Positions 1-64,000 of a stretch of 64,000 bases of DNA are shown one piece after another. This DNA comes from Escherichia phage vB_EcoM_D4. The notes under the pieces were generated by a model. The model had not been told where the DNA came from. It saw nothing but the letters and a program-made list of their open reading frames with translations, and ran no database searches. Both the position numbers and the translations under genes were made by a program. Where the stretch lies: the sequence record PP886228; one strand, given 5' to 3'. How positions within the stretch are numbered: position 1 is the stretch's first letter; each line of letters starts with the position of its first letter.

Positions 1-257
1 GAGATTTAATTCTTGAAGAGACAGGAGCTACAGTTCTAGATACTGGAGCTATCCCAAATGACTACACTTATCTTAATACAGATTTCGAAAATTCTGCACC
101 TCTTGTTGTAACTCTTGTAAAAAATTCAGTCCTGAAAGATGAACGTGGAGGTATTATTGAACGTGTCATTGTTGATGGTGAATTGGTTTACGAAGAAGGA
201 CAAGAGCCACCAGAATATACTATCCATCTAGATGTAGACTCCAAAGGGGTAAAATAA
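1..257 (+). CDS. C-terminal fragment of an upstream protein (5' end outside window)
   Basis: Frame open from window edge to TAA at 255-257, directly upstream of the sheath gene; no motif recognised. Confidence 0.35.
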   Translation, partial: DLILEETGATVLDTGAIPNDYTYLNTDFENSAPLVVTLVKNSVLKDERGGIIERVIVDGELVYEEGQEPPEYTIHLDVDSKGVK

Positions 258-1610
258 ATGTGGAATCCAATTGTTAATGTAGATATTACATTGAACACCG
301 CAGGAACTACAAGAGAAGGTTTTGGGCTACCACTATTTTTAGCTTCAACAGATAACTTTGAAGAAAGAGTCCGTGGTTACACTTCCTTAACTGAAGTTGC
401 TGAAGATTTCGATGAAAACTCTGCTGCATATAAGGCTGCTAAACAACTTTGGAGTCAGACTCCTAAAGTAACCCAGCTTTATATTGGTAGACGTGCTATG
501 CAGTACACTGTATCAATTCCTGATGAGGTTACTGAGAGCACCGACTATTCTTTAACTGTAGCTGTTGGCGGTGGAGTTTCTCAACCATTCCAGTATACAG
601 CACAGACATCAGATACCGCTGAGAAAGTGCTACAGCAGTTCAAAACACAGATTGAAGCAGAACCTTCTGTAAAAGACCTTGTTACTGTCAATGTAACTGG
701 TGCTGGCGGTTCAGCAACAATGGTAATCACCAAAGCTGGCGACAATGACTTCGTGAAGGTTACTACTACAGCACAAACAGTGTCAATTGCAAGCACAACT
801 GCTGACACAGCATCGACTGCTCTGGCAGCTATTGAAGCTTATTCAACTGACTGGTATTTCATTGCAGCAGAAGACAGAACTCAACAGTTTGTCTTAGCAA
901 TGGCTTCTGAGATTCAAGCTCGTAAGAAGATTTTCTTTACAGCTAACTCTGATGTAGCAGCACTGCAAGGTACAGAATTAGCCAGTGCAAATGACGTTCC
1001 AGCACAACTTGCTAAGAATAAGTACACTCGTACAGTTTGCTTGTGGCATCACACAGCAGCAGAAGATTATCCAGAAATGGCATACATCGCTTATGGTGCT
1101 CCATATGATGCAGGTTCAATTGCTTGGGGTAACGCACAGTTAACTGGTGTAGCTGCTTCTCTACAGCCATCTAATCAGAGACCTCTGACAAGTATTCAGA
1201 AGTCAGCTTTAGATGCACGTCACTGTAACTTTATTGACCTTGATGGTGGTGTTCCAGTGGTTCGTAGAGGGATTACTTCTGGTGGGGAATGGATTGATAT
1301 CATCCGTGGTGTTGACTGGTTAGAATCAGACCTGAAAACTTCTCTGAGAGACTTGCTAATTAACCAGAAGGGTGGTAAGATTACTTATGATGATACTGGT
1401 ATTACCCGTATTCGTCAAGTCATTGAAACCTCTCTGCAAAGAGCAGTCAACAGAAACTTCCTGTCATCTTACACAGTTAATGTTCCTAAAGCCTCTCAAG
1501 TTGCTTTGGCAGACAAGAAAGCTCGCATCCTGAAAGATGTTACCTTCGCAGGTATCTTAGCAGGGGCTATCTTGGATGTTGACTTGAAAGGTACAGTGGC
1601 TTACGAATAA
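258..1610 (+). CDS. tail sheath protein
   Basis: 450-aa ORF heading a sheath-tube-chaperone-tape measure-baseplate gene order; call by size and synteny. Confidence 0.6.
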   Translation: MWNPIVNVDITLNTAGTTREGFGLPLFLASTDNFEERVRGYTSLTEVAEDFDENSAAYKAAKQLWSQTPKVTQLYIGRRAMQYTVSIPDEVTESTDYSLTVAVGGGVSQPFQYTAQTSDTAEKVLQQFKTQIEAEPSVKDLVTVNVTGAGGSATMVITKAGDNDFVKVTTTAQTVSIASTTADTASTALAAIEAYSTDWYFIAAEDRTQQFVLAMASEIQARKKIFFTANSDVAALQGTELASANDVPAQLAKNKYTRTVCLWHHTAAEDYPEMAYIAYGAPYDAGSIAWGNAQLTGVAASLQPSNQRPLTSIQKSALDARHCNFIDLDGGVPVVRRGITSGGEWIDIIRGVDWLESDLKTSLRDLLINQKGGKITYDDTGITRIRQVIETSLQRAVNRNFLSSYTVNVPKASQVALADKKARILKDVTFAGILAGAILDVDLKGTVAYE

Positions 1611-1625
1611 TAGAGGTAAATTGGA

Positions 1626-2072
1626 ATGGCTATGTATCAGCAATATTCCCCTAAAGACGTTGTGTGTAGCTGGAATGGTATTGCCATTGAAGGCTTTGCC
1701 CCAGACTCATTCTTACGTCTACAGAGAACATCACCACTTGTGACACCAGTTGTAGGTGCAGGTGGTCAAGTTGCTCTGACAAGAAATGCAGACAAGACAG
1801 GTACTATTGAGATTGAGCTAATGCAGACTTCTCTCTCTAATCAGATGCTTTCTGCAATTCAAGCTAAACAAGACAATATGGAACTTGAAGAAGATATCTC
1901 TTCTAACTTCGTAATCTACGACCCATCAGGCTCTGTTCTGGCAACTGGTATTAATGCTTGGTTGCAGGAACTACCACAGATTGAACTTGGTCGTGACCAG
2001 AACTCTAAAACTTGGATTTTTGGTTGTGAGAAGCTAGACTACACTTCTACAATTCCAGCGTCAAGTGTTTAA
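1626..2072 (+). CDS. tail tube protein
   Basis: 148-aa ORF immediately after sheath and followed by a terminator hairpin, typical for the tube gene. Confidence 0.55.
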   Translation: MAMYQQYSPKDVVCSWNGIAIEGFAPDSFLRLQRTSPLVTPVVGAGGQVALTRNADKTGTIEIELMQTSLSNQMLSAIQAKQDNMELEEDISSNFVIYDPSGSVLATGINAWLQELPQIELGRDQNSKTWIFGCEKLDYTSTIPASSV

Positions 2073-2083
2073 TAAATCCTATA

Positions 2084-2118
2084 AGGGGGAGACTTTAAAA
2101 GGTCTTCCCCTTTTTTGT
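2084..2118 (+). terminator. rho-independent terminator after tube gene
   Basis: GC hairpin gggggagac...gtcttcccc followed by TTTTTTG. Confidence 0.5.
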
Positions 2119-2145
2119 TTCTTTTAAAAGTATTAAGGAATCACA

Positions 2146-2544
2146 ATGAAAACAGAATCTAGAGTAATTAATGGTAAGAAAGTAAACATCATTCTGCTTG
2201 GGGCAAGAGATGGTATTAAGATGTCTATGAAGTTGGGTAAAATTGTTGTTCCAACATTTGCACAGATGCTGTCAAGCCTGACTGATAAAGATAAGAAAGA
2301 AGCTCCGATGGTTCCGTTTAAAGAACTTGTTGAAGCTTGTTTTGACAGAATTGAAGAAATTAACCTTGAAGAAATGGCTACCCTGTTATTTCAAGGGGCA
2401 ACTGTTGATGACTTCCCACTTAATATTGATACATACTTCCAAGCAAACTATGGTGAATTTATTGATTACTTAGCATTTGCGCTGGAGGCAAACTTCGGAA
2501 GTTTTTTCGAAGCAAGCATTTTCAAAAGCCTAACTTCTCAGTAA
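2146..2544 (+). CDS. tail assembly chaperone (gpG-like)
   Basis: 132-aa ORF between tube and tape measure; slippery T TTT TTC near its 3' end. Confidence 0.5.
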   Translation: MKTESRVINGKKVNIILLGARDGIKMSMKLGKIVVPTFAQMLSSLTDKDKKEAPMVPFKELVEACFDRIEEINLEEMATLLFQGATVDDFPLNIDTYFQANYGEFIDYLAFALEANFGSFFEASIFKSLTSQ

Positions 2545-2546
2545 AC

Positions 2547-2785
2547 ATGGGTAATACTCTACAGACACCACTGACTGATGCTGCTGTAGAGGCAACCTAT
2601 GAAGAAGCAGACGAGATGAAATTTGTGCTTGCTATTTATGGTATGGAAGGGTGTAAAGAAACACTTGACCAACTCTTTGCTATGACATTCTCTGATTTAT
2701 TATCATTGAGACAATTTCTTGAGATTCAGAGGTCGTATAAAGAGGAAATTGCTTACAACGAACTTAGAAGAGCAGGAAAAATGTA

Positions 2786-2786
<1 letters not shown>
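2547..2786 (+). CDS. chaperone extension ORF (gpGT-like -1 frame)
   Basis: -1 frame is open from 2466 to 2786 and overlaps the end of the chaperone ORF; standard G/GT arrangement. Confidence 0.45.
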
Positions 2787-8170
<5,384 letters not shown>

Positions 8171-8171
<1 letters not shown>

Positions 8172-9640
8172 TGGCAGGACTAACTACAACAGGATTACAA
8201 ACTCTAAGATATCAGGAGATTTTTGATAATATCAAATCAAGACTTCTTAGAGATATTTCACCAAACCTTGACGTTTCTGAAGATAGTCAATTAGGACTCT
8301 TCCTAGCTTCAATTGCAAGGTCTTTAGCAGATACTCATGAGATTCTATCAGAAGTCTACGATGGGGGTACAATTGATAAGGCTGAAGGCTTTAACCTTGA
8401 TGATATTACAGCTTTAAATGCGGTATACAGATATGTTGCTCAGGCAACAAGAGGTCAAGTTGAGTTTACTGGAACGACTGGTGCTACCATTCCTTCAACA
8501 ACAAGATTAAGAAGTACTGCCGGAAACATCTTTTATCCAGTTAATAATATTACCCTTACTCCATCATATTGTGTTGAAGCTGTCCTTGAAGTTAACTCTT
8601 TACGAACTGATGCAGATTATGTTATTATTATTGATAACGTCATTTTCTCATATAAACCAACCTCATCAGACACAATCACCACGCTTCTAACAAAATTGGC
8701 AGAGGCTATTAATGGTGGTATTGTAGCAAAAGCAGAAGTCATTAATGATGGAGCCGCATTAAGAGTCTATAAAGATGAGGGCGATATCATTGCAAGAACA
8801 AACCCTATGGTTGTCACTGCAACAACGTTTCTGACCTTTACAAAAATTACAACTATTTCAGATGTAGTAGCTGAAGAGGTGGGTGCTACCCCTGCTTTGG
8901 CTGGTACACTTATTGAGATTGAGACAACTGTTGATGGTCTTGACAGTATTTATAACAGGTATGACTTAACAACTGGTAGAAACGAAGAAACTGACACAGA
9001 ACTTAGACAGAGATATTTAGAATCTTTAGCAGTTACTGGTGTAGGGACTTTGGATGCAATTGTAGCTGCTGTTAAAAGAGTTCAAGGTGTCTCAGATGCT
9101 TCAGGTGTTGAGAATGATACTGAAGAGACAAGCTCAGAAGGTCTTCCACCAAAATCTTTTAAGATTGTTGTAGTTGGTGGTCAAAATGATAATGTTGCTC
9201 AAGCAATCTGGGATACAAAACCTGCTGGTATTAGGGCTTATGGCTCAATTTTTGGTACAGCCCATGATTTAGGTGGTTTGGCACATAATATTTATTTTAG
9301 CAGACCAACACCAAAATACGCATTTGTTAAAGTCTCTTACTCTTTATATGATGAAGAAAGCTTGACAATCCCTGAAGAGGATATCAGAGACAGCATTGTA
9401 CAAGGTATTAATGCCTACGGAAGAACTCTTAAGGTTGGTAATGATGTTATCCCTAACAGAATCTATGGACATATCTATGACGTAATTAAAGGTATTGAGA
9501 TTAATGAAGTTAAAGTAGCATTATCAAATAGCCAATCAGTTCCACCTAGTGACGGGCAGTATACTACAGCAAGAATTACTGTTGACGGTGACCAATATAC
9601 TGTTTGGGAAAGCAGTCAGTATACCATCACTAAGGAGTAA
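8171..9640 (+). CDS. baseplate J-like protein
   Basis: 489-aa ORF after W-like gene, coupled starts; synteny with baseplate J/gp6 family. Confidence 0.5.
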
Positions 9641-9642
9641 TA

Positions 9643-10497
9643 ATGTTTGAAAAGATTGATAGTGTTTATTACAAAACACTTGATGAAAGGACTGTAACAC
9701 AGTTTAAAGATAAATTTATCTATACAAGTATCTTGAAAGCAATCACTGATGAGTTACAAACTCTAGAGGATGTTTGCTGGCAGATGCACACAGAGAGAAA
9801 TATCAGGACGTCAGTAGGACAACAACTGGATAATATTGGCTCACTGATTAAAGTTCCTAGACCTTTAGGTGCAGATGATGAAACATATAGAGCTATGCTT
9901 TATATCCAAATCTTCCTAAGACGCTCTGACACCACCCCAACATTCTTGCAAAAAGCAATTATGACACTATATGGTGCAACTTTCTCTCAGATTTTTGAGC
10001 ATATTACTCCTAAGACTGGTGGTATCGTTATCCGTATCAACACTAGGAAAAGCGTTCTAGATGCTGCATATACACTGTCAAAGATTTCTGCAACAACTAC
10101 TGGCTCCGCTGTTATCTTAAGAGATGTTACTTTAAAAGGAACTGCTTGGACTCCTGTAGAGGTTGCTGATTCATCACTTGCTATTGTTGATGATAAAGAG
10201 AACTGGTTTGTAACTGACGCTAACAGAGGTCTTGTCACAAATAACACTGGTGGCTCTCTGGAGTCCAACCTAGTAGGGAGCCTTGCAGATGCTGGTGTTA
10301 TTGATGGTTACTTTAAGGTTGACAGAACAGCAAACTCACAGAGTGATGATTATATGACTGTAGATAGGTCTAATAACAGTGGATATTTCATCGTTGGTAA
10401 AGAAGCTATCGCAGGTGGTGCATACGGAATCATGGCTGAGGTTGCACAAATTGTCAAAGGCAGAAAAGATAAATCACAACAAGAAGGAAATTCTTAA
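9643..10497 (+). CDS. baseplate/tail-fibre-associated protein (gpI-like)
   Basis: 284-aa ORF after J-like gene; position only. Confidence 0.35.
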
Positions 10498-10799
10498 TGG
10501 CAGTTTTAAATTGGTCTACAAATGAAGTAGATACTGATGGTAACCAGTTAAAAGTTTTACCACCACCGGAAGTTCAAGAGACAGGTCTTTTAAAGGGTGA
10601 ACCTATGGGTAGACAGTGGTTCAACTATATTATCAACTACCTGCTTAATAAAGTAAACGGCACTGTTGGTGAAGTTCGCTCATATGCAACTGAGCAACCA
10701 GATTTAGTGGCTAATGGCTGGAATCTGATTAAGTCTGAGACAGGGACTGCATCAACAAGTACAAGAAACCTTTACACATATGAATATGTAGGAGCTTAA
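10497..10799 (+). CDS. tail fibre-associated small protein
   Basis: 100-aa ORF coupled upstream of fibre gene. Confidence 0.3.
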
Positions 10800-10801
10800 T
10801 A

Positions 10802-11977
10802 ATGGCAGTAGGTGAAATTCAAATTAGTGCCTTGCCACAAGCGGCCTTACCAGTTGATTTAAGTGATATCTTCCATCTCAAGCAAGGTGTTGAGGATAAA
10901 AGATGTACGCTTGAACAGTTGTTAGCACCTCACGCATCTCTGAGGAATAACCCTCATGGTGTAACTAAATCACAAGTTGGTCTTGATAATGTTATTAACT
11001 CTCTTCAATTAGTTGCAGCTAATAACTTGTCAGATATTGTAAGTGTTGCTGAGGCAAGAGCAAATCTACAAATTATGTCGTCAGAGGAAGTGAATAACTT
11101 AATTCAGCAACATATTGACGACAAAAGTAACCCACACAATACAACGAAAGCACAGGTTGGTTTAAGTAATGTTCAGAACTGGACAACATCTAATCTGTAC
11201 AATGAAGATGCTGATAAGTATGCTACCGCGAAAGCAGTTAATAATTTATATAAAGCTATCCAAGCGTCATATCCAGTAGGGACTATTCATCTATCTGTTA
11301 ACTCTGCTAACCCATCCACTTACTTGCTTTGTGGAGGTACTTGGGAGTTAGTTTCTAAAGGTAGAGCATTAGTTGGTTATGATACAGATTCTAGACCTGT
11401 TGGTTCAACGTTTGGTTCTCAGACTGTAGCATTAACAAATAATAATTTACCAGCACATACTCACTCTATCTATCTAACAGGTGGTGGTCATACACACTCT
11501 GCAAGTGTATCTATCTCTAGTTTTGATTATGGTTCAAAAAGTACATCAACTTTTGATTACGGTACAAAAACGACTAATAGTGCTGGTGCTCACACTCACA
11601 CGTTTAGTGGCACAACAAGTAATGCTGGTAACCACAACCATAGAGTCCCTATGAGGGGTAATGATAGGGGTGGCACAAACGCTATTACTGCATCTGCTGA
11701 TGCTGGTGTTGGTAATGCTATGTATACTGATTTAGCTGGTGCTCACACCCATAGCTTCTCAGGTACAACTGCATCATCTGGTGCTCATAGCCATACTGTC
11801 GCAATTGGTGCTCACAGCCACACTGTTAATATTGGTTCGCACAGTCATACAGGCACTGTTACTGTTTCTAGCTCTGAGCATACACACTCAGGGACATCTG
11901 GTTCTGTTGGTGGTGGTCAAGCTTTCAGTGTTGAGCAGCCATCTTTTGTAGTGTATGTGTGGCAGAGAACAGCTTAA
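10802..11977 (+). CDS. tail fibre protein with His-rich C-terminal tip
   Basis: Two NPH..TK.QVGL.NV repeats; C-terminal array of HTHS/HSHT motifs; C-terminus related to that of the next gene. Confidence 0.6.
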   Translation: MAVGEIQISALPQAALPVDLSDIFHLKQGVEDKRCTLEQLLAPHASLRNNPHGVTKSQVGLDNVINSLQLVAANNLSDIVSVAEARANLQIMSSEEVNNLIQQHIDDKSNPHNTTKAQVGLSNVQNWTTSNLYNEDADKYATAKAVNNLYKAIQASYPVGTIHLSVNSANPSTYLLCGGTWELVSKGRALVGYDTDSRPVGSTFGSQTVALTNNNLPAHTHSIYLTGGGHTHSASVSISSFDYGSKSTSTFDYGTKTTNSAGAHTHTFSGTTSNAGNHNHRVPMRGNDRGGTNAITASADAGVGNAMYTDLAGAHTHSFSGTTASSGAHSHTVAIGAHSHTVNIGSHSHTGTVTVSSSEHTHSGTSGSVGGGQAFSVEQPSFVVYVWQRTA

Positions 11978-11987
11978 TTTCTTTACA

Positions 11988-12008
11988 GGGGCTATAAAGC
12001 CCCTTTTA
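11988..12008 (+). terminator. hairpin ggggctataaagcccc plus T-run between fibre genes
   Basis: Perfect 6-bp stem followed by TTTT; preceded by TTTACA, same architecture as the class-B modules in the 57-60 kb array. Confidence 0.4.
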
Positions 12009-12023
12009 AGAGGAAAATTCATA

Positions 12024-14561
12024 ATGGCAGATTACAAATTGAGTCAGTTAAACTCAATCGACACAATTCGTTCAGAAGACCTATTGCACATCAGAGTTAA
12101 GAAAAGACCTGAAATGTTGGGTGACGAAGACCGTAGAATGACCTATCAAGACTTCTTAGCATCTTTTAAACTTGAAAGATTTGTTCAGATTGCTGGTAGT
12201 ACTATGACAGGTGACTTAGGGATTGTTAAGTTACTTTATGGTGGTAAGGCAGTATTTGACCCAACAGGCTCTTCTGAGGTTACTATTGGGGATATTTTAA
12301 AGACTTTTAAAATTAATTCAAATGGGCTTAAACTCACTATTGCAGATGCCACAAGGTCGGCAACTGTTTATCATACTTTGAACAAACCAAGCCCTAATGA
12401 ACTTGGCATGAGAACTAATGAAGAGAATGATGCAAGATATGCAAGGCTTGCTGTTACAAACACATTCTCTGGAACTCAGAACATTCAAGGTGATGCTAAC
12501 TTACTTCGCCTTAGAAACCGAAATGCAAACAATGCACAATACATTGAAGGTGTAAACCTAGATGGTTCAGCTAGATGGTGGGTTGGTATTGGTAGCAATG
12601 GTTCTGACGAAGTAAAACTGTACAATAACAAATACAACTCAGTCTTGACTGTTGCAAGTAATATCTCTGTTAATAAATCTTTAGCAATCACTGGACAAGT
12701 TCAACCTTCAGATTTCTCTAACTTAGATGCTAGATACTTCACTCAGACAGTTGCTAATCAGAGATTTGCACAGTTAGCTGGCAATAATACTTTTACAGGT
12801 GCTAACACTTTCACTAGCCTTGTTGTTAAGAAGAATGCTAATGCTATTACTTTGCAGAATACTGATACAAGTACAGCACTTTACATTCTCGGTAAGAAGT
12901 CTGATGGAACAAATAAATGGTATGTTGGTACAGATTCTGACGAGACACGTCTGAACATTTATAACTACCTTACAGGTTCACAGGTTTCACTAGGTACTAC
13001 TATTGGTATCAATAAGACTGTGCAAATCACTGGACAAGTTCAACCTTCGGATTGGGCTAATATCGATTCTAGATATATTCCGGCAGCAACATTAAGTACG
13101 ATTGCAAGAACTAATGCTGCTAATACATTCTCTGCACAACAGGTTATCAACGCTGATGGTGAAGCTCTTGCGTTAAAAGCAAAAACTGCAACGTCATTAT
13201 TTATTAGAGGTAAGGATGTTGATGGAACCAGCAAGTGGTATGTTGGTAATGGTGATGCCAGTGATATCTTAAACCTGTATAACTACAAGACAGGTAAAGG
13301 GCTTAACATTGGTTCAGTATTTGAAATGAATGCAACTTTAGCAATCACTGGACAAGTTCAACCTTCTGATTGGGCTAATATTGATGCAAGATACTTTACG
13401 CAAAGTGCTAGTGATGGTAGATACCTGAGAGTCAGAAGTACTGGCTTCAATAATGGAAACGTTGAAAAGTGGGCTAAAATTGCTACTGTCGTTATGCCGC
13501 AATCCGCATCTACTGCGGTGATTGAAGTGTTTGGTGGGTCTGGTTTTAATGTTAACGCACCACACCAAGCAGGTAAGTGTGAGATTATTTTACGAACATC
13601 AAACAATAACCCAAAGGGTTTAAATGTTGTAGCTTGGAGAACCGCAGAGAATACCATTGTCACAGATATTGGTTATGTTAACACATCTGGCGACACTTAT
13701 GATATTTACTGTAGGGTCGGTACGTACCAAAATGGTACAACATCAAGAGTTCAATCTTCTAGCAATGCAAGTGTGCAGCTATTTGAAGTCCCACAAACGT
13801 TTGATGATGCCCCACAAGGTATTGTGAAGGGTACAATTGCAAAATACTACACAAGTTTGCAAAAGCCAACCCCTTCAGATATCGGTGCATATACTAAAGC
13901 TGAAACTGACCAGAAAATTGCAGAAGCAATCAGTGACTCTACAGACCTGAATAAAATCTATCCAGTCGGTATTGTGACGTGGTTTAACAGTAATGTTAAC
14001 CCTAATACAGCACTTCCTGGTCTAACTTGGACGTACCTGAACAATGGTGTTGGCAGAACTATTAGAATTGCAGCAGCAAATGGCTCAGATGTTGCTACAA
14101 CTGGTGGTTCAGACTCTGTAACGTTATCTGTTGGTAACTTACCTTCACACACGCATAGTTTCTCTGCTACCACTTCATCATTTGATTATGGTACTAAGAC
14201 TTCTAGCACAACTGGTAACCATAACCACAACAGGGGGACTATGGAGATTACTGGTACAGTAGGTTACTTCAGAAGTGATTCTAGCAGCTTCTACACAGCA
14301 AGTGGTGCATTCACACTTGGTAGTTCAACTGCTTCTAAAGGTTTTACTGGTTCTAACTTCACTTATGGTATCCCTGCTAACTTCAATGCGTCAAGAACTT
14401 GGTCTGGTGTAACGAATACAACAGGTAACCACAGCCACACTGTTGGTATTGGTGCTCACAGCCACACAGTTAGCGGTAACACAGGTGGTACTGGTTCTGG
14501 TTCAGCATTTAGTGTTACTAACCAGTTCTACAAGTTAATGGCTTGGGTAAGAACTGCTTAA
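12024..14561 (+). CDS. long tail fibre protein
   Basis: Start moved to ATG 12024 (MADYKLSQ); three tandem repeats of about 115 aa each ending ITGQVQPSDWANIDARYFTQ; C-terminal HxH-rich domain ending AWVRTA like previous gene. Confidence 0.6.
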   Translation: MADYKLSQLNSIDTIRSEDLLHIRVKKRPEMLGDEDRRMTYQDFLASFKLERFVQIAGSTMTGDLGIVKLLYGGKAVFDPTGSSEVTIGDILKTFKINSNGLKLTIADATRSATVYHTLNKPSPNELGMRTNEENDARYARLAVTNTFSGTQNIQGDANLLRLRNRNANNAQYIEGVNLDGSARWWVGIGSNGSDEVKLYNNKYNSVLTVASNISVNKSLAITGQVQPSDFSNLDARYFTQTVANQRFAQLAGNNTFTGANTFTSLVVKKNANAITLQNTDTSTALYILGKKSDGTNKWYVGTDSDETRLNIYNYLTGSQVSLGTTIGINKTVQITGQVQPSDWANIDSRYIPAATLSTIARTNAANTFSAQQVINADGEALALKAKTATSLFIRGKDVDGTSKWYVGNGDASDILNLYNYKTGKGLNIGSVFEMNATLAITGQVQPSDWANIDARYFTQSASDGRYLRVRSTGFNNGNVEKWAKIATVVMPQSASTAVIEVFGGSGFNVNAPHQAGKCEIILRTSNNNPKGLNVVAWRTAENTIVTDIGYVNTSGDTYDIYCRVGTYQNGTTSRVQSSSNASVQLFEVPQTFDDAPQGIVKGTIAKYYTSLQKPTPSDIGAYTKAETDQKIAEAISDSTDLNKIYPVGIVTWFNSNVNPNTALPGLTWTYLNNGVGRTIRIAAANGSDVATTGGSDSVTLSVGNLPSHTHSFSATTSSFDYGTKTSSTTGNHNHNRGTMEITGTVGYFRSDSSSFYTASGAFTLGSSTASKGFTGSNFTYGIPANFNASRTWSGVTNTTGNHSHTVGIGAHSHTVSGNTGGTGSGSAFSVTNQFYKLMAWVRTA

Positions 14562-14640
14562 TCACTTGTTGACTGATTGTTAAGATGGTGTTAATATTCT
14601 TTATGGGTATTCTCACCATCTTGGCTGATGAGGTGATTAA

Positions 14641-14838
14641 ATGCCTACAATCCTAGCAATTCTTCTAAAAAATCTAGGTAGCTTCTTCTGGAAACTCATT
14701 TTATCCCTTCTAAGTGAATACATGATTGAGAAAGTGTTCTTTAGGCTTGCAAGATACCTTGCGAGTAAAACAGACACACCTATTGATGATGAGTTCGTAG
14801 ATAACTTAGAAAAAGCTTTTAAGGGGGAAAATAAATGA
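14641..14838 (+). CDS. small membrane protein
   Basis: 65 aa, one N-terminal hydrophobic helix, charged C-terminus; function unassigned. Confidence 0.3.
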   Translation: MPTILAILLKNLGSFFWKLILSLLSEYMIEKVFFRLARYLASKTDTPIDDEFVDNLEKAFKGENK

Positions 14839-15206
14839 AGTGGCTAGAGGAAGCTTTTAAAAATAATATTGGTGCAATTGTAGTTGGTATTTTTAGTGTT
14901 ATTGGGATGTATACCACCATGCAAGTTTCAAGTGGTAAACAAGAAGTGTCTGTCACAACAAAGTTACAGCAGCTAGATAACTATTCCAAAAGTAATTATT
15001 CAGCTATTCGTGATTTACAGTCTGACATGAGATTGATTCAGCTAGGGATGGAGAACCAGAAAGTTCAGTTAGAGAATGTTAAGGGTGAGAATGCAAAACT
15101 TACCAAAACTCTTGATAAGTTCTCTGATAGTGTGAACAATCTGGCTCAGTCAGTATCAGCCTTGCAAGCTATTACTGAAAAGAACACAAAGAATACTGAA
15201 AAGTAA
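14835..15206 (+). CDS. membrane-anchored coiled-coil protein
   Basis: 123 aa, N-terminal TM segment (IGAIVVGIFSVIGMY) then heptad-like region. Confidence 0.3.
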   Translation: MKWLEEAFKNNIGAIVVGIFSVIGMYTTMQVSSGKQEVSVTTKLQQLDNYSKSNYSAIRDLQSDMRLIQLGMENQKVQLENVKGENAKLTKTLDKFSDSVNNLAQSVSALQAITEKNTKNTEK

Positions 15207-15213
15207 AGTTTAA

Positions 15214-15239
15214 GGCTCCTTTTTACGGGAGCCTTTTTT
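15214..15239. terminator. bidirectional rho-independent terminator between convergent blocks
   Basis: ggctcc tttttac gggagcc hairpin flanked by A-run upstream and TTTTTT downstream; sits between + late block and - strand thyA. Confidence 0.6.
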
Positions 15240-15242
15240 GTT

Positions 15243-16142
15243 TTATTTACCTACTGACAAAGGTGCTTCAATCTTTCCTGCATGTTGGTAGTTGTTAATT
15301 CCACCGATAAAGTCACTTGCAGTGAGATGTTTTAGGTCACTTAAAGTATTAAGTTGTAAACCAATCTCAAAAGTAGGTGCATGGAACTCTTCATTGTTCA
15401 GTAGTTCATAAACCTGTTTCATGTGGTTCTGATAAATCTGGGTATCTCCAAAGACACCTATCAAGTACCGTGGAGTGTATCCAGTCATCTTACAAAGAAC
15501 TTCCAGAATAAAGCCATAAGATGCAATATTAAACGGAAGTCCTAAAAAGGTGTCTACAGAACGCTGATACCATTGTAAGTCAACTTCACCCTCGTTAGTG
15601 ATATAAATCTGAAACAGAACATGACAAGGTGCTAAAGCCATTGAGTTTGCTGCAATATCTGCTGCATTCCAAGCATTAACAAGCATGTAACGGTCTGTGA
15701 TATCACCCTTCATCTTTGTTACTAAGGTCTCTAACTGGTCTACAACACAACCATTATGACCTTCAAAGTTTCTCCACTGAACCCCGTAGATTCTTCCACC
15801 TGCATCTTCTAACCAATCTTGTTCAGAAGAGTAATTAGAGCTTAACCAGCGTTTAAAATCATCTGACCAGATTGTCCAACGTTCTCCATCATTTTCACCC
15901 CAAGTACGGTAACGGAGTTCACCCAACTTATTCTCACCATTCAGGAACCATAAAGCTTCCCCAATAACTTGCCGTGTGAACACCTGTTTAGATGTTAAGA
16001 GCGGGAAACCAGTTCGCATATCAAAACGAAACTGAGGTGGAGCAAAAGCAGAGATAACATCTCCAGTTCGTGTGGTACGCAGTTCACCAACGGATAAAAC
16101 ATGGTTCAGGATATTTTTGTAACTTGAATCTGCTTGTGACAT
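15243..16142 (-). CDS. thyA: thymidylate synthase
   Basis: Motifs LPFNIASYGF, LAPCHVLFQIY, GDTQIYQNH match ThyA signatures. Confidence 0.85.
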   Translation of the reverse strand: MSQADSSYKNILNHVLSVGELRTTRTGDVISAFAPPQFRFDMRTGFPLLTSKQVFTRQVIGEALWFLNGENKLGELRYRTWGENDGERWTIWSDDFKRWLSSNYSSEQDWLEDAGGRIYGVQWRNFEGHNGCVVDQLETLVTKMKGDITDRYMLVNAWNAADIAANSMALAPCHVLFQIYITNEGEVDLQWYQRSVDTFLGLPFNIASYGFILEVLCKMTGYTPRYLIGVFGDTQIYQNHMKQVYELLNNEEFHAPTFEIGLQLNTLSDLKHLTASDFIGGINNYQHAGKIEAPLSVGK

Positions 16143-16143
16143 A

Positions 16144-16689
16144 TCAAAGGTGTCCTTTTACTTGTGGTGTATAGATATCAAAAGTTGCTTTTCCATCTGC
16201 TGATGGTCTTGACTGAATCTTAGCAAAAATTTTACGGTCATGCAACTTGTCAAAGAAGTTCTCAAAAGGTAGATACACAGTTGCCTCTTCAGTCACTTCA
16301 TGGAAAACTGTATGAAACACTACATCAGCATACGGTAAAGCACTGACAAGGATACCTGCACCACCAATTACGAAAACATCTTCTTCAATATTACTGTCAA
16401 GATACTTTAAAAATGCTCCAAAAGAGTCTTGATGAGATTTAGCAAACATAACGTCATCTTTACTAAAATCTATACCGTAATAAGGCACAGAGTTTGTTAA
16501 GATAAGGTTTTCACGTTCAGGTAAAGGATTACTTCCCAGAGTCTTGAAAGTCTCGTTACCCATTACTACTAAGTTGTCTTTAGTGAGTCTCTTAAACTCT
16601 TGCATATCCTCTTTATGTCGAGGCCACGGCATACCAGTTGGAGTACCAAACTCACCATTTCCACCACTTGCAAAGATTAATTTAATCAT
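16144..16689 (-). CDS. dihydrofolate reductase
   Basis: N-terminus MIKLIFA...MPWP and VIGGAGI Gly motif as in DHFR; adjacent to thyA. Confidence 0.75.
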   Translation of the reverse strand: MIKLIFASGGNGEFGTPTGMPWPRHKEDMQEFKRLTKDNLVVMGNETFKTLGSNPLPERENLILTNSVPYYGIDFSKDDVMFAKSHQDSFGAFLKYLDSNIEEDVFVIGGAGILVSALPYADVVFHTVFHEVTEEATVYLPFENFFDKLHDRKIFAKIQSRPSADGKATFDIYTPQVKGHL

Positions 16690-16946
16690 TTTGTAAATCC
16701 TTTCTTAATGAACCAGTTGATAACAGTCTTCACAGCTTTATTGCTATGGTAGATTAAGTGCGGTGTAGGTTGGTATGAACCATAAGCCCAGAAAGCAATA
16801 ATTTCACTACACCCTGTACATCTTGTACTCTCTTCAGCAATATGACCGTTGACTATTTCACTTACCTCGCCTTGTAAGTCTGTACATCCACAATGTGGAC
16901 AACGAATAGGTGCTCCGTCAGACTCATAGCAGTGTTCAATTTTCAT
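16686..16946 (-). CDS. zinc-ribbon protein
   Basis: CPHCGC...CTGC, two CxxC pairs, 86 aa. Confidence 0.35.
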   Translation of the reverse strand: MKIEHCYESDGAPIRCPHCGCTDLQGEVSEIVNGHIAEESTRCTGCSEIIAFWAYGSYQPTPHLIYHSNKAVKTVINWFIKKGFTK

Positions 16947-17462
16947 TTATTTAACCTCAAAAACTGGCTCAAGAACCAATATAAAGTCTACACAGTCATC
17001 TTCTTCATCCAGAATACCATCAAAGTTCTTAGGAACGAAGTCGAAGAGGCTCATAACAAAGCAGTCAGAAGTAACTCTAATAGTGCCTCCCATATTCTCT
17101 ACAGTCAACACTGTACGGCTTTCTTTTACCTCTCTCAGAAGATTACTCACAAAGTCATCTAAGAAGTACTTCATCAGTGACTTAAAGCCTTTAGGGTAAT
17201 CTGTACCAGAGTATGTTTCAATCTGAGGTACAAGCTTAACATTTATGCTAGTCTTTGTTAAGAATGTGCTAGAGAACATACTATCAGGTAACTTACAAAC
17301 AGTCTTTCCAGTACCTTCATGCTCAATCTCAACAAAACCAGCTTCGTCGCCACATGTAACTATTTTAAAAGATGCTTCATTCTCATACTGTGAAGCCATA
17401 AACTTTTTAAGCATTTCCTTAAGGAAATCTGCATGAGCATCTTGTAAGTAGATATCAATCAT
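16947..17462 (-). CDS. hypothetical protein
   Basis: 171-aa ORF packed in the - strand operon. Confidence 0.4.
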   Translation of the reverse strand: MIDIYLQDAHADFLKEMLKKFMASQYENEASFKIVTCGDEAGFVEIEHEGTGKTVCKLPDSMFSSTFLTKTSINVKLVPQIETYSGTDYPKGFKSLMKYFLDDFVSNLLREVKESRTVLTVENMGGTIRVTSDCFVMSLFDFVPKNFDGILDEEDDCVDFILVLEPVFEVK

Positions 17463-17475
17463 AGTTAATCACCTA

Positions 17476-17835
17476 TTATGGGAACAGACACTTGATGTCA
17501 TCGTTTTTGAAAACGAAACTTGTGTAATTGTGACCATCAACATCCAGCCAAACAGCCTGAACATCTACACCATCAAGATTGTGGTAAAGCTCTTTGATGA
17601 AGTGGTCTTTCACAATCTGGCTGCTAGTTGTTTCCAGCTTAATATTTGAGATTGCTGAACCTACAGCCATATAACCCATGACACGTTTCTTCTCAGTATG
17701 CTTAATCTTACCATCTTTGTAAGCCATAATGAGATTGGAAAGAATCTTCACACCATAATACTTTTCAAGGTGAGTAGGTACACCATAAAAGCCTAATGCG
17801 AAGTTTTCAGAGTGGATAATGTTTTCACGTTTCAT
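17476..17835 (-). CDS. hypothetical protein
   Basis: 119-aa ORF. Confidence 0.4.
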   Translation of the reverse strand: MKRENIIHSENFALGFYGVPTHLEKYYGVKILSNLIMAYKDGKIKHTEKKRVMGYMAVGSAISNIKLETTSSQIVKDHFIKELYHNLDGVDVQAVWLDVDGHNYTSFVFKNDDIKCLFP

Positions 17836-17836
17836 A

Positions 17837-18136
17837 TTAATCTGCCAACCTTAAATTAAAATTAACACCAAATTTTTCACATACTTCCAACATAAACTTA
17901 AGAGAAACATTACCAGTGAGATTGATTATGTTGGATACACGAGACTGAGAGATACCACAAATTTTAGCAACTTGCTCTTGAGAAAGGCCTCTGGATTTAA
18001 TCTCTCTCTTAAAACGATGTGCAACGAAGTCTCTCATTTCGTCTACATCCATTGGACAAATATAACTCTCCATTTCAGCCTCTCTGTCAGCCTCCCAATC
18101 ATCTTGTGGAGCATAAGGGTCAAAAACCTCATTCAT
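17837..18136 (-). CDS. helix-turn-helix DNA-binding protein
   Basis: QEQVAKICGISQSRVSNI resembles XRE-type HTH; start set to internal ATG 18136 with RBS. Confidence 0.4.
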   Translation of the reverse strand: MNEVFDPYAPQDDWEADREAEMESYICPMDVDEMRDFVAHRFKREIKSRGLSQEQVAKICGISQSRVSNIINLTGNVSLKFMLEVCEKFGVNFNLRLAD

Positions 18137-18341
18137 CTTTCTTCTTCCGTTTGCGTGAAGTGTCAATCAATGAATCTATGTTTGTAGCTCTGACCTTTTC
18201 ACGTTCATCGTTAAGATAATCATCAAGAGCCTTTTCAATCTGTGAATCATCTTGACAGATAACTGTAAAGACTGTAAAGCCGTCTATATCATCAATTATC
18301 TTACCATAACCGCTTCTGGGATGTAACTTTTTCAGAGCCAT
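18129..18341 (-). CDS. hypothetical protein
   Basis: 70-aa ORF. Confidence 0.3.
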   Translation of the reverse strand: MALKKLHPRSGYGKIIDDIDGFTVFTVICQDDSQIEKALDDYLNDEREKVRATNIDSLIDTSRKRKKKDE

Positions 18342-18342
18342 A

Positions 18343-18726
18343 TCAAATACCTGTGCAGCTTCTGTTTTCTAAGAAATACTCAACACCATACATAGCTTTT
18401 TGCATCAAATCTTCTTTAAACTGAATACGATGATTAAGCATAGCCTGTACATCAATATCATCATGGTGCTTCTCTTTAATATTTGCAGATTGCAGGAAAT
18501 ACTCTGCAAGAACACGATACTGATAGTCAGTTACCTTGTCAGTCATCTCTGTTAAAGATTCTTCAGAGATTGGTTTAAGTAACTCACCATTAGCCAAAGC
18601 AACACCTTTAACAATCTGGCAAGTATCTTCTGGAACACCTGATAAGTCCACATTTGGAAGTTCTGTTGCATTGACTGGTAAATTCATTGCCATAACCATT
18701 GCAGCAGCTAATAAAATCTTTTTCAT
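18343..18726 (-). CDS. secreted/periplasmic protein
   Basis: N-terminal signal peptide MKKILLAAAMVMAMNLPVNA. Confidence 0.45.
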   Translation of the reverse strand: MKKILLAAAMVMAMNLPVNATELPNVDLSGVPEDTCQIVKGVALANGELLKPISEESLTEMTDKVTDYQYRVLAEYFLQSANIKEKHHDDIDVQAMLNHRIQFKEDLMQKAMYGVEYFLENRSCTGI

Positions 18727-18787
18727 AATGACCTCAAAGTTATATTAAATTTTGTATTACATTGAGTATAAAAATAAGCTATAACAC

Positions 18788-19380
18788 CTGACTTGTCAAC
18801 AGATTTTATAGCTTATTTGGCAGATTTTTTATAAGGCTACTGCCATCCTTCCATACCTTACCACACCAAACCACACCATACCGAGCCACACCCTACCAGA
18901 CCCTACCAAACCCGACCGAGCATCACTTAAAAATCCTCTTAGAAGACTCTTAAGTGATGTAATCGAATTTTAATGTAGCTCCGATTAACTACCCATACCT
19001 CACCTTACTTAACCGTACCGCACAGAACCACACCAAACCTAACACCACTTCTCATCACCTTATTAAAAACCCTGTTTAAAGACCTTTTAAAAAGATGAGT
19101 CTCATTTTAATGTAGATGAGACTAACTACCCGCACCGAACCTCACCTGACCTGACAGCACCCGACCTCACCGCGCCATACCATACCATACTTCACTTAAA
19201 AATCCTCTTAGAAGGCTCTTAAGTGATGTAATCGAATTTTTATGTAGCTCCGATTAACTACCCGCACTTTACCAAACCTCACCCTACCCTACCAGACCTT
19301 ACCTAACCGCGCCGTACCTCATTAAAAGACCCTCTTAAAGACCTTTTAAAAAGGAGCCTCCGAAGAGGCTACCTAGTCAA
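18788..19380. repeat. four tandem-like copies of a composite module: period-5 CC tract plus conserved hairpins
   Basis: CC at exact 5-bp spacing 18851-18917 (14 units), 19262-19318, 19130-19186 and a degenerate copy 18992-19059; conserved palindromes catcacttaa...ttaagtgatg and taatcg...cgatta. Confidence 0.7.
19345..19372 (-). terminator. rho-independent terminator (minus strand)
   Basis: Minus-strand reading agcctc ttcg gaggct followed by TTTTT, directly after stop of ORF 19382-19822. Confidence 0.5.
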
Positions 19381-19381
19381 C

Positions 19382-19822
19382 TTAGAAAGGTTTTCTACGT
19401 TGCTTATTAATGTTAGCTTTCATAGCAGCTAAATGGTTTTGCTGTTCAATCAGTCGTGAGCGTTCTTGATGGCTAAGTGCCATAGTGTTCACATTCTCAA
19501 TCGCTTGAGTGGCTTGCTTTAAAGCTCGACCAATCTTGCCAGACATTTTACGTTTTGCAATAGTTGCTTGATGCTTAGGTTCAACCACACGATAACCAAC
19601 ACCCATTGAAGCAACCAGATAAATCTTCTCTTCTTTAAGAAGCTTCTCAATAAACTTCTCAAGTCGGTTTAGACGTGTAAGCGCATAAGCCTTCATTTCA
19701 TCTTCGTACTTAACAATGTCACCTTGATAAGTTGGCTTCACAATACCTAAGAATGTGTCCATCTCAGAATGTGATACAGTGTCACCGTAACTAAACTTTG
19801 CTGCTAATGCTTTTGTATTCAT
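19382..19822 (-). CDS. hypothetical protein
   Basis: 146-aa ORF flanked on both sides by repeat modules. Confidence 0.4.
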   Translation of the reverse strand: MNTKALAAKFSYGDTVSHSEMDTFLGIVKPTYQGDIVKYEDEMKAYALTRLNRLEKFIEKLLKEEKIYLVASMGVGYRVVEPKHQATIAKRKMSGKIGRALKQATQAIENVNTMALSHQERSRLIEQQNHLAAMKANINKQRRKPF

Positions 19823-19824
19823 AA

Positions 19825-20430
<606 letters not shown>

Positions 20431-20489
20431 TTAGTTGATTGTTAAGTTGTTTGTAAAGAACCCTCAACAGAAGACTCTTTAGAAACTTG

Positions 20490-20620
20490 GTAGATTTTTA
20501 ACGTGGCTACTACCATCCACCCAGACTTTACCATACCTCACCAGACCATACCTCACCTGGCCGCGCCTTGCCTTGCCAAACATCACTTAAAAACCCTTTT
20601 AAAAGACTCTTAAGTGATGC
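20490..20620. repeat. fifth copy of the period-5 CC / hairpin module
   Basis: ggtagatttttaacgtggctactacc hairpin, CC every 5 bp 20531-20577, then catcacttaa...ttaagtgatg palindrome. Confidence 0.65.
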
Positions 20621-20684
20621 TGGTGAGTACCCGTTGGTTTATGCTGCTCAGTATACTCACCAAATTTTCTATGTCAACAACTTT

Positions 20685-21821
20685 TTATTCGTAGTCTCGA
20701 ATAACGAGGCCAACAGGAAACTGTAAAGAACCCTTACGAGTCATCTTCTGGAACTGAACCGTTAAAGGCTTCCCAATAAACTCTTCAGGATGTTCAGCAA
20801 GATACTGTTTCTTCTCATGAGTAGTCTTCCATGAGACATCTACAAAGACGTTAGGAAGAGTCTCTACAACGAACTTGCCATGACCACGCTTATCAGTCTT
20901 TACACCAGTCACTTTAAATTCTTCAGTGTGCATCTTCTTGTGCTTAATCAAGAAGTACGAACGGTGACAACACTCATAGAAGGAGTCTTCAGAGATTGAA
21001 CGGTACATTGCACCTTCAAACTTAGCTTCAACCCACTTATCATGAGCTTCATCAAACTCTTCCCAAGAATTTACACGACGAGACTTAACAGGAACAACTT
21101 TACAGCCATCTCTGAAGTCATTCAATGGTGAAGTCTCAATGATATCTCTACGCTCAGGCCACGTCTTAGTGCTGTCACAGATGTCGTACCAGTAAAACTG
21201 GAGTAGATGTCGGTCTGGATTGTCAGCATTCTTAATCATAGACACAATATCTTCTAAGTCCCAACCATGAGCATAAATCTCACCATCAAAGTCTTCGACT
21301 TGTGGATGCAATTTAAGCAACAAAAGCAAATCTGGGATTAGTTCTGCTGGGACGTTGTAAACAGCATTCTCACGAGAATAAGCCGTGAAGCTAACTGAAT
21401 CAGCATCTCTTGAAATTCTACAACGTACACCATCAAGTTTTGGTTGAGCATCAGCAGGGAATATCAAATACTTTGCATGACTCACCTTTGCAGCATCATG
21501 AGCAAGCTGTACACCTACCTTCTCAGTATTCTGTGCAGACTCTTTTGTGTAAGCATAGCCTTTGCGGTCAATTTGCTTTTTATACTTAGCAGCAACTTCA
21601 AAGAGAGCTTGCTGTTCAGCGTTACGCTCATTCTTTTTACCGATGTTTTTCGGTTCTGCTGTGTACTCTTCAAACATCATCTTGCCATTTTCTTTACCGT
21701 AGGTTGTAATAACTTTGTCGCCTACAGCAACGCATGACCATACGTTGAAAGAGCCATCTTTATTTTGTTTGTACAGTATTGTCATTTTATTCCTCTGAGT
21801 GATACCAAGTGTTGCAAGCAT
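20685..21821 (-). CDS. ATP-dependent DNA ligase
   Basis: Ligase motif I KLDGVR, motif III FDGEIY, EGAMYR and LIKHKK downstream in correct order. Confidence 0.7.
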   Translation of the reverse strand: MLATLGITQRNKMTILYKQNKDGSFNVWSCVAVGDKVITTYGKENGKMMFEEYTAEPKNIGKKNERNAEQQALFEVAAKYKKQIDRKGYAYTKESAQNTEKVGVQLAHDAAKVSHAKYLIFPADAQPKLDGVRCRISRDADSVSFTAYSRENAVYNVPAELIPDLLLLLKLHPQVEDFDGEIYAHGWDLEDIVSMIKNADNPDRHLLQFYWYDICDSTKTWPERRDIIETSPLNDFRDGCKVVPVKSRRVNSWEEFDEAHDKWVEAKFEGAMYRSISEDSFYECCHRSYFLIKHKKMHTEEFKVTGVKTDKRGHGKFVVETLPNVFVDVSWKTTHEKKQYLAEHPEEFIGKPLTVQFQKMTRKGSLQFPVGLVIRDYE

Positions 21822-21978
21822 TACATGCGTAAAGCTCTAAGTCATTTTTATCTGGTTTATGAAAACAGTTTGCTCCGCAGTGGCAACGAAACGGCTTTCC
21901 ACCAACTGTCAGGATGAAAGATTGAACCTTTCCATCAGGAGTTCGTACAGCATTTTTATGCTTATCTTCTTTGTTCAT
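21787..21978 (-). CDS. zinc-finger small protein
   Basis: CHCGANC...CNACN four Cys. Confidence 0.3.
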   Translation of the reverse strand: MNKEDKHKNAVRTPDGKVQSFILTVGGKPFRCHCGANCFHKPDKNDLELYACNACNTWYHSEE

Positions 21979-22280
21979 TTTCTCTTACCACCAATCTCTA
22001 CGTCAATAACCTGAACATCACCAGCAACATCAAACTTGTGAATGATGCTTTCCACAGTGTAAGTCCAACCATCGATGCGAACCAATTCACCTTCTCGTGG
22101 GACTATTGGGTTACGTTGAGCTACGGTTGTAGTGGAGTGAACAACATCATAACAATAGATATAGTTTACTAGGACTTCCATCGTGAAAACCTCACTCAAT
22201 AACCGTAGTATGTGATTGACCATTTTTGCCATAGCTATAAGATGTTGTTGTTTGAGAGTTTGGACATCTGACAACAACAA
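21975..22280 (-). CDS. hypothetical protein
   Basis: ORF from track; real start may be internal ATG at 22181. Confidence 0.3.
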   Translation of the reverse strand: MLLSDVQTLKQQHLIAMAKMVNHILRLLSEVFTMEVLVNYIYCYDVVHSTTTVAQRNPIVPREGELVRIDGWTYTVESIIHKFDVAGDVQVIDVEIGGKRK

Positions 22281-22428
22281 TATCTCTGCTTATGGCATCG
22301 CCATGTAACTTGTAGACTTTGCAATCTTGCATCTCTGGTGGGAGGCTATAAGAAGCATTTTTATCCTCGTAAGAGGGATTGCAGCCAGCTAGAAAAATAA
22401 CACCAAGCACAATTACTGCTTTCCACAT
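22192..22428 (-). CDS. lipoprotein
   Basis: Signal peptide with lipobox LAGC. Confidence 0.45.
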   Translation of the reverse strand: MWKAVIVLGVIFLAGCNPSYEDKNASYSLPPEMQDCKVYKLHGDAISRDIVVVRCPNSQTTTSYSYGKNGQSHTTVIE

Positions 22429-22430
22429 AG

Positions 22431-22598
22431 CACTTCTCCTATTTACTGTTCACGATGTTCTACTTCTCTATATGTACGCCGGTAGTATATGATGAGCTGT
22501 GCTAAGTCGCTACTTTTAACATCTGAGCGTAACAGTTGCCAATCAAAACCTTTACCGACCCTTCCATATAAACTAAAGAATTTTACTTTGCGTTTCAT
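22431..22598 (-). CDS. small basic ORF (55 aa)
   Basis: Hand-translated MKRKVKFFSLYGRVGKGFDW...; below ORF-track cutoff. Confidence 0.2.
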
Positions 22599-22615
22599 TT
22601 TGGTGTTCCCAATAC

Positions 22616-22843
22616 TCAGAGGTCAATGCTAATACGTTCACCCTTAAGGACTCCTGTACGGTCTCTTGCAATCTTACCGTCAACAATAAGGATATGCGCA
22701 GACTTTAAAGATTCACTATTAAAACCTTTTACGAACTTACTAGGCATCACCACAATAAGCATCTCTTGAATCAACTCTGGAGTATAGCAATTGTCGTGAA
22801 GTTGCTGAATAACATCTGCAAGTGTCATTTTTGGTGTCTCCAA
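22616..22843 (-). CDS. small protein, paralogue family A
   Basis: Shares MTL...EMLIV...GKIA.D.TG.LKGER..I pattern with ORF 23031-23240. Confidence 0.4.
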   Translation of the reverse strand: METPKMTLADVIQQLHDNCYTPELIQEMLIVVMPSKFVKGFNSESLKSAHILIVDGKIARDRTGVLKGERISIDL

Positions 22844-23034
22844 TACTCAATGTCAATAAGTTCTTGTGCAATGCTTTTCAGATTACCTTTCAAGAAAACC
22901 TTCTCAGAACCTGAAAGAGATGAATTGTCAATTAACCTGTTCATTCTCTCAAACAACTTCTGTTTACGATTCTTGATAGTTTCCTTTGAAGCACCTTTCA
23001 TCATCGCTGCATGGGTTCTTCCACGGTGGCTCAT
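22825..23034 (-). CDS. small basic protein
   Basis: 69-aa ORF between the two paralogues. Confidence 0.3.
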   Translation of the reverse strand: MSHRGRTHAAMMKGASKETIKNRKQKLFERMNRLIDNSSLSGSEKVFLKGNLKSIAQELIDIEYWRHQK

Positions 23035-23240
23035 AGTAAACTCTCAATATTTACACGCTCACCTTTTAAGTAGCCTGTCTTATCTTTTGCGATTTTACCT
23101 CCAGCAATAAAGATATCTACTCTACGTAGAACTTCAGGGTTTACCCTAGAACTACTGCAAATGACAATAAGCATACTTTCAATCTCTTTTTGAGAATACC
23201 CAGCACATTGCAACTGTACTTCAATCTCTGAAAGTGTCAT
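23031..23240 (-). CDS. small protein, paralogue family A
   Basis: Paralogue of ORF 22616-22843. Confidence 0.4.
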   Translation of the reverse strand: MTLSEIEVQLQCAGYSQKEIESMLIVICSSSRVNPEVLRRVDIFIAGGKIAKDKTGYLKGERVNIESLL

Positions 23241-23301
23241 GTGACCTCCTATACAAGATACAGTATAAGGTACTCTTCCATGAGCACCTTGTCAATATTA
23301 A

Positions 23302-26001
23302 TTAGTGTACTTCAAGCCAGCTTTTACCAACCTTACCAGTACCTGTTACAAGTGTTTCTTTCTTAAGACCTAAGTTCTTAGAAGCTTGCCCATAATACCA
23401 GTCAGTAACTGCTTTCACTTCTGCCGTCATACTTTCTGGACATTCCCAACTCGTTTCATCGTGATATGCGCAGAGCAAGCGAGCACCAATAGCTGGTTGA
23501 CGACCATTCAACTTCATCAAACCTTCGTCAATCATACGACGACAAGCAAGGTTAATTGCCTCATTTTGAATCTGAGCCTCTGAACCCATCAAAAGATAGT
23601 TCAACAGTTTGTGTGGAGATTTACACCACAACCAAGCTCCAGCAACCTTTACAAAACCCCCTTTAGAGATTGCAGCAGTCTTACCAAACACCTCTTCAAG
23701 TGCTTTTTTAGTCGCTTTGTAGTCAGCTTCCAAGTCATCAAGCAGCTTCTTAATTTTAGGCAAACGAATAAAGTAAGTCTGTTTAGTCAGTGCACCTTCC
23801 TGAGTAGTTGCAGCTTTAATCGTCTTAGCAAACTTCTCATCACCTGCACCGAACAGCAGTGCATAGATACCATTCTTAGCTTTCTTACGACCCTTACTAA
23901 TCTCATGAAGAAGATTCTCATCCTGAGTAGCTCGGCAAGTCAAGATATCCTGCTCATCATTCAAGCTAAAGTAAATACTGTTCAGTGTGTGTGCATCAGT
24001 CCCTGAATAGACAACGTAAAGGTCATTCTCAGAGTCATAGCGTAGGTACTTATCAATCTCTGGATTGAGGTACTCATCAAAGTGTTTGCAGTAATAGCGT
24101 CCATCTTCTTGACGAATAAACTCAATCTCTTCTTTACCTTGCGTTACCGCTTTGGTGAAGTCTTTGTCACCCATAAAGTTACAAAGAAGAACTAGCTGGG
24201 CTGAGTTCATGTCTACAGAGACAACGTTAGTACCTTCTTCACAAATCCACACTGCCCTCATTGGTTCCCCATAGACAGCAGCACCAGACGGTACGTTTAC
24301 AATACCATACTGTGTCATACGCCCAGTTGAAGTACCAAATACCATTGCACCAGCACTAAGGCGACCATCAGGACGAATCTGGTTCAGCCAACCTTTTTCA
24401 TCATCCTTTGAGTTCTCAATAGTTCTGCGTCGGTGCATCAAAGTATAGTACTTAGCAATCTTCTGTCCAAGCTCACCTTCAATCGTATCATAAGATGATT
24501 CAGTAAGCTTTGGTGAAGTCCTAATCAGACAAGGTTCAAGTAAATCTGTGTACTTCTTCACAGACCAGTTATGCTCAATGTACTGGACACCTTCATGTTC
24601 AACATAACTCAACCCACACCGTTCAACCATCTCCTGCCACTTAGGATGCTTTGTAATCATCTTTTTGTTGTCTTTGAAACGACAAACTTTGACAGGGCGA
24701 CCGTCTGAATCTTTCTTGTAGTTCCAGTCATCTGGAATCCAACCAACTGATTTCAAATAGTCTTTAACAACTGCTACCTGAGTCATACGAGAAACTTCGA
24801 ACTCAATTGGTGTATATGGTGCATCAATCAAACCTGTGTAGCGACTTGACTCAAGCTCAAAGTGGTTAACAACATGGCTGTTATAGTACTTCACAGTTTT
24901 AACTGTTTTTACTGGCTTCCAATCTTTGCATTTCTTACCAATCTTTGCATTCAACTCATTGCAAATTGCACGAGCATCCTTCATTGCTACAAAACCTTCC
25001 TTGTACTCTTCACCAGTTACAGAGTTGGTTGGTGTATAGCAATTCCGCTTTTCAATGTTAAAAATCTTTGTAGTTGGCTTACCAAATGGCTTGATTTCAT
25101 ATGTCTGCATCTCACCGTTACGTACCTGCTGACGATACTTTGTCTTAGGGTACTTGGTAATTCTCTTCAATCCATCTGCATGCCCGAATGCTTCAACATA
25201 CTCATTCCAAGCTTTTGCAAACTCTTCTCCAGTGACTTTACCTTTGGTCTTAATAGTTGGTGGAAGGTGTGGTTCAACTTCTGAAGCAAGCTCATTAGTC
25301 AACTTGTCAAGTTCCTTTACATGAAACTCCATAAGTTCTTTATCAGCTTTCCAACCATTGATAGCTTGTTGACTCATCCAGAAAGATGTTTCTTTAGCTC
25401 GCATGTAGGTTTCATAAGTATCTACGCCACACTTCTTCAGCTTGAGATATTCATTATCCAGTGCGCGTTTAGTTTTGGCGTTAATACGGATATCTTCTAC
25501 AACACGAGTGAAGATTTCTGCATTCCACACACCCCAATGTTCAATCTCTGGTTTACGTACACCAACACGAGCACCCCATGCTGCCAAGCCATGAGCGCCT
25601 TTATAGCCTTTTGGAGTTGGTCTATCCATCCACTGAACACGAGACTGGATAAGAGAATCCTGAAAGAAATTACTCCACGGCTTACACTTTGGATTATCAA
25701 AGTTCCACAAATCAGGTGCAATGTGATTGAAAACCCACCAGTCATATCCCAGACCATTATGGATGCAAAGTCGTTTTGCCTTTAACGCAAACTCAACACC
25801 TTCACGCAAGCCACCCTTAATGTACTTGGTATACTTGTGACCGAGGATAGGTTCATCTGTAAAGACCCATACAGGCGGCTCTTCATCGTCAGATTTATAG
25901 TCTGCGAAAGCCATTACGTGCACTTTAGTGAACTCAAGGAGTAAACCATCAGTTTCTGTATCACCAACTAAATGTAAGTTTTTAAAATCTACGTTTTCCA
26001 T
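23302..26001 (-). CDS. DNA polymerase, family A (Pol I-like) with 3'-5' exonuclease
   Basis: Exo motif DTETDGL; polymerase motifs RKKAKNGIYALLFG (motif B-like) and YHDE (motif C); start set at ATG 26001 (MENVDF) with SD gagggag. Confidence 0.8.
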   Translation of the reverse strand: MENVDFKNLHLVGDTETDGLLLEFTKVHVMAFADYKSDDEEPPVWVFTDEPILGHKYTKYIKGGLREGVEFALKAKRLCIHNGLGYDWWVFNHIAPDLWNFDNPKCKPWSNFFQDSLIQSRVQWMDRPTPKGYKGAHGLAAWGARVGVRKPEIEHWGVWNAEIFTRVVEDIRINAKTKRALDNEYLKLKKCGVDTYETYMRAKETSFWMSQQAINGWKADKELMEFHVKELDKLTNELASEVEPHLPPTIKTKGKVTGEEFAKAWNEYVEAFGHADGLKRITKYPKTKYRQQVRNGEMQTYEIKPFGKPTTKIFNIEKRNCYTPTNSVTGEEYKEGFVAMKDARAICNELNAKIGKKCKDWKPVKTVKTVKYYNSHVVNHFELESSRYTGLIDAPYTPIEFEVSRMTQVAVVKDYLKSVGWIPDDWNYKKDSDGRPVKVCRFKDNKKMITKHPKWQEMVERCGLSYVEHEGVQYIEHNWSVKKYTDLLEPCLIRTSPKLTESSYDTIEGELGQKIAKYYTLMHRRRTIENSKDDEKGWLNQIRPDGRLSAGAMVFGTSTGRMTQYGIVNVPSGAAVYGEPMRAVWICEEGTNVVSVDMNSAQLVLLCNFMGDKDFTKAVTQGKEEIEFIRQEDGRYYCKHFDEYLNPEIDKYLRYDSENDLYVVYSGTDAHTLNSIYFSLNDEQDILTCRATQDENLLHEISKGRKKAKNGIYALLFGAGDEKFAKTIKAATTQEGALTKQTYFIRLPKIKKLLDDLEADYKATKKALEEVFGKTAAISKGGFVKVAGAWLWCKSPHKLLNYLLMGSEAQIQNEAINLACRRMIDEGLMKLNGRQPAIGARLLCAYHDETSWECPESMTAEVKAVTDWYYGQASKNLGLKKETLVTGTGKVGKSWLEVH

Positions 26002-26061
26002 TTTTACTCCCTCTAAAATCATTAACCTCATACATTACTGCAAAAAATTATAAAAAGCAAG

Positions 26062-26130
26062 TTGACAATGTACTTGACAAGGTGTTAATCTTTGCGAAGT
26101 GGGTTTTTACTTAAAAGGTTACTTAACAGT
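26062..26130 (+). promoter_or_regulatory. conserved element with tandem TTGACA boxes
   Basis: TTGACAatgtacTTGACAaggtg...; near-identical element at 61513-61580. Confidence 0.4.
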
Positions 26131-26197
26131 TTAACTATACAGATACTTTAAAACTCTTAAAAGATTATTTAATAGCTTTTAAAAAGCTTTAAAGTAT

Positions 26198-26214
26198 AAC
26201 GTATAGAATACGTT
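26198..26214. promoter_or_regulatory. perfect palindrome AACGTAT-aga-ATACGTT (operator-like)
   Basis: 7-bp inverted arms separated by 3 bp in the divergent region between polymerase and + block. Confidence 0.35.
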
Positions 26215-26258
26215 AAGATAAAAGATTAAAACTTAATAGTTACTTAAAAGAGGCTTAC

Positions 26259-26681
26259 ATGCAGAAAATGTTTGTTCACCCAGACATAGCTAACTTTGTT
26301 AGGGCTTTGCAGAAGTTGGAAGAACTTGACATTGCTGCTCAACGGGAATATGCTCACCATCACAGGAGAATGGTTGATATACAACATGAAATAGAGTTGT
26401 CTGAAAACTATGAAGATGACTTAAAATGCTCTGTATTTGAGCATATGAAAGATGTTGCTACAGCGAGACGTAAAGCTAAAGACACAGTTGCTTTACTAGA
26501 TTCTCTTAAAAAGAGGTTGCAAAGTGGTACAGACCTGTGTAATCTAGCGTCACTGATTAACGATGTTGAAACTTCTTGGGATAGACATTACTATCCACGT
26601 TCTGAAAAGACACTTGACTTTTCTTCATCAGAAAACTTAAAATGTTCTAGAAAGAAACTTAACCAACTGAGAGAGAAATAA
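26259..26681 (+). CDS. hypothetical protein
   Basis: 140-aa ORF, first gene of + block. Confidence 0.4.
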   Translation: MQKMFVHPDIANFVRALQKLEELDIAAQREYAHHHRRMVDIQHEIELSENYEDDLKCSVFEHMKDVATARRKAKDTVALLDSLKKRLQSGTDLCNLASLINDVETSWDRHYYPRSEKTLDFSSSENLKCSRKKLNQLREK

Positions 26682-26682
26682 T

Positions 26683-27495
26683 ATGAATACTACTGTAGAC
26701 CAGATGCTTGAAGAAAAAGGTATTGACGAAGCATTCTTAATCAATGCCGTAGAAAGCATGGCTATGATTCTTCGTGGAAACAACTACACAGAACAGTTTA
26801 TGCCTGCAAGCTATAACTTGCCTAAAGACAAGTCTGATAACGGTGCTTTTGCAGAACAGGTTAATATGATGCTGTGTGACAAAACACTTGCTTTAGCATC
26901 TATCGTTGTAGGTGTTGATGCTCTTGCAGAGTTCATTTTTTATGAGATGCAGAAAAATGACTATATTGCCATGACCTCTGAAGAAAAAGACTCGCTACTG
27001 CTCTTAGGTAATAATGAGCTAGTTGACCTGTTAATTTCGTCAACGAGTGCTGTTATGGCTGCTCTTGAGAAGCGCATGGTAGAGAAGCTGTCACGATATG
27101 AAAAACTTGATTGGGGTGTAGAAGAGTTAAACCCACGAATCAAAGAGATTATCCAGCAAACTAAAGACTCTTTAGCAGAAGCTGTGAAAGATGATTCTGT
27201 AGCTGATGTAGAACCACTACAGGTGAAGGTCGCTCTGATGATTCCAGCTATCTCTACAATGATGAATATCGTTGCACTAATCCAACTTTCTCAGATGTTG
27301 GGTGTAACCATTGAGTTCGTTGAGGAGATGACTGGTGGTGTCAGTATGCAAGCAATCAATGATGTTTTGGTAAACATTGGTGCTTCAATCATTGAAGAGA
27401 AGCTACGTATTAACTTCGGTGATGATTTTGTGAAACAAATCTCAGCTATGGCTGAAAAAGAGCAATCACAGATTACTAGTGACCAACTGCACTAA
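26683..27495 (+). CDS. hypothetical protein
   Basis: 270-aa ORF. Confidence 0.4.
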   Translation: MNTTVDQMLEEKGIDEAFLINAVESMAMILRGNNYTEQFMPASYNLPKDKSDNGAFAEQVNMMLCDKTLALASIVVGVDALAEFIFYEMQKNDYIAMTSEEKDSLLLLGNNELVDLLISSTSAVMAALEKRMVEKLSRYEKLDWGVEELNPRIKEIIQQTKDSLAEAVKDDSVADVEPLQVKVALMIPAISTMMNIVALIQLSQMLGVTIEFVEEMTGGVSMQAINDVLVNIGASIIEEKLRINFGDDFVKQISAMAEKEQSQITSDQLH

Positions 27496-27512
27496 GTCTT
27501 TATAAATCTTAC

Positions 27513-27537
27513 AAGCCTCCTTAGTTGGGGGCTTTTT
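27513..27537 (+). terminator. rho-independent terminator
   Basis: aagcctcc ttagtt gggggctt followed by TTTT. Confidence 0.45.
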
Positions 27538-27556
27538 AGTAATTAAGGGAGACAAA

Positions 27557-28300
27557 ATGAGTAATATTATTGCATTTACTGGAAAGGCACGTTCTGGAAA
27601 AGACACCTCATGTTCGATTGTTAAGAATATCTTAGAAGATGAGTATGGCTACAATGTTGCAGTAATGGCATATGCAGACAACCTTAAGCTTTCTGCATCA
27701 AAGATATTTGACCTGACTTGGAATGACCTATACGGTGAAACTAAAGAGACTCCACAGGTTTTTGATTTATCATACTCTGAACTGATGTTCAAAGTTACAG
27801 AAGCTATGGAGTTCACCTTCAGAGATGAACGTTACCATATGGACTTTAAGCTTATGTCGGAGTTAACCGGACGATTAATCATGGAACTTAAGAAGGTCGC
27901 TAAACCGACTCTATTGACACGTCTGGGGTTTAGTAAAAAGTATAAATTCTCATCAAGGCAAATTCAACAGATTTGGGGCACTGAAGTTATCCGTAAAGTT
28001 ATGGGTGACAAATTCTGGGCTAAAGACCTCGAAACACGGATGGTTCGCTTCTTTGAATCTTGTTCACTAAGGAATCAAGAGGGTGTTGTTTTAATCAGTG
28101 ACTTAAGGTTTGACTCTGAAGCTGAGTGGCTGAGTAGATTTGCACACCAAACTATTGAAGTAAAAAGAGACAATGTGGATAAGGTTTCATCACATGTTTC
28201 AGAAAATGGGATTTCTACCAAATATGCGCGTGACATTATCCATAATAATGGTACTCTTGAAGACCTTGAAAGCAAGCTAAGAGCTATCCTGAAAATTTAA
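27557..28300 (+). CDS. deoxynucleoside monophosphate kinase-like P-loop protein
   Basis: N-terminal IIAFTGKARSGKDT resembles T4 gp1 dNMP kinase Walker A region. Confidence 0.55.
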   Translation: MSNIIAFTGKARSGKDTSCSIVKNILEDEYGYNVAVMAYADNLKLSASKIFDLTWNDLYGETKETPQVFDLSYSELMFKVTEAMEFTFRDERYHMDFKLMSELTGRLIMELKKVAKPTLLTRLGFSKKYKFSSRQIQQIWGTEVIRKVMGDKFWAKDLETRMVRFFESCSLRNQEGVVLISDLRFDSEAEWLSRFAHQTIEVKRDNVDKVSSHVSENGISTKYARDIIHNNGTLEDLESKLRAILKI

Positions 28301-28308
28301 AATGGAGA

Positions 28309-28509
28309 ATGAAGATGAGAGTAAAAGATAATTTCAAGGTTATTGACCATCGTTTAGTGGAACTCTCATCTCTTTCCAATGAGGTAATGATTGAACGTCT
28401 TAAGAGAGTTGAATCACGAAGGAAAGAGATTGCAGATGAAATTCATGAACTGGACAAGATTGAAAATGGATTGAAGGCAGAACTACAACGAAGAGGTGCT
28501 AATGTCTAA
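28309..28509 (+). CDS. small coiled-coil protein
   Basis: 66-aa ORF. Confidence 0.3.
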   Translation: MKMRVKDNFKVIDHRLVELSSLSNEVMIERLKRVESRRKEIADEIHELDKIENGLKAELQRRGANV

Positions 28510-30487
28510 AGGTCGTAAATTGAAAGAGGCTGGTCAGTTTATTGGTCATTGTGCATGTCCACGTTGTGGTTCATCCGATGCTGGTTCAATCTACCATCAT
28601 GACGATGATTCTTATTCGATGACTTGCTTTAGCTGTAACAAAGGTTTCCCAGAGTGGGATTTTGATAAAGGACAAATCGTGAGCACTTATTCTACTGGTT
28701 CAGATAATAAAAACCGTACTTTCCGTGGAATGGATTTAGACGATGTAAAAGAAAACCTAGAAGCAATGGACTTGAAAGACAGGAAAATTCCTGCAAAAGT
28801 CCTTGAACGTTTAGGTATCAAGGTTGATATTGATAGTGACGGCGAAATTGATGCGCATTTCTATCCAACTTACAAACGTAATGAAGATGGCAAGCTAGAA
28901 CATGTTGGTTATCGTGTTCGTCACCGTTACCCAGAAGACCACCCAAAAGAACACCTACGTGGTAAGCTAAAAGACTTTTCAGGTGGTGTTGGAGATATTA
29001 AAGGCGAACTGGCAATGTTCGGTTCATGGATTGCTCCAGAAGGTGGGAACCGACTGTTCATCTGGGAAGGTGAGATGGAATGTGCGACAGCTATCTACAT
29101 GACTTCTTTGGCGATTAAAGATAAGTCTCGTCGTAAGAATTACTGTCACGTATCTGTTCCATCAGGTGCAAACATTAAGTCTATTAAGGACAACTATCAG
29201 TACATCACATCATTTGATGAGATTTACTTGTGCTTTGATAATGATGAAGCAGGTGCTAAAGCTACCAAAGAGGCTGCTGGTATCCTACCTATTGAGAAGG
29301 TTCGTTTGTTCCAGTATCCAGAAGGTGTAAAAGACCTTAACGAATGGTGGACAAAGTTCTATAAAGAGAAAGACACAGTTCTGGAAGGATTTAAACAGCG
29401 TATCTACAACGCACCTCGTTACTGCCCTGCTGGTATCAAGAACTTCGCAGATGGTTTTGAGGCAATGAAGAATCGTGGTCAGATTCCATTGATTCCTTTC
29501 CCAGAATCTTTCGGGGATTTGAATAGGTTGACTTATGGTGGTTACGGTTTAGGTGAGATTACAACTCTGGCAGCACCATCTTCAGTAGGTAAATCAGCAT
29601 ACACCCGTGAAATGATTTACACTGCTTGGAAGGAAACCGATTACAATATTGGTGTAATTCCAGTTGAAGATACCTATGAAGAGTTGATGGAGATGCTCTG
29701 TGCAATCCACCTGAGCAAGCAGATTTCTGAGATTCCTTATGACGAACGTGATTGGGATGAATTAAAGGAAGCACACGCAGAACTATCTAAAGGTCGTCGT
29801 ATCCACATCGTAGACCATCAAGGGGCAATTGACCAAGATAACCTGCTGGAATTTGTTGACTATCTTGTTAACAGTTTAGACTGTAAGATTATTATTCTTG
29901 ACCCTATTACGTTGGCTCTGTCACGTTCAGATACGGATGAAGAGGAAGTTTTGTCTGAACTATTGCGTCGTTGCAAACGCTACCAGTATGCACAGGTTAA
30001 CGTCTGTCACGTTCGTAAGAGTGCAGGTGGTCAGAAAGCCAACTCTGAAGGTGGAGATATCTCTGAAGAGGATATTAAGGGTTCTGGTGCATACTTCCAG
30101 ATTTCCATGAACAACATTCTGTTAATGCGTAACAAGGTTGACCCAGACCCTGTTAAGAAAAACTTGACAAAAATCAAGTTAACTAAGTGTCGTCGTCATG
30201 GTAAGTCAACAGGTATTGCTGGTCATACTTGGTACAATCCAGACACAGGACGTCTTATCAAAGCTTCTGGGTGTGGTGTTGACATTGATGGTGCAGCAGA
30301 AAATATTCGTCAACAGTTTGGTATTGGTGAAGCTGAAGACCATTATGACGACTCTTTACCTCATTATGAAGATGAAGTGTTTGACCGTGAGACTGGTGAA
30401 GTCTATACTGAAGAACAGCGTCAAAGCTCAACGATTCCACCTGTATTAAGTGAGGATGCAGATGACTGTCCGTTTGAAACTGAGTGA
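28496..30487 (+). CDS. primase-helicase (T7 gp4-like)
   Basis: N-terminal zinc ribbon CPRCGSSD...CFSCN, TOPRIM-like acidic region, Walker A AAPSSVGKS in DnaB-like C-terminal half. Confidence 0.75.
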   Translation: MLMSKGRKLKEAGQFIGHCACPRCGSSDAGSIYHHDDDSYSMTCFSCNKGFPEWDFDKGQIVSTYSTGSDNKNRTFRGMDLDDVKENLEAMDLKDRKIPAKVLERLGIKVDIDSDGEIDAHFYPTYKRNEDGKLEHVGYRVRHRYPEDHPKEHLRGKLKDFSGGVGDIKGELAMFGSWIAPEGGNRLFIWEGEMECATAIYMTSLAIKDKSRRKNYCHVSVPSGANIKSIKDNYQYITSFDEIYLCFDNDEAGAKATKEAAGILPIEKVRLFQYPEGVKDLNEWWTKFYKEKDTVLEGFKQRIYNAPRYCPAGIKNFADGFEAMKNRGQIPLIPFPESFGDLNRLTYGGYGLGEITTLAAPSSVGKSAYTREMIYTAWKETDYNIGVIPVEDTYEELMEMLCAIHLSKQISEIPYDERDWDELKEAHAELSKGRRIHIVDHQGAIDQDNLLEFVDYLVNSLDCKIIILDPITLALSRSDTDEEEVLSELLRRCKRYQYAQVNVCHVRKSAGGQKANSEGGDISEEDIKGSGAYFQISMNNILLMRNKVDPDPVKKNLTKIKLTKCRRHGKSTGIAGHTWYNPDTGRLIKASGCGVDIDGAAENIRQQFGIGEAEDHYDDSLPHYEDEVFDRETGEVYTEEQRQSSTIPPVLSEDADDCPFETE

Positions 30488-30743
30488 TAGTTATAAAAGA
30501 GAGGGGTTCATACCCTTCTTTGAAGAAAAAAGTTTAAATAAATTTCAGGAAGAGTGTTTGACAAAGATTGATAGGTTCTATAGAATGCTCTACATGAAAT
30601 GTGATGGAGGCGTTGAGGTAGAAGAAAAGTTCCATCACAGTATGATAACAGTCACTATTACTATACCTCGACATAATATTGGTTGGTTGTTTATAATTAA
30701 AGAAAATGTGTTTGAATATCAAGTATATCGGAGAATATCATGA
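30450..30743 (+). CDS. hypothetical protein
   Basis: 97-aa ORF overlapping primase 3' end; uncertain. Confidence 0.2.
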   Translation: MRMQMTVRLKLSDSYKREGFIPFFEEKSLNKFQEECLTKIDRFYRMLYMKCDGGVEVEEKFHHSMITVTITIPRHNIGWLFIIKENVFEYQVYRRIS

Positions 30744-30889
30744 AACACTCTAAAGCATTTGAAAAAGTTTTTGGGGATTCCTTAAAAGCCACTGCTGGCA
30801 AACCAGCAAAATACTATGAAGAGAAGCGTGTAAGAACTGGAAAAACTGCACGTAAAGCAGCTTCTAAAGATAAGCACAACTTCCAGTAA
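30740..30889 (+). CDS. small basic ORF (49 aa)
   Basis: Hand-translated MKHSKAFEKVFGDSLKATAGKPAKYYEEKRV...; not in ORF track. Confidence 0.2.
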   Translation: MKHSKAFEKVFGDSLKATAGKPAKYYEEKRVRTGKTARKAASKDKHNFQ

Positions 30890-30896
30890 TTAATGT

Positions 30897-30925
30897 TTGA
30901 CAATAGAGTATCAACAAATTAGAAT
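30897..30925 (+). promoter_or_regulatory. sigma70-type promoter
   Basis: TTGACA (30897-30902), 17-bp spacer, TAGAAT (30920-30925). Confidence 0.55.
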
Positions 30926-30961
30926 TGGTACTCTTCATAAATTGAGATAGAGGTTTAAATA

Positions 30962-31819
30962 ATGTCTAAAGTTGTTAAAATGAAAGCTCCGGTAGAGAAG
31001 TACAATGGTACTGAACGTCAAACTCTGCGTTACCTGCTGAAAGATGTCTGGTTTTATTACCTGAACACTTCACCACGTCCGGGAAAAGGTAAATCAATTG
31101 ATAAGAAATTCCCAGGAAAAGACTGCAACTACAGTGTTTCAATTCTGGCAGAAGATGGTAACAAGCTGTTTAAAGAGTTCACTAAGTCTAAGAAAAACCC
31201 AGAAGGTTGGGATAAAGTTACTACTGAAGCAGTTGATGCAGATGATTTCGAAGAGAAGTTTGGTTGCAAACCACCATTTGAAGCAGACACTTACTACATC
31301 TTGAAAGTAAGTCGTGCAGCAGCTTATAAGGATGGTGCTGTGTGGACAGCTAAACAGTCATTCCCTGTAATGCTGATTGAAGAAGTAAACGGTAAGCGTG
31401 TAGCTGTTAAGCAGCCGATGAAGAAAATCAAAGCTCAAGCATCTGATAAGCATGAAGATGACAAGAACTATGATGTAATTCATCCAGATATTGCAGTTGG
31501 TAACGGTTCTTTTGGTAGTGTGATTCTTTCTACTCACTTCTACACCTTTGAGAACAATGTTCTGACAAAACCTATTCAGGAACAGTTTATCATTGATACT
31601 CTTGTGCCTTACACTGGTGGTAACGGTGCTAATGGCGAACCTGAACTGGATGAAGACGAACTTGCTATGCTTGGTCTTGATGGTGTTGAAGATAACGGTG
31701 AAATCACTGAAGAAGATGCAAAAGACCACAAACCTTCGAATGATTCTGATGATGGTGACGATGAAGACTTGCCAGACCCAGATGACGAAGAAGATGAAGA
31801 CTTCGATACAGAAGACTAA
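30962..31819 (+). CDS. single-stranded DNA-binding protein with acidic C-terminal tail
   Basis: 285 aa, extreme acidic C-terminus (DDGDDEDLPDPDDEEDEDFDTED) as in T7 gp2.5-type SSBs; sits in replication cluster. Confidence 0.5.
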   Translation: MSKVVKMKAPVEKYNGTERQTLRYLLKDVWFYYLNTSPRPGKGKSIDKKFPGKDCNYSVSILAEDGNKLFKEFTKSKKNPEGWDKVTTEAVDADDFEEKFGCKPPFEADTYYILKVSRAAAYKDGAVWTAKQSFPVMLIEEVNGKRVAVKQPMKKIKAQASDKHEDDKNYDVIHPDIAVGNGSFGSVILSTHFYTFENNVLTKPIQEQFIIDTLVPYTGGNGANGEPELDEDELAMLGLDGVEDNGEITEEDAKDHKPSNDSDDGDDEDLPDPDDEEDEDFDTED

Positions 31820-31837
31820 TCTCTAAAAGTTACTTTA

Positions 31838-31865
31838 AAGCCCTGTACTTAGTATGGGGCTTTTT
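31838..31865 (+). terminator. rho-independent terminator
   Basis: aagccc ...gggctt hairpin followed by TTT. Confidence 0.45.
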
Positions 31866-31881
31866 CATATGGAGAGTCACA

Positions 31882-32922
31882 ATGGAGAAGTATACGCTAA
31901 CAAAACTTCCCGATTCAGTTACACATGTCTTTATCGACTCTGACAGTATTGCCTATAAAGGTGCTTGTGTAGTTGAGAAAGCAAAATATAAATATGTCAA
32001 TAAACTCACAGCAGAAGAATCTGAACCATTTGATAATGCAAAAGATGCAGCAAGATGGTTAGCAGACCAGAGAATCCTTGTAGAAGAGCTTGGCCTAGCA
32101 TTTGATGAAGATGAATGGGAAAGACAGACTTGGAAAGAAGCTAAGAGTGAAAAAGAAGCTATCATGGCTACTCAGCAGGTTCTTCAGGAATGGCTTAAGG
32201 TTGTTGGTAAAGAAAGAACTTGGGTAGGTTACTTAACAGAGAAGGGTGTACATAAACATAAAGACATTAAAGGTCTTGAGCACCAATATCAAGGTAACCG
32301 TAAAGAGGCTGTCACACCAACACACTTAGTTGCTTGTCGTGAATATCTTTTATCCAGACCAGAGTTCAAACTCTTAAAGGGTGGCTTCGAAGCCGACTCA
32401 ATCGTTATTGCTAAAGCTGAAAAGATGGGTAAGAAAGCTGCTCTTATGAGTATTGACAAAGACCTTCGACAAGCTGAAGGGACTTATTGTATTGATATGA
32501 CTTATGAAAAGTCACCACTAATTTTTATTGCTGATAATAATGTTGGTGATATCTGGGATTGCCCTATCAAATCAAAACCAAAAGCTGCAAAAACAGTTGG
32601 TGTAGGTTTTAAATTCTTGTGTTATCAGGCTGTTGCTGGAGATAATGCAGACAACTACTTCGGCCTTAAAGGTGCTGGCAAAGTAGCTGTGATGAATGCT
32701 TTAGATGGTAAAGAGACCTATAAAGAGTGTCTTGACGCTATCTATGAACTCTATGCTAAAAAAGACTCTTATACCTATGTGTCATGGGATGGACAGACTG
32801 TCACAAAGACACCATTAGAGTTAATGGAACAGCATTTCTGGATAGCATATCAAGAGAGAAATCCAAAAGATAATTTCTCTTTTAAGAAATATAATTGGGA
32901 GCCGTGTATGAATGAAGATTAA
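31882..32922 (+). CDS. 5'-3' exonuclease / flap endonuclease
   Basis: GFEADSIVIA (GxEADD-like) and SIDKDLRQ motifs characteristic of FEN/T5-exonuclease family. Confidence 0.6.
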   Translation: MEKYTLTKLPDSVTHVFIDSDSIAYKGACVVEKAKYKYVNKLTAEESEPFDNAKDAARWLADQRILVEELGLAFDEDEWERQTWKEAKSEKEAIMATQQVLQEWLKVVGKERTWVGYLTEKGVHKHKDIKGLEHQYQGNRKEAVTPTHLVACREYLLSRPEFKLLKGGFEADSIVIAKAEKMGKKAALMSIDKDLRQAEGTYCIDMTYEKSPLIFIADNNVGDIWDCPIKSKPKAAKTVGVGFKFLCYQAVAGDNADNYFGLKGAGKVAVMNALDGKETYKECLDAIYELYAKKDSYTYVSWDGQTVTKTPLELMEQHFWIAYQERNPKDNFSFKKYNWEPCMNED

Positions 32923-33409
32923 AGGATTTGGCAATTGTCCTACCTATGGTCATTGGGTATCTTTATGTGGGGAAGTTGACCCCACTAAACATTTTGGTTT
33001 TGTCTATTTAGTACACTGTAAGAAAACCGGACAATATTATATTGGAAAGAAACAGCTTAATAGCGTGACCAAAAGAAAAGTTGCTGGCAAGACTCGGAAG
33101 AAGGTAGTCACTAAGGAGAGTGATTGGATGACTTACGAGACTTCTTCTGAGTATATTAAAAAAGATATTGAGAGCTTTGGAAAAGAATTTTTTGACTTTT
33201 ACATTATCCAAACCTACTACACGAAAGGTGGCCTAGTTTATGGTGAAGCAAACCTCCAACATAAATTCGATGTAATGACAAAAAGGATTGACTCTAAGCT
33301 CAGACTCTTCTACAATGCCAATATTGCAGCAATTAAGTTTATCACTAAAGAAACTTATGAAGATGCTGAAAAAAGAATCCATAAGGTAATGAAAGCAAAT
33401 TGTGCTTGA
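32912..33409 (+). CDS. GIY-YIG-like endonuclease
   Basis: FVYLV...GQYYIGK near N-terminus resembles GIY-YIG motif. Confidence 0.35.
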   Translation: MKIKGFGNCPTYGHWVSLCGEVDPTKHFGFVYLVHCKKTGQYYIGKKQLNSVTKRKVAGKTRKKVVTKESDWMTYETSSEYIKKDIESFGKEFFDFYIIQTYYTKGGLVYGEANLQHKFDVMTKRIDSKLRLFYNANIAAIKFITKETYEDAEKRIHKVMKANCA

Positions 33410-33415
33410 TAACTA

Positions 33416-33661
33416 TTGAGAGAGAATAAAATGTTTAACAAAAGTAAAGCTGTGAGTCATGTAGCAAAGGTTGACAGCAAGATTGAAGAACTTGAGCGCA
33501 TTCTTGCAAATGCCAGAGAGTCAATAATTAAAGAAGTTGAAGCTGTTGAATCTCAAATGCAGCACCTAATGCTTAAACGTCAAGAGTTACGTGAGCATCT
33601 GGAATATATTGAAACACGAGAGCTAAAAGTTAACAGGTTTTTAAGGAGTCCAAATGTTTAA
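33416..33661 (+). CDS. small coiled-coil protein
   Basis: 81-aa ORF. Confidence 0.3.
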   Translation: MRENKMFNKSKAVSHVAKVDSKIEELERILANARESIIKEVEAVESQMQHLMLKRQELREHLEYIETRELKVNRFLRSPNV

Positions 33662-34409
33662 CTCAAGAGAATCAGTAAAAAACTGGAATCTTCGTTGCGG
33701 AAACACACAAAAACAACCTTACAGTGATGAGTATTGGGAATCTTTGAAATCCCAGTCTCTGTGTATGCTTGAAGAAGCAAAAGAGCTTGTAAAAGCAATT
33801 GAAGAGAAAGACCCCATTGAGACACTGGATGCTCAGGCAGATTTGCAATATGTTCTTGACGGTCTAATTTATCTGTCACAACATGACCACAATGGCGCTA
33901 TGGAAGCTGTTTGCCATAATAATGACCTGAAGTACACAGATGACTATGAAGAAGCTTTAAAACGTCTTGCAGATATTGAGAAGCGTACCGGTCAAGAGTG
34001 TATTATCAGAATGTCAGTGGTTGATGGTAAAGAGTGGTATGCGATTGTCCGTGCAGCCGATGGGAAGATTATGAAGCAATCAAATCTCCCTAAAGTTCAA
34101 CTTGGTGAATACATTGTAGAGCTTGAAAGCCAAGAACTTTTTGTGGTAGTATCTGAGACATGCGTTATCTGCAAAGGTATTGTAGGTAGCTTAAAGGATT
34201 TGGGTGTAGATGGTTTTGTAGAAGTTAATCCAATTACCTCTAAAGCAGACAAAGATTTCTGTAAAGAGAATGGACTATGGATTGCAGATATTGTCTACTA
34301 CGATGGTGAGCAGTTCCATGTAACCTCATACCCGAAACTGAATTATGATGCTAATAACCTGAAGTGCTGGTTGAAAGGGGTTGGTTATAATGGATTCACA
34401 GAACATTAA
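33654..34409 (+). CDS. MazG-like nucleotide pyrophosphohydrolase domain protein
   Basis: EEAKELVKAIEEKD...LDAQADLQYVLDGLIYL resembles MazG EExxE...D helix pair. Confidence 0.35.
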   Translation: MFNSRESVKNWNLRCGNTQKQPYSDEYWESLKSQSLCMLEEAKELVKAIEEKDPIETLDAQADLQYVLDGLIYLSQHDHNGAMEAVCHNNDLKYTDDYEEALKRLADIEKRTGQECIIRMSVVDGKEWYAIVRAADGKIMKQSNLPKVQLGEYIVELESQELFVVVSETCVICKGIVGSLKDLGVDGFVEVNPITSKADKDFCKENGLWIADIVYYDGEQFHVTSYPKLNYDANNLKCWLKGVGYNGFTEH

Positions 34410-34713
34410 TAAAGAAGGTGTGGCTCAGAAGAGCCACTTCTCAAACTACAATATCTCTATGACGGTGTTTATGAATGACCCGTTACTTGAGAAGTATGGT
34501 GAGACTCCAGATACACTTCTGGACAATGAACAAGTTTTAAAAGCAGTCCTGTACAAATATGGGATTGATATTGAGAAAGAGTATTCCTTTGAAATCTGCC
34601 AACACAGAAATACTTTTGGTAAAGTTGTGATGGCTCCACTCTTCATGGGTGTAGAAAGAACCGACTATGGTTGGTTATATCTAAAAAGAAACTTGGAGAA
34701 GTACCGTGTCTAA
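34390..34713 (+). CDS. hypothetical protein
   Basis: ORF; start set to second ATG. Confidence 0.3.
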   Translation: MDSQNINKEGVAQKSHFSNYNISMTVFMNDPLLEKYGETPDTLLDNEQVLKAVLYKYGIDIEKEYSFEICQHRNTFGKVVMAPLFMGVERTDYGWLYLKRNLEKYRV

Positions 34714-35047
34714 AGCAAAAAAGTTATCTTATGATGACATTATCTCAGGTGCTAAGTTAGGTGTTGACAGTATCGGACAAGACGTTAAGCACGGAGACAC
34801 AGTTATGTACTGTGATGACCGAAGAGGGAGAAGTGCAATCTTGTTTGGAAGAATTGTTTGCAAGATGCGAGGTAATTACGTTGTTGCAGACATGGATGTG
34901 AACGTTACACAAAAACTTGAAACACTTATGGATGATAATACATCATCATCATGGTTCTTCCTGAATTGTATGCACACTTCTTCAGTCACAAAAGTAAGTG
35001 ATAAGTTTTACGATATGTGGCAGAATGAGCAAATTTTCAAGATTTAA
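34706..35047 (+). CDS. hypothetical protein
   Basis: 113-aa ORF. Confidence 0.3.
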   Translation: MSKAKKLSYDDIISGAKLGVDSIGQDVKHGDTVMYCDDRRGRSAILFGRIVCKMRGNYVVADMDVNVTQKLETLMDDNTSSSWFFLNCMHTSSVTKVSDKFYDMWQNEQIFKI

Positions 35048-35051
35048 ACTA

Positions 35052-35076
35052 GGGAGCCTCTTCGGAGGCTCTTTTC
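35052..35076 (+). terminator. rho-independent terminator
   Basis: gagcctc ttcg gaggctc then TTTT. Confidence 0.6.
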
Positions 35077-35093
35077 ATCTGTAGGATTTAAAA

Positions 35094-37328
35094 ATGATTA
35101 AGACAATTAAAAAATCAAACGGTACAGTAGTAAACTTTGACCCAGAAAGACTGAATAAGTGGGCATCATGGGCAGATAAGCGTGGTATTATCTGGTCAGA
35201 AGTCACTATGGAAGCTATGAAACGTGTCTATGAAGGTTGCACTACAAAAGAGATGCACCAAGCCATGATTGATGTTTGTGTTGATAAACAAACTCAAGAG
35301 TACTCAGATATGGCTGGACGGCTACTGCTGGGAATTATCTACAAAGAAGCCTTTGGAGGCTTTACTAAGGTTCCTACGCTGATTACCTTCGTTAAAAATA
35401 TGGAGAGAGCAGGACTTTGGGAGAAGATGGACTATTCTCAGGAAGAGCTTGAATATCTGCAAGGGTACATTGTGCACTCAAAAGATATCTCTTACGGTTA
35501 TGCAGTCCTGAAACAGTTTAGAGATAAGTATGGTATCCGTGATATTAAAACGGGAAGACTTTTTGAGTCACCACAGTTTATGTTTATGGGTATGGCTATG
35601 AAAGCCTTTGAGAAGCAACCAAAGCACCGTAGACTGCAAGATGTTATCAAGCTGTACACTTACCTATCTGACCTGAAGATTAATGCTCCTACGCCTTATC
35701 TGAATGGTTTAAGAGCTACTAAATCAGGTTATGCGTCATGCTGTTTGATTAAGGCGAATGATACCGCTGAATCACTTGGTATTGCTGCAAAGGTTGCTTA
35801 TGATATGACTACAAAGCAAGCTGGTATTGGGATGCTGATGGAGACTCGTACTATTGGTGATGGTATCCGTCAAAATACTATTGAGCACATGGGTAAGCTG
35901 CCTTATTACAAGCTTGTACGTTCATCTGTAGAGGCAAATAAACAGAAGAGTCGTGGTGGTTCAGCTAACAACTTCTACACTGCTCTAGACCCGCAGATTG
36001 AAGATTTACTACGCTTGAAGCACCCTACAACGGTTCCTTCTAAACGTATTAACGAGATGGACTACTCATTTGGTACAAATGATTATTTCTGGCAGTGTGT
36101 TCAGTATGATACAGATTGGTTACTATTCTCTTACAAGGATGCACCAAAACTTTATGATATGTTCTACACCGCATCTGCTGATGAGTTTGCTATGGCAGTT
36201 GGTCACGCAGTACATTCTGGTGTTAAGCACAGACGAGTAAAGGCTCGTGAAATTGCTAAACTGTTTATCCAGCAGCGTTATGCAACAGGTCGTGTGTATC
36301 CATTCTTCACAAATAATGCAAACACACATACACCATTTAAAGAACCTTTGAAGATGTCAAATCTTTGTATGGAAATTGTGTTGCCAGTGTACGGTTTTGA
36401 GAAAGAGACAGACCTTTACAGAGATGATGCTGTGAAAGAGGATGGTGAGGTAGCTCTTTGCTTCCTAGCTAGTTTGGTTGCAGGGAGAATTTCAGAAGAT
36501 GAATACGCTGACGTTGCTTATTATGCTCTTGCAATGGTTGACTCCGTTATTGACCTTATGGATTATCCGTATCCGTCGATGCGCAACCATGTTCAGAAGC
36601 GTCGTTCTGTTGGGATTGGCCTTACAAATGTGGCTCATTACCTTGCGAAAAACTACGTGAACTATTCTTCAAGAGCAGGTAAGACGAAGCTTCATGAGCT
36701 TGCTGAAATGCACTCTTACTACTTACATGAAGCTTCTTTAAGACTTGCTAAAGAACGTGGTGTACCTGAGTATATGCAGTTCACTAAGTATCCTGAAGGT
36801 TGGGTTCCTCCGAAGACAGCTAACAAGAAGATTGATGAGAAGCATGATGCAAAACTAAGATATGATTGGGATGACTTAGCACAACGTATTAAAGAAAATG
36901 GTGGAATCCGCAACTCCGTATTAGAAGCTTACATGCCTAATGAGAGTTCTTCACTGGCAACTAATACGACAAATGGCTTGTATCCAATTCGTGACTTTAT
37001 TTTAACTAAAAAGTCTGCAACTGGTAACGTACTGTTTATTGTTCCAGATTACGAAGAGTTGAAGTATGTCTATGAAATTGCTTGGGATATTGACACCTTT
37101 GACCTGATTGATTGTTATGCAATTGTTCAAAAGTTCACTGGTCAAGCTATCTCTTCAGATTTCTATGTTGACTACGCAAAAGCTAAGAAGGTATCATTAG
37201 CTCAAGCTTTGAAGTACATGATTTATGCCAACTCAGTAGGTATGAAAACCATGTACTACCTTAACAGTCGCATTGGTGTAGGTAAATCTGCACTGCAAGA
37301 TGCTTATTGCGAGGGTTGTGGTGTTTAG
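35094..37328 (+). CDS. nrdA: ribonucleotide reductase class I large subunit
   Basis: N-terminal ATP-cone-like region, NLCMEI active-site motif, C-terminal CEGCG redox cysteines, 744 aa. Confidence 0.85.
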   Translation: MIKTIKKSNGTVVNFDPERLNKWASWADKRGIIWSEVTMEAMKRVYEGCTTKEMHQAMIDVCVDKQTQEYSDMAGRLLLGIIYKEAFGGFTKVPTLITFVKNMERAGLWEKMDYSQEELEYLQGYIVHSKDISYGYAVLKQFRDKYGIRDIKTGRLFESPQFMFMGMAMKAFEKQPKHRRLQDVIKLYTYLSDLKINAPTPYLNGLRATKSGYASCCLIKANDTAESLGIAAKVAYDMTTKQAGIGMLMETRTIGDGIRQNTIEHMGKLPYYKLVRSSVEANKQKSRGGSANNFYTALDPQIEDLLRLKHPTTVPSKRINEMDYSFGTNDYFWQCVQYDTDWLLFSYKDAPKLYDMFYTASADEFAMAVGHAVHSGVKHRRVKAREIAKLFIQQRYATGRVYPFFTNNANTHTPFKEPLKMSNLCMEIVLPVYGFEKETDLYRDDAVKEDGEVALCFLASLVAGRISEDEYADVAYYALAMVDSVIDLMDYPYPSMRNHVQKRRSVGIGLTNVAHYLAKNYVNYSSRAGKTKLHELAEMHSYYLHEASLRLAKERGVPEYMQFTKYPEGWVPPKTANKKIDEKHDAKLRYDWDDLAQRIKENGGIRNSVLEAYMPNESSSLATNTTNGLYPIRDFILTKKSATGNVLFIVPDYEELKYVYEIAWDIDTFDLIDCYAIVQKFTGQAISSDFYVDYAKAKKVSLAQALKYMIYANSVGMKTMYYLNSRIGVGKSALQDAYCEGCGV

Positions 37329-37383
37329 TTTTAATAACTATGAGGGTCGTAAAAGACCCTCTAAAATTAACTTTGGAGGAACT

Positions 37384-37641
37384 ATGAAAGACCTAATAGA
37401 AAAACATGAGAGACCCATATACTTGCTCCACAAACCTCGGAAAACGCTGTACTATGTAAGTAGCACAGATATGATGATAAAACAAAATGATGACTCATGG
37501 GTCGATGGTGTCTCTTACATCTCTACAGCAGATGGTAAAATCTATGCAAGACCTTATGACATGTTTAACAAAGAAAATTGGGAAGTTTTAGACAGAAAAC
37601 AAGCCTTAGAGATGATAAAGAAAGGAGAAATCACGCTATGA
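37384..37641 (+). CDS. hypothetical small protein
   Basis: Start at ATG 37384 behind ggagga RBS; between nrdA and nrdB. Confidence 0.3.
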   Translation: MKDLIEKHERPIYLLHKPRKTLYYVSSTDMMIKQNDDSWVDGVSYISTADGKIYARPYDMFNKENWEVLDRKQALEMIKKGEITL

Positions 37642-38711
37642 TTAACCAACACCCAATCTTTTTAGGTGGTGAGAGAAAAACATTCGACTCACTTAATAAG
37701 CACTACCCAAAAATCTTTGAGCTATATAAACAACAAAAAGCACAAGACTGGTCAGAAGATGAGTTCCCTTTTGAACAATCACGTCTTGATTTTGAGAGTG
37801 TACCAGCATCAATGTCAGGTGTAATGCTTGAGATTCTTAAGTGGCAGTGGGAAGCAGATACCCAAGTTGCTAAGAGTTTAGCATTTTCCTTTGCACCATT
37901 CATCTCTGATGACATTTATGCAACTGCAATTGTGAAGCAGACTGAGATTGAAAACCTACACGCTCTCACTTACTCGGAGATTGTAAGACAATGTATTAAA
38001 AATCCTGAAACAATCTTAGATGAGATTAACCAGAACATTGCTGTACAAGACCGATTAAAAACTGTGAACCGTGTTCTTGAAGAATTGCTGGACGAAGGTA
38101 TAAACTATCGGCTGAGTTATGTCCGTGACTCACTTCTGGATAAAGACCCTTTACACTTCCATAAAGTGATTCTAAAAGGTCTATTTGCAGTTACTGCACT
38201 TGAAGGTATTTCTTTTATGGCATCCTTTGCATGTACTTTTGCACTTGATGCTCAAGATAAATTTCAAGGTATTGCTCAAGCTGTCCAGAAAATTATGCTT
38301 GACGAAATCCTTCACACTAAAATTGATATTGAAGTTTTAAAAGAAACTTTAAGAGATGATGAGTGGCAAAAAGCTTTCCAACAAATTCTTCCAGAGATTA
38401 AAGTAATCTTAGATGAAGTAGTTGAAAGTGAAGAGAAATGGTCGTATTATATCTTCTCCGAAGGACGTGCTGTAGTTGGGTTAAATACAAAGCTTCTTCA
38501 TGAGTGGGTTTACTATAATGCTGCCCCACTGTATGATATGTTTGGCATTCCCAGAGATTTTGTAGCTCCTAAAGAACCACCTTTGAAGTATATGATTAAG
38601 AAGATGGAAATTGATAAAGAGCAGAATGCTAATCAGGAGCAACAGAACGGTGCGTATTTATTAAATACTGTTGTAGACGATTTGAATAGTGGATTTTTAG
38701 AGGTTCCTTAA
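37638..38711 (+). CDS. nrdB: ribonucleotide reductase class I small subunit
   Basis: Position after nrdA, ferritin-like helices with E/H ligand spacing; start set to ATG 37638 with aaaggag RBS. Confidence 0.7.
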   Translation: MINQHPIFLGGERKTFDSLNKHYPKIFELYKQQKAQDWSEDEFPFEQSRLDFESVPASMSGVMLEILKWQWEADTQVAKSLAFSFAPFISDDIYATAIVKQTEIENLHALTYSEIVRQCIKNPETILDEINQNIAVQDRLKTVNRVLEELLDEGINYRLSYVRDSLLDKDPLHFHKVILKGLFAVTALEGISFMASFACTFALDAQDKFQGIAQAVQKIMLDEILHTKIDIEVLKETLRDDEWQKAFQQILPEIKVILDEVVESEEKWSYYIFSEGRAVVGLNTKLLHEWVYYNAAPLYDMFGIPRDFVAPKEPPLKYMIKKMEIDKEQNANQEQQNGAYLLNTVVDDLNSGFLEVP

Positions 38712-38953
38712 TGACTTATGTAATTTACTCCAAAACTGGATGCCCTCAGTGTGAGACTGCAAAGAATTTTGCGAAAGCTCGTGGTATTGACCATGTTGTG
38801 AGAATGTTAGGGCAGGATTATGAACTGTCAGACCTGATGGATATTGCACAGATGCCAGTTCGTCAGATGCCATTCATCATGAAAACTGATGGTCAAAATC
38901 TAAAACCTGTTGGAACGCTACAGAATTTTATGGCAGAGGTGAATAATGCTTAA
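38711..38953 (+). CDS. nrdH: glutaredoxin-like protein (NrdH/NrdC-type)
   Basis: 80 aa with CPQC redox motif after N-terminal beta strand. Confidence 0.65.
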   Translation: MTYVIYSKTGCPQCETAKNFAKARGIDHVVRMLGQDYELSDLMDIAQMPVRQMPFIMKTDGQNLKPVGTLQNFMAEVNNA

Positions 38954-39152
38954 ACGCCTTTGGGAAGGTTTGGTTGTTGATGCACCAGCCATTGTGATTG
39001 GTATGCTTGTTGTTAACCTATTTACTGATTTTGAACAAGGTTCATTGTTTGGAGCCATGTTACTATGGGTTATCTTTGAAATATTAGAGATACAGTTAGG
39101 CATCACGGAAAAACTAAGAAAACTCGTTTCGAAGTTTTCTAAAAAGATTTAA
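38946..39152 (+). CDS. small membrane protein
   Basis: 68 aa, two hydrophobic segments. Confidence 0.3.
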   Translation: MLKRLWEGLVVDAPAIVIGMLVVNLFTDFEQGSLFGAMLLWVIFEILEIQLGITEKLRKLVSKFSKKI

Positions 39153-39158
39153 AATGAA

Positions 39159-39181
39159 AGGGTCTCTTCGGAGACCTTTTT
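39159..39181 (+). terminator. rho-independent terminator
   Basis: ggtctc ttcg gagacc then TTTTT. Confidence 0.6.
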
Positions 39182-39200
39182 AGCATGTAAAGGGGTAATA

Positions 39201-41345
39201 ATGAACAAAGTACAGATTATTAAAAAGAATGGCTCACTTGAAGAACCTGATATCAAAAAAGTTTTAGCAGCAGTAACTAAGTCAGCTAACAGGGTTGGGT
39301 ATAAAGAACTTCCACCAGATGTTACCCAAGCTCTTGAGTCAGCATTTATGAGGATTCTGGTAAAGTCCACTAAGCAGAATAATTTGCTCATCTCGGTAAA
39401 TGACATTCACAGTATTGTTGAGGGTGCTTTGGCAGAAGTCAATCACGAGATTTATGAGTCTTACTCAACATACAGAAATTACCGTAAAGAGGTTGCTCAA
39501 AATTGGGATGAGCTTTACCAAAAGACTAAAGACACACTCTTCTTAGGTGACCGTGAAAATGCTAACTTTGACAGCAGTTTAATTTCTACAAAAGGTTCAA
39601 TTATTCGTGGCTATCTGACTAAAGAAATCTTTAAACAATACCATTTAACACCAGAGGAACTCGAAGCCATTGAAAAAGGGTTTATCTACATCCATGACTT
39701 AAGAGACCTAATTTTTGGTGGTATCAACTGTTGCCTGTTTGACATCGGTAAAGTACTGAAAGGTGGCTTTGAAATGTCTGGCATCGAATACTGTGAACCG
39801 AAGTCTGTACTGTCAGCCTTACAAGTTATCGGTGATGTAGTTCTTTCAGCAACTGCACAGCAATTTGGTGGATTTACTTTAGCAGAGATTGATAAGGTAC
39901 TTGTACCATATGCTAAGAAGTCTCTACGCTATCATGCTGAGAAAGCAGCATCTTACGGTATTCCTAAAGAACATTACCATAACTATGTCATGGAGCAGTT
40001 ACAGATTGAATTAACTCAAGGCTTCCAGTCACTAGAGATGAAGCTAAATACTGTACCTTGTAGCCGTGGTGATTTCGCATTCACAACTTTAACATTTGGT
40101 TTACTTGACTCAGACATGTCTAATGAAGACAACCGACTACAATACATGATTGCAAACACTATTCTTGATGTTCGCATGAATGGACAAGGTAAGAGCAAGA
40201 AGCCTGTTGTATTCCCTAAACTGGTTTATATTCATGACCAGAAGAGACACGATGAGAATATCTGTCAAGGTCAACTGTACAGTAAAGCTATTGAGTGTTG
40301 CTCTAAAGCTATGTATCCAGATTTCTTAAGTGTATCTGGTCATGGTGCTGTAGCAGAGGCTTTTGAGCGTTCTGGCAAGGTAATTTCACCGATGGGTTGC
40401 AGAGCTTTCTTATCCCCATATCTTAACGAGAATGGAGAAGAGTTCTACGTTGGTCGTGCTAACATTGGTGCTGTATCTTTGAACTTACCAATGCTTTACC
40501 AGTATTCTAAAGAGAACGGTTTAGATTTCTGGAAAGAGCTTGATAAGTACCTAGAGATGATTCGCAGCTTCCACAAGAAACGCTACGAAATGATTGCTAA
40601 TATGCCAGCAAGTTCTAACCCTCTTGCATTCACACAAGGTGGTCTGTACAAAGGGACTAAGAAACCTACTGACAAGGTTGGTTGGGATATCGTGAAGTCT
40701 TTCACAGCTTCTTTTGGGGTTACTGCTCTTGATGAGCTGTCTGTTCTTGCTGAAGGTAAACGACTTCATGAAGTTGGAAGCTATAGTTTTGCATATGATG
40801 TTCTGGCATACATCAACATGAAAACTGAAGAGTTTAAAAATGAAGATGGCTTCTTATATGCCGTCTATGGGACTCCAGCAGAATCACTTTGTGGAACTCA
40901 ACTAAAACAGTTCAGAGATATGTTTGGCGTTATCAAAGGTGTTTCTGACAAGGAATACTTTACAAACAGCTTCCACATGAATGTTGCAGCAGACATCTCA
41001 CCATTTGAGAAGCAGGACTTAGAAGAGCCATTCTTCCATATCTGTAGAGGCGGTAGAATCCAGTATGTTAGAGTAGCTAACCCAGAAAACTTACCAGCAC
41101 TTAAAAGTTGTATTACAAGAGGGATGTTGAAAGGTTTTTATCAGGGACTTAACTTTGACTTAGCAATCTGTGAACATTGTGGCAACAGGCCAAAGGCTGA
41201 TGTTGAAGAATGTGAGGTTTGCCATTCACATGACATCTCTGTGATTAACAGAGTGTGTGGGTATCTTGGGTGGACTAAGATTAAAGGCGAATCCCGAATG
41301 AATGATGCAAAAATTGCTGAGATTCGTGACAGGGTTTCTATGTAA
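39201..41345 (+). CDS. nrdD: anaerobic ribonucleoside-triphosphate reductase
   Basis: Glycyl-radical motif RVCGYLG at C-terminus preceded by zinc ribbon CEHCG...CEVCHS; N-terminal ATP-cone. Confidence 0.85.
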   Translation: MNKVQIIKKNGSLEEPDIKKVLAAVTKSANRVGYKELPPDVTQALESAFMRILVKSTKQNNLLISVNDIHSIVEGALAEVNHEIYESYSTYRNYRKEVAQNWDELYQKTKDTLFLGDRENANFDSSLISTKGSIIRGYLTKEIFKQYHLTPEELEAIEKGFIYIHDLRDLIFGGINCCLFDIGKVLKGGFEMSGIEYCEPKSVLSALQVIGDVVLSATAQQFGGFTLAEIDKVLVPYAKKSLRYHAEKAASYGIPKEHYHNYVMEQLQIELTQGFQSLEMKLNTVPCSRGDFAFTTLTFGLLDSDMSNEDNRLQYMIANTILDVRMNGQGKSKKPVVFPKLVYIHDQKRHDENICQGQLYSKAIECCSKAMYPDFLSVSGHGAVAEAFERSGKVISPMGCRAFLSPYLNENGEEFYVGRANIGAVSLNLPMLYQYSKENGLDFWKELDKYLEMIRSFHKKRYEMIANMPASSNPLAFTQGGLYKGTKKPTDKVGWDIVKSFTASFGVTALDELSVLAEGKRLHEVGSYSFAYDVLAYINMKTEEFKNEDGFLYAVYGTPAESLCGTQLKQFRDMFGVIKGVSDKEYFTNSFHMNVAADISPFEKQDLEEPFFHICRGGRIQYVRVANPENLPALKSCITRGMLKGFYQGLNFDLAICEHCGNRPKADVEECEVCHSHDISVINRVCGYLGWTKIKGESRMNDAKIAEIRDRVSM

Positions 41346-41354
41346 AACTTGACA

Positions 41355-41393
41355 AGGTGGTGTGAGTCTTGATAGGCTTACATCACCTTTTTT
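41355..41393 (+). terminator. terminator hairpin with T-run
   Basis: aggtggtgt ... acatcacct stem then TTTTTT; preceded by TTGACA. Confidence 0.4.
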
Positions 41394-41499
41394 ATTGGAT
41401 GTTAGACATGGCAGAGAGTATTATTGGGTTGTTCATAGGTTCTGTCTTACTAGGGTTCTTTTTAGGACTTTCTTATTGTGAATTAAGAGGCAAGTTAAA

Positions 41500-41691
41500 A
41501 TGCTTAAAACATTGATACCCATACTCCACATACTAGTCTTCTTCTTTGGGGTTAGCGTCATGGTATGGGGTTTTTCAGACCCACAATGGAGTTTCGCATA
41601 TCATGGTCAGATGGATTTATGGTCATGCTTCAAACCATTTTTAGGGTTAGCTATAGCATTCAGTGCATTACCAACTAAGGTGAAATTATGA
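41500..41691 (+). CDS. small membrane protein
   Basis: 63 aa, two hydrophobic helices. Confidence 0.3.
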   Translation: MLKTLIPILHILVFFFGVSVMVWGFSDPQWSFAYHGQMDLWSCFKPFLGLAIAFSALPTKVKL

Positions 41692-42083
41692 TTAAGTTGA
41701 ACAAAAAACAGTTAGAGTGGATTAAAGATTACGCCTCAGAGTGTGGCTCTTGCGAAAAGAATCACGTAAGATACTCAACATTTCATACGGTCTTCACATT
41801 GTATGTTGGCGACAACGTTCTAAGTGATTCCGTAGAAGACGGTGTAGCGTTACCTAATGAGTTACTTGATAAACTAGCTGTAGTCACTGGAACTTGGTCT
41901 GAAGAAGACGGTCATGAATTATCTGATGATGTTGTCTTCTACACTCTTGAAAACATCATGAATCCAGAGTACATTATGCTAATGACTTGTGCACAAGACT
42001 GTGTGCCATTACAAAACTTCATTAAAGAACACTGTGAAGAATTTATTACTAAACAGGTTCCTTGTCAGGTAGTGTTTGAATAA
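41688..42083 (+). CDS. hypothetical protein
   Basis: 131-aa ORF. Confidence 0.35.
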   Translation: MIKLNKKQLEWIKDYASECGSCEKNHVRYSTFHTVFTLYVGDNVLSDSVEDGVALPNELLDKLAVVTGTWSEEDGHELSDDVVFYTLENIMNPEYIMLMTCAQDCVPLQNFIKEHCEEFITKQVPCQVVFE

Positions 42084-42118
42084 GTAAAACAATTAAATAA
42101 TATTGGTGAGGTAACTAG

Positions 42119-42604
42119 ATGAATTACATGGAGATTCGACCATTTGACACAGCTAATGGTGAAGGGGTTCGTGTGAGCCTCTTCGTAGCTGGCTGCAAAC
42201 ATCACTGTGAAGGCTGCTTTAACAGGGAGTCTTGGAAATTTAATGCTGGTAAAGAGTTTACTTATGCAAACCTCTACGGCATCATTAAGTTAATGGATGA
42301 TAATGCTATCAGTGGGCTGTCAATACTTGGTGGGGAGCCTCTGGATGACAGAAACATTCAAGAAGTCACCAACATATGCAAGCGTATTAAAACTGTTTAT
42401 CCAGAAAAGTCTATATGGCTTTGGACAGGTTTTCAGTTACACGAAAAAATTCACCTAGATGTGATGAAATATGTTGATGTGGTGATTGATGGTAAGTATG
42501 ATTCTTCTAAACCAACAGTTAAACCATATCGTGGTTCTGATAACCAAAACCTCTGGAGAAAAGAGTATGGATGGCAAGGCGATTGTCAATGGCGAGCAGA
42601 ATGA
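42119..42604 (+). CDS. nrdG: anaerobic RNR activating enzyme (radical SAM)
   Basis: CKHHCEGCFN = CxxxCxxC radical-SAM cluster near N-terminus, about 160 aa, downstream of nrdD. Confidence 0.75.
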   Translation: MNYMEIRPFDTANGEGVRVSLFVAGCKHHCEGCFNRESWKFNAGKEFTYANLYGIIKLMDDNAISGLSILGGEPLDDRNIQEVTNICKRIKTVYPEKSIWLWTGFQLHEKIHLDVMKYVDVVIDGKYDSSKPTVKPYRGSDNQNLWRKEYGWQGDCQWRAE

Positions 42605-42842
42605 TTATTCTGGTAAGTGGACTTACGACATTAACAAGTTAGATGCTTGGATGATTTATACGAGAGAAAAATTTGGTTCACGTTCATTATGCGCTCTTGC
42701 AACGATTGTAAAGAATGTCACGTTTGTCATTCATGAATCAGATAAGTTTGGAGACTTCTACAGGGTTCAAAATATCAGAGAAGGTATCACTCCAATAGGT
42801 ATCACTGAAGAAGAACTTCATAAGTTCTGTATTAAACTTTAA
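42567..42842 (+). CDS. hypothetical protein
   Basis: Start set to ATG 42567 with ggagaaaag RBS. Confidence 0.3.
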   Translation: MDGKAIVNGEQNDYSGKWTYDINKLDAWMIYTREKFGSRSLCALATIVKNVTFVIHESDKFGDFYRVQNIREGITPIGITEEELHKFCIKL

Positions 42843-42857
42843 TGAGAGAGACTAAAA

Positions 42858-43124
42858 ATGGGAATTTTAGGTAATATGAAAGCTGGCTTCTTGAAGGCAC
42901 TGGCAAAAGCAGCAGCAATCATTTCTATGACTGGAAAGCAGGTTGGTGTAGATGCTTCAGCAGTTGCACAAGTTCTTGCAAGCCAAATTGAACAGCAGCC
43001 TTACATCCACGTCGGACGTGGTAAAGGTGGTAAAAAACAAGCACATCGACCAACTGGTGCAGCAGCAATTAAACGTGCAGCTAAGAAAGCTCGTAACCGT
43101 AAACGTAACAAGAAGGCTAAATAA
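42858..43124 (+). CDS. small basic protein
   Basis: Lys/Arg-rich C-terminus KKARNRKRNKKAK. Confidence 0.35.
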   Translation: MGILGNMKAGFLKALAKAAAIISMTGKQVGVDASAVAQVLASQIEQQPYIHVGRGKGGKKQAHRPTGAAAIKRAAKKARNRKRNKKAK

Positions 43125-43126
43125 TC

Positions 43127-43447
43127 ATGAGTAAAGTTTATAACACTCATAAATTACAGATTTTCGTACTGTGCCAGTTTATGGCTAAAGAGTATAACTA
43201 CTACTATTGTGGTACAGGGTTCATCAGTGATAATGACGGCTCATATCTACCATTCAAAGAGGCTGTAAAACTCTTCAATGAAGAGAAAAGCTCTAAGAAA
43301 GATATTGAAAAGGTTAAGCTAACCTACAGCAAGAAAGATAAGAAGATTATCTGCCTAGATAACTTTGTAAAAGTTACTGGAGAAGCAAAAGAGTTTATGG
43401 ATGAGAGTGAAATCTCATTCACAAGCATCTTGAAAGTAGCTCAGTAA
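43127..43447 (+). CDS. hypothetical protein
   Basis: 106-aa ORF. Confidence 0.35.
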   Translation: MSKVYNTHKLQIFVLCQFMAKEYNYYYCGTGFISDNDGSYLPFKEAVKLFNEEKSSKKDIEKVKLTYSKKDKKIICLDNFVKVTGEAKEFMDESEISFTSILKVAQ

Positions 43448-43502
43448 AAAGATACTATAAGGGGACTGTAAAGGTTCCCTTTTTATTTTTTGTGGAGATA
43501 CT

Positions 43503-44018
43503 ATGTACCTGTCAAACCTGAAACGTTCTGCTGCAATGTCTGTTCTGAGACTAAGCTTTGAAGAGCGTCAAGAGTTCATTGATTCCCACCAATATGACCC
43601 TTCCAATTCCAATCACATGATTCTCTGGAACCGTGATAACTTCCGTGAAAGAGCACTTGTCCGTTATTACCCACACTACACAATAGATAACCTGTATGAA
43701 TGGTGTGTTGTGAAGAACACTATTGCAACACTTAACAATCTTTGCAGGTATACAGGCAAGCAAACATTTACACTAGGTCACCACAAGCCTGTTACAAAAG
43801 GTGGTGAACATCACTGTGCAAACTGGTTTATTCAAACTAAAGCTGATAACCAGAGGCAAGGCGATAACCTTCTAAGTACTCCTAAGATGACCTATGAAGA
43901 GCAAGAGAAATATATCAAAAATAATATGCCAGATGTGCTTGACAACAACTATACAGATTTGGCAATATCTCTCCTGTTGAAGTTCGAGACAGTTTATAGG
44001 GCAACTTACAATGGCTAA
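43503..44018 (+). CDS. HNH endonuclease-like protein
   Basis: GHHKPVTKGGEHHCANW...N pattern resembles HNH core. Confidence 0.4.
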   Translation: MYLSNLKRSAAMSVLRLSFEERQEFIDSHQYDPSNSNHMILWNRDNFRERALVRYYPHYTIDNLYEWCVVKNTIATLNNLCRYTGKQTFTLGHHKPVTKGGEHHCANWFIQTKADNQRQGDNLLSTPKMTYEEQEKYIKNNMPDVLDNNYTDLAISLLLKFETVYRATYNG

Positions 44019-44289
44019 AGAGAAGTGGGAAATTTTACCATTAGTGAGTGAAGGCGGTAACGGTTGTGAGATGTACATGATACGTGGTCATGTCCCAGAA
44101 CCAATTGCACTTGAGATGGTAAACAACTTTACAGATGGCTCTTACAAAGACTTAGGAGAACCAACTGTCAAGCAACAATGGGTTAAACCTGTACCAGACA
44201 GCACAGGTAACTGTAGTGTACTTTATCACGTTGTAGACCCTGCAAAATGCAAATCTGCAATGGCAGTAACAAACGTAACTTTTGACTGA
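44011..44289 (+). CDS. hypothetical protein
   Basis: 92-aa ORF. Confidence 0.3.
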   Translation: MAKEKWEILPLVSEGGNGCEMYMIRGHVPEPIALEMVNNFTDGSYKDLGEPTVKQQWVKPVPDSTGNCSVLYHVVDPAKCKSAMAVTNVTFD

Positions 44290-45181
44290 GAGAGAAACTA
44301 TGAAAACATCTATCCGTGTTACAGTTCATTCACCGACTAAAGGGACTCATGAAGAAGAGTTTAACATCATTCAATTCCCTTCTGGTGAGATTGGTGGACA
44401 CTTTTCACAAGAGCTTGTTGATTTTACTGCTTATGCAGCATCATCTATCAACAATGTGATTATGATTGTGAAAGGTTATGATAAGGACACATTGTTTGCT
44501 GTGGCACTTGCTAAAGAAGCAATTGATGATTTAGTCCCTCATGACTATGCCTTAAAGACTGTCATTTTTTACTACTTACCAAATGCACGATATGACCGTC
44601 ACATGTTTAAAGGTGATGCAGCAGCTTTAAAGGTTTTTGCTAAACAGGTCAATGCAATGGGGTTTGGTGCAGTCTGTGCAGTTGACCCTCACAGTTATGT
44701 ACCAGATAACCTGTTTAACTGCTTCCAGAGTATTCCTCAAAAGGAAATTGCAGTCCACTATGCAAATGACCCACTGGTTGATTACTTAGTAGCCCCAGAT
44801 GCAGGTGCTGCTAAGAAGATTGCAGAGACTGCTAAAGAGGTGGATAAGCCATACATCACAATGTCTAAAGTGCGTAACCTTAAAACTGGTGAAATTACTG
44901 GTATGCGAATCCTTGATGATGTTGATTTGACAGATAAAACCGTCATGATTCTGGATGATATTTGTGATGGAGGACGAACCTTCATAGAAGCAGCTAAACA
45001 TCTTCGTGAAGCAGGTGCAAAACGTGTGGAACTCTATGTAACACATGGTATCTTCTCTAAAGGTGTTGAAAACTTACTTGACAATGGTATTGACCACATC
45101 TACACTACAAACTCTTTAGGGGAAGCTAAAGACCGTGGCTTAACACATTATGGTCAAGTTACTGTAGCAAATTTGGATTAG
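44282..45181 (+). CDS. ribose-phosphate pyrophosphokinase-like protein (PRPP synthetase family)
   Basis: PRPP-binding loop VMILDDICDGGRT and overall about 300 aa Prs-like layout. Confidence 0.65.
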   Translation: MTERETMKTSIRVTVHSPTKGTHEEEFNIIQFPSGEIGGHFSQELVDFTAYAASSINNVIMIVKGYDKDTLFAVALAKEAIDDLVPHDYALKTVIFYYLPNARYDRHMFKGDAAALKVFAKQVNAMGFGAVCAVDPHSYVPDNLFNCFQSIPQKEIAVHYANDPLVDYLVAPDAGAAKKIAETAKEVDKPYITMSKVRNLKTGEITGMRILDDVDLTDKTVMILDDICDGGRTFIEAAKHLREAGAKRVELYVTHGIFSKGVENLLDNGIDHIYTTNSLGEAKDRGLTHYGQVTVANLD

Positions 45182-45189
45182 GTATTAAA

Positions 45190-45681
45190 ATGGATAAGGG
45201 TTACTTCGAAAAATACCTAATATACGAACCGGAGACAGGTTTACTAATTTGGAAAGTAACCCTTTGCAATACCGCTATTGCTGGTAATGTTGCTGGCACA
45301 AGGTCTAAGAAGGGTTATATCCAAGTCCAGATAAATAAGAAGAGGTACTATGCACATAATATTGCATGGATTATGTCTGGAGGTGAGATACCAAGTGGAT
45401 ATGAGATAGACCACATAGACCTTGATAAATCTAATAATAAGTTGGAGAATTTAAGACTTAGCACAAAGTCACAAAATCAGAGGAATAGGGGTATATACAA
45501 GAATAATAAAACTGGTGTGAAGGGTGTAAGTTTTTGTAAACAAACAGGTCTTTACAAAGCAAGAGTCATGCTTTACCATAAAGAATACTTTTGTGGAAGA
45601 TTTAAAACGGTAGAAGAAGCAAAAGAAGCTGTAATTAAAAAGCGAATAGAACTTCATGGTGAGTTTGCAAGACATAACTAA
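45190..45681 (+). mobile_element. free-standing HNH homing endonuclease with AP2 domain
   Basis: IDHIDLDKSNNKLENLRL...QNQRN HNH_3 motif plus C-terminal TGVKGVSF...YKARV AP2-like segment; inserted between two metabolically linked genes. Confidence 0.6.
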
Positions 45682-45695
45682 GAGAGAGATAAAAT

Positions 45696-47477
45696 ATGAG
45701 TAAGTCACTTTACGCAGTACCAGCAGGTCTTAATGCAGATGCTTACAAGGCATCACATATATATCAGTATCCAGATGCTACGCAATATCTTATGTTGAAC
45801 CTGACACCACGTAGTGACAAATGGTTTAACAGCCCCTTAGCAATTGATGGTGTAGTTGCTTTTGGTATTCAACGTTTCGTTAAAGATTACTTGATAGACC
45901 ATTGGAATGCCACCTTCTTTGAACGTGATAAAAAAGAAGCAATTGACGAAATCTTAGAAGTCATGAACGGTGTTCTGGGTAAAGATGCTATTGGTCGAGA
46001 ACATTGGGAAGCACTCCACGATTTAGGTTATCTACCAGTTGAAGTATACGCTGTAGAAGAAGGCACAGTTGTTCCTATGCGTGTACCAATGATTGTCTTC
46101 CAGAACACTGTTTCAGGTTTCCATTGGGTAGCTGGGTATCTGGAAGATGCTTTCTCTGCTGAGATTTGGAAGGCTTGTACCATTGCAACTATTGCATTGC
46201 ACTATAAACGTATCTGTAAGAAGTGGTCTGACCTTACTTGTGATAACGACTTACATTTGCCTTATCAGTGCCATGACTTTGCTATGCGTGGTATGTCTGG
46301 CTTTACTGATGACGCATTTAACGCTGTAGGTCACTTAACCAGCTTTAAAGGAACTGACAGCTTCCCTGCTGTGTATACAGCTAAACGCATCTATGGACAG
46401 TCCTACCCAATCTCTGATATTGGTAGTTCTGTACCAGCCACTGAACACTCTGTAATGTGTGCAAACATTGCTTGGGAAGGTGGTAATGAGTTGATTGAAG
46501 AAGAAAGACGCTTTAAAGGTGAGTTACAAACCTTCCGTCGTTTCTTAACAGAAACTTACCCAACTGGCATTGCAAGTGTTGTTTCAGATACTTATAACTT
46601 CTGGAGAACTGTATCAGTTATATTACCAGAACTTCGTAAAGAGATTATGGAACGTGATGGCAAACTGGTAATTCGTCCTGACTCTGGAGACCCTGTACAT
46701 ATTGTCACAGGCTATAAAGCAATCCACTTAGAGTGTGCTAAAAAGGCTTATTACGAACACCTAAGCAAGCTGGAAGCCAGCGACACAATGTTGAATGCTG
46801 TTCTGAACATGAAGCTTGAAAACATCAATTATGGTATTGCTGGATGGCTATTGTCAGAAGGCTACGAAATGGTTGTTGACAGAGAAGACTTTGAAGTTGC
46901 TGATACAGTGCTGTTGAAAAATGCTTATATGGTTGGTTCTGCAAACGTTGTAACACGTCCTGTAGCGGAGATTGATGGAGCTATCAAGACACTGTATAAC
47001 ATCTTTGGAGGAACTATCAACTCTAAAGGTTTTAAAGTACTGGATGAGCATATCGGACTGATTTATGGCGACTCTATCACGTTGGAACGTGCAAACGAAA
47101 TACTGAAGCGTTTGTATGAAATGGGTTTTGCAAGCTCTAACGTAGTGTTTGGTGTAGGTTCTTATACTTACCAGTACATGACTCGTGATACCTTTGCATT
47201 TGCTGTCAAAGCAACTCTTGCAAGCATTGGTGGTAAAGAGATTATGCTTGCAAAAGACCCTAAAACAGATAGCGGTGTTAAGAAGTCTGCTTTTGGTGGT
47301 GTAGCACCTATGTGGGATGGTGATAATCTGAAAGCTGTAGATGGCTATGGATTCCAGAGCTTTGCAGATGTGCTAGAGCATCCAGCTTGTGCTTTACGTT
47401 TAGTCTTTAGCGACTCTGAGCAGTTCGGTTACACAACTCTTGGTGATATTCGAAATAATATTGACAAGCAGCTTTAA
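45696..47477 (+). CDS. nicotinamide phosphoribosyltransferase-like protein (NAMPT family)
   Basis: 593 aa, N-terminus ...DAYKASHIYQYP... typical of NAMPT/NadV family. Confidence 0.7.
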   Translation: MSKSLYAVPAGLNADAYKASHIYQYPDATQYLMLNLTPRSDKWFNSPLAIDGVVAFGIQRFVKDYLIDHWNATFFERDKKEAIDEILEVMNGVLGKDAIGREHWEALHDLGYLPVEVYAVEEGTVVPMRVPMIVFQNTVSGFHWVAGYLEDAFSAEIWKACTIATIALHYKRICKKWSDLTCDNDLHLPYQCHDFAMRGMSGFTDDAFNAVGHLTSFKGTDSFPAVYTAKRIYGQSYPISDIGSSVPATEHSVMCANIAWEGGNELIEEERRFKGELQTFRRFLTETYPTGIASVVSDTYNFWRTVSVILPELRKEIMERDGKLVIRPDSGDPVHIVTGYKAIHLECAKKAYYEHLSKLEASDTMLNAVLNMKLENINYGIAGWLLSEGYEMVVDREDFEVADTVLLKNAYMVGSANVVTRPVAEIDGAIKTLYNIFGGTINSKGFKVLDEHIGLIYGDSITLERANEILKRLYEMGFASSNVVFGVGSYTYQYMTRDTFAFAVKATLASIGGKEIMLAKDPKTDSGVKKSAFGGVAPMWDGDNLKAVDGYGFQSFADVLEHPACALRLVFSDSEQFGYTTLGDIRNNIDKQL

Positions 47478-47491
47478 AAGTATATGATAAG

Positions 47492-47514
47492 AGGCTCCTA
47501 CGGGAGCCTTTTTA
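47492..47514 (+). terminator. rho-independent terminator
   Basis: aggctcc tacg ggagcct then TTTTT. Confidence 0.6.
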
Positions 47515-47530
47515 ATTTCTGGAGAATGCT

Positions 47531-47875
47531 ATGGACAACCTTTCCATATGGTTTAACAAGAAACCTGTACAACCGAAATACTTACAAGTTGCCTATACAG
47601 ACATCCTTGAAGTTCTCGGTAAAGAAAAGTTTGAAAAGTTTTGTGAAGGTATCTACAATCACCACTGCCAATTTGCTACAAAAGAAGGTATGTTTGTCAT
47701 AGAACAGTTCTTTGGCAGAGACCCAGATGATTATGAAGAGATTAGTTTTGTAATGAAATACATGATAGAGTATATTGAAAATCGTGGATTCGAAGTTAAT
47801 CCTGAATTTTATGAGCATGAGGGTGTACCTTTAGCAAAAGGTTTTGATGGTATACTCGTTAACTGGACTTGGTGA
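47531..47875 (+). CDS. hypothetical protein
   Basis: 114-aa ORF. Confidence 0.35.
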   Translation: MDNLSIWFNKKPVQPKYLQVAYTDILEVLGKEKFEKFCEGIYNHHCQFATKEGMFVIEQFFGRDPDDYEEISFVMKYMIEYIENRGFEVNPEFYEHEGVPLAKGFDGILVNWTW

Positions 47876-48216
47876 AAATTATGAAAATCAAAGAAATGAA
47901 CATCAACATTGTCTTAGAAGAACGCTGGGAGAACATCAAGAAGCCTGAAAATGGTCATAAGTTCCTCAACAAAATCTTAGTAGCAGCTAAAGAAGAACTG
48001 ACTGGCAAGGTTGCAGCAGCAATCACAATAAAGGTGTGTGTAAAAGGTCTTCCAGACAATCACCAATTTGCACTTGACGAGTTTAAAGAGAGCTTCTACA
48101 ATCCAAACAAACAGATGCTTGAAAGTAACTTTGCAGTGTCTACAAGTATCGTCCATGACAGAAGCTTTATCCTTTACAAGAATATGAGAGGTGAGTCATG
48201 CAAGCATATTGGATAG
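47869..48216 (+). CDS. hypothetical protein
   Basis: 115-aa ORF. Confidence 0.35.
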   Translation: MVKIMKIKEMNINIVLEERWENIKKPENGHKFLNKILVAAKEELTGKVAAAITIKVCVKGLPDNHQFALDEFKESFYNPNKQMLESNFAVSTSIVHDRSFILYKNMRGESCKHIG

Positions 48217-48374
48217 AAATTTTACTGTCACTTGGTAGTGTAGCAGTATTTGTTTACCTTCTTTGCAAGTACTATGCAGAGCACAAAAAATGTGACTTCT
48301 GTGACGGAGAAGGCTATACAAGAGCAGGTTGTTGCCCTATGTGTGGTGGTTCTGGTAAAATGTTTAATAAGTAA
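48198..48374 (+). CDS. membrane-anchored zinc-ribbon miniprotein (58 aa)
   Basis: Hand-translated: TM helix ILLSLGSVAVFVYLL then CDFCDGEGY...CCPMCGGSGK; below ORF-track cutoff. Confidence 0.3.
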   Translation: MQAYWIEILLSLGSVAVFVYLLCKYYAEHKKCDFCDGEGYTRAGCCPMCGGSGKMFNK

Positions 48375-48402
48375 TTTAACAGTAAACTAAGAGGAAAGTA
48401 TT

Positions 48403-50769
48403 ATGCGCATGGTAAATGACCACGCAGAAGTGATTAAGAGTTCAACTTCTTTGGAGACGTCTCAAGCACAGATTACGATGACACCTGAAATGTTCAGCCT
48501 TTTGAGTTCTGGTGTATATACCTTTAAAGAAAGGGCAGTGATTCGTGAACTGTCATGTAACGCAGTAGATGCTCAGAAAGAAGCTGGAAAAGAGAACATC
48601 CCATTCCATGTGCATTTACCTACTCGTTTTGAGCCTTATTTTGAAGTTCGTGATTTTGGAACTGGATTGACTCATGATAAAGTTATGAGTTTGTATCTAA
48701 ATTACGGGGCTTCTACGAAGAATGACTCTAATGATTACATTGGTGCAATGGGTATCGGTTCAAAATCTCCATTTGCAATCGCTCAGTCATTCACAGTATC
48801 TAGCTATGTTGATGGTGTTGTTAATAAGTACTCTGTTTACCTTGAGAATGGTATCCCTCAAGTAACTAAGCTGACCACCAACCCAACAAAAGAACCTAAT
48901 GGTTTAGCTGTACGTGTAGCAGTTGCTGACCATCGTATTTCAAAGTTCTTTGAAGAAGCTGGTCATGTATACTCATACTTTGCTGTAAAACCAGAAAGTA
49001 ACATCGAGTATGACGATGTATTAGTAGATATGAATGTCATTGCCCGTGAAGAAGGTGTTTATGATGCCATGATTCACAAACAAAGCTGGCGTTCTAGTGG
49101 TAACAGGACAGAGTTTAATGTAGTGATGGGTAACATTGCCTACCCTGTTAATATGGAAGCATTACTTGGTGATGATTTCTTCAAAGTATTGCCAGAATTT
49201 TTCCGTAGGAGCGTAGACCTTGTAAACATCTACATGCCTATTGGTTCAGTTGCTATTGCAGCTTCTCGTGAAGCATTGCAGATGAATGACACGACAAAAA
49301 ATGTTATCATCGAAGCTACTAAAAAGATAACTGAAGCAATTACAAAGGATGTTATCAAGAAAGTTAATAGCCAACCTACACTCATGGATGCTGCACAGGC
49401 TTATGCTGAGTTGCGTTTGAACTCACGAGAGATGTTTAATGCTGTGTGTCCAAAGCTAGAGTGGGGAGGCGTTAAGCTTGATTCTCTGGAAGAAGAATTA
49501 CTAAACATTCGTCGTGGAATTATCTACGCAGAAGATGGCTCAGTCATCTATGAACGTGATGGTAAAGGTAATATTAAAGTTGATAGGAATGGAAACAACA
49601 TCCCTAAAGTAGATTATCTTTATAATCCTGTTGCTTATGTTAAGTTCAACTCTTTAGAGAGTAAGATTCGTGCAACATCGCTTTCCTACACTCAAGAGGC
49701 AAGTATGTTCAATATCTTTGGCGCAATGCGTAAAAGCCAAATTGAACAGTTTTTGTTTGTTATCAATGACCGTCGCAATAAAAACGGTACTGAGAAAACT
49801 GTAGGACGCAACCAGATTCTGCGTGGTGCATGTCGAGACTATGCCAGCGAGTCAAGTCTGTTTCACAGATACAATGGTATTGTCTTTGTATTCTCTACTG
49901 AGAAAGAGCTAGATGATTTAATCAATCTGCACAAACTTGATAAAAGCTTGTTAAAGATTGTGAAGATGTCTGATAAGGAACATCATTATCAGCGTAAAGA
50001 AGCTGTGAGAGGTGTTGTAAAACTCTGGAAAGCTGTTCCAGCAGAAGGTGTAGCTTCATACAAAGAGGTGTCAGAAGACTTTGATACAATTGAAGAGCCT
50101 CAGCTTTACATTAAGGCAGTCGGTGACACAGTTGATGGTGAATGTTTTTGCTCATCTCCAGAAGATGTAGCTAAGTCAGTTGCTAATGTTACAGGTAAGA
50201 CAATCTATGTTTTCCGAAAAGCAAATTGGAAAAAGATACCAGAAGACTGGATTGAAGTAGATGAGAAGCTCTTGAACGACAGCTTAACTGATGTTCACTG
50301 GATTAATTACAACAGGTATATGACACGTATCTATATGAATGGTGTCCTTGACCTTACAAGCAGTTGGATTATTGCCAGAAACTTTACGTTCAATAACAGG
50401 AAGATTTCTCGTGGTTATTGCTATTCACGAGACACAAATAAAACTATCTTCTTAGAAGGCAATGAAGATGCTGTTGAGGCAATGTTTGGTAAAATCCAAT
50501 ACGTTGCTGCACCGTTTGCATACACTTACACCGTTAGTCGGTTGCAAACTTTGAAAGAATGCCTTGACAACGATACAAAGCTGTACAAGAAAATTAAGAA
50601 AGCTGGTGACCGTATGGTTATTAAGGTGACAAACTATCTTTTAAAAAGAAAACAAGAAAACTTCTTGCTTTCTCATTTAGATTGGAATAAAGTGTCACCT
50701 ATCGAAGTGAGTAAGTTCTTAGGCTTTGATGTGAAGTGTGTTCCAGAAGGGACTACAATTTACGATTAA
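48403..50769 (+). CDS. rIIA: rIIA-like protein with GHKL ATPase fold
   Basis: Bergerat-fold motifs IRELSCNAVDA and DFGTGL...GAMGIGSKSPF near N-terminus; 788 aa. Confidence 0.5.
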   Translation: MRMVNDHAEVIKSSTSLETSQAQITMTPEMFSLLSSGVYTFKERAVIRELSCNAVDAQKEAGKENIPFHVHLPTRFEPYFEVRDFGTGLTHDKVMSLYLNYGASTKNDSNDYIGAMGIGSKSPFAIAQSFTVSSYVDGVVNKYSVYLENGIPQVTKLTTNPTKEPNGLAVRVAVADHRISKFFEEAGHVYSYFAVKPESNIEYDDVLVDMNVIAREEGVYDAMIHKQSWRSSGNRTEFNVVMGNIAYPVNMEALLGDDFFKVLPEFFRRSVDLVNIYMPIGSVAIAASREALQMNDTTKNVIIEATKKITEAITKDVIKKVNSQPTLMDAAQAYAELRLNSREMFNAVCPKLEWGGVKLDSLEEELLNIRRGIIYAEDGSVIYERDGKGNIKVDRNGNNIPKVDYLYNPVAYVKFNSLESKIRATSLSYTQEASMFNIFGAMRKSQIEQFLFVINDRRNKNGTEKTVGRNQILRGACRDYASESSLFHRYNGIVFVFSTEKELDDLINLHKLDKSLLKIVKMSDKEHHYQRKEAVRGVVKLWKAVPAEGVASYKEVSEDFDTIEEPQLYIKAVGDTVDGECFCSSPEDVAKSVANVTGKTIYVFRKANWKKIPEDWIEVDEKLLNDSLTDVHWINYNRYMTRIYMNGVLDLTSSWIIARNFTFNNRKISRGYCYSRDTNKTIFLEGNEDAVEAMFGKIQYVAAPFAYTYTVSRLQTLKECLDNDTKLYKKIKKAGDRMVIKVTNYLLKRKQENFLLSHLDWNKVSPIEVSKFLGFDVKCVPEGTTIYD

Positions 50770-50774
50770 AGTGT

Positions 50775-50804
50775 TTGACAAGGGGCTTCAAAGCCCCTTA
50801 GAAT
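50775..50804 (+). promoter_or_regulatory. promoter with hairpin-forming spacer
   Basis: TTGACA, 18-bp spacer containing ggggcttcaaagcccc palindrome, TAGAAT. Confidence 0.45.
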
Positions 50805-50849
50805 AACCTCACAAAAATGATTTATTAACTAACAAGAGAGAGCAATAAG

Positions 50850-51959
50850 ATGACTACTAAAACTAAAGCACAGATTGACGCAGAAATCTACAAACTGGTT
50901 AAAGAAGGTAAGCTGACTAAAACAGCTATTGCACAGAAGTTCAATACTTCAACCCGTTCAGTTGGTCGTGCTGTAGAGCGTCATGAAGCAACCTTAAAAG
51001 GGAAGAAAAAGGCAGCTTCGACACCAGCCAAGAAGACTTTGAAGCAAGTTGCTAAGTCAGTTAAAAAGAAAGCTGGAAAACCAGTTGAAAAGGTTGTTAA
51101 AGACACTGTACAGAAAGTTCCAGTAAATAAACTGCACGAAGCTATGCAGAAAGATGACAAGATTGAGTACATGATTACTGGTGACTCTGTAATTATGACT
51201 TATGGTTCAGAATCTGAAATTGTTGAGTCTACTCATCCGAACTATCAAGAAATTGTAGTTCATGTTGTGAAAGGTGAGTTCAAGAAAGCATTTGAACTGA
51301 TGAACATTCGTAAGTCTATCGAAAACTTCACTCAGGGTGCTATCACAATCAAAGGTGACAAGTTATTCTACGGTGCTGTTGAGATGCGTTCTACTCTGGT
51401 TGACCGTATTCTTCACATGATGAAGACTGGTGATAAAGGTTTTGAACGACTTGTAATGTTCTTCGAAAAACTGATGGAAAACCCATCTAAAGATTCTGTA
51501 GAACAACTTTGGGGATTCGTATCTCACCTTGATGTTGAAATTGATGAAGAAGGTTACATCATTGGTTGGAAGAAAGTCTCTACTCGTGAAGGCAAGTTGG
51601 TTGACTCCCACACCTACAAAGTACCTAATGATTTGGGTAACATTGTAGAAATGCCACGTTGGATGGTTGATAACAACCGTAACGTAACTTGCTCTCAGGG
51701 TCTTCATGTTGGTGCTTGGGATTATGTTCGTTACTTCTCAGGTGATACAATCCTGAAGGTTCGTGTCCATCCACGAGATGTTGTATCTGTTCCGACTGAT
51801 TACAACGATATGAAGATGCGTTCATCCCGTTATGAAGTTGCAGCAATAGTTGATAATCAACGTAAAGTGTTGAAAGCATGGGACGGTAAGACTGAAGCTT
51901 TGCATGTCATCGTTGGCACTGCTGGTGAACTCATCTCCCAACGTAAACGTGAAATCTAA
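50850..51959 (+). CDS. rIIB: rIIB-like protein
   Basis: 369-aa ORF directly downstream of rIIA-like gene; assignment by synteny only. Confidence 0.3.
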   Translation: MTTKTKAQIDAEIYKLVKEGKLTKTAIAQKFNTSTRSVGRAVERHEATLKGKKKAASTPAKKTLKQVAKSVKKKAGKPVEKVVKDTVQKVPVNKLHEAMQKDDKIEYMITGDSVIMTYGSESEIVESTHPNYQEIVVHVVKGEFKKAFELMNIRKSIENFTQGAITIKGDKLFYGAVEMRSTLVDRILHMMKTGDKGFERLVMFFEKLMENPSKDSVEQLWGFVSHLDVEIDEEGYIIGWKKVSTREGKLVDSHTYKVPNDLGNIVEMPRWMVDNNRNVTCSQGLHVGAWDYVRYFSGDTILKVRVHPRDVVSVPTDYNDMKMRSSRYEVAAIVDNQRKVLKAWDGKTEALHVIVGTAGELISQRKREI

Positions 51960-51976
51960 TAAGTAATTTCTTAAAA

Positions 51977-51998
51977 GGCTGCTTCGGCGGCCTTTTTT
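51977..51998 (+). terminator. rho-independent terminator
   Basis: ggctgc ttcg gcggcc then TTTTTT. Confidence 0.55.
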
Positions 51999-52000
51999 AT

Positions 52001-52028
52001 TTGTATTTTGTGCAGAGTGCTGTATAAT
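52001..52028 (+). promoter_or_regulatory. promoter with consensus -10
   Basis: TATAAT at 52023-52028 with TG just upstream; weak -35 TTGTAT at 52001-52006. Confidence 0.35.
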
Positions 52029-52059
52029 TGTTGTCACGATAAACTAAACAGGAGAACCA

Positions 52060-52608
52060 ATGAAGAAGTTGATTCTAGGTTTGTGCTTAATGTTTACAGC
52101 ACACTTATCTTATGCAGTTGACTGCCCAGAGCTATCAATTAGCCAAAAAGTTAACATGTTAAAAGCTTACCAGTATGGTGAGAATAATATGGGGAAGGGC
52201 TGGGGTATTACTCTAGCAGCTATAGCCTTACAAGAGTCAGAGTTAGGTCTGAAGGTAGAGAATAAAAAGACCCATGACTATGGTATTTTCCAGAATCACT
52301 TGAAGACTGTTGTAAAGCGTAACAAAATTAGTCCTAATGTGGCTAAAAAGAAACTCTTAAAAGATTTTGACTATGCAGCAAAAGAGACGCATAAAGAGCT
52401 TGAGTTTTGGACGAAGGTACATGGTCAACCAAAGTCAAAGAAGACTTTACAAAAAGTTTTAGCATCATATAATGCTGGGTATTCGTACAAAATTCCTAAA
52501 GCTAAGAAATACTCTCAAGATGTCTACAACAATATGAAAGTTATTGCTCAATGTGAATTTGCAACAAACATTTCTAAGGTAAATCATGAAAAAATTAAGA
52601 AAGTCTGA
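52060..52608 (+). CDS. lytic transglycosylase-like cell-wall hydrolase with signal peptide
   Basis: Signal peptide MKKLILGLCLMFTAHLSYA; ALQESELG ... YGIFQN resembles SLT catalytic ES motif. Confidence 0.45.
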   Translation: MKKLILGLCLMFTAHLSYAVDCPELSISQKVNMLKAYQYGENNMGKGWGITLAAIALQESELGLKVENKKTHDYGIFQNHLKTVVKRNKISPNVAKKKLLKDFDYAAKETHKELEFWTKVHGQPKSKKTLQKVLASYNAGYSYKIPKAKKYSQDVYNNMKVIAQCEFATNISKVNHEKIKKV

Positions 52609-53281
52609 TGAAGTCCTGTGCCATGCTTACGACCTACATCCTCATGAGTTAGGTCTTGATTCCTGTGTATGGACCTCAGAACAGTGCAGAGATTTTGAAG
52701 ATACTGCAAGAGAAGTTGTATGTTCACTTGAAGAGTTCCACACATCAGAATCAATTGTGAACGTTGTGGACAAAGAGACTGGACAGCCTATAGGTGTAAG
52801 ACGTGACAGTTTAGTCATAGTCAATAAAGACCTTGTAGAAAAAGGTAACCTCATCTTAGCAGATATTGATGGTGTTCTTACAAATTTTAATCACGAAGAT
52901 TGCTCAACGGAACTGACTGATGGGTCATTCTCACAGTACACTAATCTTCTTGACTCTGTAAGAGCAAAACCAACGTATGTTTTTAGTATTATTGATGCAA
53001 TCGCTAATCATGCTGCCATTGGACTCTTGACAGCAAGAGGTGAATCTCAGAGAATACCTACTGAGATGTTTTTAAGGCATAACATAGAGCATGATTACAT
53101 GCTTTTTATGCGTGGTTTTGGAACTAACTCTATAAGTGCAGAAAGTTTAAAAGCTAGGATGATTCAGTCTTGCATTCTGCCTTACTTTAATATAGTATGT
53201 TTTATAGAAGATACAGAGAAGAATGTTCAGAAGGTAAACAGAATCCTTCCACACATTAAAACCATGTTAGTTAAACATTGA
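52586..53281 (+). CDS. HAD-like hydrolase
   Basis: LADIDGVLT resembles HAD motif I DxDGT. Confidence 0.3.
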   Translation: MKKLRKSDEVLCHAYDLHPHELGLDSCVWTSEQCRDFEDTAREVVCSLEEFHTSESIVNVVDKETGQPIGVRRDSLVIVNKDLVEKGNLILADIDGVLTNFNHEDCSTELTDGSFSQYTNLLDSVRAKPTYVFSIIDAIANHAAIGLLTARGESQRIPTEMFLRHNIEHDYMLFMRGFGTNSISAESLKARMIQSCILPYFNIVCFIEDTEKNVQKVNRILPHIKTMLVKH

Positions 53282-53757
53282 GAGAAAAACTTATGAACAA
53301 TATCATTACGGTAGCACTGGACGATACGACAAACAAATCTGTAGTAGTTCGTAAATTGATTCAAGGTAACTTTGAAGGTAAAATTTTTCGTGCTGTCAAT
53401 GTAAAAACTGATGGCAGCATTCGTGAATATCGTGCATTGTTGAACGTTAAGAAGCACGTAAAAGGTGTTGGTTCAACGACTGCACACAAAGAAAACCTGA
53501 TGACTATCTATGATATGGGTAAGGCTTCAGAGTTAGGTGCTGAAGGTATCGTTAAAGAAGGTGCTCCGTATCGCTCTTTCAATCTGGAAACTACTCTTAT
53601 GCTTTCCTTTACAAGTGGTTCTAAAACAATCACTTACCTCTTTACTGATGCTGCAACGGTATCTGCTATTAAGGATGGCACTGTCAAAGCTGGCGTAGTT
53701 GCTGCTGCAAAAGCTTCTTCGATGGCTGCGAATATCCTTGCTAAAGTCCTCAGTTAA
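53278..53757 (+). CDS. hypothetical protein
   Basis: 159-aa ORF. Confidence 0.35.
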   Translation: MREKLMNNIITVALDDTTNKSVVVRKLIQGNFEGKIFRAVNVKTDGSIREYRALLNVKKHVKGVGSTTAHKENLMTIYDMGKASELGAEGIVKEGAPYRSFNLETTLMLSFTSGSKTITYLFTDAATVSAIKDGTVKAGVVAAAKASSMAANILAKVLS

Positions 53758-53768
53758 GGTTAAGATAC

Positions 53769-53791
53769 AGGCTCCTTCGGGAGCCTTTTTC
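53769..53791 (+). terminator. rho-independent terminator
   Basis: ggctcc ttcg ggagcc then TTTTT. Confidence 0.6.
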
Positions 53792-53809
53792 ATTTCAGGA
53801 GATTGTTAA

Positions 53810-54157
53810 ATGACATTTAAAGAGTTCTGTCAAGCTACTTTCATAATTGTTTTCTTAGTTGGGGCAGGTGTCTGGGGAGGATACTCTTACAGAGACTACC
53901 AAGTTGCTGAAGCTGAGTTAAGCAATGAGAAACTAATAAGTGTTGCTAAAGATGCTTATCAGGAAGGTTTAGCCACACTCAGCACCAATTACAAAAATGA
54001 TTTGAAAGATGTGCTTGCTAAGAATAAGCACACAAAAGAGGTACTAACATATGAAAAGACTAAGCCAGAGTTTTATAATGTTTGTGTTACTGATAATTAT
54101 GTCAGGGTGTTCAACGAACAAAGTGAACAGTACATTCAAAAACTCCCAAGTAAGTGA
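53810..54157 (+). CDS. inner-membrane spanin-like protein
   Basis: N-terminal TM helix then charged helical periplasmic region; overlaps lipoprotein ORF in another frame. Confidence 0.4.
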   Translation: MTFKEFCQATFIIVFLVGAGVWGGYSYRDYQVAEAELSNEKLISVAKDAYQEGLATLSTNYKNDLKDVLAKNKHTKEVLTYEKTKPEFYNVCVTDNYVRVFNEQSEQYIQKLPSK

Positions 54158-54320
54158 GAGTGACAAGTACACTCAAGAAGAGTCAAGATTCACTGTCAAA
54201 GGTAATACTGGTAGTGATGTGGCAGCAGCCCTTGAGTTTTATCGTGATGGTTTTTACCAGTGCACAATCAAAGCTAATAACCTTATTGATATGATTTTAT
54301 TAGGGAATAAACAGCAATGA
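54051..54320 (+). CDS. outer-membrane lipoprotein spanin-like protein
   Basis: Lipobox LIIMSGC; embedded/overlapping in +2 frame of preceding gene (Rz/Rz1-like architecture). Confidence 0.4.
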   Translation: MKRLSQSFIMFVLLIIMSGCSTNKVNSTFKNSQVSESDKYTQEESRFTVKGNTGSDVAAALEFYRDGFYQCTIKANNLIDMILLGNKQQ

Positions 54321-54586
54321 CAGAGAATGAAGATACTTTTTACGTAGAAGGTTACTTACTGTTACCACGACCAAAAGAAACTTATATGCGGATTGATTTC
54401 TCACCAACCATTATGGATAATGTGATGTGTCATATCTTTATGCAAGGTGTCACAGCACAGCTTAAGCACGTTGGTAAAGAGTGCAAAATAAAGGTTGACA
54501 CTCATCCAGAAATCAAAGAGAATCACTACACATGGTTCTTACCGGACTCTAAAGAAATCTTAGCAGTTCTTAAAACGAGGAAATGA
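54317..54586 (+). CDS. hypothetical protein
   Basis: 89-aa ORF. Confidence 0.3.
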   Translation: MTENEDTFYVEGYLLLPRPKETYMRIDFSPTIMDNVMCHIFMQGVTAQLKHVGKECKIKVDTHPEIKENHYTWFLPDSKEILAVLKTRK

Positions 54587-54897
54587 TTATGCAATTCCAG
54601 CCAACAAATCGTGGATTTTCTTATGCAGAATTTAAAGATGCTAAAGGAGAGATTTGTACTTTACAAGAAAGTTCATCATATGAACCATGTATCTGGTTAG
54701 GTGCTAAAGAGGTCTCTGTTCAGTACCTAGATGGTGGCTGGAAAACACTTGATATCCCAGCATTAGTAGGCAAAGATTTTGTAGGTAACCAAAGAATGAA
54801 GCTCAACCAAGAACAGGTGAAAGAGTTATTACCATACCTTCAGTACTTTGCTGAAAATGGTGAATTACCAACAGAGGAACTTACAAATGCAGATTAA
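54583..54897 (+). CDS. hypothetical protein
   Basis: 104-aa ORF. Confidence 0.3.
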   Translation: MIMQFQPTNRGFSYAEFKDAKGEICTLQESSSYEPCIWLGAKEVSVQYLDGGWKTLDIPALVGKDFVGNQRMKLNQEQVKELLPYLQYFAENGELPTEELTNAD

Positions 54898-55213
54898 TGG
54901 AAGAGACTTTGTAGCCGTTTACTACGAGAAAGATAAAGAAGTTGGCGTAGCACAAGTATCTTATGGTAATGGTAAGTGGTTGTATGGGACAATCGCAGTA
55001 GTCGGAACAAGAAGTGATACAAAAACTTTTAAAGACTGTGTTGACCTTCTTGAAGAATCCATCCATAATCATTGGTGTCTGATATGGATGACTGACAACG
55101 AAGTGATAGAACGCTTCAAAAAGATTGGTATCAACATTGATAGCATTGAGCATGTTGACTTGTATGAGCTAACTGAGAAGGTAAACTATGAAAGTAATAC
55201 TAGCCAGAGATAA
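54887..55213 (+). CDS. hypothetical protein
   Basis: Start set to ATG 54887 overlapping upstream stop. Confidence 0.3.
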   Translation: MQINGRDFVAVYYEKDKEVGVAQVSYGNGKWLYGTIAVVGTRSDTKTFKDCVDLLEESIHNHWCLIWMTDNEVIERFKKIGINIDSIEHVDLYELTEKVNYESNTSQR

Positions 55214-55421
55214 AAAGACCCGTAAGATTGTACGTTCAGCAGTATTCAAAGGGAGACATGAAGTCGTCCCGTTTGCAGGAGAAGATGTGTTAACTTACAA
55301 GAAGGTGATGAAACGTGAGTCCAGTAACCATTTCCGTGACTTCTTCTCTGAACCATTAGAAGATTTTAAAAGTCGTTGTGGTAAAGGTATCATCACTCAA
55401 GAGGTAATTATTCATGGCTGA
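55188..55421 (+). CDS. hypothetical protein
   Basis: 77-aa ORF. Confidence 0.3.
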   Translation: MKVILARDKKTRKIVRSAVFKGRHEVVPFAGEDVLTYKKVMKRESSNHFRDFFSEPLEDFKSRCGKGIITQEVIIHG

Positions 55422-55614
55422 CTTCTGCAAAGACTGCTCTATCGAAATGTTCGGACGTGATACAGGTGACTTAAAAGGTCTTATCACTGAAGATGACTTT
55501 AAAGCTGGCTATGCAATGCCAGTAATATGTGAAGGTTGTGGATGTATCTGGGTAGACCATGAAGGACAACGTGTAAAACCTTCAGAAGATAAAGAATCTT
55601 GGGAGAGATGCTAA
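55414..55614 (+). CDS. small Cys-rich protein
   Basis: CKDCS...CEGCGC. Confidence 0.3.
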   Translation: MADFCKDCSIEMFGRDTGDLKGLITEDDFKAGYAMPVICEGCGCIWVDHEGQRVKPSEDKESWERC

Positions 55615-56400
55615 ATGGGTATTGTAAAAATCATCAATGGGGATATCTTCTCCGCATTTGATAAAGGTAAGTTTGATATCATTGGTCACGGTTGCAACTG
55701 TATGAACTTAATGGGTGCAGGTATCGCTGCCAAGATTTCTAAACTTTACCCAAAAGCATATGAGACCGATACAGAAGTTTATCTGTATGCAGGTGGTATA
55801 GGCCACAAACCCTGTGAAAATTTACTAGGTAATTTCTCTGTAGCACGTTTAGAACAAGGCCGTATAGCTAACCTTTACACTCAGCTTAAGACTGGTAAAG
55901 ATGCCCGATACAGTGCTTTAGAGTCATCTTTGAAACAGCTTAACAGATACTGTGAAGTCAATCAGTTGAAGAAAGTTGGGTTACCTATGATTGGTGCAGG
56001 TATCGGTGGACTAGACCCTCAAGCCGTCGCAGTTATCATTAATCAGGTGATGAAGAGTGTAGATGTGTATCTGTATGTCTACGAAGGCGAGATGTACCAC
56101 AAGTTACGCTCAGGTTGGAAGAACTACTGTGAACCAGAATACTTTGCAGGTGTAGTAATGTTCACAGATGATACAGTTACCCTCTTCAGACGAAGAAAAG
56201 GTAAGATACATCAAAGTAACCCTCCGGTTGAGAAGATGTCTCTAAGTAACGCTCTAGTTACCCACCTGTCGAAGAGCAATCACAGAATTGCAGTAACATT
56301 TGGCAGTGATGCAGATACATATATCTATGCAAGAACTGATGAGGATGTTGAGGAAATTTTCTCTTCACCGGAAGTTACCTTCTTAGACGCAAAGAACTAA
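55615..56400 (+). CDS. macro-domain (ADP-ribose binding/hydrolysing) protein
   Basis: N-terminus IINGDIFSAF...DIIGHGCNCMNLMGAGIAAKI matches macro-domain NGDIT / G-rich loop layout. Confidence 0.5.
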   Translation: MGIVKIINGDIFSAFDKGKFDIIGHGCNCMNLMGAGIAAKISKLYPKAYETDTEVYLYAGGIGHKPCENLLGNFSVARLEQGRIANLYTQLKTGKDARYSALESSLKQLNRYCEVNQLKKVGLPMIGAGIGGLDPQAVAVIINQVMKSVDVYLYVYEGEMYHKLRSGWKNYCEPEYFAGVVMFTDDTVTLFRRRKGKIHQSNPPVEKMSLSNALVTHLSKSNHRIAVTFGSDADTYIYARTDEDVEEIFSSPEVTFLDAKN

Positions 56401-56469
56401 GAAACTCTGTAGAATATTCACAATAGACTAAGCCTTTCTTATCTGGTAAATTTTTCAGGTAAGGAGGGC

Positions 56470-56660
56470 TTTTTCATTTCAGGATTGTGCAGGCAGAGTT
56501 CTGTAGAGAAATCTGTAGAGAAAATTTTGAACTCCAAAGAGAAAATTCATTTTCAAACTGTGCAGGTAATCTCCAAAGAGCTTTTTCATTTTCAAAACGT
56601 GCAGACCCCGCTCAGGTCGGGCAAGAAAAATCATTTTAGAATTGTGCAGGTAGGTGGGTG
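56470..56660 (+). repeat. direct repeat array of about 40-45 bp units ending in GTGCAGG
   Basis: ttcatttcaggattgtgcagg, ttcattttcaaactgtgcagg, ttcattttcaaaacgtgcaga, tcattttagaattgtgcagg, plus ctccaaagag x2 and tctgtagagaaa x2. Confidence 0.6.
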
Positions 56661-56828
56661 CAGGTGGGGATGTCGCCATTTCTCACAAGGCTACCACATC
56701 TGGAAATAAAAGTCAACAGAAAAATTTGTAGCGGATTGAAAAATAATTCTTGATTATAGTTCTGTTTTGTGGTAGTCGCGTGCGCCCGTTTCATTACAGT
56801 TTTTGCAAAAATATTTTTAAAATTTTTC

Positions 56829-56857
56829 TTGACTCTCTGACTATGGTTATTTAATAT
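56829..56857 (+). promoter_or_regulatory. sigma70-type promoter heading the small-gene array
   Basis: TTGACT, 17-bp spacer, TAATAT; followed by ATCAACGGGG leader hairpin and conserved RBS. Confidence 0.55.
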
Positions 56858-56917
56858 TTGCATCAACGGGGGGCGATGACCTCCCAGCTAACTAACCTTA
56901 AACTAGGAGATTCAAAA

Positions 56918-57298
56918 ATGGCTTATCGTGCACCTAAATTCATCAACAAAGACAACTTTCGCAACGTACTGGAGAAGGCACTTGATGAAAAATTTAACGG
57001 TAAAATAATTGTTGTTCATGCGTTCAATTTCAAGTATGATATCAACGGGAATAAAATCAACCATTACACGGCAACCATGTTAGATGGTACGCTATCAAGT
57101 GAAAAAGCCGTACTGAATGCACTGGCAGGACGTGGTAAAAACCTGATAAAATGCGATAAGAGACGTTATCAGGGCGGCGCATATGGTTACGATGATGCTG
57201 TTTACCATCTTGAAAATATGGGCTATTCAGTGGAAAAAGCTGGAATATCTCAAATAATCGGCAGTGACGGCTATGTGACAATTTTCAAAATTAACTGA
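56918..57298 (+). CDS. array gene 1, hypothetical
   Basis: Start at ATG following conserved ctaggagattcaaaaATG; 126 aa. Confidence 0.45.
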   Translation: MAYRAPKFINKDNFRNVLEKALDEKFNGKIIVVHAFNFKYDINGNKINHYTATMLDGTLSSEKAVLNALAGRGKNLIKCDKRRYQGGAYGYDDAVYHLENMGYSVEKAGISQIIGSDGYVTIFKIN

Positions 57299-57306
57299 TA
57301 AAGTAC

Positions 57307-57341
57307 TTTACAAGGGGCTTATAGTTCGATAAAGTAAGCCC
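57307..57341 (+). promoter_or_regulatory. class-B promoter/hairpin module
   Basis: TTTACA, 17-bp spacer, TAAAGT; palindrome ggggctta...taagcccc spans spacer and -10. Confidence 0.45.
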
Positions 57342-57386
57342 CAGATAAAGAGCTTTACCACTAAATCCTAAATTGGAGATTCTAAA

Positions 57387-57644
57387 ATGGCTATTATCAA
57401 AAACGTTGTAATTACTGCAAAAACTCGTGATGACGCTCGCATTATGGCTAAAAAGTTATGCGGGAAAGTGATTGACAACGGAAAAAAATCTGCTGTAAGA
57501 TGGGGCGTGAAAGCTGATAAGCAACTAACCTTAAAACGTAATTCAAGCAACCTTTTTAAAGGTGTGGAAACACTTGGTAAAGTGAACGTATTCACTAAGC
57601 AAGGTTATAAAATGCACTTATCATTAACTGGTAAATTAATCTGA
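57387..57644 (+). CDS. array gene 2, small basic protein
   Basis: 85 aa after conserved RBS. Confidence 0.45.
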   Translation: MAIIKNVVITAKTRDDARIMAKKLCGKVIDNGKKSAVRWGVKADKQLTLKRNSSNLFKGVETLGKVNVFTKQGYKMHLSLTGKLI

Positions 57645-57652
57645 TAAAGTAC

Positions 57653-57687
57653 TTTACAAGGGGCTTAAAAGCTGATATCTTAAGCCC
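57653..57687 (+). promoter_or_regulatory. class-B promoter/hairpin module
   Basis: TTTACA, 17 bp, TATCTT; palindrome ggggcttaa...ttaagcccc. Confidence 0.45.
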
Positions 57688-57734
57688 CAGATAAAGAGCT
57701 TTACTACATTAACCTTAAACTAGGAGATTCAAAA

Positions 57735-58247
57735 ATGAAAACTGTAGACGCTACCTTTGAAGTTGTAAAAGAAAAATTTTCCATCATTTACGAAGCTGTT
57801 AACTGCTACGAAGCAAGCCATAGCCTTGATAATTGGAAATTTACAGATAATCATCAAGGTGGCGTGACTATTAAAAACCCCAACTATCGTTATAATGCTT
57901 TTAAATATGCAATCCCTTTACATTACAGCCTTAAACAGCTTTCGAGTGACTATGCAAAACAAGGCCGGGAAAACCCTTCAAAAGAGGCTTATATCAGCTT
58001 ACAAAGAGAACTAGAAAGGGATTTAGAGGCTTCAGCATATAATATTGCCGCGAAAGTTGTGGATGCAAACGGTAAAACGGTTTTAGAAAGTTTTTATACT
58101 GGTTACGCTTTTGATTGGGCATACAGTGACGGCGAAGATTTAGAGGATAGACTAAAAGAGGAGGTGAGCAATTCAGGCGCAGAATCTGAAGTATTAGAAC
58201 GCTTGGAAGCATTAAAAGATTCAGTGATGAATATCTTTAAGAACTAA
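57735..58247 (+). CDS. array gene 3, hypothetical
   Basis: 170 aa. Confidence 0.45.
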   Translation: MKTVDATFEVVKEKFSIIYEAVNCYEASHSLDNWKFTDNHQGGVTIKNPNYRYNAFKYAIPLHYSLKQLSSDYAKQGRENPSKEAYISLQRELERDLEASAYNIAAKVVDANGKTVLESFYTGYAFDWAYSDGEDLEDRLKEEVSNSGAESEVLERLEALKDSVMNIFKN

Positions 58248-58256
58248 ATAGATTTC

Positions 58257-58290
58257 TTTACACGGGGCTATCAAGCTGATAAGATAGCCC
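58257..58290 (+). promoter_or_regulatory. class-B promoter/hairpin module
   Basis: TTTACA, 17 bp, TAAGAT; palindrome ggggctatc...gatagcccc (compensatory arm changes). Confidence 0.45.
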
Positions 58291-58336
58291 CAGATAAAGA
58301 GCTTTATTAACTAACCTTAAACTAGGAGACTCAAAA

Positions 58337-58633
58337 ATGAAATTATCAAATAAAGTTAGGGAAAATCTAAGCAAGTTACTCAACAAAATTGATTTTATCG
58401 AGACATCAAGGAATAGTCATGATGTTATGGAATGGTTACACGGAAAAATCAAAGGCCGTCGTGTAGTGATTTGCTTATGGAATAGTTGCAGGGAATATAA
58501 AAAACCTGTATTACAAGTCAATATCTATGATGATACTTTTAAAAGCCATGTAAAGTCTAAAAGTGATTTATTAGAATCCTATGAGATAACTGTAAATGGC
58601 AAAGTATCACGTAAAGAGGAAACACCATGTTAA
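58337..58633 (+). CDS. array gene 4, hypothetical
   Basis: 98 aa. Confidence 0.45.
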   Translation: MKLSNKVRENLSKLLNKIDFIETSRNSHDVMEWLHGKIKGRRVVICLWNSCREYKKPVLQVNIYDDTFKSHVKSKSDLLESYEITVNGKVSRKEETPC

Positions 58634-58959
58634 TGACTGGTATCACTGCAATCATTGCCATTTTCGCGCTATATAAGGCATATAAAGCCTATAATCTAGC
58701 AAATAAGGCAATCACACAGCAGGTTAGCAATAGCCTTGTAGAAAGCTTTCTAGGGCGTCTCAGTGATGAGCAAATAAAGCGGTTAGAAATGAGCTTCAGA
58801 TTTCAATCGAGAACTTATCAAATCAGCGACATTTTCAAAGATGATTTTCAGCTTGTCGATGATTATAACTCCCTGATAAATGCTTTAAATATCAGTGACT
58901 TAAAAGACTATTACGCTGTAATTGTCCAAGAATTGAGCAAACGAAAAAATTTATCTTGA
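58627..58959 (+). CDS. array gene 5, membrane-anchored protein
   Basis: N-terminal TM helix GITAIIAIFALY; overlaps previous gene, no own promoter. Confidence 0.4.
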   Translation: MLMTGITAIIAIFALYKAYKAYNLANKAITQQVSNSLVESFLGRLSDEQIKRLEMSFRFQSRTYQISDIFKDDFQLVDDYNSLINALNISDLKDYYAVIVQELSKRKNLS

Positions 58960-59012
58960 TTTTGGTTTTTAAAACAAGTAAATTACTAATCAACGGGGAG
59001 GGAATGACCTTC
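58956..59012 (+). promoter_or_regulatory. class-A promoter plus leader hairpin
   Basis: TTGATT, 17 bp, TAAATT, then atcaacggggaggg aatgac cttcccc. Confidence 0.5.
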
Positions 59013-59050
59013 CCCCACTAAATAAAGTCCTTAAACTAGGAGATTCAAAA

Positions 59051-59323
59051 ATGTATACTACTAACAATGGTCGCACTTTAAACGTAACCCTGCGCCACTA
59101 TGTGAACGGTGTAATGCACTTCGAGGATTTACAAGCTGAACAACATATACTAGATTGGCAACTTGCAGGACTCCAAAAAACTGCTACCGGATACGGGAAA
59201 AAGATTCCAACTAGCTGGAAAGTATACTACGAAGGACGTTTGCGCAGAATTTATCAAGATGTATGCAGCAATAGCGCATCAAGTTACATCATGGTAAAAG
59301 GTGAAAAATTACACTTAGCATAA
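59051..59323 (+). CDS. array gene 6, hypothetical
   Basis: 90 aa. Confidence 0.45.
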   Translation: MYTTNNGRTLNVTLRHYVNGVMHFEDLQAEQHILDWQLAGLQKTATGYGKKIPTSWKVYYEGRLRRIYQDVCSNSASSYIMVKGEKLHLA

Positions 59324-59328
59324 AGTAC

Positions 59329-59363
59329 TTTACAAGGGGCTTATAGTTCGATAAAGTAAGCCC
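59329..59363 (+). promoter_or_regulatory. class-B promoter/hairpin module
   Basis: Identical to module at 57307. Confidence 0.45.
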
Positions 59364-59408
59364 CAGATAAAGAGCTTTATCACTCAATCCTAAATTGGAG
59401 ATTCTAAA

Positions 59409-59813
59409 ATGGCTATTAATAATCGTGAGTTATCAATCTTAAAAGCACGTTTGACCGTTAACCGGATTAATGTTATTACATCATCAGCACCTGATGAGAC
59501 ATTGCACAACATTATCGGGAAGATTCAAAGTGTTATCTTAGACGTTGAAAGCGTAAAAAACTCACTGGCTGACGTTGCAGCAGGTATCACGCTAGACGGT
59601 GCACAATATGAAATGGCTGACATGTTAGGCAAATCTAAGGTAATGAATAAAGAGCTTGATTTAAAAATGTTCCGCTTTGCCGTGAAAGTGTGGCTATCTG
59701 TCGAGTATGACGCAAATTTTGCAATCGCTGACTTTTTCGCAACATGGTTGCAACGTAATTTAACAAATCATGATTTTCGTGATATCTGCGACGTAATTTA
59801 CGCAGAACTTTAA
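59409..59813 (+). CDS. array gene 7, hypothetical
   Basis: 134 aa. Confidence 0.45.
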   Translation: MAINNRELSILKARLTVNRINVITSSAPDETLHNIIGKIQSVILDVESVKNSLADVAAGITLDGAQYEMADMLGKSKVMNKELDLKMFRFAVKVWLSVEYDANFAIADFFATWLQRNLTNHDFRDICDVIYAEL

Positions 59814-59824
59814 AAATTTCTCTT

Positions 59825-59881
59825 GATTTTGGTTTTTAAAACAAGTAAATTATTAATCAACGGGGAGGGAATGACCTTCCC
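59825..59881 (+). promoter_or_regulatory. class-A promoter plus leader hairpin
   Basis: Identical to module at 58956. Confidence 0.5.
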
Positions 59882-59916
59882 CACTAAGTAAAGTCCTTAA
59901 ACTAGGAGATTCAAAA

Positions 59917-60120
59917 ATGGCTATTATTAACGGCTTAAACATTGAAACTACTCACATCAAAGATATCAAAGTTGGTGATATAGTCCTTTTTCACGGCGTA
60001 GAAAAAACCGTCACTGAAAAGGATATCAAGGAGGATTCATTCATGGGCCGGACTCTCTTCGGTGATTCCTATTGCTTAGGTTACCTTGCAGTTTTAAAAG
60101 TTGTCAAAAATAACCGTTAA
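59917..60120 (+). CDS. array gene 8, hypothetical
   Basis: 67 aa. Confidence 0.4.
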   Translation: MAIINGLNIETTHIKDIKVGDIVLFHGVEKTVTEKDIKEDSFMGRTLFGDSYCLGYLAVLKVVKNNR

Positions 60121-60124
60121 AGTA

Positions 60125-60159
60125 CTTTACAAGGGGCTTATAGTTCGATAAAGTAAGCC
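60125..60159 (+). promoter_or_regulatory. class-B promoter/hairpin module
   Basis: Identical to module at 57307. Confidence 0.45.
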
Positions 60160-60206
60160 CCAGATAAAGAGCTTTACCACATTAATCCTAAACTGGAGAT
60201 TCAAAA

Positions 60207-60749
60207 ATGAAATGCTTTCACGGTACTACTCAAGAAAACTTCGTCAACCTGATTAATAACGGTGATAAACCATCAGGCGCATGGAATTGTTCGGATATGG
60301 ATGGCAATTTTTACGTTTATCCAGAAAATAAAATCTATGGCGACGATGAGGAAGAAATAATCTCTGAAGGCATTCAACAAGCTTTAGGTAATGCCACTAT
60401 AACGGCAGCTTTTCAGATGAAAACTCAAAACATTGTTATCTTGGAACTTGATATTCCAGAAGATGAGTTGAATGATGATTATTCTTGTGATAATATGTCG
60501 AGTGTGGCAAGTTTTACAGAGTATTTTGATATAAGCTGGATTAAAAAGGTTTATATCACTGAATTTAATGCTATGTTTTCACCTTTTTGTCTTCCTTCAC
60601 TGGATAACCCGAACTTAAACTATCTTGATGAGTCTCTGGAACTTCTCGCTAAAAGTGTTCAGCAATCGGACAGTATTCAGGTTTTTTGTGACATCATGGA
60701 TACACTAACAGGAAACATTGCAGAAGAGGATTTGAAGAGTTTTTTCTAA
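60207..60749 (+). CDS. array gene 9, acidic protein
   Basis: 180 aa, Asp/Glu-rich throughout. Confidence 0.45.
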   Translation: MKCFHGTTQENFVNLINNGDKPSGAWNCSDMDGNFYVYPENKIYGDDEEEIISEGIQQALGNATITAAFQMKTQNIVILELDIPEDELNDDYSCDNMSSVASFTEYFDISWIKKVYITEFNAMFSPFCLPSLDNPNLNYLDESLELLAKSVQQSDSIQVFCDIMDTLTGNIAEEDLKSFF

Positions 60750-60781
60750 AAACCTATGCAATCACCTTATAAACACTGATT

Positions 60782-60801
60782 AGCCCCTCACAGGGGCTTT
60801 T
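60782..60801 (+). terminator. terminator-like hairpin
   Basis: agcccctc acaggggct then TTT, followed by aggagg RBS. Confidence 0.4.
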
Positions 60802-60815
60802 AGGAGGCTTTAATC

Positions 60816-61049
60816 ATGCTTACAACCATTTACCTCATCCTTTCTATCTGTAATGGTCATTCGTGTGACTTTAAAGGGCTTGAAGAGTTTACAGGAAGTA
60901 AAGAAAATGCTATTCAAGTGTGCCAGATAGCAAGGCAAGACTATCCCGCCAGTGATGATATACAATGTTACTTTAAGACAGAAGATGAAGACGGTGTCTA
61001 TTTTGACAGCGTAGACGGTCAATATGAAATTATCATTGAAAAAGACTAG
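60816..61049 (+). CDS. array gene 10, hypothetical
   Basis: 77 aa, hydrophobic N-terminus. Confidence 0.4.
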   Translation: MLTTIYLILSICNGHSCDFKGLEEFTGSKENAIQVCQIARQDYPASDDIQCYFKTEDEDGVYFDSVDGQYEIIIEKD

Positions 61050-61067
61050 ACAAGCCTGATAAAAGTC

Positions 61068-61100
61068 TGTAAATTGTCAATCAACGGGAGGTAATAACCT
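61068..61100 (+). promoter_or_regulatory. class-A -10 and leader hairpin
   Basis: TAAATT then atcaacgggagg taataa cctcccc; -35 weak. Confidence 0.4.
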
Positions 61101-61138
61101 CCCCACTAAGTAAAGTCCTTAAACTAGGAGATTCAAAA

Positions 61139-61480
61139 ATGGCTTATGTAACCGTAATTACCGACAAAGCTGGCTCATCTTGGTCAACTCAAGTAAGCGA
61201 TAAGATGTCACCTATGAAGTGCCTAAAATACTTTGAGCAATGGAACAAAGGCGAGGATGTCAGCCCCTTTCAAGTGATGCAGATTATCCATACAGATAAC
61301 GAAGGGAATAAAACTGTTTTGAATAGTGAGTACTACGCAACCCGATTTGAAACGAGATGTAAAGCAATGAAGCTTTTGCGTGAGTCTGGTTATTCTCATA
61401 TTGCCTCACTAATCTGGGATGACCTGCTAAAAAATCAGCGTATCAGCTATGTAAAACCTGAAAAAATATTCATCAGTTAA
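61139..61480 (+). CDS. array gene 11, hypothetical
   Basis: 113 aa. Confidence 0.45.
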   Translation: MAYVTVITDKAGSSWSTQVSDKMSPMKCLKYFEQWNKGEDVSPFQVMQIIHTDNEGNKTVLNSEYYATRFETRCKAMKLLRESGYSHIASLIWDDLLKNQRISYVKPEKIFIS

Positions 61481-61512
61481 TCAACAACTTACAAAAAACT
61501 TTTAAAAAGATG

Positions 61513-61580
61513 TTGACAATCCCTCTTGACATTGGTAACTTTGTTCGAGGGGGTTTATCTAAAAGGGATTAACTTAAAAG
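61513..61580 (+). promoter_or_regulatory. conserved element with tandem TTGACA boxes (second copy)
   Basis: TTGACAatccctcTTGACAttggtaactttgttcgaggggg; aligns with 26062-26130. Confidence 0.4.
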
Positions 61581-61608
61581 ATTCTTTATAGATAAACTTA
61601 AAAAATTG

Positions 61609-61668
61609 CTTGCAATCAACTATCAAAACAAGTAAATTACTAATCAACGGGAGGGATAACCCCCCCCC
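61609..61668 (+). promoter_or_regulatory. class-A promoter plus leader hairpin with poly-C
   Basis: TTGCAA, 17 bp, TAAATT, atcaacgggaggg ataa cccccccc. Confidence 0.5.
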
Positions 61669-61815
61669 ACTAAATAAAGTCCTTAAACTAGGAGATTCAA
61701 AAAATGAACAAGTTCAAAGCTATCAACTTCATTCGTTCCCCCCCCACTAAATAAAGTCCTTAAACTAGGAGATTCAAAAAATGAACAAGTTCAAAGCTAT
61801 CAACTTCATTCGTTC
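61661..61815 (+). repeat. tandem duplication (78 + 77 bp) of leader-RBS-start codon segment
   Basis: Segment from poly-C tract through ...atgaacaagttcaaagctatcaacttcattcgttc occurs twice back to back; copies differ by one C. Confidence 0.8.
61704..61754 (+). pseudogene. truncated 16-codon duplicate of array gene 12 start
   Basis: MNKFKAINFIRSPPTK then stop; created by the duplication. Confidence 0.5.
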
Positions 61816-62311
61816 AAATAGTGTTATGTCAAAGCCTGTTAAAGATACCTATGAATTTCGTTGCAATGGGGTGCATTTTGCAACCATTACCAAATCAGAA
61901 AACGGAGCTTATTACATCCATCGCCGTAATGTTGCAACCGTTGTTGTCTCTCACTTTATGCAAGCTGTCGCGGAACTTCTCCCGATGTTTTTAGGGCTTT
62001 ACTTGGATGAGTGTAAAAACGTTCACAATCACGTTAAAAACCTTTTAAACAGTTATAAAATGGCTTATGAACGTTCTATCAAGTCCTTAAACAAGTTTTA
62101 CAACGCACCTAAAAATACTGTATCAATGGCCTACGATGTAAATGGTGAGGCGGTGAGTCTCTTTGAAGTGGAAGAAATCAAGCTGCATGATTTACGCCCT
62201 AGCGGTGACTCTAAGACTCTCGGTGAAGGTTTAACGTTCAATATCAAGAACTTAGAGAAAACTTTAAAAGATATTGAAAAAGATATTGACGAGACAACCA
62301 AAAATCTGTAA
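61781..62311 (+). CDS. array gene 12, hypothetical
   Basis: 176 aa. Confidence 0.45.
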   Translation: MNKFKAINFIRSNSVMSKPVKDTYEFRCNGVHFATITKSENGAYYIHRRNVATVVVSHFMQAVAELLPMFLGLYLDECKNVHNHVKNLLNSYKMAYERSIKSLNKFYNAPKNTVSMAYDVNGEAVSLFEVEEIKLHDLRPSGDSKTLGEGLTFNIKNLEKTLKDIEKDIDETTKNL

Positions 62312-62345
62312 ATTGTCAATCAACGGGAGGGAATGACCTTCCCCA
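62286..62345 (+). promoter_or_regulatory. class-A promoter plus leader hairpin
   Basis: TTGACG, 17 bp, TAAATT inside the 3' end of gene 12, then atcaacgggaggg aatgac cttcccc. Confidence 0.45.
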
Positions 62346-62376
62346 CTAAGTAAAGTCCTAAACTGGAGTTATCAAG

Positions 62377-62640
62377 ATGGAAAACGTAGAATTAACCGCA
62401 CTATTGCAGATTGCAACTGATAAAGAGGATGTAGCACTGTTCCACCGCATTGAAAGCGATTTGTTCAATGGTGAAATCATTAAAGAATCTTACGAAGTTG
62501 TCGGATTCAAAGATGGTAAATCATTTGGATTCTTTGACCTCGACAAAGGCAAAGCGGTTACAAAATATGATGTTTTATCTTGTGAGATTCTGACAAAATA
62601 CAACGAAAAAAGGCTTGCAACATACGACAACATGCAGTAA
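62377..62640 (+). CDS. array gene 13, hypothetical
   Basis: 87 aa. Confidence 0.45.
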   Translation: MENVELTALLQIATDKEDVALFHRIESDLFNGEIIKESYEVVGFKDGKSFGFFDLDKGKAVTKYDVLSCEILTKYNEKRLATYDNMQ

Positions 62641-62672
62641 ATTACTAATCAACGGGGAGGGATAACCTCCCC
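62615..62672 (+). promoter_or_regulatory. class-A promoter plus leader hairpin
   Basis: TTGCAA, 17 bp, TAAATT, atcaacggggaggg ataa cctcccc. Confidence 0.5.
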
Positions 62673-62706
62673 ACTAAGTAAAGTCCTTAAACTAGGAGAT
62701 TCAAAA

Positions 62707-62955
62707 ATGGCAACTATCCGCGCAACTGTCAATGCTTATGGCTGTTATACTCTGGACGTTAAATTTGATATTGGTGGAACTGATGAGTGTTTTTCATTAG
62801 TGAAGACAGTTATCAAGCAAGTTATCCCAGATTATAACCCTACTGATGACTTCTGGAAAGATGCTGTAAAAGAGGCATTAAACGACGAGCATCACTATCA
62901 TTACTGGGGTGACTTGATTATCTCACTGTACTACAATAAACAAGGTTACAACTAA
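62707..62955 (+). CDS. array gene 14, hypothetical
   Basis: 82 aa. Confidence 0.45.
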   Translation: MATIRATVNAYGCYTLDVKFDIGGTDECFSLVKTVIKQVIPDYNPTDDFWKDAVKEALNDEHHYHYWGDLIISLYYNKQGYN

Positions 62956-62965
62956 TCGCCGCAAC

Positions 62966-63017
62966 GGGGCTAAATAGCCCCAGATACCTTCACAGCCCCA
63001 TTTAAGGGGCTTTTTTA
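62966..63017 (+). terminator. double hairpin terminator closing the array
   Basis: ggggctaaatagcccc then agcccca ttt aaggggct followed by TTTTTT. Confidence 0.6.
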
Positions 63018-63369
63018 CGTCTATGTAATAGCCTCTATACAATCCCTTTCCTTTCCTTTCCAGAATCTTACTAGACCTTAAAAGCAATAACTCTATAGTC
63101 TACTCTATAATCTCTTATCAAATCAACTTAAATAAAAGCCCATAACCCGAAAGGGAAGGGTAACCGTTTAAACGCTCTATAAAGCTCTATAACAGCCTTA
63201 TCAACCTAACTTAAGGGATTGCATTAACTCACCCTAAAAAGCCCTTTATAAAGCTTCCTAGAGCCTTAAAAGAATCTTATAAGGGTGTAAGCTTTATTAT
63301 CTCGTTAGTTCCTTGTGAATAACTAGAAAGGGCTTGTTAGTGTCTTAAAAGTATGTTATAGGGGCTATA

Positions 63370-63413
63370 AAGTTACTTCAAAGTTACGTAAAAGTGGTTT
63401 AAAAGTTACGTAA
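63370..63413. repeat. repeated palindromic GTTACGTAA motif
   Basis: aagttac x3, with two full copies of aagttacgtaaa 22 bp apart. Confidence 0.5.
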
Positions 63414-63433
63414 ATGCTAGCCCCCTTAACATT

Positions 63434-63515
63434 TTCTTAACAATTTCTTAACAACCCCTACATAGTTATGCTTGTTAGCAACTTGTTAGCCCCTTGTTAA
63501 ATCTCTGTTAAAACC
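63434..63515. repeat. convergent TGTTAAG-family iterons
   Basis: ttcttaaca x2 (inverted orientation) facing cttgttagc, cttgttagc, cttgttaaa, ctgttaaaa. Confidence 0.55.
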
Positions 63516-63715
63516 ACGTAAAAGCCTTGTAAGAGTCTTTAGCATAGCCTTTAAAGCCCCTGTAAAGCCCTATAAATAGCTTTCTGTATAGTTGGGGTGT
63601 AATTACTAGGGAGAGACTAAAAAGAGCTTATAAGGAGCTATAGAAAGCTTTTAAGAGGGCTATTTAAAAGGTCACTAAGAAAGGAAAGGGAACGATAAGA
63701 AAAGAGATAGTGACC

Positions 63716-64000
63716 ATGTTAATAGCTTGTTAAAAAGATTAAACACTTGTTAGGAACTTGTTAATTATCTTAACAAAATAACTCTTTAAAATTAACTTGT
63801 TAGCTCTTGTTAGTCATCTGTTAAGATTCTATAAAGACCATGTAGCAACTGTTAAGAAACTGTTACACCCTTGTTAGTTCTGTTAAGAATCTGTTAAGAC
63901 CTCTGAAGAGATGTTAAGAGGTTGTAAGAACTGTTAAGAGATTGTTAAGGATATTTTAAAATTCTGCAAAGGGGATGTTACAGGGATGTTAAGGGCTACC
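63716..64000 (+). repeat. direct iteron array, consensus YTGTTAAG at about 10-11 bp spacing (runs to window end)
   Basis: About 20 copies: cttgttag, cttgttaat, tctgttaag, actgttaag, gatgttaag, attgttaag, gatgttac ... Confidence 0.7.

What the first reader, a model, noticed from the sequence alone, without database searches (positions are those of the whole stretch)
2466..2786. Candidate programmed -1 ribosomal frameshift (T TTT TTC) in the tail assembly chaperone
In the chaperone ORF the zero-frame codons TTT TTC (2503-2508) with preceding T form the slippery heptamer T TTT TTC (2502-2508). The -1 frame is open from 2466 through the end of the next ORF (2786), so slippage would fuse the 120 N-terminal residues to the 79-aa downstream product. 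A conserved G/GT-type frameshift is well known at this position between tube and tape measure genes in tailed phages; the heptamer here fits exactly.
Basis: partly seen in the sequence, partly recalled or inferred. Interest (0 to 1): 0.45.

Follow-up and report, generated by a model that had tools for sequence, protein, structure and literature searches.

The report
Known tail-chaperone frameshift site, Felix O1-type phage
The window is a Felix O1-type phage, and the flagged T TTT TTC really is the conserved slippery site where some ribosomes should shift back one base to make a longer tail-assembly chaperone; this is real but ordinary, and has already been predicted for this phage family, though not shown by experiment.

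Summary
The window matches the Felixounavirus Escherichia phage vB_EcoM_I14.1 at 100% over the 3.5 kb compared (window 1600-5100). Gene order is sheath (258-1610), tube (1626-2072), chaperone G (2146-2544, Pfam Phage_TAC_15), a 79-aa ORF (2547-2786) and tape measure (2786-5014). T TTT TTC lies at 2502-2508 in the G frame. The -1 frame is open from 2466 to 2786. Slippage would give a 213-aa fusion (121 + 92 residues, not 120 + 79).

One heptamer in a 26-codon overlap is weak evidence on its own (P about 0.07). Conservation is the strong evidence. All intact relatives examined carry T TTT TTY at the homologous codons, followed by an open -1 frame of 69-123 codons. These are 13 GenBank phages from Ounavirinae and Vequintavirinae and 80 IMG/VR loci (26 lineages at most 60% identical, 35-65% GC). 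Many relatives lack any start codon for the downstream part. An SD-like GGAGG lies 13 nt upstream and is conserved in most lineages. No conserved downstream RNA structure was found.

The frameshift is already annotated in phages Mushroom and Mordin. It is mentioned for Moogle, Michonne and Mijalis, and a 2025 paper reports the conserved GTTTTT motif across Andersonviridae. I found no experimental proof. Verdict: real, already known, low interest.

The parts
258..1610 (+). Tail sheath gene (450 aa)
   Evidence: PHROG 205 tail sheath, E=9e-125; Pfam DUF3383.
1626..2072 (+). Tail tube gene (148 aa)
   Evidence: Pfam KPP10_Orf10 and PHROG 280. The homologue is annotated as tail tube protein in Erwinia phage Omen.
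2083..2112 (+). Terminator-like hairpin plus T run between the tube gene and G
   Evidence: 13-bp stem followed by TTTTGTTT. The equivalent site is annotated as a terminator in phage Mordin.
2146..2544 (+). Tail assembly chaperone G (TAC-N), 132 aa, the zero-frame product
   Evidence: Pfam PF21822 Phage_TAC_15, E=1.9e-19; PHROG 1613 tail assembly chaperone, E=7e-49.
2484..2488 (+). SD-like GGAGG, 13 nt 5' of the heptamer (candidate 5' stimulator)
   Evidence: Anti-SD duplex of -9.3 kcal/mol, in the top 0.2% of 11-mers of the near-identical radambza locus L002. 18 of 26 divergent lineages fall in the top 5% of their own locus. The Glu codon is GAG in 19 of 24 lineages against 9.7 expected, P=6e-5. 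The spacing lies within the 9-14 nt range reported for -1 shifts.
2502..2508 (+). Slippery heptamer T TTT TTC (Ser119 third base, Phe120, Phe121)
   Evidence: It is invariant as T TTT TTY in all 80 IMG/VR loci and in the 13 intact phage records.
2508..2786 (+). -1 frame segment read after the shift (92 codons plus stop): linker RSKHFQKPNFSVN plus the T domain
   Evidence: Translation. The -1-frame peptide is conserved from the first codon after the heptamer across genera.
2547..2786 (+). The '79-aa ORF', annotated as a separate tail assembly chaperone gene in most records. It is best read as the C-terminal part of GT.
   Evidence: PHROG 4963. No SD precedes its ATG. The ATG is ATA in one 98%-identical phage (L029) and is absent in other genera.
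2786..5014 (+). Tail length tape measure protein gene (742 aa)
   Evidence: Pfam TMP_3; PHROG 4036, E=0.

Best explanation
This is the G/GT-type programmed -1 ribosomal frameshift of a Felix O1-type myovirus.

Most ribosomes translate the chaperone gene 2146-2544 to its TAA and release the 132-aa G protein. A minority slip back one base, with tRNA-Phe on UUU in the P site and tRNA-Phe on UUC in the A site (U UUU UUC, 2502-2508). Both tRNAs re-pair with UUU UUU. Translation then continues with CGA (Arg) at 2508 in the -1 frame through to the stop at 2784-2786. The result is a 213-aa GT protein that shares its first 121 residues with G.

The slip is probably helped by pairing of the 16S rRNA anti-SD with GGAGG (2484-2488), 13 nt upstream, as in E. 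coli dnaX and many IS elements. It is not helped by a downstream hairpin.

By analogy with lambda gpG/gpGT, many G copies and a few GT copies coat the tape measure protein (2786-5014). The T domain recruits the tube protein (1626-2072), so that the tail polymerises to the measured length. Neither protein ends up in the virion.

Shown here: the sequence anatomy, the conservation and the lack of an independent start codon. Inferred: that the shift occurs, that it is ribosomal, its efficiency, and the protein contacts.
For: (1) Anatomy: the heptamer is in register, the -1 frame is open from 2466 to 2786 and the +1 frame is closed.

(2) Context: the order is sheath, tube, G, T, tape measure, and G belongs to Pfam Phage_TAC_15.

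(3) Conservation in GenBank relatives: T TTT TTC is in frame and followed by an open -1 frame of 92-123 codons that ends at or just before the tape measure gene. This holds in Felixounavirus, Mooglevirus, Suspvirus, Kolesnikvirus, the Hafnia, Pectobacterium and Yersinia phages, and Vequintavirinae at 26-29% identity.

(4) Conservation in IMG/VR: 80 of 80 loci (45 distinct 51-mers, GC 35-65%) have NNT TTT TTY. In 26 lineages at most 60% identical, Phe1 is always TTT (P about 10^-10.5 from local codon usage). The preceding Ser/Cys codon always ends in T (P about 10^-12). Neighbouring synonymous sites vary freely.

(5) DNA-level island: blastn against Erwinia phages finds only window 2491-2531, the slip region, at 92.7% identity, while the proteins are 43% identical.

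(6) No conserved start codon: in Kolesnikvirus, Hafnia, Pectobacterium, Yersinia and Vequintavirinae phages the first start codon in the -1 frame lies well inside the conserved T sequence. L029 has ATA in place of the ATG.

(7) SD-like element at 13 nt. The review range for -1 shifts is 9-14 nt.

(8) U_UU.U_UU.C falls in the class of efficient -1 heptamers measured in E. coli and is used by IS elements.

(9) Joined CDS annotations exist in Mushroom and Mordin, and the frameshift is stated in the Moogle, Michonne, Mijalis and Adele papers.
Against: I found no experimental detection of a GT product for any Felix O1-type phage.

There is no significant or conserved 3' stimulatory structure and no Rfam match. 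Lambda G/GT is generally held not to need a 3' structure either (my recollection, not checked here).

Inserting one U by RNA-polymerase slippage on the T6 run would give exactly the same protein, so the sequence cannot distinguish the two mechanisms.

The SD-like element is absent in Kolesnikvirus, the Hafnia phage and Vequintavirinae. It is therefore not essential, and it is partly confounded with the conserved Leu-Glu-Ala/Val peptide.

The IMG/VR loci were retrieved with a peptide pattern that required Ser/Cys-Phe-Phe. The conservation test therefore applies to codon choice, not to the amino acids. The lineages are related by descent, so the P values are rough.
Confidence: 0.85

Rival explanations
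1. The fusion is made by transcriptional slippage. RNA polymerase adds one extra U on the T6 run (2502-2507) in a few percent of transcripts. Normal translation of those mRNAs then gives the same 213-aa GT protein.
For: A T7 version of the run puts G and T in one ORF, exactly as seen in the deposited genome of phage CL1. Eight of the 45 distinct homologous sequences have T7-T8 runs. A weak hairpin (2482-2498) directly precedes the T run in a terminator-like geometry.
Against: Productive slippage in bacteria is described for runs of about 9 A or T. Most homologues keep only six T's, although longer runs are accessible through synonymous changes. The hairpin pairs fully in only 6 of 26 lineages. 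A conserved SD-like element at the spacing that stimulates ribosomal -1 shifts has no role in this model. U UUU UUC is a measured efficient ribosomal shift site in E. coli.
Confidence: 0.07
2. There is no recoding. The 79-aa ORF (2547-2786) is an independent gene, translated from its own ATG by termination-reinitiation two bases after the G stop codon, and the heptamer is incidental.
For: Most GenBank records, including the 100% match, annotate two separate genes. In this phage an ATG follows the TAA by 2 nt (TAAACATG), which would permit coupling.
Against: No SD precedes the ATG. The ATG is ATA in L029 and is missing in other genera. In those genera the conserved -1-frame peptide still starts right after the heptamer and upstream of any start codon. 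Incidental origin cannot explain the invariant codon choice NNT TTT TTY across 26 divergent lineages with 35-65% GC.
Confidence: 0.05
3. The two-ORF arrangement is a sequencing or assembly error in a homopolymer. The true gene is a single 213-aa ORF with seven T's, as in phage CL1.
For: CL1 (OK040806.1) has T7 and a single 213-aa ORF.
Against: Nearly all of the roughly 290 near-full-length GenBank matches align in two frames. In IMG/VR, 23 of 23 Felixounavirus-type contigs have T6, while T7 and T5 each have 0. All divergent lineages keep the frame break. CL1 is the outlier.
Confidence: 0.02

Closest known systems
Bacteriophage lambda gpG/gpGT tail assembly chaperone -1 frameshift (Levin 1993; Xu, Hendrix & Duda 2004), and the myovirus counterparts P2 E/E+E'
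   Same: The gene pair lies immediately upstream of the tape measure gene and after the tube gene. The short product comes from standard translation. [quoted passage not shown] No 3' structure is evident. The downstream ORF lacks its own initiation signals (review text).
   Different: The heptamer is U UUU UUC rather than lambda's G GGA AAG (the lambda sequence is from my own knowledge). G belongs to Pfam Phage_TAC_15, and no other chaperone family appeared in the Pfam scan. An SD-like element sits 13 nt upstream. No experimental evidence exists for this phage group.
Annotated frameshifted tape-measure chaperones of Felix O1-like phages (Salmonella phage Mushroom NC_041923; Citrobacter phages Mordin, Moogle, Michonne, Mijalis), and the conserved GTTTTT motif reported for 231 Andersonviridae and 56 Vandenendeviridae alleles (Viruses 2025, PMC12846349)
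   Same: It is the same gene, the same site and the same -1 direction. Mushroom is in the same genus, and its joined CDS covers the homologous interval. Ounavirinae belongs to Andersonviridae.
   Different: Nothing differs for the site itself. This analysis adds four things: the full in-register heptamer T TTT TTY, codon-level statistics, extension to Vequintavirinae and to uncultivated lineages of 35-65% GC, and the upstream SD-like element.
E. coli dnaX and IS3-family -1 frameshift signals
   Same: A canonical heptamer with an internal SD-like stimulator 9-14 nt upstream. U_UU.U_UU.C is itself used by some IS elements.
   Different: dnaX and most IS signals also have a 3' stem-loop or pseudoknot, and none is detectable here. 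The gene function is unrelated.

Membership tests
G/GT-type tail assembly chaperone programmed -1 frameshift | The gene pair lies between the major tail/tube gene and the tape measure gene. | tested here: met
   Tube 1626-2072, G 2146-2544, T ORF 2547-2786, tape measure 2786-5014.
G/GT-type tail assembly chaperone programmed -1 frameshift | The second ORF overlaps the 3' end of the first in the -1 frame. | tested here: met
   The -1 frame is open over 2466-2786 and the overlap with G is 79 nt. The +1 frame is closed.
G/GT-type tail assembly chaperone programmed -1 frameshift | A canonical slippery heptamer X XXY YYZ lies in the zero-frame register inside the overlap. | tested here: met
   T TTT TTC at 2502-2508, the only one in the overlap.
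G/GT-type tail assembly chaperone programmed -1 frameshift | The slippery site and frame arrangement are conserved among divergent homologues. | tested here: met
   13 intact GenBank loci and 80 IMG/VR loci. All 26 lineages at most 60% identical have NNT TTT TTY and an open -1 frame.
G/GT-type tail assembly chaperone programmed -1 frameshift | The downstream part has no independent translation start. | tested here: met
   There is no SD before ATG 2547. The ATG is lost in L029 and absent in other genera, while the upstream -1-frame peptide stays conserved.
G/GT-type tail assembly chaperone programmed -1 frameshift | The first ORF is a recognised tail assembly chaperone. | tested here: met
   Pfam PF21822 Phage_TAC_15, 70.9 bits against a cut-off of 22; PHROG 1613.
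G/GT-type tail assembly chaperone programmed -1 frameshift | A fusion protein is made at a few percent of G and is required for tail assembly. | not testable with these tools
   This needs proteomics, reporter assays or phage genetics. I found no such data in the literature searches.
dnaX/IS-type -1 signal with flanking stimulators | An SD-like sequence lies 9-14 nt 5' of the shift site. | tested here: met
   GGAGG at 2484-2488 with a 13-nt spacer. It is conserved in 18 of 26 lineages, and the GAG codon is enriched. Its function is untested.
dnaX/IS-type -1 signal with flanking stimulators | A stable stem-loop or pseudoknot lies 5-9 nt 3' of the shift site. | tested here: not met
   Folding z-scores are -1.6 and 0.03, RNAalifold predicts 0 pairs, and there is no Rfam hit.
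Programmed transcriptional slippage | A long homopolymeric A/T run (about 9) at the recoding point. | tested here: not met
   The run is T6 here and in 37 of 45 distinct homologous sequences; the others have T7-T8. The run length criterion comes from the review text.
T4-like solution: separate short and long chaperone genes | Two gene copies, one short and one a full-length fusion, with no frameshift. | tested here: not met
   There is a single G copy followed by a -1 ORF between tube and tape measure. The mechanism is as summarised.

The most novel reading that the evidence does not exclude
The long chaperone form may not come from ribosome slippage at all. It could come from RNA-polymerase slippage on the conserved T6-T8 run, or from a mixture of both. 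In that case the conserved GAGG would serve another purpose. That would make this very large chaperone family (Andersonviridae, Vequintavirinae, Vandenendeviridae and many uncultivated myoviruses) a case of programmed transcriptional realignment on an unusually short run. A more modest novel reading is that the U6Y heptamer plus an SD-like element at 13 nt is an ancient two-part signal kept across hosts of 35-65% GC.
Probability: 0.08. Interest if true: 0.5.

Novelty: already known. Interest (0 to 1): 0.15.

Why it matters
The practical value is for annotation. The exact GenBank match to this window and most of the nearly 300 related records list two separate 'tail assembly chaperone' genes. 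They should instead carry one gene with a joined -1 frameshift product of 213 aa.

Biologically, the site adds one more well-conserved example to a classic recoding event. The invariant U UUU UUY with an upstream SD-like element and no 3' structure is a compact, testable signal. Because it persists across hosts of very different GC content, it could serve as a clean model for SD-stimulated -1 shifting. It does not open a new question.

Tried and rejected
(1) Downstream stimulatory structure. Folding 2509-2600 gave z = -1.6 and folding 2470-2560 gave z = 0.03. RNAalifold on seven Ounavirinae sequences predicted 0 pairs. The 8-bp hairpin near 2557-2591 lies about 49 nt from the site and is not conserved. 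Rejected.

(2) Rfam scan of 2000-3000 at E up to 1. Only weak chance hits appeared, none at the site.

(3) The hairpin enclosing or preceding the T run (2482-2498 and CUUCGGAAG...). It is flagged as terminator-like but pairs fully in only 6 of 26 lineages. It follows from the Leu-Glu...Phe-Gly codons. Rejected as a conserved element.

(4) Other slip sites or a +1 shift. There is no other in-frame canonical heptamer in the overlap, and the +1 frame closes after 6 codons.

(5) Independent initiation of the 79-aa ORF. Rejected; see the rival explanations.

(6) Homopolymer length error. T7 and T5 variants are absent from IMG/VR, while T6 has 23 hits.

(7) PDB sequence search with the fusion protein found nothing significant.

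(8) tRNA scan of the window, looking for a phage tRNA-Phe, found no tRNA genes in these 64 kb.

(9) Xu et al. 2004 could not be read, as it is not held in the library.

(10) Structure prediction and the large protein-database searches were not used, because they would not have changed the verdict.

Full report
**Identity of the window and gene context**

Window 1600-5100 matches Escherichia phage vB_EcoM_I14.1 (PP892526.1) at 100% identity. It matches Felix O1, wV8 and about 200 other Felixounavirus genomes at about 97%.

The first 5 kb carries a myovirus tail module:
- sheath, 258-1610 (PHROG 205, Pfam DUF3383);
- tube, 1626-2072 (Pfam KPP10_Orf10);
- a strong terminator-like hairpin, 2083-2112;
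- a 132-aa tail assembly chaperone, 2146-2544 (Pfam Phage_TAC_15, E=1.9e-19);
- a 79-aa ORF, 2547-2786 (PHROG 4963, no Pfam hit);
- the 742-aa tape measure protein, 2786-5014.

**Check of the observation**

The zero-frame codons are AGT TTT TTC GAA, so T TTT TTC occupies 2502-2508 in the X XXY YYZ register. The -1 frame has TGA at 2463-2465 and is then open to the TAA at 2784-2786. The +1 frame closes after six codons.

A -1 shift yields a 213-aa protein. It consists of 121 residues shared with G, followed by RSKHFQKPNFSVN and the 79-aa ORF.

In-frame canonical heptamers occur at 0.0027 per codon in the window's long ORFs. The chance of at least one in the 26-codon overlap is therefore about 0.07. 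The motif alone proves little.

**Comparative evidence from GenBank phages**

I fetched the homologous region from 15 GenBank phages. They cover Felixounavirus, Mooglevirus, Suspvirus, Kolesnikvirus, unclassified Hafnia, Pectobacterium and Yersinia phages, and two Vequintavirinae.

Every intact locus has T TTT TTC in frame at the aligned Ser/Cys-Phe-Phe. This holds even at 26-29% protein identity. Each also has a -1 frame that opens shortly before the heptamer and runs 92-123 codons to the tape measure gene.

In a DNA search, the Erwinia Kolesnikvirus phages match only window 2491-2531, the slip region, at 92.7% identity. The fusion proteins are 43% identical.

**Comparative evidence from IMG/VR**

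A scan of IMG/VR with the G alignment returned 80 loci, giving 45 distinct 51-mers. GC content ranges from 35 to 65% and identity falls to 23%. All carry T TTT TTC (37 distinct sequences) or T TTT TTT (8), followed by 69-116 open -1 codons.

That scan used a peptide pattern ending in [SC]FF, so the fair test is codon choice. I took 26 lineages at most 60% identical to one another:
- the first Phe is always TTT (P about 10^-10.5 from local codon usage);
- the preceding Ser/Cys codon always ends in T (P about 10^-12);
- the neighbouring Leu, Asn, Phe/Tyr and Gly codons vary freely.

These P values assume independent lineages and are therefore rough. Even so, the signal of nucleotide-level selection is unmistakable.

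**The downstream part is not an independent gene**

No SD precedes ATG 2547. One 98%-identical metagenomic phage (L029) has ATA there.

In Kolesnikvirus, Hafnia, Pectobacterium, Yersinia and Vequintavirinae phages, the first start codon in the -1 frame lies well inside the conserved T sequence. The -1-frame peptide is conserved from the first codon after the heptamer: RSKHFQKP in five Ounavirinae groups, and R..RYW.P in many distant lineages.

**Stimulators**

No significant structure follows the site. Folding z-scores are -1.6 and 0.03, RNAalifold predicts no pairs, and Rfam gives nothing.

Upstream, GGAGG (2484-2488) lies 13 nt before the heptamer. A review gives 9-14 nt as the spacing at which internal SD sequences stimulate -1 shifts.

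The anti-SD duplex energy is -9.3 kcal/mol, in the top 0.2% of the near-identical radambza locus. In 18 of 26 lineages the equivalent window falls in the top 5% of its own locus. The Glu codon that contributes to the element is GAG in 19 of 24 lineages against 9.7 expected (P=6e-5).

The element is missing in Kolesnikvirus, the Hafnia phage and Vequintavirinae, so it acts at most as a modulator.

A weak hairpin at 2482-2498, flagged as terminator-like, is not conserved.

U_UU.U_UU.C falls in the class of efficient -1 heptamers measured in E. coli (H_HH.U_UU.Y) and is used by IS elements.

**Mechanism**

The best explanation is the classic G/GT mechanism. Most ribosomes make G, and a few percent slip -1 on U UUU UUC and make GT. 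G and the G part of GT bind the tape measure protein. The T part recruits the tube protein. Neither is present in the virion (review text). The protein contacts and the efficiency are inferred by analogy, not shown here.

The main rival is transcriptional slippage on the T run, which would give the identical protein. It is disfavoured because:
- the run is only six T's in most lineages, whereas bacterial slippage is described for runs of about nine;
- an SD-like element at the ribosomal spacing is conserved.

Sequence analysis alone cannot exclude it.

**Prior knowledge**

Most records, including the exact match to this window, annotate two separate chaperone genes. Others already recognise the frameshift:
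- Salmonella phage Mushroom (same genus) and Citrobacter phage Mordin carry a joined CDS over the homologous interval.
- The genome papers for Moogle, Michonne and Mijalis state that the Felix O1-like tape measure chaperone uses a -1 translational frameshift.
- A December 2025 paper reports an invariant GTTTTT motif at the 3' end of the chaperone gene in 56 Vandenendeviridae alleles and 231 Andersonviridae phages, and interprets it as a -1 frameshift site. Andersonviridae contains Ounavirinae.

I found no experimental demonstration.

**Verdict**

The finding is real and correctly interpreted, but it is already known. This analysis adds the in-register heptamer statistics, the extension to Vequintavirinae and to uncultivated high-GC lineages, the absence of a 3' structure, and the conserved SD-like element. 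Interest is low.

Noticed in passing
L007 (Escherichia phage CL1, OK040806.1) 1557-1563; homologous to window 2502-2508: CL1 has seven T's instead of six, so G and T are fused in a single annotated 213-aa ORF identical to the predicted frameshift product. It is either a homopolymer sequencing error or a mutant that makes only GT. T7 and T5 versions have 0 hits in IMG/VR against 23 for T6.
   Followed up: partly
L029 (IMGVR_UViG_3300045988_004167), homologous to window 2547-2549: In a 98%-identical Felixounavirus, the ATG that starts the annotated 79-aa ORF is ATA (Ile in the -1 frame). This argues that the ATG is not needed as a start codon.
   Followed up: yes
window 2083-2112: A strong terminator-like hairpin (13 bp plus T run) lies between the tube gene and the chaperone gene. 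It is annotated as a terminator in phage Mordin. It may lower expression of the chaperones and tape measure relative to sheath and tube.
   Followed up: no
PP892526.1 (L001), the whole record: The GenBank record identical to the window carries the taxonomy line Demerecviridae; Tequintavirus. Its sequence is that of a Felixounavirus (97% identity to Felix O1 and wV8 in this region), so this looks like a taxonomy mislabel.
   Followed up: no
L013 (Citrobacter phage BSwM KMM4, OP902293.1) 1201-1837: The chaperone gene is broken: an 89-aa ORF, with the tblastn match split into three pieces. Probable indel errors in the assembly.
   Followed up: no
GU169904.1 (Staphylococcus phage SA1) 74360-74997: A 147-kb record labelled as a Staphylococcus phage contains a copy of this chaperone region whose fusion protein is 97% identical to the window's. 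This suggests a chimeric or contaminated assembly.
   Followed up: no
window 45169-45175: An in-frame A AAT TTG lies 6 nt before the stop of ORF 44282-45181, and its -1 frame runs on into the next gene (45190-45681). That gene has its own ATG, so this is probably just two adjacent genes. Conservation was not examined.
   Followed up: partly
window 1-64000: ARAGORN finds no tRNA genes in the 64-kb window, although Felix O1-type genomes are reported to carry about 22-25. The tRNA cluster must lie outside the window.
   Followed up: no

Follow-up and report, generated by a model that had tools for sequence, protein, structure and literature searches.

Two predicted lateral tail fibres with T4 gp37-type HxH tips and exchangeable repeat cores in Escherichia phage vB_EcoM_D4

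Sequence comparison identified two consecutive genes of the Escherichia phage vB_EcoM_D4 (PP886228) as the short (gene A) and long (gene B) lateral tail fibres of a Felixounavirus. The window is the whole 64,000-nt stretch of this phage that was analysed. The C-terminal regions of A and B align as true homologues and correspond to the collar-needle-head tip of the T4 gp37 type. Judged from the alignments, the plasticity of these fibres comes from cassette exchange and not from a change in repeat number. The two-fibre architecture, the HxH tips, and the three-repeat shaft were already published in 2025 for Bas63 (Escherichia phage JohannRWettstein) and its genus, in a cryo-EM study of the short fibre gp26 and the long fibre gp27 (Sci Adv 2025, PMC12609058). 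Our sole addition to that paper is modest: the repeat cores appear as discrete cassettes, shuffled across conserved linkers at a copy number of three.

In megablast, the window DNA showed 100% identity to Escherichia phage vB_EcoM_I14.1, a wV8/Felix O1-like myophage, and wV8 showed 94% DNA identity to the window. The taxonomy given in the GenBank record of the phage is apparently wrong. The ORF list gave two consecutive ORFs on the + strand at 10802–14561, namely A (10802–11977, 391 aa) and a longer one (11955–14561, 868 aa), and the GenBank CDS for B also opens at 11955. All 120 homologues of B open with MADYKLSQLN, which lies at position 12024 of the window, and the ribosome-binding site AGAGGAAAA is immediately upstream of it. 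B therefore most likely comprises 12024–14561 (845 aa), and the long fibre start in the GenBank record is probably 23 codons too early. The short fibre is annotated there as a mere "hypothetical protein". The original prediction had named both genes as tail fibres, and this is supported. In PHROGs, A matched phrog_2097 (tail fibre, E = 1e-138), and B matched phrog_4277 over its full length. The window and Bas63 share the gene order wedge 2 (489 aa), wedge 1 (284–285 aa), 100-aa platform, short fibre, and long fibre. Bas63 gp25 is described as a T4 gp9-like platform for the long fibre (PMC12609058). The features are collected in Table 1.

Table 1. Predicted features of the tail fibre region (positions in the window).
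Feature	Position	Strand	Basis
100-aa protein	10497..10799	+	Bas63 gp25 orthologue, 87% identity, same gene order
Short tail fibre gene A, 391 aa	10802..11977	+	Bas63 gp26 orthologue, 75% identity, full length
A aa 1–144: putative N-terminal baseplate-binding part and helix-turn shaft	10802..11233	+	AlphaFold2 helices; role by analogy with Bas63 short fibre
A aa 145–218: collar domain, T4 gp10/gp11-type fold	11234..11455	+	
A aa 219–280: predicted ascending needle strand, HxH at 219, 230, 264, 278	11456..11641	+	T4 gp37 alignment
A aa 281–314: predicted head domain at chain reversal, likely receptor contact	11642..11743	+	Conservation and T4 alignment
A aa 315–391: predicted descending needle strand, HxH at 315, 329, 338, 347, 360; C-terminal strand back to collar, end VWQRTA	11744..11977	+	
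Long tail fibre gene B, 845 aa (probable start)	12024..14561	+	Bas63 gp27 orthologue, 61% identity, blockwise conservation
B aa 1–128: putative N-terminal baseplate/platform-binding region	12024..12407	+	Mean identity 0.86–1.00, 120 homologues; nearly invariant in genus
B repeat 1, aa 129–241: beta-strand core (aa 141–220) and conserved linker, end ITGQVQPSDFSNLDARYFTQ	12408..12746	+	Profile match aa 132–241; Pfam gp37_trimer
B repeat 2, aa 242–354	12747..13085	+	Profile match, repeat alignment, model
B repeat 3, aa 355–460	13086..13403	+	Profile match, repeat alignment, model
B aa 461–610: predicted beta-sandwich middle domain, exchangeable	13404..13853	+	All-beta, pLDDT 70–88
B aa 611–735: collar and predicted short ascending needle strand, HxH at 709, 733	13854..14228	+	All homologues share ≥86% pairwise identity
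B aa 736–802: predicted enlarged (~67 aa) variable head domain, likely receptor contact	14229..14429	+	Homologue comparison
B aa 803–845: predicted descending needle strand (HxH at 803, 812) and return strand, end AWVRTA	14430..14561	+	Aligns with last T4 HxH motifs

The shaft of B contains three tandem units of 113, 113, and 106 aa, and a profile built from the three found exactly three (aa 132–241, 242–354, and 355–460). The triplication expected from the sequence is real, but the unit length of 115 aa proposed for it is not. Pfam PF20744 (gp37_trimer) matched B in three stretches with 209.7 bits against a cut-off of 21.7. The 20-aa motif at the repeat ends lies at nt 12687–12746, 13026–13085, and 13344–13403, within about 15 nt of the positions first proposed. 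It reads ITGQVQPSDFSNLDARYFTQ in copy 1, ITGQVQPSDWANIDSRYIPA in copy 2, and ITGQVQPSDWANIDARYFTQ in copy 3; the form ITGQVQPSDWANIDARYFTQ, which had been given for all three, is exact in copy 3 only. The repeat cores were modelled as beta modules (pLDDT 85–91, 5–7 strands), with short helices in the linkers. Among themselves, the units have 38–43% protein and 59–62% DNA identity. The 339/318-nt repeats of B escaped Tandem Repeats Finder, because the copies are too divergent.

A comparison of copy number across related phages, suggested with the original prediction, gave hardly any variation. Three copies are present in 119 of the 120 homologues, and copy-number variation was rejected as a source of diversity. 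The expected host-range plasticity is borne out insofar as relatives differ in the repeat and tip regions. The variable parts are the head, repeat cores, and middle domain, and the collar, linkers, and ends are conserved (at least 86–100%). Against Bas63, linker and needle DNA of 86–93% identity alternates with cassettes of 29–49%. The repeat cores form about 20 discrete types with 30–50% identity between types, set within highly conserved linkers (at about 12684–12803, 13026–13103, and 13344–13424 in the window), and 41 architectures occur among 118 proteins. The comparative data show core types shuffled between phages and occasionally moved between repeat positions. Two repeats are alike in the metagenomic variants P0061 (R2 = R3) and P0018 (R1 = R3), which may be assembly artefacts. 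The claim that the repeats are recombination substrates holds between phages, but within the genome they are weak substrates for homologous recombination, since only 24–31 nt are exactly shared.

These data may describe a three-slot cassette system, in which the ~20 core types are reassorted among Felixounaviruses across linkers of ~80–120 nt, including out-of-register slot moves, and a length constraint holds the slots at three. We give this system about an even chance of being correct. If true, it would explain the beta-helix repeat variability that was called "unexpected" and left open in the Bas63 paper (PMC12609058), and the recombination substrates would be the linkers and not the whole repeats.

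The repeats might also be more than a spacer rod. They could be secondary glycan-binding modules or targets of host defence, so that their diversity would reflect selection for binding or escape and not neutral tolerance. The discrete core types in highly conserved linkers and the number of architectures fit such selection, and the Bas63 authors list the same possibilities as open (PMC12609058). However, recombination with diverged lineages can yield discrete types without selection, and Pfam and PHROGs revealed neither a lectin-like nor an enzymatic family in the repeat cores. We regard selection on the repeats as possible but rather doubtful.

Cassette exchange would also involve the middle domain and the head of B. 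The middle domain is replaced in P0050 and in Bas63; Bas63 and the 785-aa class have a shorter, unrelated domain at its position. The DNA identity of the middle domain to Bas63 is 29%. Foldseek of the B model gave the T7 gp17 tip (E = 3e-4) and the WceF N-terminal domain (E = 2e-7); placing these matches on the middle domain is a guess, since Foldseek names no part of the query. The head had a mean identity of 0.58–0.64 across homologues, with pairwise identities mostly below 30% or above 60% and few intermediate, and 35% DNA identity to Bas63. In megablast, the listed Salmonella phages match the query up to 3415 (approximately position 14216 of the window), just 5′ of the head. The last segment (aa 803–845) again showed 93% DNA identity to Bas63, including a 56-nt exact run.

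Both C-termini had been described as rich in Gly/Ser/Thr and studded with HxH motifs, and this was confirmed. A has nine HxH motifs, containing 18 of its 24 His, and B has four, containing 8 of 11; none of 20,000 shuffles attained the count of A or that of B. The Ser+Thr+Gly share of the tips is 45–49%. The sole output of Tandem Repeats Finder was a 27-nt tandem (HxH) periodicity at 11768–11844 in A. Composition-adjusted BLASTP aligned A with B over 221 aa (32% identity, E = 4e-17), beginning in the non-repetitive collar (YPVG...W...). In HMMER, A 145–362 matched the T4 gp37 tip (PDB 2XGF) with E = 1.8e-26, including an ungapped stretch of 103 aa, and B 703–824 matched it with E = 3.7e-7. BLASTP identity to the gp37 tip was 38.6% for A and 40.8% for B. 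All seven T4 HxH motifs are matched in A, where 230, 264, 278, 315, 329, 338, and 347 are in register with 2XGF chain positions 99, 131, 145, 182, 196, 205, and 214; the motifs at 219 and 360 are extra. In B, the motifs at 733, 803, and 812 correspond to those at chain positions 131, 196, and 205, and 709 lies in a low-confidence alignment edge. The register is kept only in part by B because it has only four HxH motifs.

A globular collar of the T4 gp10/gp11/gp12 fold precedes the needle. The collar of A was predicted with pLDDT 83–92 and is structurally nearest to T4 gp11 and gp10, and A scores above the threshold of a curated Pfam domain. The collar of B reached 24.6 bits with Pfam Gp10_C, under the cut-off of 27. 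PF07484 (phage tail collar) matched neither A nor B at E ≤ 0.01; it is present in more distant relatives of the A tip (prophage side fibres). A is "short" by name only and is not classed as a T4 gp12 homologue. The AlphaFold2 monomers are weak in the tips (mean pLDDT 69.8 for A and 57.0 for B, with the tip below 50), and structure searches recovered the collar only.

The original prediction took the common tip and the endings VWQRTA and AWVRTA as signs of a duplication. Both endings are present and the homology is genuine, but [VI]W.R[TV]A is the signature of the whole family and no mark of A–B relatedness. A recent in-genome duplication, or ongoing gene conversion copying one fibre's tip onto the other, would suit the adjacency of A and B, their common domain, and a 54-nt stretch around IGAHSHTV with 80% DNA identity. 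However, this stretch codes for the family-wide His motif, and the 20 nt that it shares exactly are the longest exact DNA match between A and B. The A tip scored 92.8 bits (38.6%) with T4 gp37 versus 64.7 bits (32.3%) with the B tip, and more than 130 representatives of other 50%-identity clusters are likewise nearer to the A tip than the B tip is. A recent tip duplication was rejected on this ground and is very unlikely. In Bas63 the two fibres are arranged alike and have diverged to the same extent, so any tip duplication would be older than the genus. The fear that the likeness is purely compositional, a Gly/Ser/Thr/His-rich low complexity with no common ancestry or fold, could draw on the composition of both tips and on the high HMMER bias terms of the 2XGF matches (31.6 and 24.1), but it has almost no probability, as the match survives composition adjustment and opens in the collar, the Pfam domain and the collar model of A are confident, and the T4 motifs keep their register across a gap-free stretch of 103 aa.

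With homologous gp37-type tips as the preferred reading, we propose the following arrangement, which we consider highly probable as a whole on the basis of the alignments and of analogy with solved fibres. Each fibre would be a homotrimer, as it is in the T4 crystal structure and in the cryo-EM model of Bas63. Past the globular collar, the chain would ascend a six-stranded needle, reverse at a small head, and descend. Because the chain reverses at the head in the gp37 fold, the C-terminus (W.RTA) would pack at the collar. The suggestion of a receptor- or metal-binding tip is upheld as to the family, which binds metal (T4 gp37 needle, HxH-Fe), but the chain C-terminus would not be the physical tip. 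Each HxH from three chains would place six His around one axial metal ion, which is Fe2+ in T4 gp37; T4 gp12 has Zn at an HxH site. Up to nine stacked metal sites in A and up to four in B may rigidify the needle. The needle of B may differ from that of T4, since only four HxH motifs are present and the head is enlarged.

The receptor would be contacted by the head, which separates the ascending HxH run from the descending one. The conserved HxH and terminal segments would act as a scaffold, with the variable head between them in A and in B. The predicted receptor-contacting head coincides with the least conserved tip segment. In A, conservation across the orthologues is lowest at aa 281–300 (mean identity 0.16), aa 286–305 have pLDDT below 50 in the AlphaFold2 monomer, and the protein departs from Bas63 gp26 precisely at aa 281–314. 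This segment equals the T4 head segment in length in the ungapped 103-aa alignment. The N-terminal part of A has two copies of NPHxxTKxQVGLxNV (aa 50 and 110). T4 binds OmpC/LPS. LPS is the receptor for the genus Felixounavirus (PMC8594841) and is presumed to be the receptor of the present phage. The shaft of B would consist of three beta-strand modules (gp37_trimer) with conserved helix-turn linkers between them, followed by the exchangeable beta-sandwich domain. Host range would shift via swaps of repeat cores, middle domain, and head between phages, with crossovers in conserved linker, collar, and needle DNA and the repeat number fixed at three.

The nearest known system is Bas63, which resembles the present phage in gene order and in the identity of both fibres (Table 1). 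Both fibres have the collar, HxH needle, and head tip, the beta-helix repeats of the long fibre are split by helix-turn linkers, and the variable parts are the tips and the cores of the repeats. Unlike the Bas63 short fibre, with seven reported HxH motifs and none corresponding to A 264 or A 278, A has nine. B has four HxH motifs and a head of ~67 aa, whereas the Bas63 long fibre has six (one HHxH). The ~150-aa middle domain of B differs from the shorter, unrelated one of Bas63, and all three B repeat cores belong to other cassette types.

The T4 gp37 tip and A are in register in the collar, at all seven HxH motifs, and in the length of the head, and the needle of B aligns with this tip. However, the tip is borne here by a short fibre of 391 aa and by a long fibre made of one polypeptide, whereas the T4 fibre consists of four proteins; A has two extra HxH motifs, and B has only four with a larger head. 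The rod of T4 gp34 (PDB 5NXH) and PF20744 share with B the repeated beta modules with short helix-turn linkers between. In the Bas63 paper, the rod of the long fibre is treated as the equivalent of gp34 (PMC12609058). B and 5NXH gave no sequence match at E ≤ 0.01, and Foldseek of the B monomer model against 5NXH gave a weak match (E = 0.011, probability 0.41).

In the T-even "His box" system, reportedly described by Tetart, Desplats and Krisch in J Mol Biol in 1998, short conserved motifs including GxHxH flank variable segments of gp37/gp38, act as crossover points for recombination, and swap adhesin specificity. Conserved linker and needle DNA likewise alternates with variable cassettes in B, but B also exchanges shaft repeat cores, which occasionally change repeat position. 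The Shigella phage Sf14 (Mooglevirus, Ounavirinae) has two retracted fibres, the longer with a T4 gp37-like distal tip; each consists of a single protein, no Mu-type chaperone homologues are encoded, and the fibres are described as generally Mu-like (PMC11821841). By description, Sf14 is alike in its two one-protein fibres and gp37-like tip, but it belongs to a different genus.

For phage engineering, the map of scaffold and cassettes shows possible junctions for chimeric fibres. The exchangeable blocks would be A 281–314, B 736–802, the three repeat cores, and the middle domain, and segments of ~35–70 residues most likely set receptor specificity.

PHROGs assigned no known function to the two ORFs directly 3′ of B, so no gp38-type chaperone was recognised there. 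A promoter and terminator scan inside genes A and B gave nothing exceeding the shuffle expectation. One terminator-like hairpin was found downstream, at 15212–15235.

The short tail fibre gene A and the long tail fibre gene B are ordinary tail-fibre genes of a kind already described, from a phage whose genome is deposited. Only one element is modestly new, namely a pattern of cassette shuffling among the shaft repeats. Escherichia phage vB_EcoM_I14.1 (PP892526.1) matched the queried stretch at 100% identity, and the O157 typing phages and O157 phage wV8 matched it at approximately 94%. A total of 235 phage records matched, which by name are nearly all Escherichia, Salmonella or Felixounavirus phages. 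PP892526.1 is filed in GenBank under Demerecviridae; Markadamsvirinae; Tequintavirus (T5-like). This taxonomy looks wrong, because the DNA and protein similarity of the window is all to Felixounavirus myophages (wV8, Bas63).

The ORF map showed that A and B are consecutive plus-strand genes downstream of the baseplate genes, with thymidylate synthase and DHFR genes on the opposite strand downstream of the fibres. The gene order is exactly that of gp23, gp24, gp25, gp26 and gp27 in Bas63 (JohannRWettstein, MZ501086). Bas63 gp26 was 75% identical to A, and gp27 was 61% identical to B. Two conserved small ORFs and a terminator-like hairpin follow B. The N-terminal stretches of both ORFs are hydrophobic, and our guess is that they act in lysis or fibre assembly.

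Coordinates of the fibre genes, their parts and neighbouring features (window positions unless stated)
Feature	Coordinates	Size	Remarks
Baseplate_J protein		489 aa	Upstream of the fibre genes
Baseplate protein		284 aa	After the Baseplate_J gene
100-aa protein		100 aa	Directly before A; 87% identical to Bas63 gp25
A, short tail fibre	10802-11977 (+)	391 aa	Orthologue of Bas63 gp26
NPHxxTKxQVGLxNV, first copy	10949-10993	15 aa	In A
NPHxxTKxQVGLxNV, second copy	11129-11173	15 aa	In A
B, long tail fibre	12024-14561 (+)	845 aa	From the probable start; orthologue of Bas63 gp27
Repeat 1 of B	12408-12746 (+)	113 aa	aa 129-241
Repeat 2 of B	12747-13085 (+)	113 aa	aa 242-354
Repeat 3 of B	13086-13403 (+)	106 aa	aa 355-460
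Middle domain of B	13404-13853 (+)		Between repeats and collar; beta-sandwich, pLDDT 70-88
Small ORF	14641-14838	65 aa	3' of B; PHROG family of unknown function; Bas63 gp28
Small ORF	14835-15206	123 aa	Before the hairpin; PHROG family of unknown function; Bas63 gp29
Terminator-like hairpin	15212-15235		After the two small ORFs
B homologue P0072	L002 3001-5223		In-register 318-nt deletion, exactly one unit, at an NTF[ST] motif; equivalent to window 12818-13135

His-x-His (HxH) motifs were counted nine times in A and four times in B; with each sequence shuffled 20,000 times, neither count was ever reached. The chains end in VWQRTA and AWVRTA, as originally described. Low complexity as the sole source of the similarity between the tips, the alternative named with the original prediction, was refuted by four results. 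Composition-adjusted BLASTP aligned A and B over 221 residues (E = 4e-17, 32% identity), starting within the non-repetitive YPVG...W segment. Pfam Gp10_C was above threshold in A and slightly under it in B. The solved T4 gp37 tip (PDB 2XGF) matched A at 145-362 (E = 1.8e-26) and B at 703-824 (E = 3.7e-7). The alignment of A with T4 was ungapped over 103 residues and placed all seven T4 HxH motifs (chain positions 99, 131, 145, 182, 196, 205 and 214) in register on A (230, 264, 278, 315, 329, 338 and 347). The motifs of A at 219 and 360 are additional to these. The sequence comparisons thus indicate that the shared C-terminal domain is real; the proposed homology of the tips was right, as probably was their proposed metal binding.

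The two Bas63 fibres have been resolved by cryo-EM, the short gp26 at 430 Å and the long gp27 at 630 Å; the needle is six-stranded because the chain turns round at the head and runs back (PMC12609058). By homology, we infer that the A and B fibres would be trimers with the same chain reversal, binding one axial metal ion per HxH level (up to nine levels in A and four in B). Receptor contact would then lie at the head that separates the ascending HxH run from the descending one, and the idea of a receptor-binding C-terminal tip needs correction, as the chain C-terminus is probably not the contact site. Among close A orthologues, mean identity drops to 0.16 at residues 281-300; conservation of the B tip is lowest at 741-800, and that of the collar and last 40 residues is 0.91-1.00. 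The differences between A and Bas63 gp26 are nearly confined to residues 261-330. Bas63 gp27 is nearly identical to B over its collar and final 45 residues, and its head is unrelated to that of B. This conservation pattern fits the head as the putative receptor-contacting part. The receptor of the genus is LPS, not protein receptors (PMC8594841). Mean pLDDT in the monomer AlphaFold2 models was 69.8 for A and 57.0 for B, the tips being poorly predicted, and structure searches with these models supported the collar only (Foldseek match with T4 gp10 at a probability of 0.98 and E = 0.035).

The tips had also been taken for duplicates, and a recent duplication was rejected. The A tip is closer to T4 gp37 (38.6% identity, 92.8 bits) than to the B tip (32.3%, 64.7 bits), and the longest exact DNA match between A and B is 20 nt, encoding IGAHSH. 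Among the proteins collected, 308 outscored B against the A tip, including 136 representatives of 50%-identity clusters. The A-tip family is very large: a cut-off of E ≤ 0.001 retrieves 8,034 cluster representatives, and one of E ≤ 1e-10 retrieves 705. The [VI]W.R[TV]A ending recurs across it, with YIVRLA in gp37-like members.

Three tandem repeats in the B shaft were borne out with small corrections, the units being slightly shorter than the 115 aa first given. A profile built from the three units matched B exactly three times and A not at all, and Pfam gp37_trimer (PF20744) also gave three copies (209.7 bits). The 20-residue end motif starts at nt 12687, 13026 and 13344, and the end string originally given is exact in copy 3 only. 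Units are 38-43% identical in protein and 59-62% in DNA, and their longest exact DNA matches are 24-31 nt. In the B model, the repeat cores are confident all-beta modules (pLDDT 85-92) and the conserved end motifs are short helical turns. Variation in copy number among relatives was nearly absent: 119 of 120 homologues have three repeats. The lone variant, P0072, has two and comes from a metagenomic contig of 23 kb whose synteny is normal. The Bas63 authors noted a constant repeat number with unexpectedly variable repeat sequence and offered three possible explanations (PMC12609058).

The variable cores were compared in 118 full-length B homologues. For each repeat, pairwise core identity was bimodal (30-50% or 80-100%), and the linkers between cores were mostly 80-100% identical. 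Clustering at ≥70% identity gave approximately 20 core types, which form 41 different three-slot architectures. The core type in one slot is almost independent of that in the next (Spearman correlations of 0.02-0.30), and the two commonest types of the second slot (R2) and the two commonest of the third (R3) were found in all four pairings. Between the window and Bas63, DNA identity was 86-93% in the N-terminus, linker 1, collar and C-terminal end, 29-49% in the three cores, middle domain and head, and intermediate in linkers 2 (78%) and 3 (70%). Core types are usually specific to a slot, with exceptions. The first (R1) core of Bas63 is a type occupying R3 in 53 other proteins. In the cultured phages HY02 and DaR-2019a, the HY02 R2 core is 97% identical to the R3 core of DaR-2019a, a Salmonella phage whose R2 core is 84% identical to the R1 core of the window. 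In two metagenomic homologues, two of the slots hold cores that are 100% identical (R2 = R3 in P0061, R1 = R3 in P0018), which could be intragenic conversion or an assembly artefact. We read these sequence patterns as probable cassette exchange across conserved linkers, with occasional out-of-register events and a constraint keeping three units. The suggestion that the repeats are recombination substrates thus gains comparative evidence, but within this genome they share only 24-31 exact nt. The exchange may be likened to the 'His box' recombination in T-even gp37/gp38, reportedly described by Tetart et al. in 1998.

The other differences from Bas63 are variations on the modular scheme already known. 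A has nine HxH motifs, compared with seven reported for the Bas63 short fibre, and B has four with a head of approximately 67 residues, compared with six in the long fibre (PMC12609058). The middle domain of B (aa 461-610) is a beta-sandwich of approximately 150 residues, whereas Bas63 and the 785-aa class have a shorter unrelated segment. It may act as an additional binding module. Foldseek with the whole B model gave matches to WceF N-terminal domains (E = 2e-7) and to the tip domain of T7 gp17 (E = 3e-4), the matched query region being unspecified.

The MADYKLSQLN start of B at 12024 is preceded directly by AGAGGAAAA as ribosome-binding site and is used by all 120 B homologues and Bas63; it is most likely the true start. 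The deposited CDS begins at an upstream ATG at 11955, which yields 868 aa and an overlap with A; this start probably lies 23 codons before the real one. A is labelled merely 'hypothetical protein' in the deposited annotation. For gp26, the Bas63 GenBank record (L007 7500-8648, 'long tail fiber protein') conflicts with the cryo-EM paper, which assigns the long fibre to gp27 and the short one to gp26.

Tandem units of 27 nt (9 residues) at 11768-11844 encode GAHSHTV-like stretches that follow one another along the descending needle strand of A; this periodicity is the DNA trace of its evenly spaced HxH levels. The 15-residue motif NPHxxTKxQVGLxNV occurs twice in the N-terminal shaft of A, 60 residues apart (aa 50 and 110), and the copies are probably the helix-turn motifs reported for the Bas63 short tail fibre (PMC12609058).

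What the first reader, a model, noticed from the sequence alone, without database searches (positions are those of the whole stretch)
18788..19380. Composite intergenic modules with CC dinucleotides at exact 5-bp periodicity plus covarying hairpins
Each module has a 55-70 bp tract where CC recurs every 5 bp (18851-18917 gives 14 consecutive units; also 19130-19186, 19262-19318, degenerate copy 18992-19059). On the minus strand, which is the coding strand here, this is (GGNNN)n, the minimal motif for two-tetrad G-quadruplexes, or a half-helical-turn binding array. The tract is bracketed by hairpins whose arms differ between copies but stay complementary (tggcag/ctgcca vs tggtag/ctacca; taatcg/cgatta vs agtctcat/atgagact around a conserved tttaatgtag loop). 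Compensatory change implies selection on structure. Nothing comparable appears elsewhere in the window.
Basis: seen in the sequence. Interest (0 to 1): 0.78.

Follow-up and report, generated by a model that had tools for sequence, protein, structure and literature searches.

The report
Phage VIPR guide-RNA array
The 5-base CC periodicity and covarying hairpins are the guide RNAs of a phage VIPR system, an RNA-guided DNA-silencing system first described in 2026 preprints, so the feature is real but already explained.

Summary
Read on the minus (transcribed) strand, 18818-19321 contains four tracts of 12-14 YNNGG units. Each tract ends in a covarying pseudoknot and is preceded by a hairpin.

Between the two sites lie two genes. 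One is 98% identical to the solved "SUSP1 Vipr protein" (PDB 36pp). The other is 99% identical to SUSP1 vap1.

The window is therefore a type II VIPR (Viral Interference Programmable Repeat) locus of a Felixounavirus, in the SUSP1 clade described in two 2026 bioRxiv preprints. In that model, Vipr protomers polymerise along the RNA, one per repeat. They hide each GGY and present the variable NN dinucleotides, which pair with double-stranded DNA while skipping every third target base. The result is transcriptional silencing.

I reproduced this rule independently. 23 of 39 vrRNAs from 11 related phages match E. coli satellite elements at 80% or better with a 1-nt skip, against 1, 0 and 1 for skips of 0, 2 and 3.

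Three of the window's five guides hit satellite recombinase genes or an upstream region. The G-quadruplex reading is not supported. Novelty: already known.

The parts
20650..20677 (-). Sigma-70-like promoter (TTGACA-16-TATACT) ahead of the upstream vrRNA and vipr
   Evidence: 11/12 consensus match. Sequence read. Function inferred.
20581..20619 (-). 5' spacer hairpin type A (CAUCACUUAAGAG...UUUAAGUGAUG), ending at the first repeat unit
   Evidence: 18-bp stem, -15.7 kcal/mol. The same element precedes D2 and D4. A role in 5' end definition or processing is inferred.
20521..20580 (-). vrRNA U1 guide tract: 12 YNNGG units (NN = TT AA AA GC CA GA AT CT GA AT AA CT)
   Evidence: Identical tract in phage H12. 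Corresponds to 'vrRNA1' upstream of vipr in SUSP1.
20488..20520 (-). U1 3' tail pseudoknot (GUGG/CCAC and UGGUAG/CUACCA)
   Evidence: Covariation on alignment A1.
19825..20412 (-). vipr gene (195 aa RAMP protein)
   Evidence: E=2.1e-128; 191/195 identical to PDB 36pp_D 'SUSP1 Vipr protein'. H17, K33, R39, E71, M72, K82, G87, K88, R138, C173, D177, W178 and R179 all present; position 175 is V in the window and in the 36pp chain, against the paper's 'T175'. phrog_4652; no Pfam hit.
19382..19822 (-). vap1 accessory gene (146 aa)
   Evidence: 145/146 identical to the gene following vipr in phiSUSP1. phrog_5926; no Pfam or PDB sequence match.
19322..19370 (-). Terminator-like hairpin AGCCUCUUCGGAGGCU plus spacer hairpin type B (...AAAAGGUCUUUAAGAGGGUCUUUUAA), ending at the first unit of D1
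19262..19321 (-). vrRNA D1 guide tract: 12 units (NN = GA AC GC TA AA CT AG AG GA TT AA GC)
   Evidence: Best natural match 21/24, upstream of the 'transposase'-annotated gene of the E. coli satellite (L137); null maximum 20 in 500 unit shuffles.
19229..19261 (-). D1 tail pseudoknot (GUAG/CUAC and UAAUCGGA/UUCGAUUA)
19190..19228 (-). Spacer hairpin type A
   Evidence: -14.7 kcal/mol.
19130..19189 (-). vrRNA D2 guide tract: 12 units (NN = AT AT AT GC GA CG GC CA CA GA TC GC)
   Evidence: 22/24 match, all of the first 11 units, in the large serine recombinase gene of the ymdF-wrbA satellite, with skip bases at codon wobble positions (L136). 18 E. coli genomes carry the 34/34 site.
19098..19129 (-). 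D2 tail pseudoknot (GUAG/CUAC and AGUCUCAU/AUGAGACU)
19063..19097 (-). Spacer type B (...UUUUUAAAAGGUCUUUAAACAGGGUUUUUAA)
   Evidence: Identical in phage HK3. No credible target: 16/20 in an IS3 transposase only; the extended guide scores 0.64.
18960..18992 (-). D3 tail pseudoknot (same type as D1)
18921..18959 (-). Spacer hairpin type A
   Evidence: -21.6 kcal/mol.
18851..18920 (-). vrRNA D4 guide tract: 14 exact units (NN = TC CG TT AG CT AG GT TC AT GT TT GT AA AT)
   Evidence: 23/28 match, antisense, in the large serine recombinase of the yecE (DUF72)-inserted satellite, with skip bases at wobble positions (L135, L137); 0/200 shuffles reach it. The site is present in 254 E. coli genomes.
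18818..18850 (-). D4 tail pseudoknot (AAGG/CCUU and UGGCAG/CUGCCA)
18771..18799 (-). Promoter-like site (TTGACA-17-TATTTT) for the next gene (18343-18726); marks the end of the VIPR locus
   Evidence: Annotated as a promoter in phage ASO1B.

Best explanation
The window carries a complete type II VIPR (Viral Interference Programmable Repeat) locus of a Felixounavirus, all on the minus strand. The order is promoter, vrRNA U1, vipr, vap1, then an array of four vrRNAs (D1-D4).

**Anatomy of each vrRNA.** It has 12-14 YNNGG repeats followed by a roughly 33-nt pseudoknot tail.

**Mechanism.** This is taken from the near-identical SUSP1 system and not tested here. One Vipr (RAMP-fold) protomer binds each repeat, forming a helical filament. 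G1, G2 and Y3 of each GGY are flipped into protein pockets, and the two variable bases are presented for pairing. Together the NN dinucleotides read a double-stranded DNA target in an NNx register, with one target base skipped per repeat. This forms a gapped R-loop that blocks transcription.

**Function (inferred).** The phage silences competing mobile elements. Here these are roughly 11-12 kb E. coli chromosomal satellite elements that carry tape-measure and baseplate genes. Guides D2 and D4 match their large serine recombinase genes, and D1 matches the region upstream of another satellite gene.

The CC periodicity is the complement of the GG in these repeats. The covarying hairpins are stem 2 of the tail pseudoknots, and the conserved 'tttaatgtag' is loop 3 plus the 3' arm of stem 1.
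For: 1. **Partner protein.** Gene 19825-20412 matches PDB 36pp 'SUSP1 Vipr protein' at E=2e-128 with 191/195 identities, and the RNA- and DNA-contacting residues named in the cryo-EM paper are retained. The next gene is 99% identical to SUSP1 vap1.
2. **Repeat statistics.** Across 47 vrRNAs from 11 Ounavirinae phages, Y is pyrimidine in 99.8% of units, G4 is G in 89% and G5 in 99%. The two N positions carry 1.9 bits each. There are 7-19 units per RNA, mode 12-14. This matches the published '9-16 YNNGG' definition.
4. **Independent association, found before the literature.** Degenerate (GGYNN)n arrays occur in at least 86 IMG/VR loci with GC 0.38-0.70, modal length 11-12 units. They are strand-consistent, and a homologue of the 195-aa protein lies on the same strand in 50 of them.
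5. **Targeting rule reproduced.** 23/39 unique vrRNAs reach at least 80% NN match in four satellite copies with a 1-nt skip, against 1, 0 and 1 with skips of 0, 2 and 3.
6. **Window guides.** D2 scores 22/24, D1 21/24 and D4 23/28, each above every unit-order shuffle. For the two coding targets, the skipped bases fall on codon third positions.
7. **No self-target** in the 64-kb window; the best match is 0.71.
8. **Literature.** 10.64898/2026.04.26.720920 and 10.64898/2026.04.26.720927.
Against: - Expression, processing and Vipr loading of these particular RNAs were not measured. All mechanism is transferred from SUSP1, whose guides carry different NN sequences.
- The supporting papers are preprints.
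- Two of five guides have no convincing target. U1 reaches 18/24 at best. D3 reaches 16/20, in an IS3 transposase, which is probably chance.
- Exact-pattern scans of IMG/VR (U1, D4) and of one genome per species (U1) found nothing.
- D4 and D1 match at 82-88%, not perfectly, and silencing at that level of mismatch is untested.
- D3 has 5 of 14 units with a non-G first base and may be decaying.
Confidence: 0.95

Rival explanations
1. The (GGNNN)n tracts fold into two-tetrad RNA or DNA G-quadruplexes that regulate transcription, RNA stability or replication.
For: The motif formally satisfies a two-tetrad G4 pattern with 3-nt loops, and resembles the thrombin aptamer GGTTGGTGTGGTTGG (sequence).
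Against: - No G4 appears in the MFE of any of the five RNAs with G4 energies enabled.
- A G4 does not require a pyrimidine after GG, yet 99.8% of units have one.
- It does not explain why the first G tolerates replacement in 11% of units.
- It does not explain the obligatory Vipr gene on the same strand in 50/86 unrelated loci, or NN strings that match foreign genes in an NNx register.
- Cryo-EM shows the GGY bases bound individually by protein.
Confidence: 0.02
2. The tracts are binding sites for a ring-shaped RNA-binding protein of the TRAP type (11-12 subunits, one triplet per 5 nt), controlling expression of flanking genes by attenuation. This was my own first hypothesis.
For: Period 5 with a conserved triplet and a 2-nt spacer is formally like the (G/U)AG-N2-3 sites of TRAP. 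Modal tract length is 11-12 units. U1 lies in the 5' leader of vipr.
Against: The associated protein is a RAMP that forms an open helical filament, not a ring. Tract lengths run from 7 to 38 units. The 'spacer' NN carry target information.
Confidence: 0.01
3. The feature acts at the DNA level. Options are an R-loop-prone G-rich non-template tract serving as a replication origin, a packaging or terminal-repeat array like the T7 short repeats, or strong antisense Rho-loading (rut) sites on the C-rich strand.
For: There is strong G/C strand asymmetry next to DNA-metabolism genes (ligase, DHFR, thymidylate synthase). 60-70 nt C-rich, G-poor tracts with regularly spaced CC resemble ideal rut sites.
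Against: - G-U pairs in the tail stems work only as minus-strand RNA.
- In SUSP1 the region yields discrete roughly 100-nt RNAs that co-purify with Vipr.
- Hypervariable NN with conserved GGY is not expected for an origin, a pac site or a rut site.
- The same arrays occur in phages of unrelated genome types, always with Vipr.
Confidence: 0.015
4. It is just an ordinary intergenic set of terminators and promoters plus a drifting tandem repeat. This is how several GenBank records annotate it.
For: Records label parts of it 'repeat_region', 'terminator' or 'promoter'. A terminator-like hairpin and two sigma-70-like promoters are present.
Against: A drifting tandem repeat would not hold GG and Y fixed while randomising NN. 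It would not keep pseudoknot pairing through compensatory changes, or match foreign genes in a gapped register.
Confidence: 0.005

Closest known systems
Type II VIPR system of Escherichia phage SUSP1 (Suspvirus), bioRxiv 10.64898/2026.04.26.720920 and 10.64898/2026.04.26.720927; PDB 36pp
   Same: - Vipr is 98% and vap1 99% identical.
- Gene order and strand are the same.
- One vrRNA lies upstream and an array downstream.
- The YNNGG repeats, tail pseudoknot types and spacer hairpins are the same.
- Guides aim at the same family of E. coli satellites.
   Different: - This phage has four downstream vrRNAs; the paper reports three for SUSP1.
- Among the vrRNAs detected in the SUSP1 locus (three of its four), all NN strings differ from those here.
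- D2 was not seen in the ten other phages sampled.
- Which satellite variants are hit therefore differs.
Class 1 CRISPR effector backbones (Cas7/Csm3/Cmr4 filaments on crRNA)
   Same: A RAMP/RRM fold with a G-loop and thumb. One protomer binds per fixed RNA step, the thumb breaks the guide-target duplex periodically, and a conserved 3' or 5' handle caps a variable guide.
   Different: - The step is 5 nt with only 2 read, against 6 nt with 5 read.
- The guide is non-contiguous and embedded in genome-encoded repeats.
- There are no Cas1/Cas2, no spacer acquisition, no PAM and no nuclease in type II.
- The system is phage-encoded and directed at other mobile elements.
TRAP (trp RNA-binding attenuation protein) and its (G/U)AG-N2-3 repeat sites
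   Same: A conserved triplet plus a 2-nt spacer, repeated about 11 times in single-stranded RNA, with one protein subunit per repeat.
   Different: The protein fold is unrelated and it forms a closed ring. The spacers carry no information. The function is attenuation of the RNA's own operon, not guidance to DNA.
Pseudomonas fulva prophage VIPR (same papers)
   Same: GGY/NN vrRNAs, a Vipr filament, an R-loop triplex, and targeting of rival prophages.
   Different: It uses GGC-type repeats in a high-GC genome, has no pseudoknot fiducial, and targets lysis-lysogeny regulators rather than satellite recombinases.

Membership tests
VIPR system (type II, SUSP1 clade) | A Vipr protein (minimal RAMP: RRM core, G-loop, thumb) encoded in the locus | tested here: met
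   195-aa product of 19825-20412(-) matches PDB 36pp_D 'SUSP1 Vipr protein' at E=2.1e-128 with 191/195 identities. The G-loop [14 protein letters not shown]17, R138, D177, W178 and R179 are present.
VIPR system (type II, SUSP1 clade) | vrRNAs made of 9-16 tandem YNNGG units with conserved GGY and hypervariable NN | tested here: met
   Five tracts of 12, 12, 12, 14 and 14 units. Across 591 units from 11 phages, Y is pyrimidine in 99.8%, GG is 89%/99%, and NN carries 1.9 bits per position.
VIPR system (type II, SUSP1 clade) | An invariable 3' tail after the repeat tract, folding into a pseudoknot | tested here: met
   Stem 1 is 100% paired with 3/4 pairs covarying. Stem 2 is 80% paired with 6/8 covarying. 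0/500 shuffles reach the observed values, and slid controls are 25-46% paired.
VIPR system (type II, SUSP1 clade) | Two-gene operon vipr-vap flanked by long non-coding regions that hold the vrRNAs, all on one strand | tested here: met
   The order is U1, vipr, vap1, D1-D4 on the minus strand. vap1 is 145/146 identical to the SUSP1 gene.
VIPR system (type II, SUSP1 clade) | NN dinucleotides specify DNA targets under the 1-nt skip rule; natural targets lie in competing mobile elements, not in the phage itself | tested here: met
   Skip-1 gives 23/39 vrRNAs at 80% or better in satellites, against 1/0/1 for skips 0/2/3. Window guides: D2 22/24, D1 21/24, D4 23/28. Best self-match in the window is 0.71 or lower. 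U1 and D3 have no target found.
VIPR system (type II, SUSP1 clade) | vrRNAs are expressed as roughly 100-nt RNAs and co-purify with Vipr | not testable with these tools
   Shown for SUSP1 by small-RNA sequencing and pull-down. Here only the lengths can be checked: tract plus tail is 93-103 nt.
VIPR system (type II, SUSP1 clade) | Target binding represses transcription | not testable with these tools
   Shown for SUSP1 with GFP reporters and lambda cro/cI.
RNA/DNA G-quadruplex element | Four or more G-runs that fold into stacked tetrads more stably than competing structures | tested here: not met
   ViennaRNA with gquad enabled gives identical MFE structures with and without G4 for all five RNAs. 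In vitro behaviour was not tested.
TRAP-type ring-protein binding site | (G/U)AG triplets, and a TRAP-fold 11/12-mer ring as partner | tested here: not met
   The triplet is GGY. The partner is a RAMP filament.
CRISPR array | Identical direct repeats of about 23-50 nt separating unique contiguous spacers, with cas1/cas2 nearby | tested here: not met
   The constant parts (tail plus spacer hairpin, about 70 nt) come in several covarying types, and the variable part is itself a 5-nt repeat. There is no Rfam hit. The neighbouring genes are ligase, vipr, vap1 and small unknowns.

The most novel reading that the evidence does not exclude
Some details seen here are not in the main text of the two preprints and could be new.

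1. The E. coli satellites carry a single orphan vrRNA whose tail is almost identical to the phage U1 tail, but no Vipr gene. They would have to borrow the helper phage's Vipr to fight rival satellites.
2. The last repeat unit (usually UAUGG) is mismatched in 59% of natural targets. It may therefore belong to the constant handle rather than the guide.
3. Every vrRNA is immediately preceded by one of two hairpin types ending GGGUYUUUUAA. These may define the 5' end by processing.
Probability: 0.4. Interest if true: 0.45.

Novelty: already known. Interest (0 to 1): 0.3.

Why it matters
VIPR is a recently reported way of guiding a protein to DNA with RNA. The guide is written in the two variable bases of a pentanucleotide repeat and read with a one-base skip. 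Its protein is proposed to be an ancestor of the CRISPR RAMPs.

This window adds no new principle. It does show three things:
- The system is recognisable from raw sequence alone.
- It is present, unannotated or mis-annotated, in all 230 Ounavirinae records that matched.
- Its guide sets differ from phage to phage while converging on the same E. coli satellite family.

For annotation pipelines, the practical lesson is to call (GGYNN)n tracts next to phrog_4652 genes as vrRNAs, not as 'repeat_region', terminators or tiny hypothetical proteins.

Tried and rejected
- **Rfam and ARAGORN on the whole window:** no hits.
- **Early hypotheses dropped once the partner protein was identified:** a TRAP-like ring site, Rho rut sites on the C-rich strand, an R-loop origin, T7-like terminal short repeats, ToxI-like antitoxin repeats and RecA/Chi-like GT-rich DNA.
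- **Literature search on Felixounavirus terminal repeats:** gave no link to this site.
- **Exact NNx pattern scans:** U1 and D4 in IMG/VR, and the central 10 units of U1 in one genome per species, all returned 0 hits.
- **BLAST with an idealised U1 target:** only the same 18/24 site was found in E. coli genomes, at 83%. U1 therefore remains without a target.
- **D3:** its only 80% match lies in an IS3 transposase and disappears when the four degenerate 5' units are included (0.64). It is treated as chance.
- **Search for a Vipr gene in six satellite-bearing loci:** tblastn at E<=1 found none. A profile HMM gave a best E of about 6, against 1.7e-87 for the window control. hhalign of the 184-aa first satellite gene gave probability 0.1%.
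- **Supplementary tables of the preprint:** not held, so I could not check whether this phage or its guides are among the 13 loci and 41 vrRNAs the authors list.

Full report
**What is in the sequence**

The window is a Felixounavirus. Region 18700-19400 is 100% identical to Escherichia phage vB_EcoM_I14.1, and 230 Ounavirinae records match it. Positions 18727-19381 lie between two minus-strand genes.

On the + strand, CC recurs every 5 bp in runs of 14, 5+6 and 10, plus a degenerate copy. A fifth run of 10 lies at 20531-20577. No comparable run of any dinucleotide exists elsewhere in the 64 kb.

The sliding-window score is 10/10. The maximum was 5/10 in shuffled windows and 7/10 in 500 shuffles of the C-rich region.

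**Anatomy on the transcribed strand**

Read on the minus strand, the order is:
1. A sigma-70-like promoter (20677-20650).
2. An 18-bp hairpin.
3. 12 YNNGG units (20580-20521).
4. A 33-nt tail.
5. A 195-aa gene (20412-19825).
6. A 146-aa gene (19822-19382).
7. A terminator-like hairpin.
8. Four modules, each made of a spacer hairpin, 12-14 YNNGG units and a 33-nt tail.
9. A second promoter for the next gene (18799-18771).

The tails come in four sequence types, and all fit one H-type pseudoknot. Stem 1 is GUAG/CUAC, GUGG/CCAC or AAGG/CCUU. Stem 2 is UAAUCGGA/UUCGAUUA, AGUCUCAU/AUGAGACU, UGGUAG/CUACCA or UGGCAG/CUGCCA.

On 15 distinct tails, 86.7% of cells pair and 9 of 12 pairs change on both sides. 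0/500 shuffles reach this, and sliding the partner by one to three columns drops pairing to 25-46%. The G-U pair in UAAUCGGA/UUCGAUUA exists only in the minus-strand RNA reading.

**Evidence gathered before consulting the literature**

Most are not simple repeats. They are degenerate (GGYNN)n arrays, GGC in high-GC phages and GGT in low-GC ones.

There are 265 complex tracts in 86 loci. The median length is 12 units, with the mode at 11-12. The third base is C or T in 87% of units, and tracts lie on a single strand in 85 of 86 loci.

Clustering the neighbouring ORFs showed that a homologue of the window's 195-aa protein lies on the G-rich strand in 50 of the 86 loci. It usually ends 0-80 nt, or one small gene, upstream of the array. 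This established a conserved protein-plus-array system across unrelated phages.

**Identification**

The 195-aa protein has no Pfam hit and belongs to phrog_4652, of unknown function. Against PDB sequences it matches 36pp_D, 'SUSP1 Vipr protein', at E=2.1e-128 with 191/195 identities.

Two bioRxiv preprints of April-June 2026 describe VIPR systems. According to them:
- A minimal RAMP protein (Vipr) works with vrRNAs of 9-16 YNNGG repeats followed by a constant tail, which is a pseudoknot in the SUSP1 clade.
- One protomer binds per repeat in a helical filament.
- GGY is flipped into protein pockets: H17 and D177 for G1, R138 and W178 for G2, and a pyrimidine-only pocket for Y.
- The NN dinucleotides pair with dsDNA while every third target base is skipped, giving a gapped R-loop and transcriptional repression.
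- SUSP1 has one vrRNA upstream of vipr and three downstream of vap1.
- 18 of 20 SUSP1-clade guides with identifiable targets aim at an E. coli satellite phage.

**Membership tests run here**

1. All cited contact residues are present in the window's protein. The one discrepancy with the paper's residue list is position 175, which is V in both the window and the 36pp chain.
2. The 146-aa gene is 145/146 identical to the SUSP1 gene after vipr, which is vap1.
3. In 47 vrRNAs (591 units) from the window and ten relatives, Y is pyrimidine in 99.8% of units. The two G positions are G in 89% and 99%. The N positions carry 1.92 and 1.88 bits. Units per RNA range from 7 to 19.
4. The pseudoknot is supported by covariation.
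5. Architecture and strand match the published locus.

**Targets**

A distant BLAST of the locus against 5,426 complete E. coli genomes found vrRNA-like sequences in unannotated DNA of 147 chromosomes.

These lie in islands of about 11-12 kb inserted in yecE (DUF72), between ymdF and wrbA, or, in one degraded copy, next to mdtG. The islands carry a large serine recombinase, tape-measure and baseplate genes, an HNH endonuclease and small unknown genes.

I scanned four such islands with all 39 unique guides under four skip rules. 23 guides reached at least 80% NN match with a 1-nt skip, against 1, 0 and 1 for skips of 0, 2 and 3. This independently reproduces the published code.

For the window's guides:

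| Guide | Best match | Where | Support |
|---|---|---|---|
| D2 | 22/24 (all of the first 11 units) | Large serine recombinase of the ymdF-wrbA island; skipped bases on codon third positions | 18 genomes carry the 34/34 site |
| D4 | 23/28 | Antisense strand of the yecE-island recombinase; skips again at wobble positions | 0/200 shuffles reach it; site present in 254 genomes |
| D1 | 21/24 | About 45-80 nt upstream of the 'transposase'-annotated satellite gene | Null maximum 20 in 500 shuffles; 103 genomes at 95% or better on the idealised site |
| U1 | 18/24 | Over the -35 box of the promoter of the main satellite operon | Below threshold |
| D3 | none credible | - | |

No guide matches the window itself above 0.71.

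**The G-quadruplex reading**

With G-quadruplex energies enabled, ViennaRNA returns the same minimum-free-energy structures as without them, and none contains a G4. The strict pyrimidine after GG and the tolerated loss of the first G also fit the Vipr pockets better than a G4. I give this reading about 2%.

**Extras**

- The satellites carry one vrRNA each, with a tail nearly identical to the phage U1 tail. They have no detectable Vipr gene by tblastn, profile HMM or hhalign.
- These satellite guides match other satellite variants at 0.82-0.86. They do not match their own island or the phage.
- Across 23 guide-target pairs, the mismatch rate is 59% in the last unit, 20% in the second-last and 20% in the first. 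It is 0-13% elsewhere. The terminal UAUGG probably belongs to the handle.
- Every guide tract starts directly after one of two hairpin types. This may be a processing signal.

**Verdict**

It is wrong on the G4 and on uniqueness within the window.

The feature is a member of an already described system, with near-identical proteins. It is therefore already known. What differs is the set of guides this phage carries and the satellite sites they match.

Noticed in passing
window 20488-20677 (minus strand): A fifth vrRNA (12 units plus a pseudoknot tail with UGGUAG/CUACCA) sits behind its own TTGACA-16-TATACT promoter, upstream of vipr.
   Followed up: yes
IMG/VR loci L003-L122 (e.g. L005 2781-3023, L018 1483-1945, L029 12157-12333, L058 3797-4274): Degenerate (GGYNN)n arrays are widespread in phage contigs with GC 0.38-0.70. 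High-GC phages use GGC and low-GC phages use GGT. There are up to 10 tracts per locus and up to 38 units per tract. A Vipr homologue is found by BLAST in 50 of 86 loci; the other 36 were not examined with a profile.
   Followed up: partly
L133 14992-15087; L134 11968-12069; L135 11999-12084; L136 7590-7654; L137 4903-4972 (E. coli chromosomes): Satellite islands carry a single vrRNA with a phage-like tail (GUGGAUUGUCGUAGCCACGUUAAAAAUCGAC) but no detectable Vipr gene. Their guides match other satellite variants at 0.82-0.86, and neither themselves nor the phage. They would need the helper phage's Vipr.
   Followed up: partly
23 guide-target pairs, phage loci L123-L132 and window vs L133-L138: Mismatches to natural targets are concentrated in the last repeat unit (59%), with 20% in the second-last and 20% in the first; internal units show 0-13%. 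The last unit is UAUGG in most vrRNAs, which suggests it is part of the constant handle.
   Followed up: partly
window 20581-20619, 19322-19349, 19190-19228, 19063-19097, 18921-18959: Each guide tract begins directly after one of two spacer hairpin types. Type A is CAUCACUUAAGAG..UUUAAGUGAUG with an 18-bp stem; type B is ..AAAAGGUCUUUAARAGGGUCUUUUAA. Both end in GGGUYUUUUAA. One apical pair covaries (C-G to U-A). A role as a processing or 5'-end signal is my inference; the main text of the preprints does not mention these hairpins.
   Followed up: partly
L137 8591-8626 vs window hairpin A: The D1 target in the satellite (..ACTTAGAAGAGACTTAAAAGC) resembles the phage's own spacer hairpin A sequence (CTCTTAGAAGACTCTTAAGTG on the + strand). 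The phage copies nevertheless score only 17/24 or less as D1 targets. This could be a shared regulatory palindrome or coincidence.
   Followed up: no
L125 502-606 (H12 CDS0072), L131 661-798 (ULIM8), L001 3427-3463, L002 3209-3253: Public records annotate parts of the vrRNA regions as small hypothetical proteins, 'repeat_region' or a TransTerm terminator. None annotates vipr, vap1 or the vrRNAs.
   Followed up: no
window 18993-19062: vrRNA D3 has 5 of 14 units with the first G replaced (TG or AG) and one unit with a purine at the Y position. It is conserved identically in phage HK3, and no target was found. It may be decaying or may tolerate degenerate G1.
   Followed up: partly
window 18343-18726 (minus strand): The gene just downstream of the array (127 aa, phrog_4332, no Pfam) starts MKKILLAAAMVMAMNLPVNA. 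This looks like a signal peptide, so it may be a secreted or periplasmic early protein.
   Followed up: no
window 17837-18136 (minus strand): A 99-aa HTH_3 (Cro/CI-type) transcriptional regulator lies two genes downstream of the VIPR locus.
   Followed up: no

Follow-up and report, generated by a model that had tools for sequence, protein, structure and literature searches.

Candidate sigma-70 promoters with a doubled TTGACA hexamer in Felix O1-type phages

A 64,000-nt stretch of phage DNA (hereafter, the window) carries two copies, A and B, of an intergenic element in which the hexamer TTGACA occurs twice in tandem; a third copy, C, lies outside the window. The copies are homologous, share one geometry, keep both hexamers (box 1 upstream, box 2 downstream) invariant across three phage genera, and are placed upstream of co-oriented genes. 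We consider it likely that copies A and B, together with copy C, are paralogous promoters read by the sigma-70 RNA polymerase of the host. From the sequence, we infer where transcription would start at these sites and which role box 2 might play.

Homologous elements at the heads of rightward gene blocks

By its sequence, the window was assigned to a Felix O1-type myovirus of the genus Felixounavirus. Segment 25500-27000 was 100% identical to Escherichia phage vB_EcoM_I14.1 (PP892526.1) and matched 255 phage records, nearly all of them Felix O1-type. The header of PP892526.1 gives its taxonomy as Demerecviridae; Tequintavirus (T5-like), whereas the sequence itself is that of a Felixounavirus. 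Window positions equal PP892526.1 positions minus 25,435, and the two sequences are identical up to window position 12,110. A rightward structural block reaches ~15.2 kb and is followed by leftward genes from 15,243 to the start of the DNA polymerase gene at 26,001. The leftward block includes a gene (17837-18136, minus strand) for a 99-aa HTH_3 (XRE-type) protein, a candidate transcription regulator (Pfam E 3e-11). A long rightward block from 26,259 to ~62,955 then comprises replication, nucleotide metabolism, rIIA/B and many small ORFs, beyond which the DNA is gene-free and repeat-rich. This last region, from 62956-64000 into positions 1-1000 of PP892526.1, extends over ~1.6 kb and is dense in short repeats of the CTTGTTAG and CTGTTAAG types (17 copies each, on one strand, counting both terminal-repeat copies). 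The first ~580 nt of PP892526.1 are repeated at its end (offset 88,778), and the window runs across that end into the start of the record. Genome ends, a packaging site or iterons are probably located in this gene-free region.

Single TTGACA hexamers are not enriched in the window (73, with 69.8 expected). Pairs of the form TTGACA-N5-8-TTGACA were found only in copy A, as TTGACA-N6-TTGACA (26062-26079), and in copy B, as TTGACA-N7-TTGACA (61513-61531), with 0.16 expected. The earlier note had pointed out the resemblance of these two sites, and they proved to be true copies: a gapped local alignment scored 64, against 20.6±2.8 (maximum 33) in 500 shuffles, and an nhmmer profile built from copies A and B matched nothing else in the window, with E values near 1e-28 (Table 1). 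The homology covers ~113 nt, including two upstream A-tracts and ~55 nt downstream, and thus reaches further in both directions than the 57-70 nt first reported.

Copy A occupies the divergent intergenic region between the DNA polymerase gene (minus strand, ATG 26001) and the first gene of the long rightward block (ATG 26259). Copy B is placed in the small-ORF region, between ORF 61139-61480 and ORF 61781-62311. In PP892526.1, a genome nearly identical to the window, there are exactly three perfect double boxes, all of them on the plus strand, intergenic and upstream of co-oriented genes. The third, copy C, sits in the other divergent intergenic region and heads the tRNA and structural gene block. 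A fourth, diverged member (AAAAAG..AAAAAG-TTGACA-N6-TTGATA-N5-TAATAT, PP892526.1 10719) lies 147 nt ahead of the first tRNA gene. Copies A, B and C were all found in Felixounavirus, Suspvirus and Mooglevirus.

A leftward promoter candidate, TTGACT-N17-TACCAT (PP892526.1 8651-8656, minus strand, matrix rank 29), is arranged back to back with copy C and stands 26 nt upstream from box 1 of that copy. No equivalent of it adjoins copy A, and none of the leftward sigma-70 candidates for the polymerase operon in that region was convincing, the best matrix score being only 7.3.

A separate, ordinary promoter-like site, TTGCAA-N17-TAAATT, follows ~97 nt downstream of copy B and is part of a repeated early-gene cassette made up of a promoter, a GGGAGGG..CCCC hairpin and a conserved leader. 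The leader, CCTTAAACTAGGAGATTCAAAAATG, occurs in eleven copies (56850-62710) ahead of small early ORFs, in two types of cassette. One has TTTACA-N17-TAAAGT with an internal GGGGCTTA..TAAGCCCC hairpin (4 copies); the other has TTGATT or TTGCAA-N17-TAAATT followed by a GGGGAGGGAATGACCTTCCCC hairpin (at least 3 copies). Positions 61661-61814 form a perfect 77-nt tandem duplication (2.0 copies, 100% identity), which takes in a C8 run, the conserved translation leader and codons 1-11 of ORF 61781, and makes a 15-codon decoy ORF. It is absent from PP892526.1, where copy B is 192 nt from the ATG, compared with 268 nt here. It arose either during assembly, as an artefact, or through recent slippage at the C-run.

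The site at 41348, which had been listed as a third partial match, did not turn out to be a copy. Its profile E value was 13, it has no second box, A-tract or downstream homology, and it has no more in common with copy A than the 12-mer CTTGACAAGGTG, of which the window contains exactly two occurrences, or five with one mismatch allowed (0.5 expected). The site lies 4 nt after the nrdD stop codon, and its TTGACA abuts a 16-bp hairpin that begins at AAGGTG and is followed by UUUUUU (-26.2 kcal/mol, z -6.3), which has the appearance of an intrinsic terminator. The same stretch also scores as TTGACA-N18-TAGGCT (matrix rank 15). Similarly, TTGACAAGGTG with a hairpin follows the stop codon of the polymerase gene (23225-23300, at 23296, minus strand). 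The two sites of this kind (41354-41396 and 23225-23300) may be combined terminator-and-promoter junctions.

Table 1. Coordinates of the double-box elements and neighbouring features (window positions unless stated otherwise)
Feature	Position	Strand	Basis or remark
Copy A, double box	PP892526.1 51497 = window 26062	+	exact double-box match
Copy B, double box	PP892526.1 86948 = window 61513	+	exact double-box match
Copy C, double box	PP892526.1 8682 (outside the window)	+	exact double-box match
Copy A, full block	26041..26153	+	alignment score 64; nhmmer E 5e-29; gene map
Copy A, A-tracts AAAAAA..AAAAAG	26042..26057	+	sequence; 4 nt separate the second tract from box 1
Copy A, box 1 TTGACA, proposed -35	26062..26067	+	matrix rank 49 of 177,492; 18-nt spacer
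Copy A, box 2 TTGACA, in spacer (~-24..-19)	26074..26079	+	invariant; as -35, rank 5474
Copy A, TGt + TAATCT, proposed extended -10	26083..26091	+	TAGTCT in Mooglevirus
Copy A, predicted leader	26098..26258	+	predicted start ~26097-26098; invariant fraction 0.72-0.87
Copy B, full block	61492..61604	+	alignment; nhmmer E 3e-28
Copy B, A-tracts AAAAAA..AAAAAG	61493..61509	+	sequence
Copy B, box 1 TTGACA, proposed -35	61513..61518	+	matrix rank 18
Copy B, box 2 TTGACA, in spacer	61526..61531	+	as -35, rank 2921
Copy B, TGg + TAACTT, proposed extended -10	61533..61541	+	17-nt spacer; predicted start ~61548
Ordinary promoter-like site TTGCAA-N17-TAAATT	61610..61638	+	family D6
TTGACA + hairpin, not a family member	41349..41396	+	nrdD stop junction; nhmmer E=13; folding

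Anatomy and conservation of the element

We aligned 13 sequences from the three loci and three genera. All share the same order: an A-tract ending in AAAAAG, 3-4 nt, TTGACA, 6-7 variable nt, TTGACA, 4-6 nt and TAnnnT. Box 1 was TTGACA at 6/6 positions in every sequence, and TAnnnT was found 17-18 nt from it in 13/13. This hexamer reads TAATCT or TAGTCT at locus A, TAACTT at B and TAGGCT or TAGCCT at C. It matches TATAAT at 3/6 positions; the T at either end and the A never change, and the inner three letters differ (ATC, GTC, ACT, GGC, GCC), which is the way a sigma-70 -10 element would be expected to vary. A TG extension is present as TGt in copy A and TGg in Felixounavirus copy B, and is shifted by one position or absent in copy C and in copy B of Mordin. 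The UP element has the consensus AAAAAARNR at about -46 to -38. In copy A, AAAAAG is invariant in 5/5 genera-level sequences and resembles the proximal subsite of that element; it ends 3-4 nt before box 1 in A, B, C and the T4-like set described below.

It had been stated that neither copy has an obvious consensus -10 element at 17 bp. This holds only for the downstream box and for the consensus TATAAT; measured from the upstream box, copy A has TGtTAATCT with a spacing of 18 nt, and copy B has TGgTAACTT with one of 17 nt. With a rough sigma-70 matrix, whose frequencies follow the classical promoter compilations, 177,492 positions were ranked. The three copies took ranks 18, 20 and 49 when box 1 was used as the -35 hexamer, each being the top site of its own intergenic region, and ranks 426, 2921 and 5474 when box 2 was used. 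A consensus promoter scan did not call the sites of the copies, because it demanded a 4/6 match in each hexamer. Among the promoter-like sites of the phage, -35-like hexamers inside the spacer numbered 13/92 (8.9 expected), and the enrichment was not significant.

Both boxes were invariant (0/36 positions vary), compared with variation at 11/19 inter-box positions (Fisher p=6e-7). Of 258 phage records, 188 had copy A at 99% identity or more over 125 nt; for the 1.5 kb around it, the same threshold was reached in just 5 of 255. Across the three genera, 72-87% of positions were invariant in the 200 nt that run from the A-tract to the start codon, compared with 70-85% in the polymerase coding sequence and 40-68% in the downstream gene, and the value fell to 40% over the 40 nt that separate the A-tract from the ribosome-binding site of the polymerase gene. 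The pattern of substitutions and the matrix ranks suggest that box 2 is under selection and is not the -35 element of a second sigma-70 promoter.

The 160-nt leader predicted for copy A is 77% A+T, against 61% for the window; the leaders overall are 75-77% A+T. Past the predicted start, copies A and B have ~55 nt in common, with CGA(A)GNGGGTTT.. followed by (A)CTTAAAAG boxes, and a (C)T(T)AAAAGG motif is found in all three copies, ~12-22 nt beyond that start. The copy A leader holds ACTTAAAAG boxes at 26109 and 26242 and two palindromes. One of these, AGCTTTTAAAAAGCT (26174-26188), is nearly invariant across the three genera; the other, ACGTATAGAATACGT (26199-26213), becomes ATGTATAACATACAT in Mooglevirus, where pairing is kept by a compensatory change from C:G to U:A. 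Each palindrome could act either in the RNA, as a hairpin, or in the DNA, as the operator of a dimeric protein. The whole leader folded barely better than its shuffles (z -2.0), and Rfam gave no match at gathering score anywhere in the window. A boxA/nut-like candidate in this leader, CTCTTAA, was rejected as it is not conserved across genera.

Candidate functions of the two boxes

With host sigma-70 RNA polymerase as the reader, the alpha subunit would find a UP-type contact in the A-tract, which ends ~4 nt ahead of box 1; box 1 would serve as the -35 hexamer, and the weak TAnnnT 17-18 nt further downstream would serve as the -10, aided in copies A and B by the TG extension. Rightward transcription would then begin ~7 nt past the -10, at ~26098 in copy A and ~61548 in copy B. 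Copy A would serve the replication and nucleotide-metabolism block, copy B the last small ORFs of the same block, and copy C the tRNA and structural block. We speculate that box 2 might act as a second docking site for sigma region 4, giving more polymerase capture or easier release from the very strong upstream contacts. A contact of sigma region 4 with box 2 is proposed because the primary sigma factor is the one TTGACA reader known to be common to the enterobacterial hosts and to the hosts of the T4-like phages described below.

A reading of the sites as strong early promoters with a nonstandard -10 had been offered in the earlier note. Its promoter part agrees with the A-tract, the consensus -35 and the TG-extended TAnnnT at 17-18 nt of copies A and B, and likewise with their matrix ranks, their positions at the heads of co-oriented blocks and the single-box promoters of the outgroups. 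RT-PCR of Felix O1 does not establish early timing, with genes 41 and 97 peaking at 25 min and genes 21 and 22 at 5 min (PMC3185647). Several observations count against plain promoters. The -10 hexamers match TATAAT at only 3/6 positions and were missed by the consensus scan, the exact second TTGACA and the ~55 nt shared downstream by copies A and B exceed the needs of an ordinary promoter, copy C lacks a correctly placed TG, and the T4-like version of the element is aimed at the 3' end of a convergent gene, which is odd for a plain mRNA promoter.

At the polymerase locus of more distant relatives, single-box promoters were found, with TTGACA-N17-TAGGCT in Pectobacterium phage Arno162 and TTGACA-N17-TACATT in Erwinia phage phiEa21-4; both precede an A+T-rich leader with similar short motifs. 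Therefore, a standard promoter was apparently ancestral at this locus, and comparison of the sequences suggests that the second box was gained later, in the clade of Felix, Moogle and Susp phages.

In a pattern scan of viral contigs, AAAAAGTTG-TTGACA-AAGGGC-TTGACA, with a TATAGT-type hexamer after it, was detected in many uncultured T4-like phages. Neighbouring genes at this locus encode a helicase (in the cyanophage S-RSM4, a relative, this is uvsW) and gp55, the late sigma factor, with a small ORF between them, and also the equivalents of gp47 and gp46. To avoid motif-based selection, we re-sampled the loci by gp55 homology and obtained 68 unique upstream regions. Both exact boxes were present in 57 of these, and one exact box in 7 more (box 1 in 6/7). 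When the first box was exact or TTGACT, TAnnnT (consensus TATAGT) was exactly 17 nt away in 64/64, and the gap between the boxes was 6 nt in 50 and 5 nt in 14; the position of box 2 floats by ~±1 nt. The fixed 17-nt register speaks most strongly for box 1 as the -35 element and box 2 as a passenger of the spacer. Regions upstream of g55 in S-RSM4 and Melnitz have related but different arrangements and were left out of the evidence. One perfect double box (IMG/VR locus L025) lies inside a coding region (VDKALDKV) and was discarded as a chance match.

The T4-like element resembles that of the Felix O1 group in its layout, AAAAAG-TTG-TTGACA-N5-6-TTGACA-N4-6-TAnnnT. It differs in its near-consensus -10, TATAGT, in pointing into a convergent gene, and in its unrelated downstream sequence. 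A 27-nt core is identical to copy C of some Felixounaviruses, an identity largely imposed by the search pattern. The highly conserved T4-like candidate promoter (IMG/VR L135-L214; for example, L075 1560-1680, minus strand) starts 22-25 nt from the g55 start codon and faces away from g55, towards the small convergent ORF next after uvsW, into which it would read from the 3' end. Its product could be an antisense RNA, a source of transcriptional interference with g55, or an origin primer. In the literature searched, no description of a double-box element upstream of g55 was found, and nothing relevant on tandem or double TTGACA elements.

A stronger version, which we regard as doubtful, is that the double -35 is a distinct, selected promoter architecture that arose in, or was exchanged between, the Felix O1 group and uncultured T4-like phages, with box 2 read by sigma region 4. 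Box 2 might serve as a stepping stone for sigma region 4 while the polymerase breaks its very strong UP and -35 contacts at promoter escape, or as a second capture site that feeds the productive register. If true, such a role in capture or escape would make box 2 a promoter element with a kinetic function not described so far.

Somewhat less probable still, the tandem TTGACA could be an operator or activator site, at which a phage or host protein binds the direct repeat and switches the three units. The suggestion that the sites serve something other than sigma-70 alone found no positive support, though the second TTGACA could be a target for such a protein. In favour of this reading, neither hexamer varies while the intervening sequence drifts, at least one HTH_3 (XRE-type) protein is encoded in the phage genome, the authors of the Felix O1 genome describe its timing control as unknown (PMC3185647), and the want of a good leftward promoter for the polymerase operon near copy A (best score 7.3) suggests some non-standard control nearby. 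However, the repeat period differs between loci and lineages (11-13 bp), an unusual feature for a reader of two half-sites, XRE-type proteins usually bind inverted rather than direct repeats, and box 1 already suffices as a -35 element. The same repeat is found in unrelated uncultured T4-like phages; the primary sigma factor is the one TTGACA reader known to be common to most bacteria, which disfavours another shared factor without proving sigma-70.

It is rather improbable that box 2 is the working -35, with the downstream block replacing the -10 for a phage-modified polymerase or an alternative sigma factor. Copies A and B do share a block (CGAAGTGGGTTT in A, CGAGGGGGTTT in B) where the -10 of box 2 would fall, and in Arno162 the single TTGACA is followed by the -10 TAGGCT and then GGGGG. 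By contrast, copy C differs at this position (TATAAATACTTAG), as do the T4-like copies, and the block fits equally well as the discriminator and initial transcribed sequence of a box-1 promoter. No -10-like hexamer was found 16-18 nt downstream of box 2 in any copy, the matrix scores were poor (ranks 426 to 5474), and the authors of the Felix O1 genome found no polymerase-modifying proteins (PMC3185647).

We assign an equally low probability to the elements being transcription-activated replication origins, modelled on T4 oriF/oriG and the T7 primary origin, in which a strong promoter and an A+T-rich unwinding region would yield an R-loop primer. Copy A adjoins the DNA polymerase gene, and its leader is A+T-rich (77% against 61% for the window) and as conserved as coding sequence across the three genera; A+T-rich leaders are, however, also normal for phage 5' leaders. 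The minimum of the cumulative GC skew falls there as well (~26 kb), but this turn coincides with the switch of coding strand and is uninformative alone. The T4-like element runs antisense into the small gene between uvsW and g55, near the place of oriF in T4. Against this, three origins with different downstream sequences would be needed, and another promoter and a gene follow within 100 nt after copy B.

A neutral origin of the similarity, as the remnant of an intergenic duplication in which box 2 and the shared downstream sequence have no function, is hardly credible: duplicated intergenic cassettes are abundant in the early region, yet both boxes stay exact in three copies across three genera while their neighbours change, and copy A is more conserved than its flanking genes.

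Several further candidates were rejected. A sigma-dependent pause element, with a -10-like sequence 17 nt after box 2 as at lambda PR', was absent on inspection of the alignment. A leftward promoter read from the reverse complement (TTGTCA, 5/6 to TTGACA) would have spacings of 10 and 22 nt to TATAAT at 26047-26052, a hexamer not conserved in other genera. By eye and against consensus sequences, the copies shared no match to a DnaA box, Pho box, PmrA box, sigma-32 or sigma-E promoter; a partial sigma-E-like match, GGTAACTT-N16-TCTAA, was seen in copy B only and not in A or C.

Known promoters, earlier annotations and significance

Strong sigma-70 early promoters of virulent coliphages such as T4 and T5 combine UP-type A-tracts with a near-consensus -35 and an extended -10. 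The elements described here resemble them in having an A-tract next to a consensus TTGACA, a 17-18-nt spacer and, in two copies, a TG, and in heading gene blocks of a virulent phage without its own polymerase. They differ in their weak -10 (3/6), the second TTGACA in the spacer, and the ~55 nt of transcribed sequence shared by A and B. The sites of lambda CII and P22 C1 are also direct repeats that start with TTG and overlap the -35 region. However, the lambda CII site is TTGC-N6-TTGC with a 10-bp period, compared with 12-13 bp here and 11-12 bp in the T4-like set, and CII-dependent promoters have poor -35 elements, whereas here both units are full consensus -35 hexamers in a virulent phage. 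A CII-type promoter was rejected on the basis of period and consensus hexamers. At middle promoters of T4, the MotA box, (a/t)(a/t)(a/t)TGCTTtA centred at -30, replaces the -35 element. No copy has TGCTT at that position, and a promoter of this type was likewise rejected; no motA or asiA homologues were reported by the authors of the Felix O1 genome (PMC3185647).

Members of the family had been predicted piecemeal. In Felix O1, Whichard et al. 2010 predicted promoter P41 as TTGACA-N15-TATAGG at 21515-21541 (PMC3185647), which is copy C. They noted nothing comparable in the 96-97 (polymerase) intergenic region, where copy A lies, and described temporal control as unknown (PMC3185647). In phage AYO145A (KR014248), the equivalents of B and C are annotated as 'promoter'. 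These registers differ from the one proposed here, with N15 in P41 and, at the B site of AYO145A, box 2 paired with a 24-nt spacer; in neither annotation was the second box noted or were the sites linked to each other. The literature search yielded neither transcription-start nor RNA-seq data on a Felix O1-type phage. New beyond these predictions are the paralogy of the three sites and the candidate promoter in the polymerase intergenic region, and also the proposed -10 register and the finding that the second TTGACA is invariant and recurs in T4-like phages.

Typing and biocontrol of Salmonella and E. coli make use of Felix O1-type phages, whose transcription programme is essentially unmapped. 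A candidate promoter can now be placed in the polymerase intergenic region, where the genome paper found none, and a family of three members, with a fourth, diverged one, heads the major rightward transcription units. The family offers precise targets for start-site mapping and for the design of strong, compact promoters. A second TTGACA inside the spacer is an unusual, not a revolutionary, detail; its recurrence in T4-like phages poses a small and cleanly testable question on how sigma-70 promoters function.
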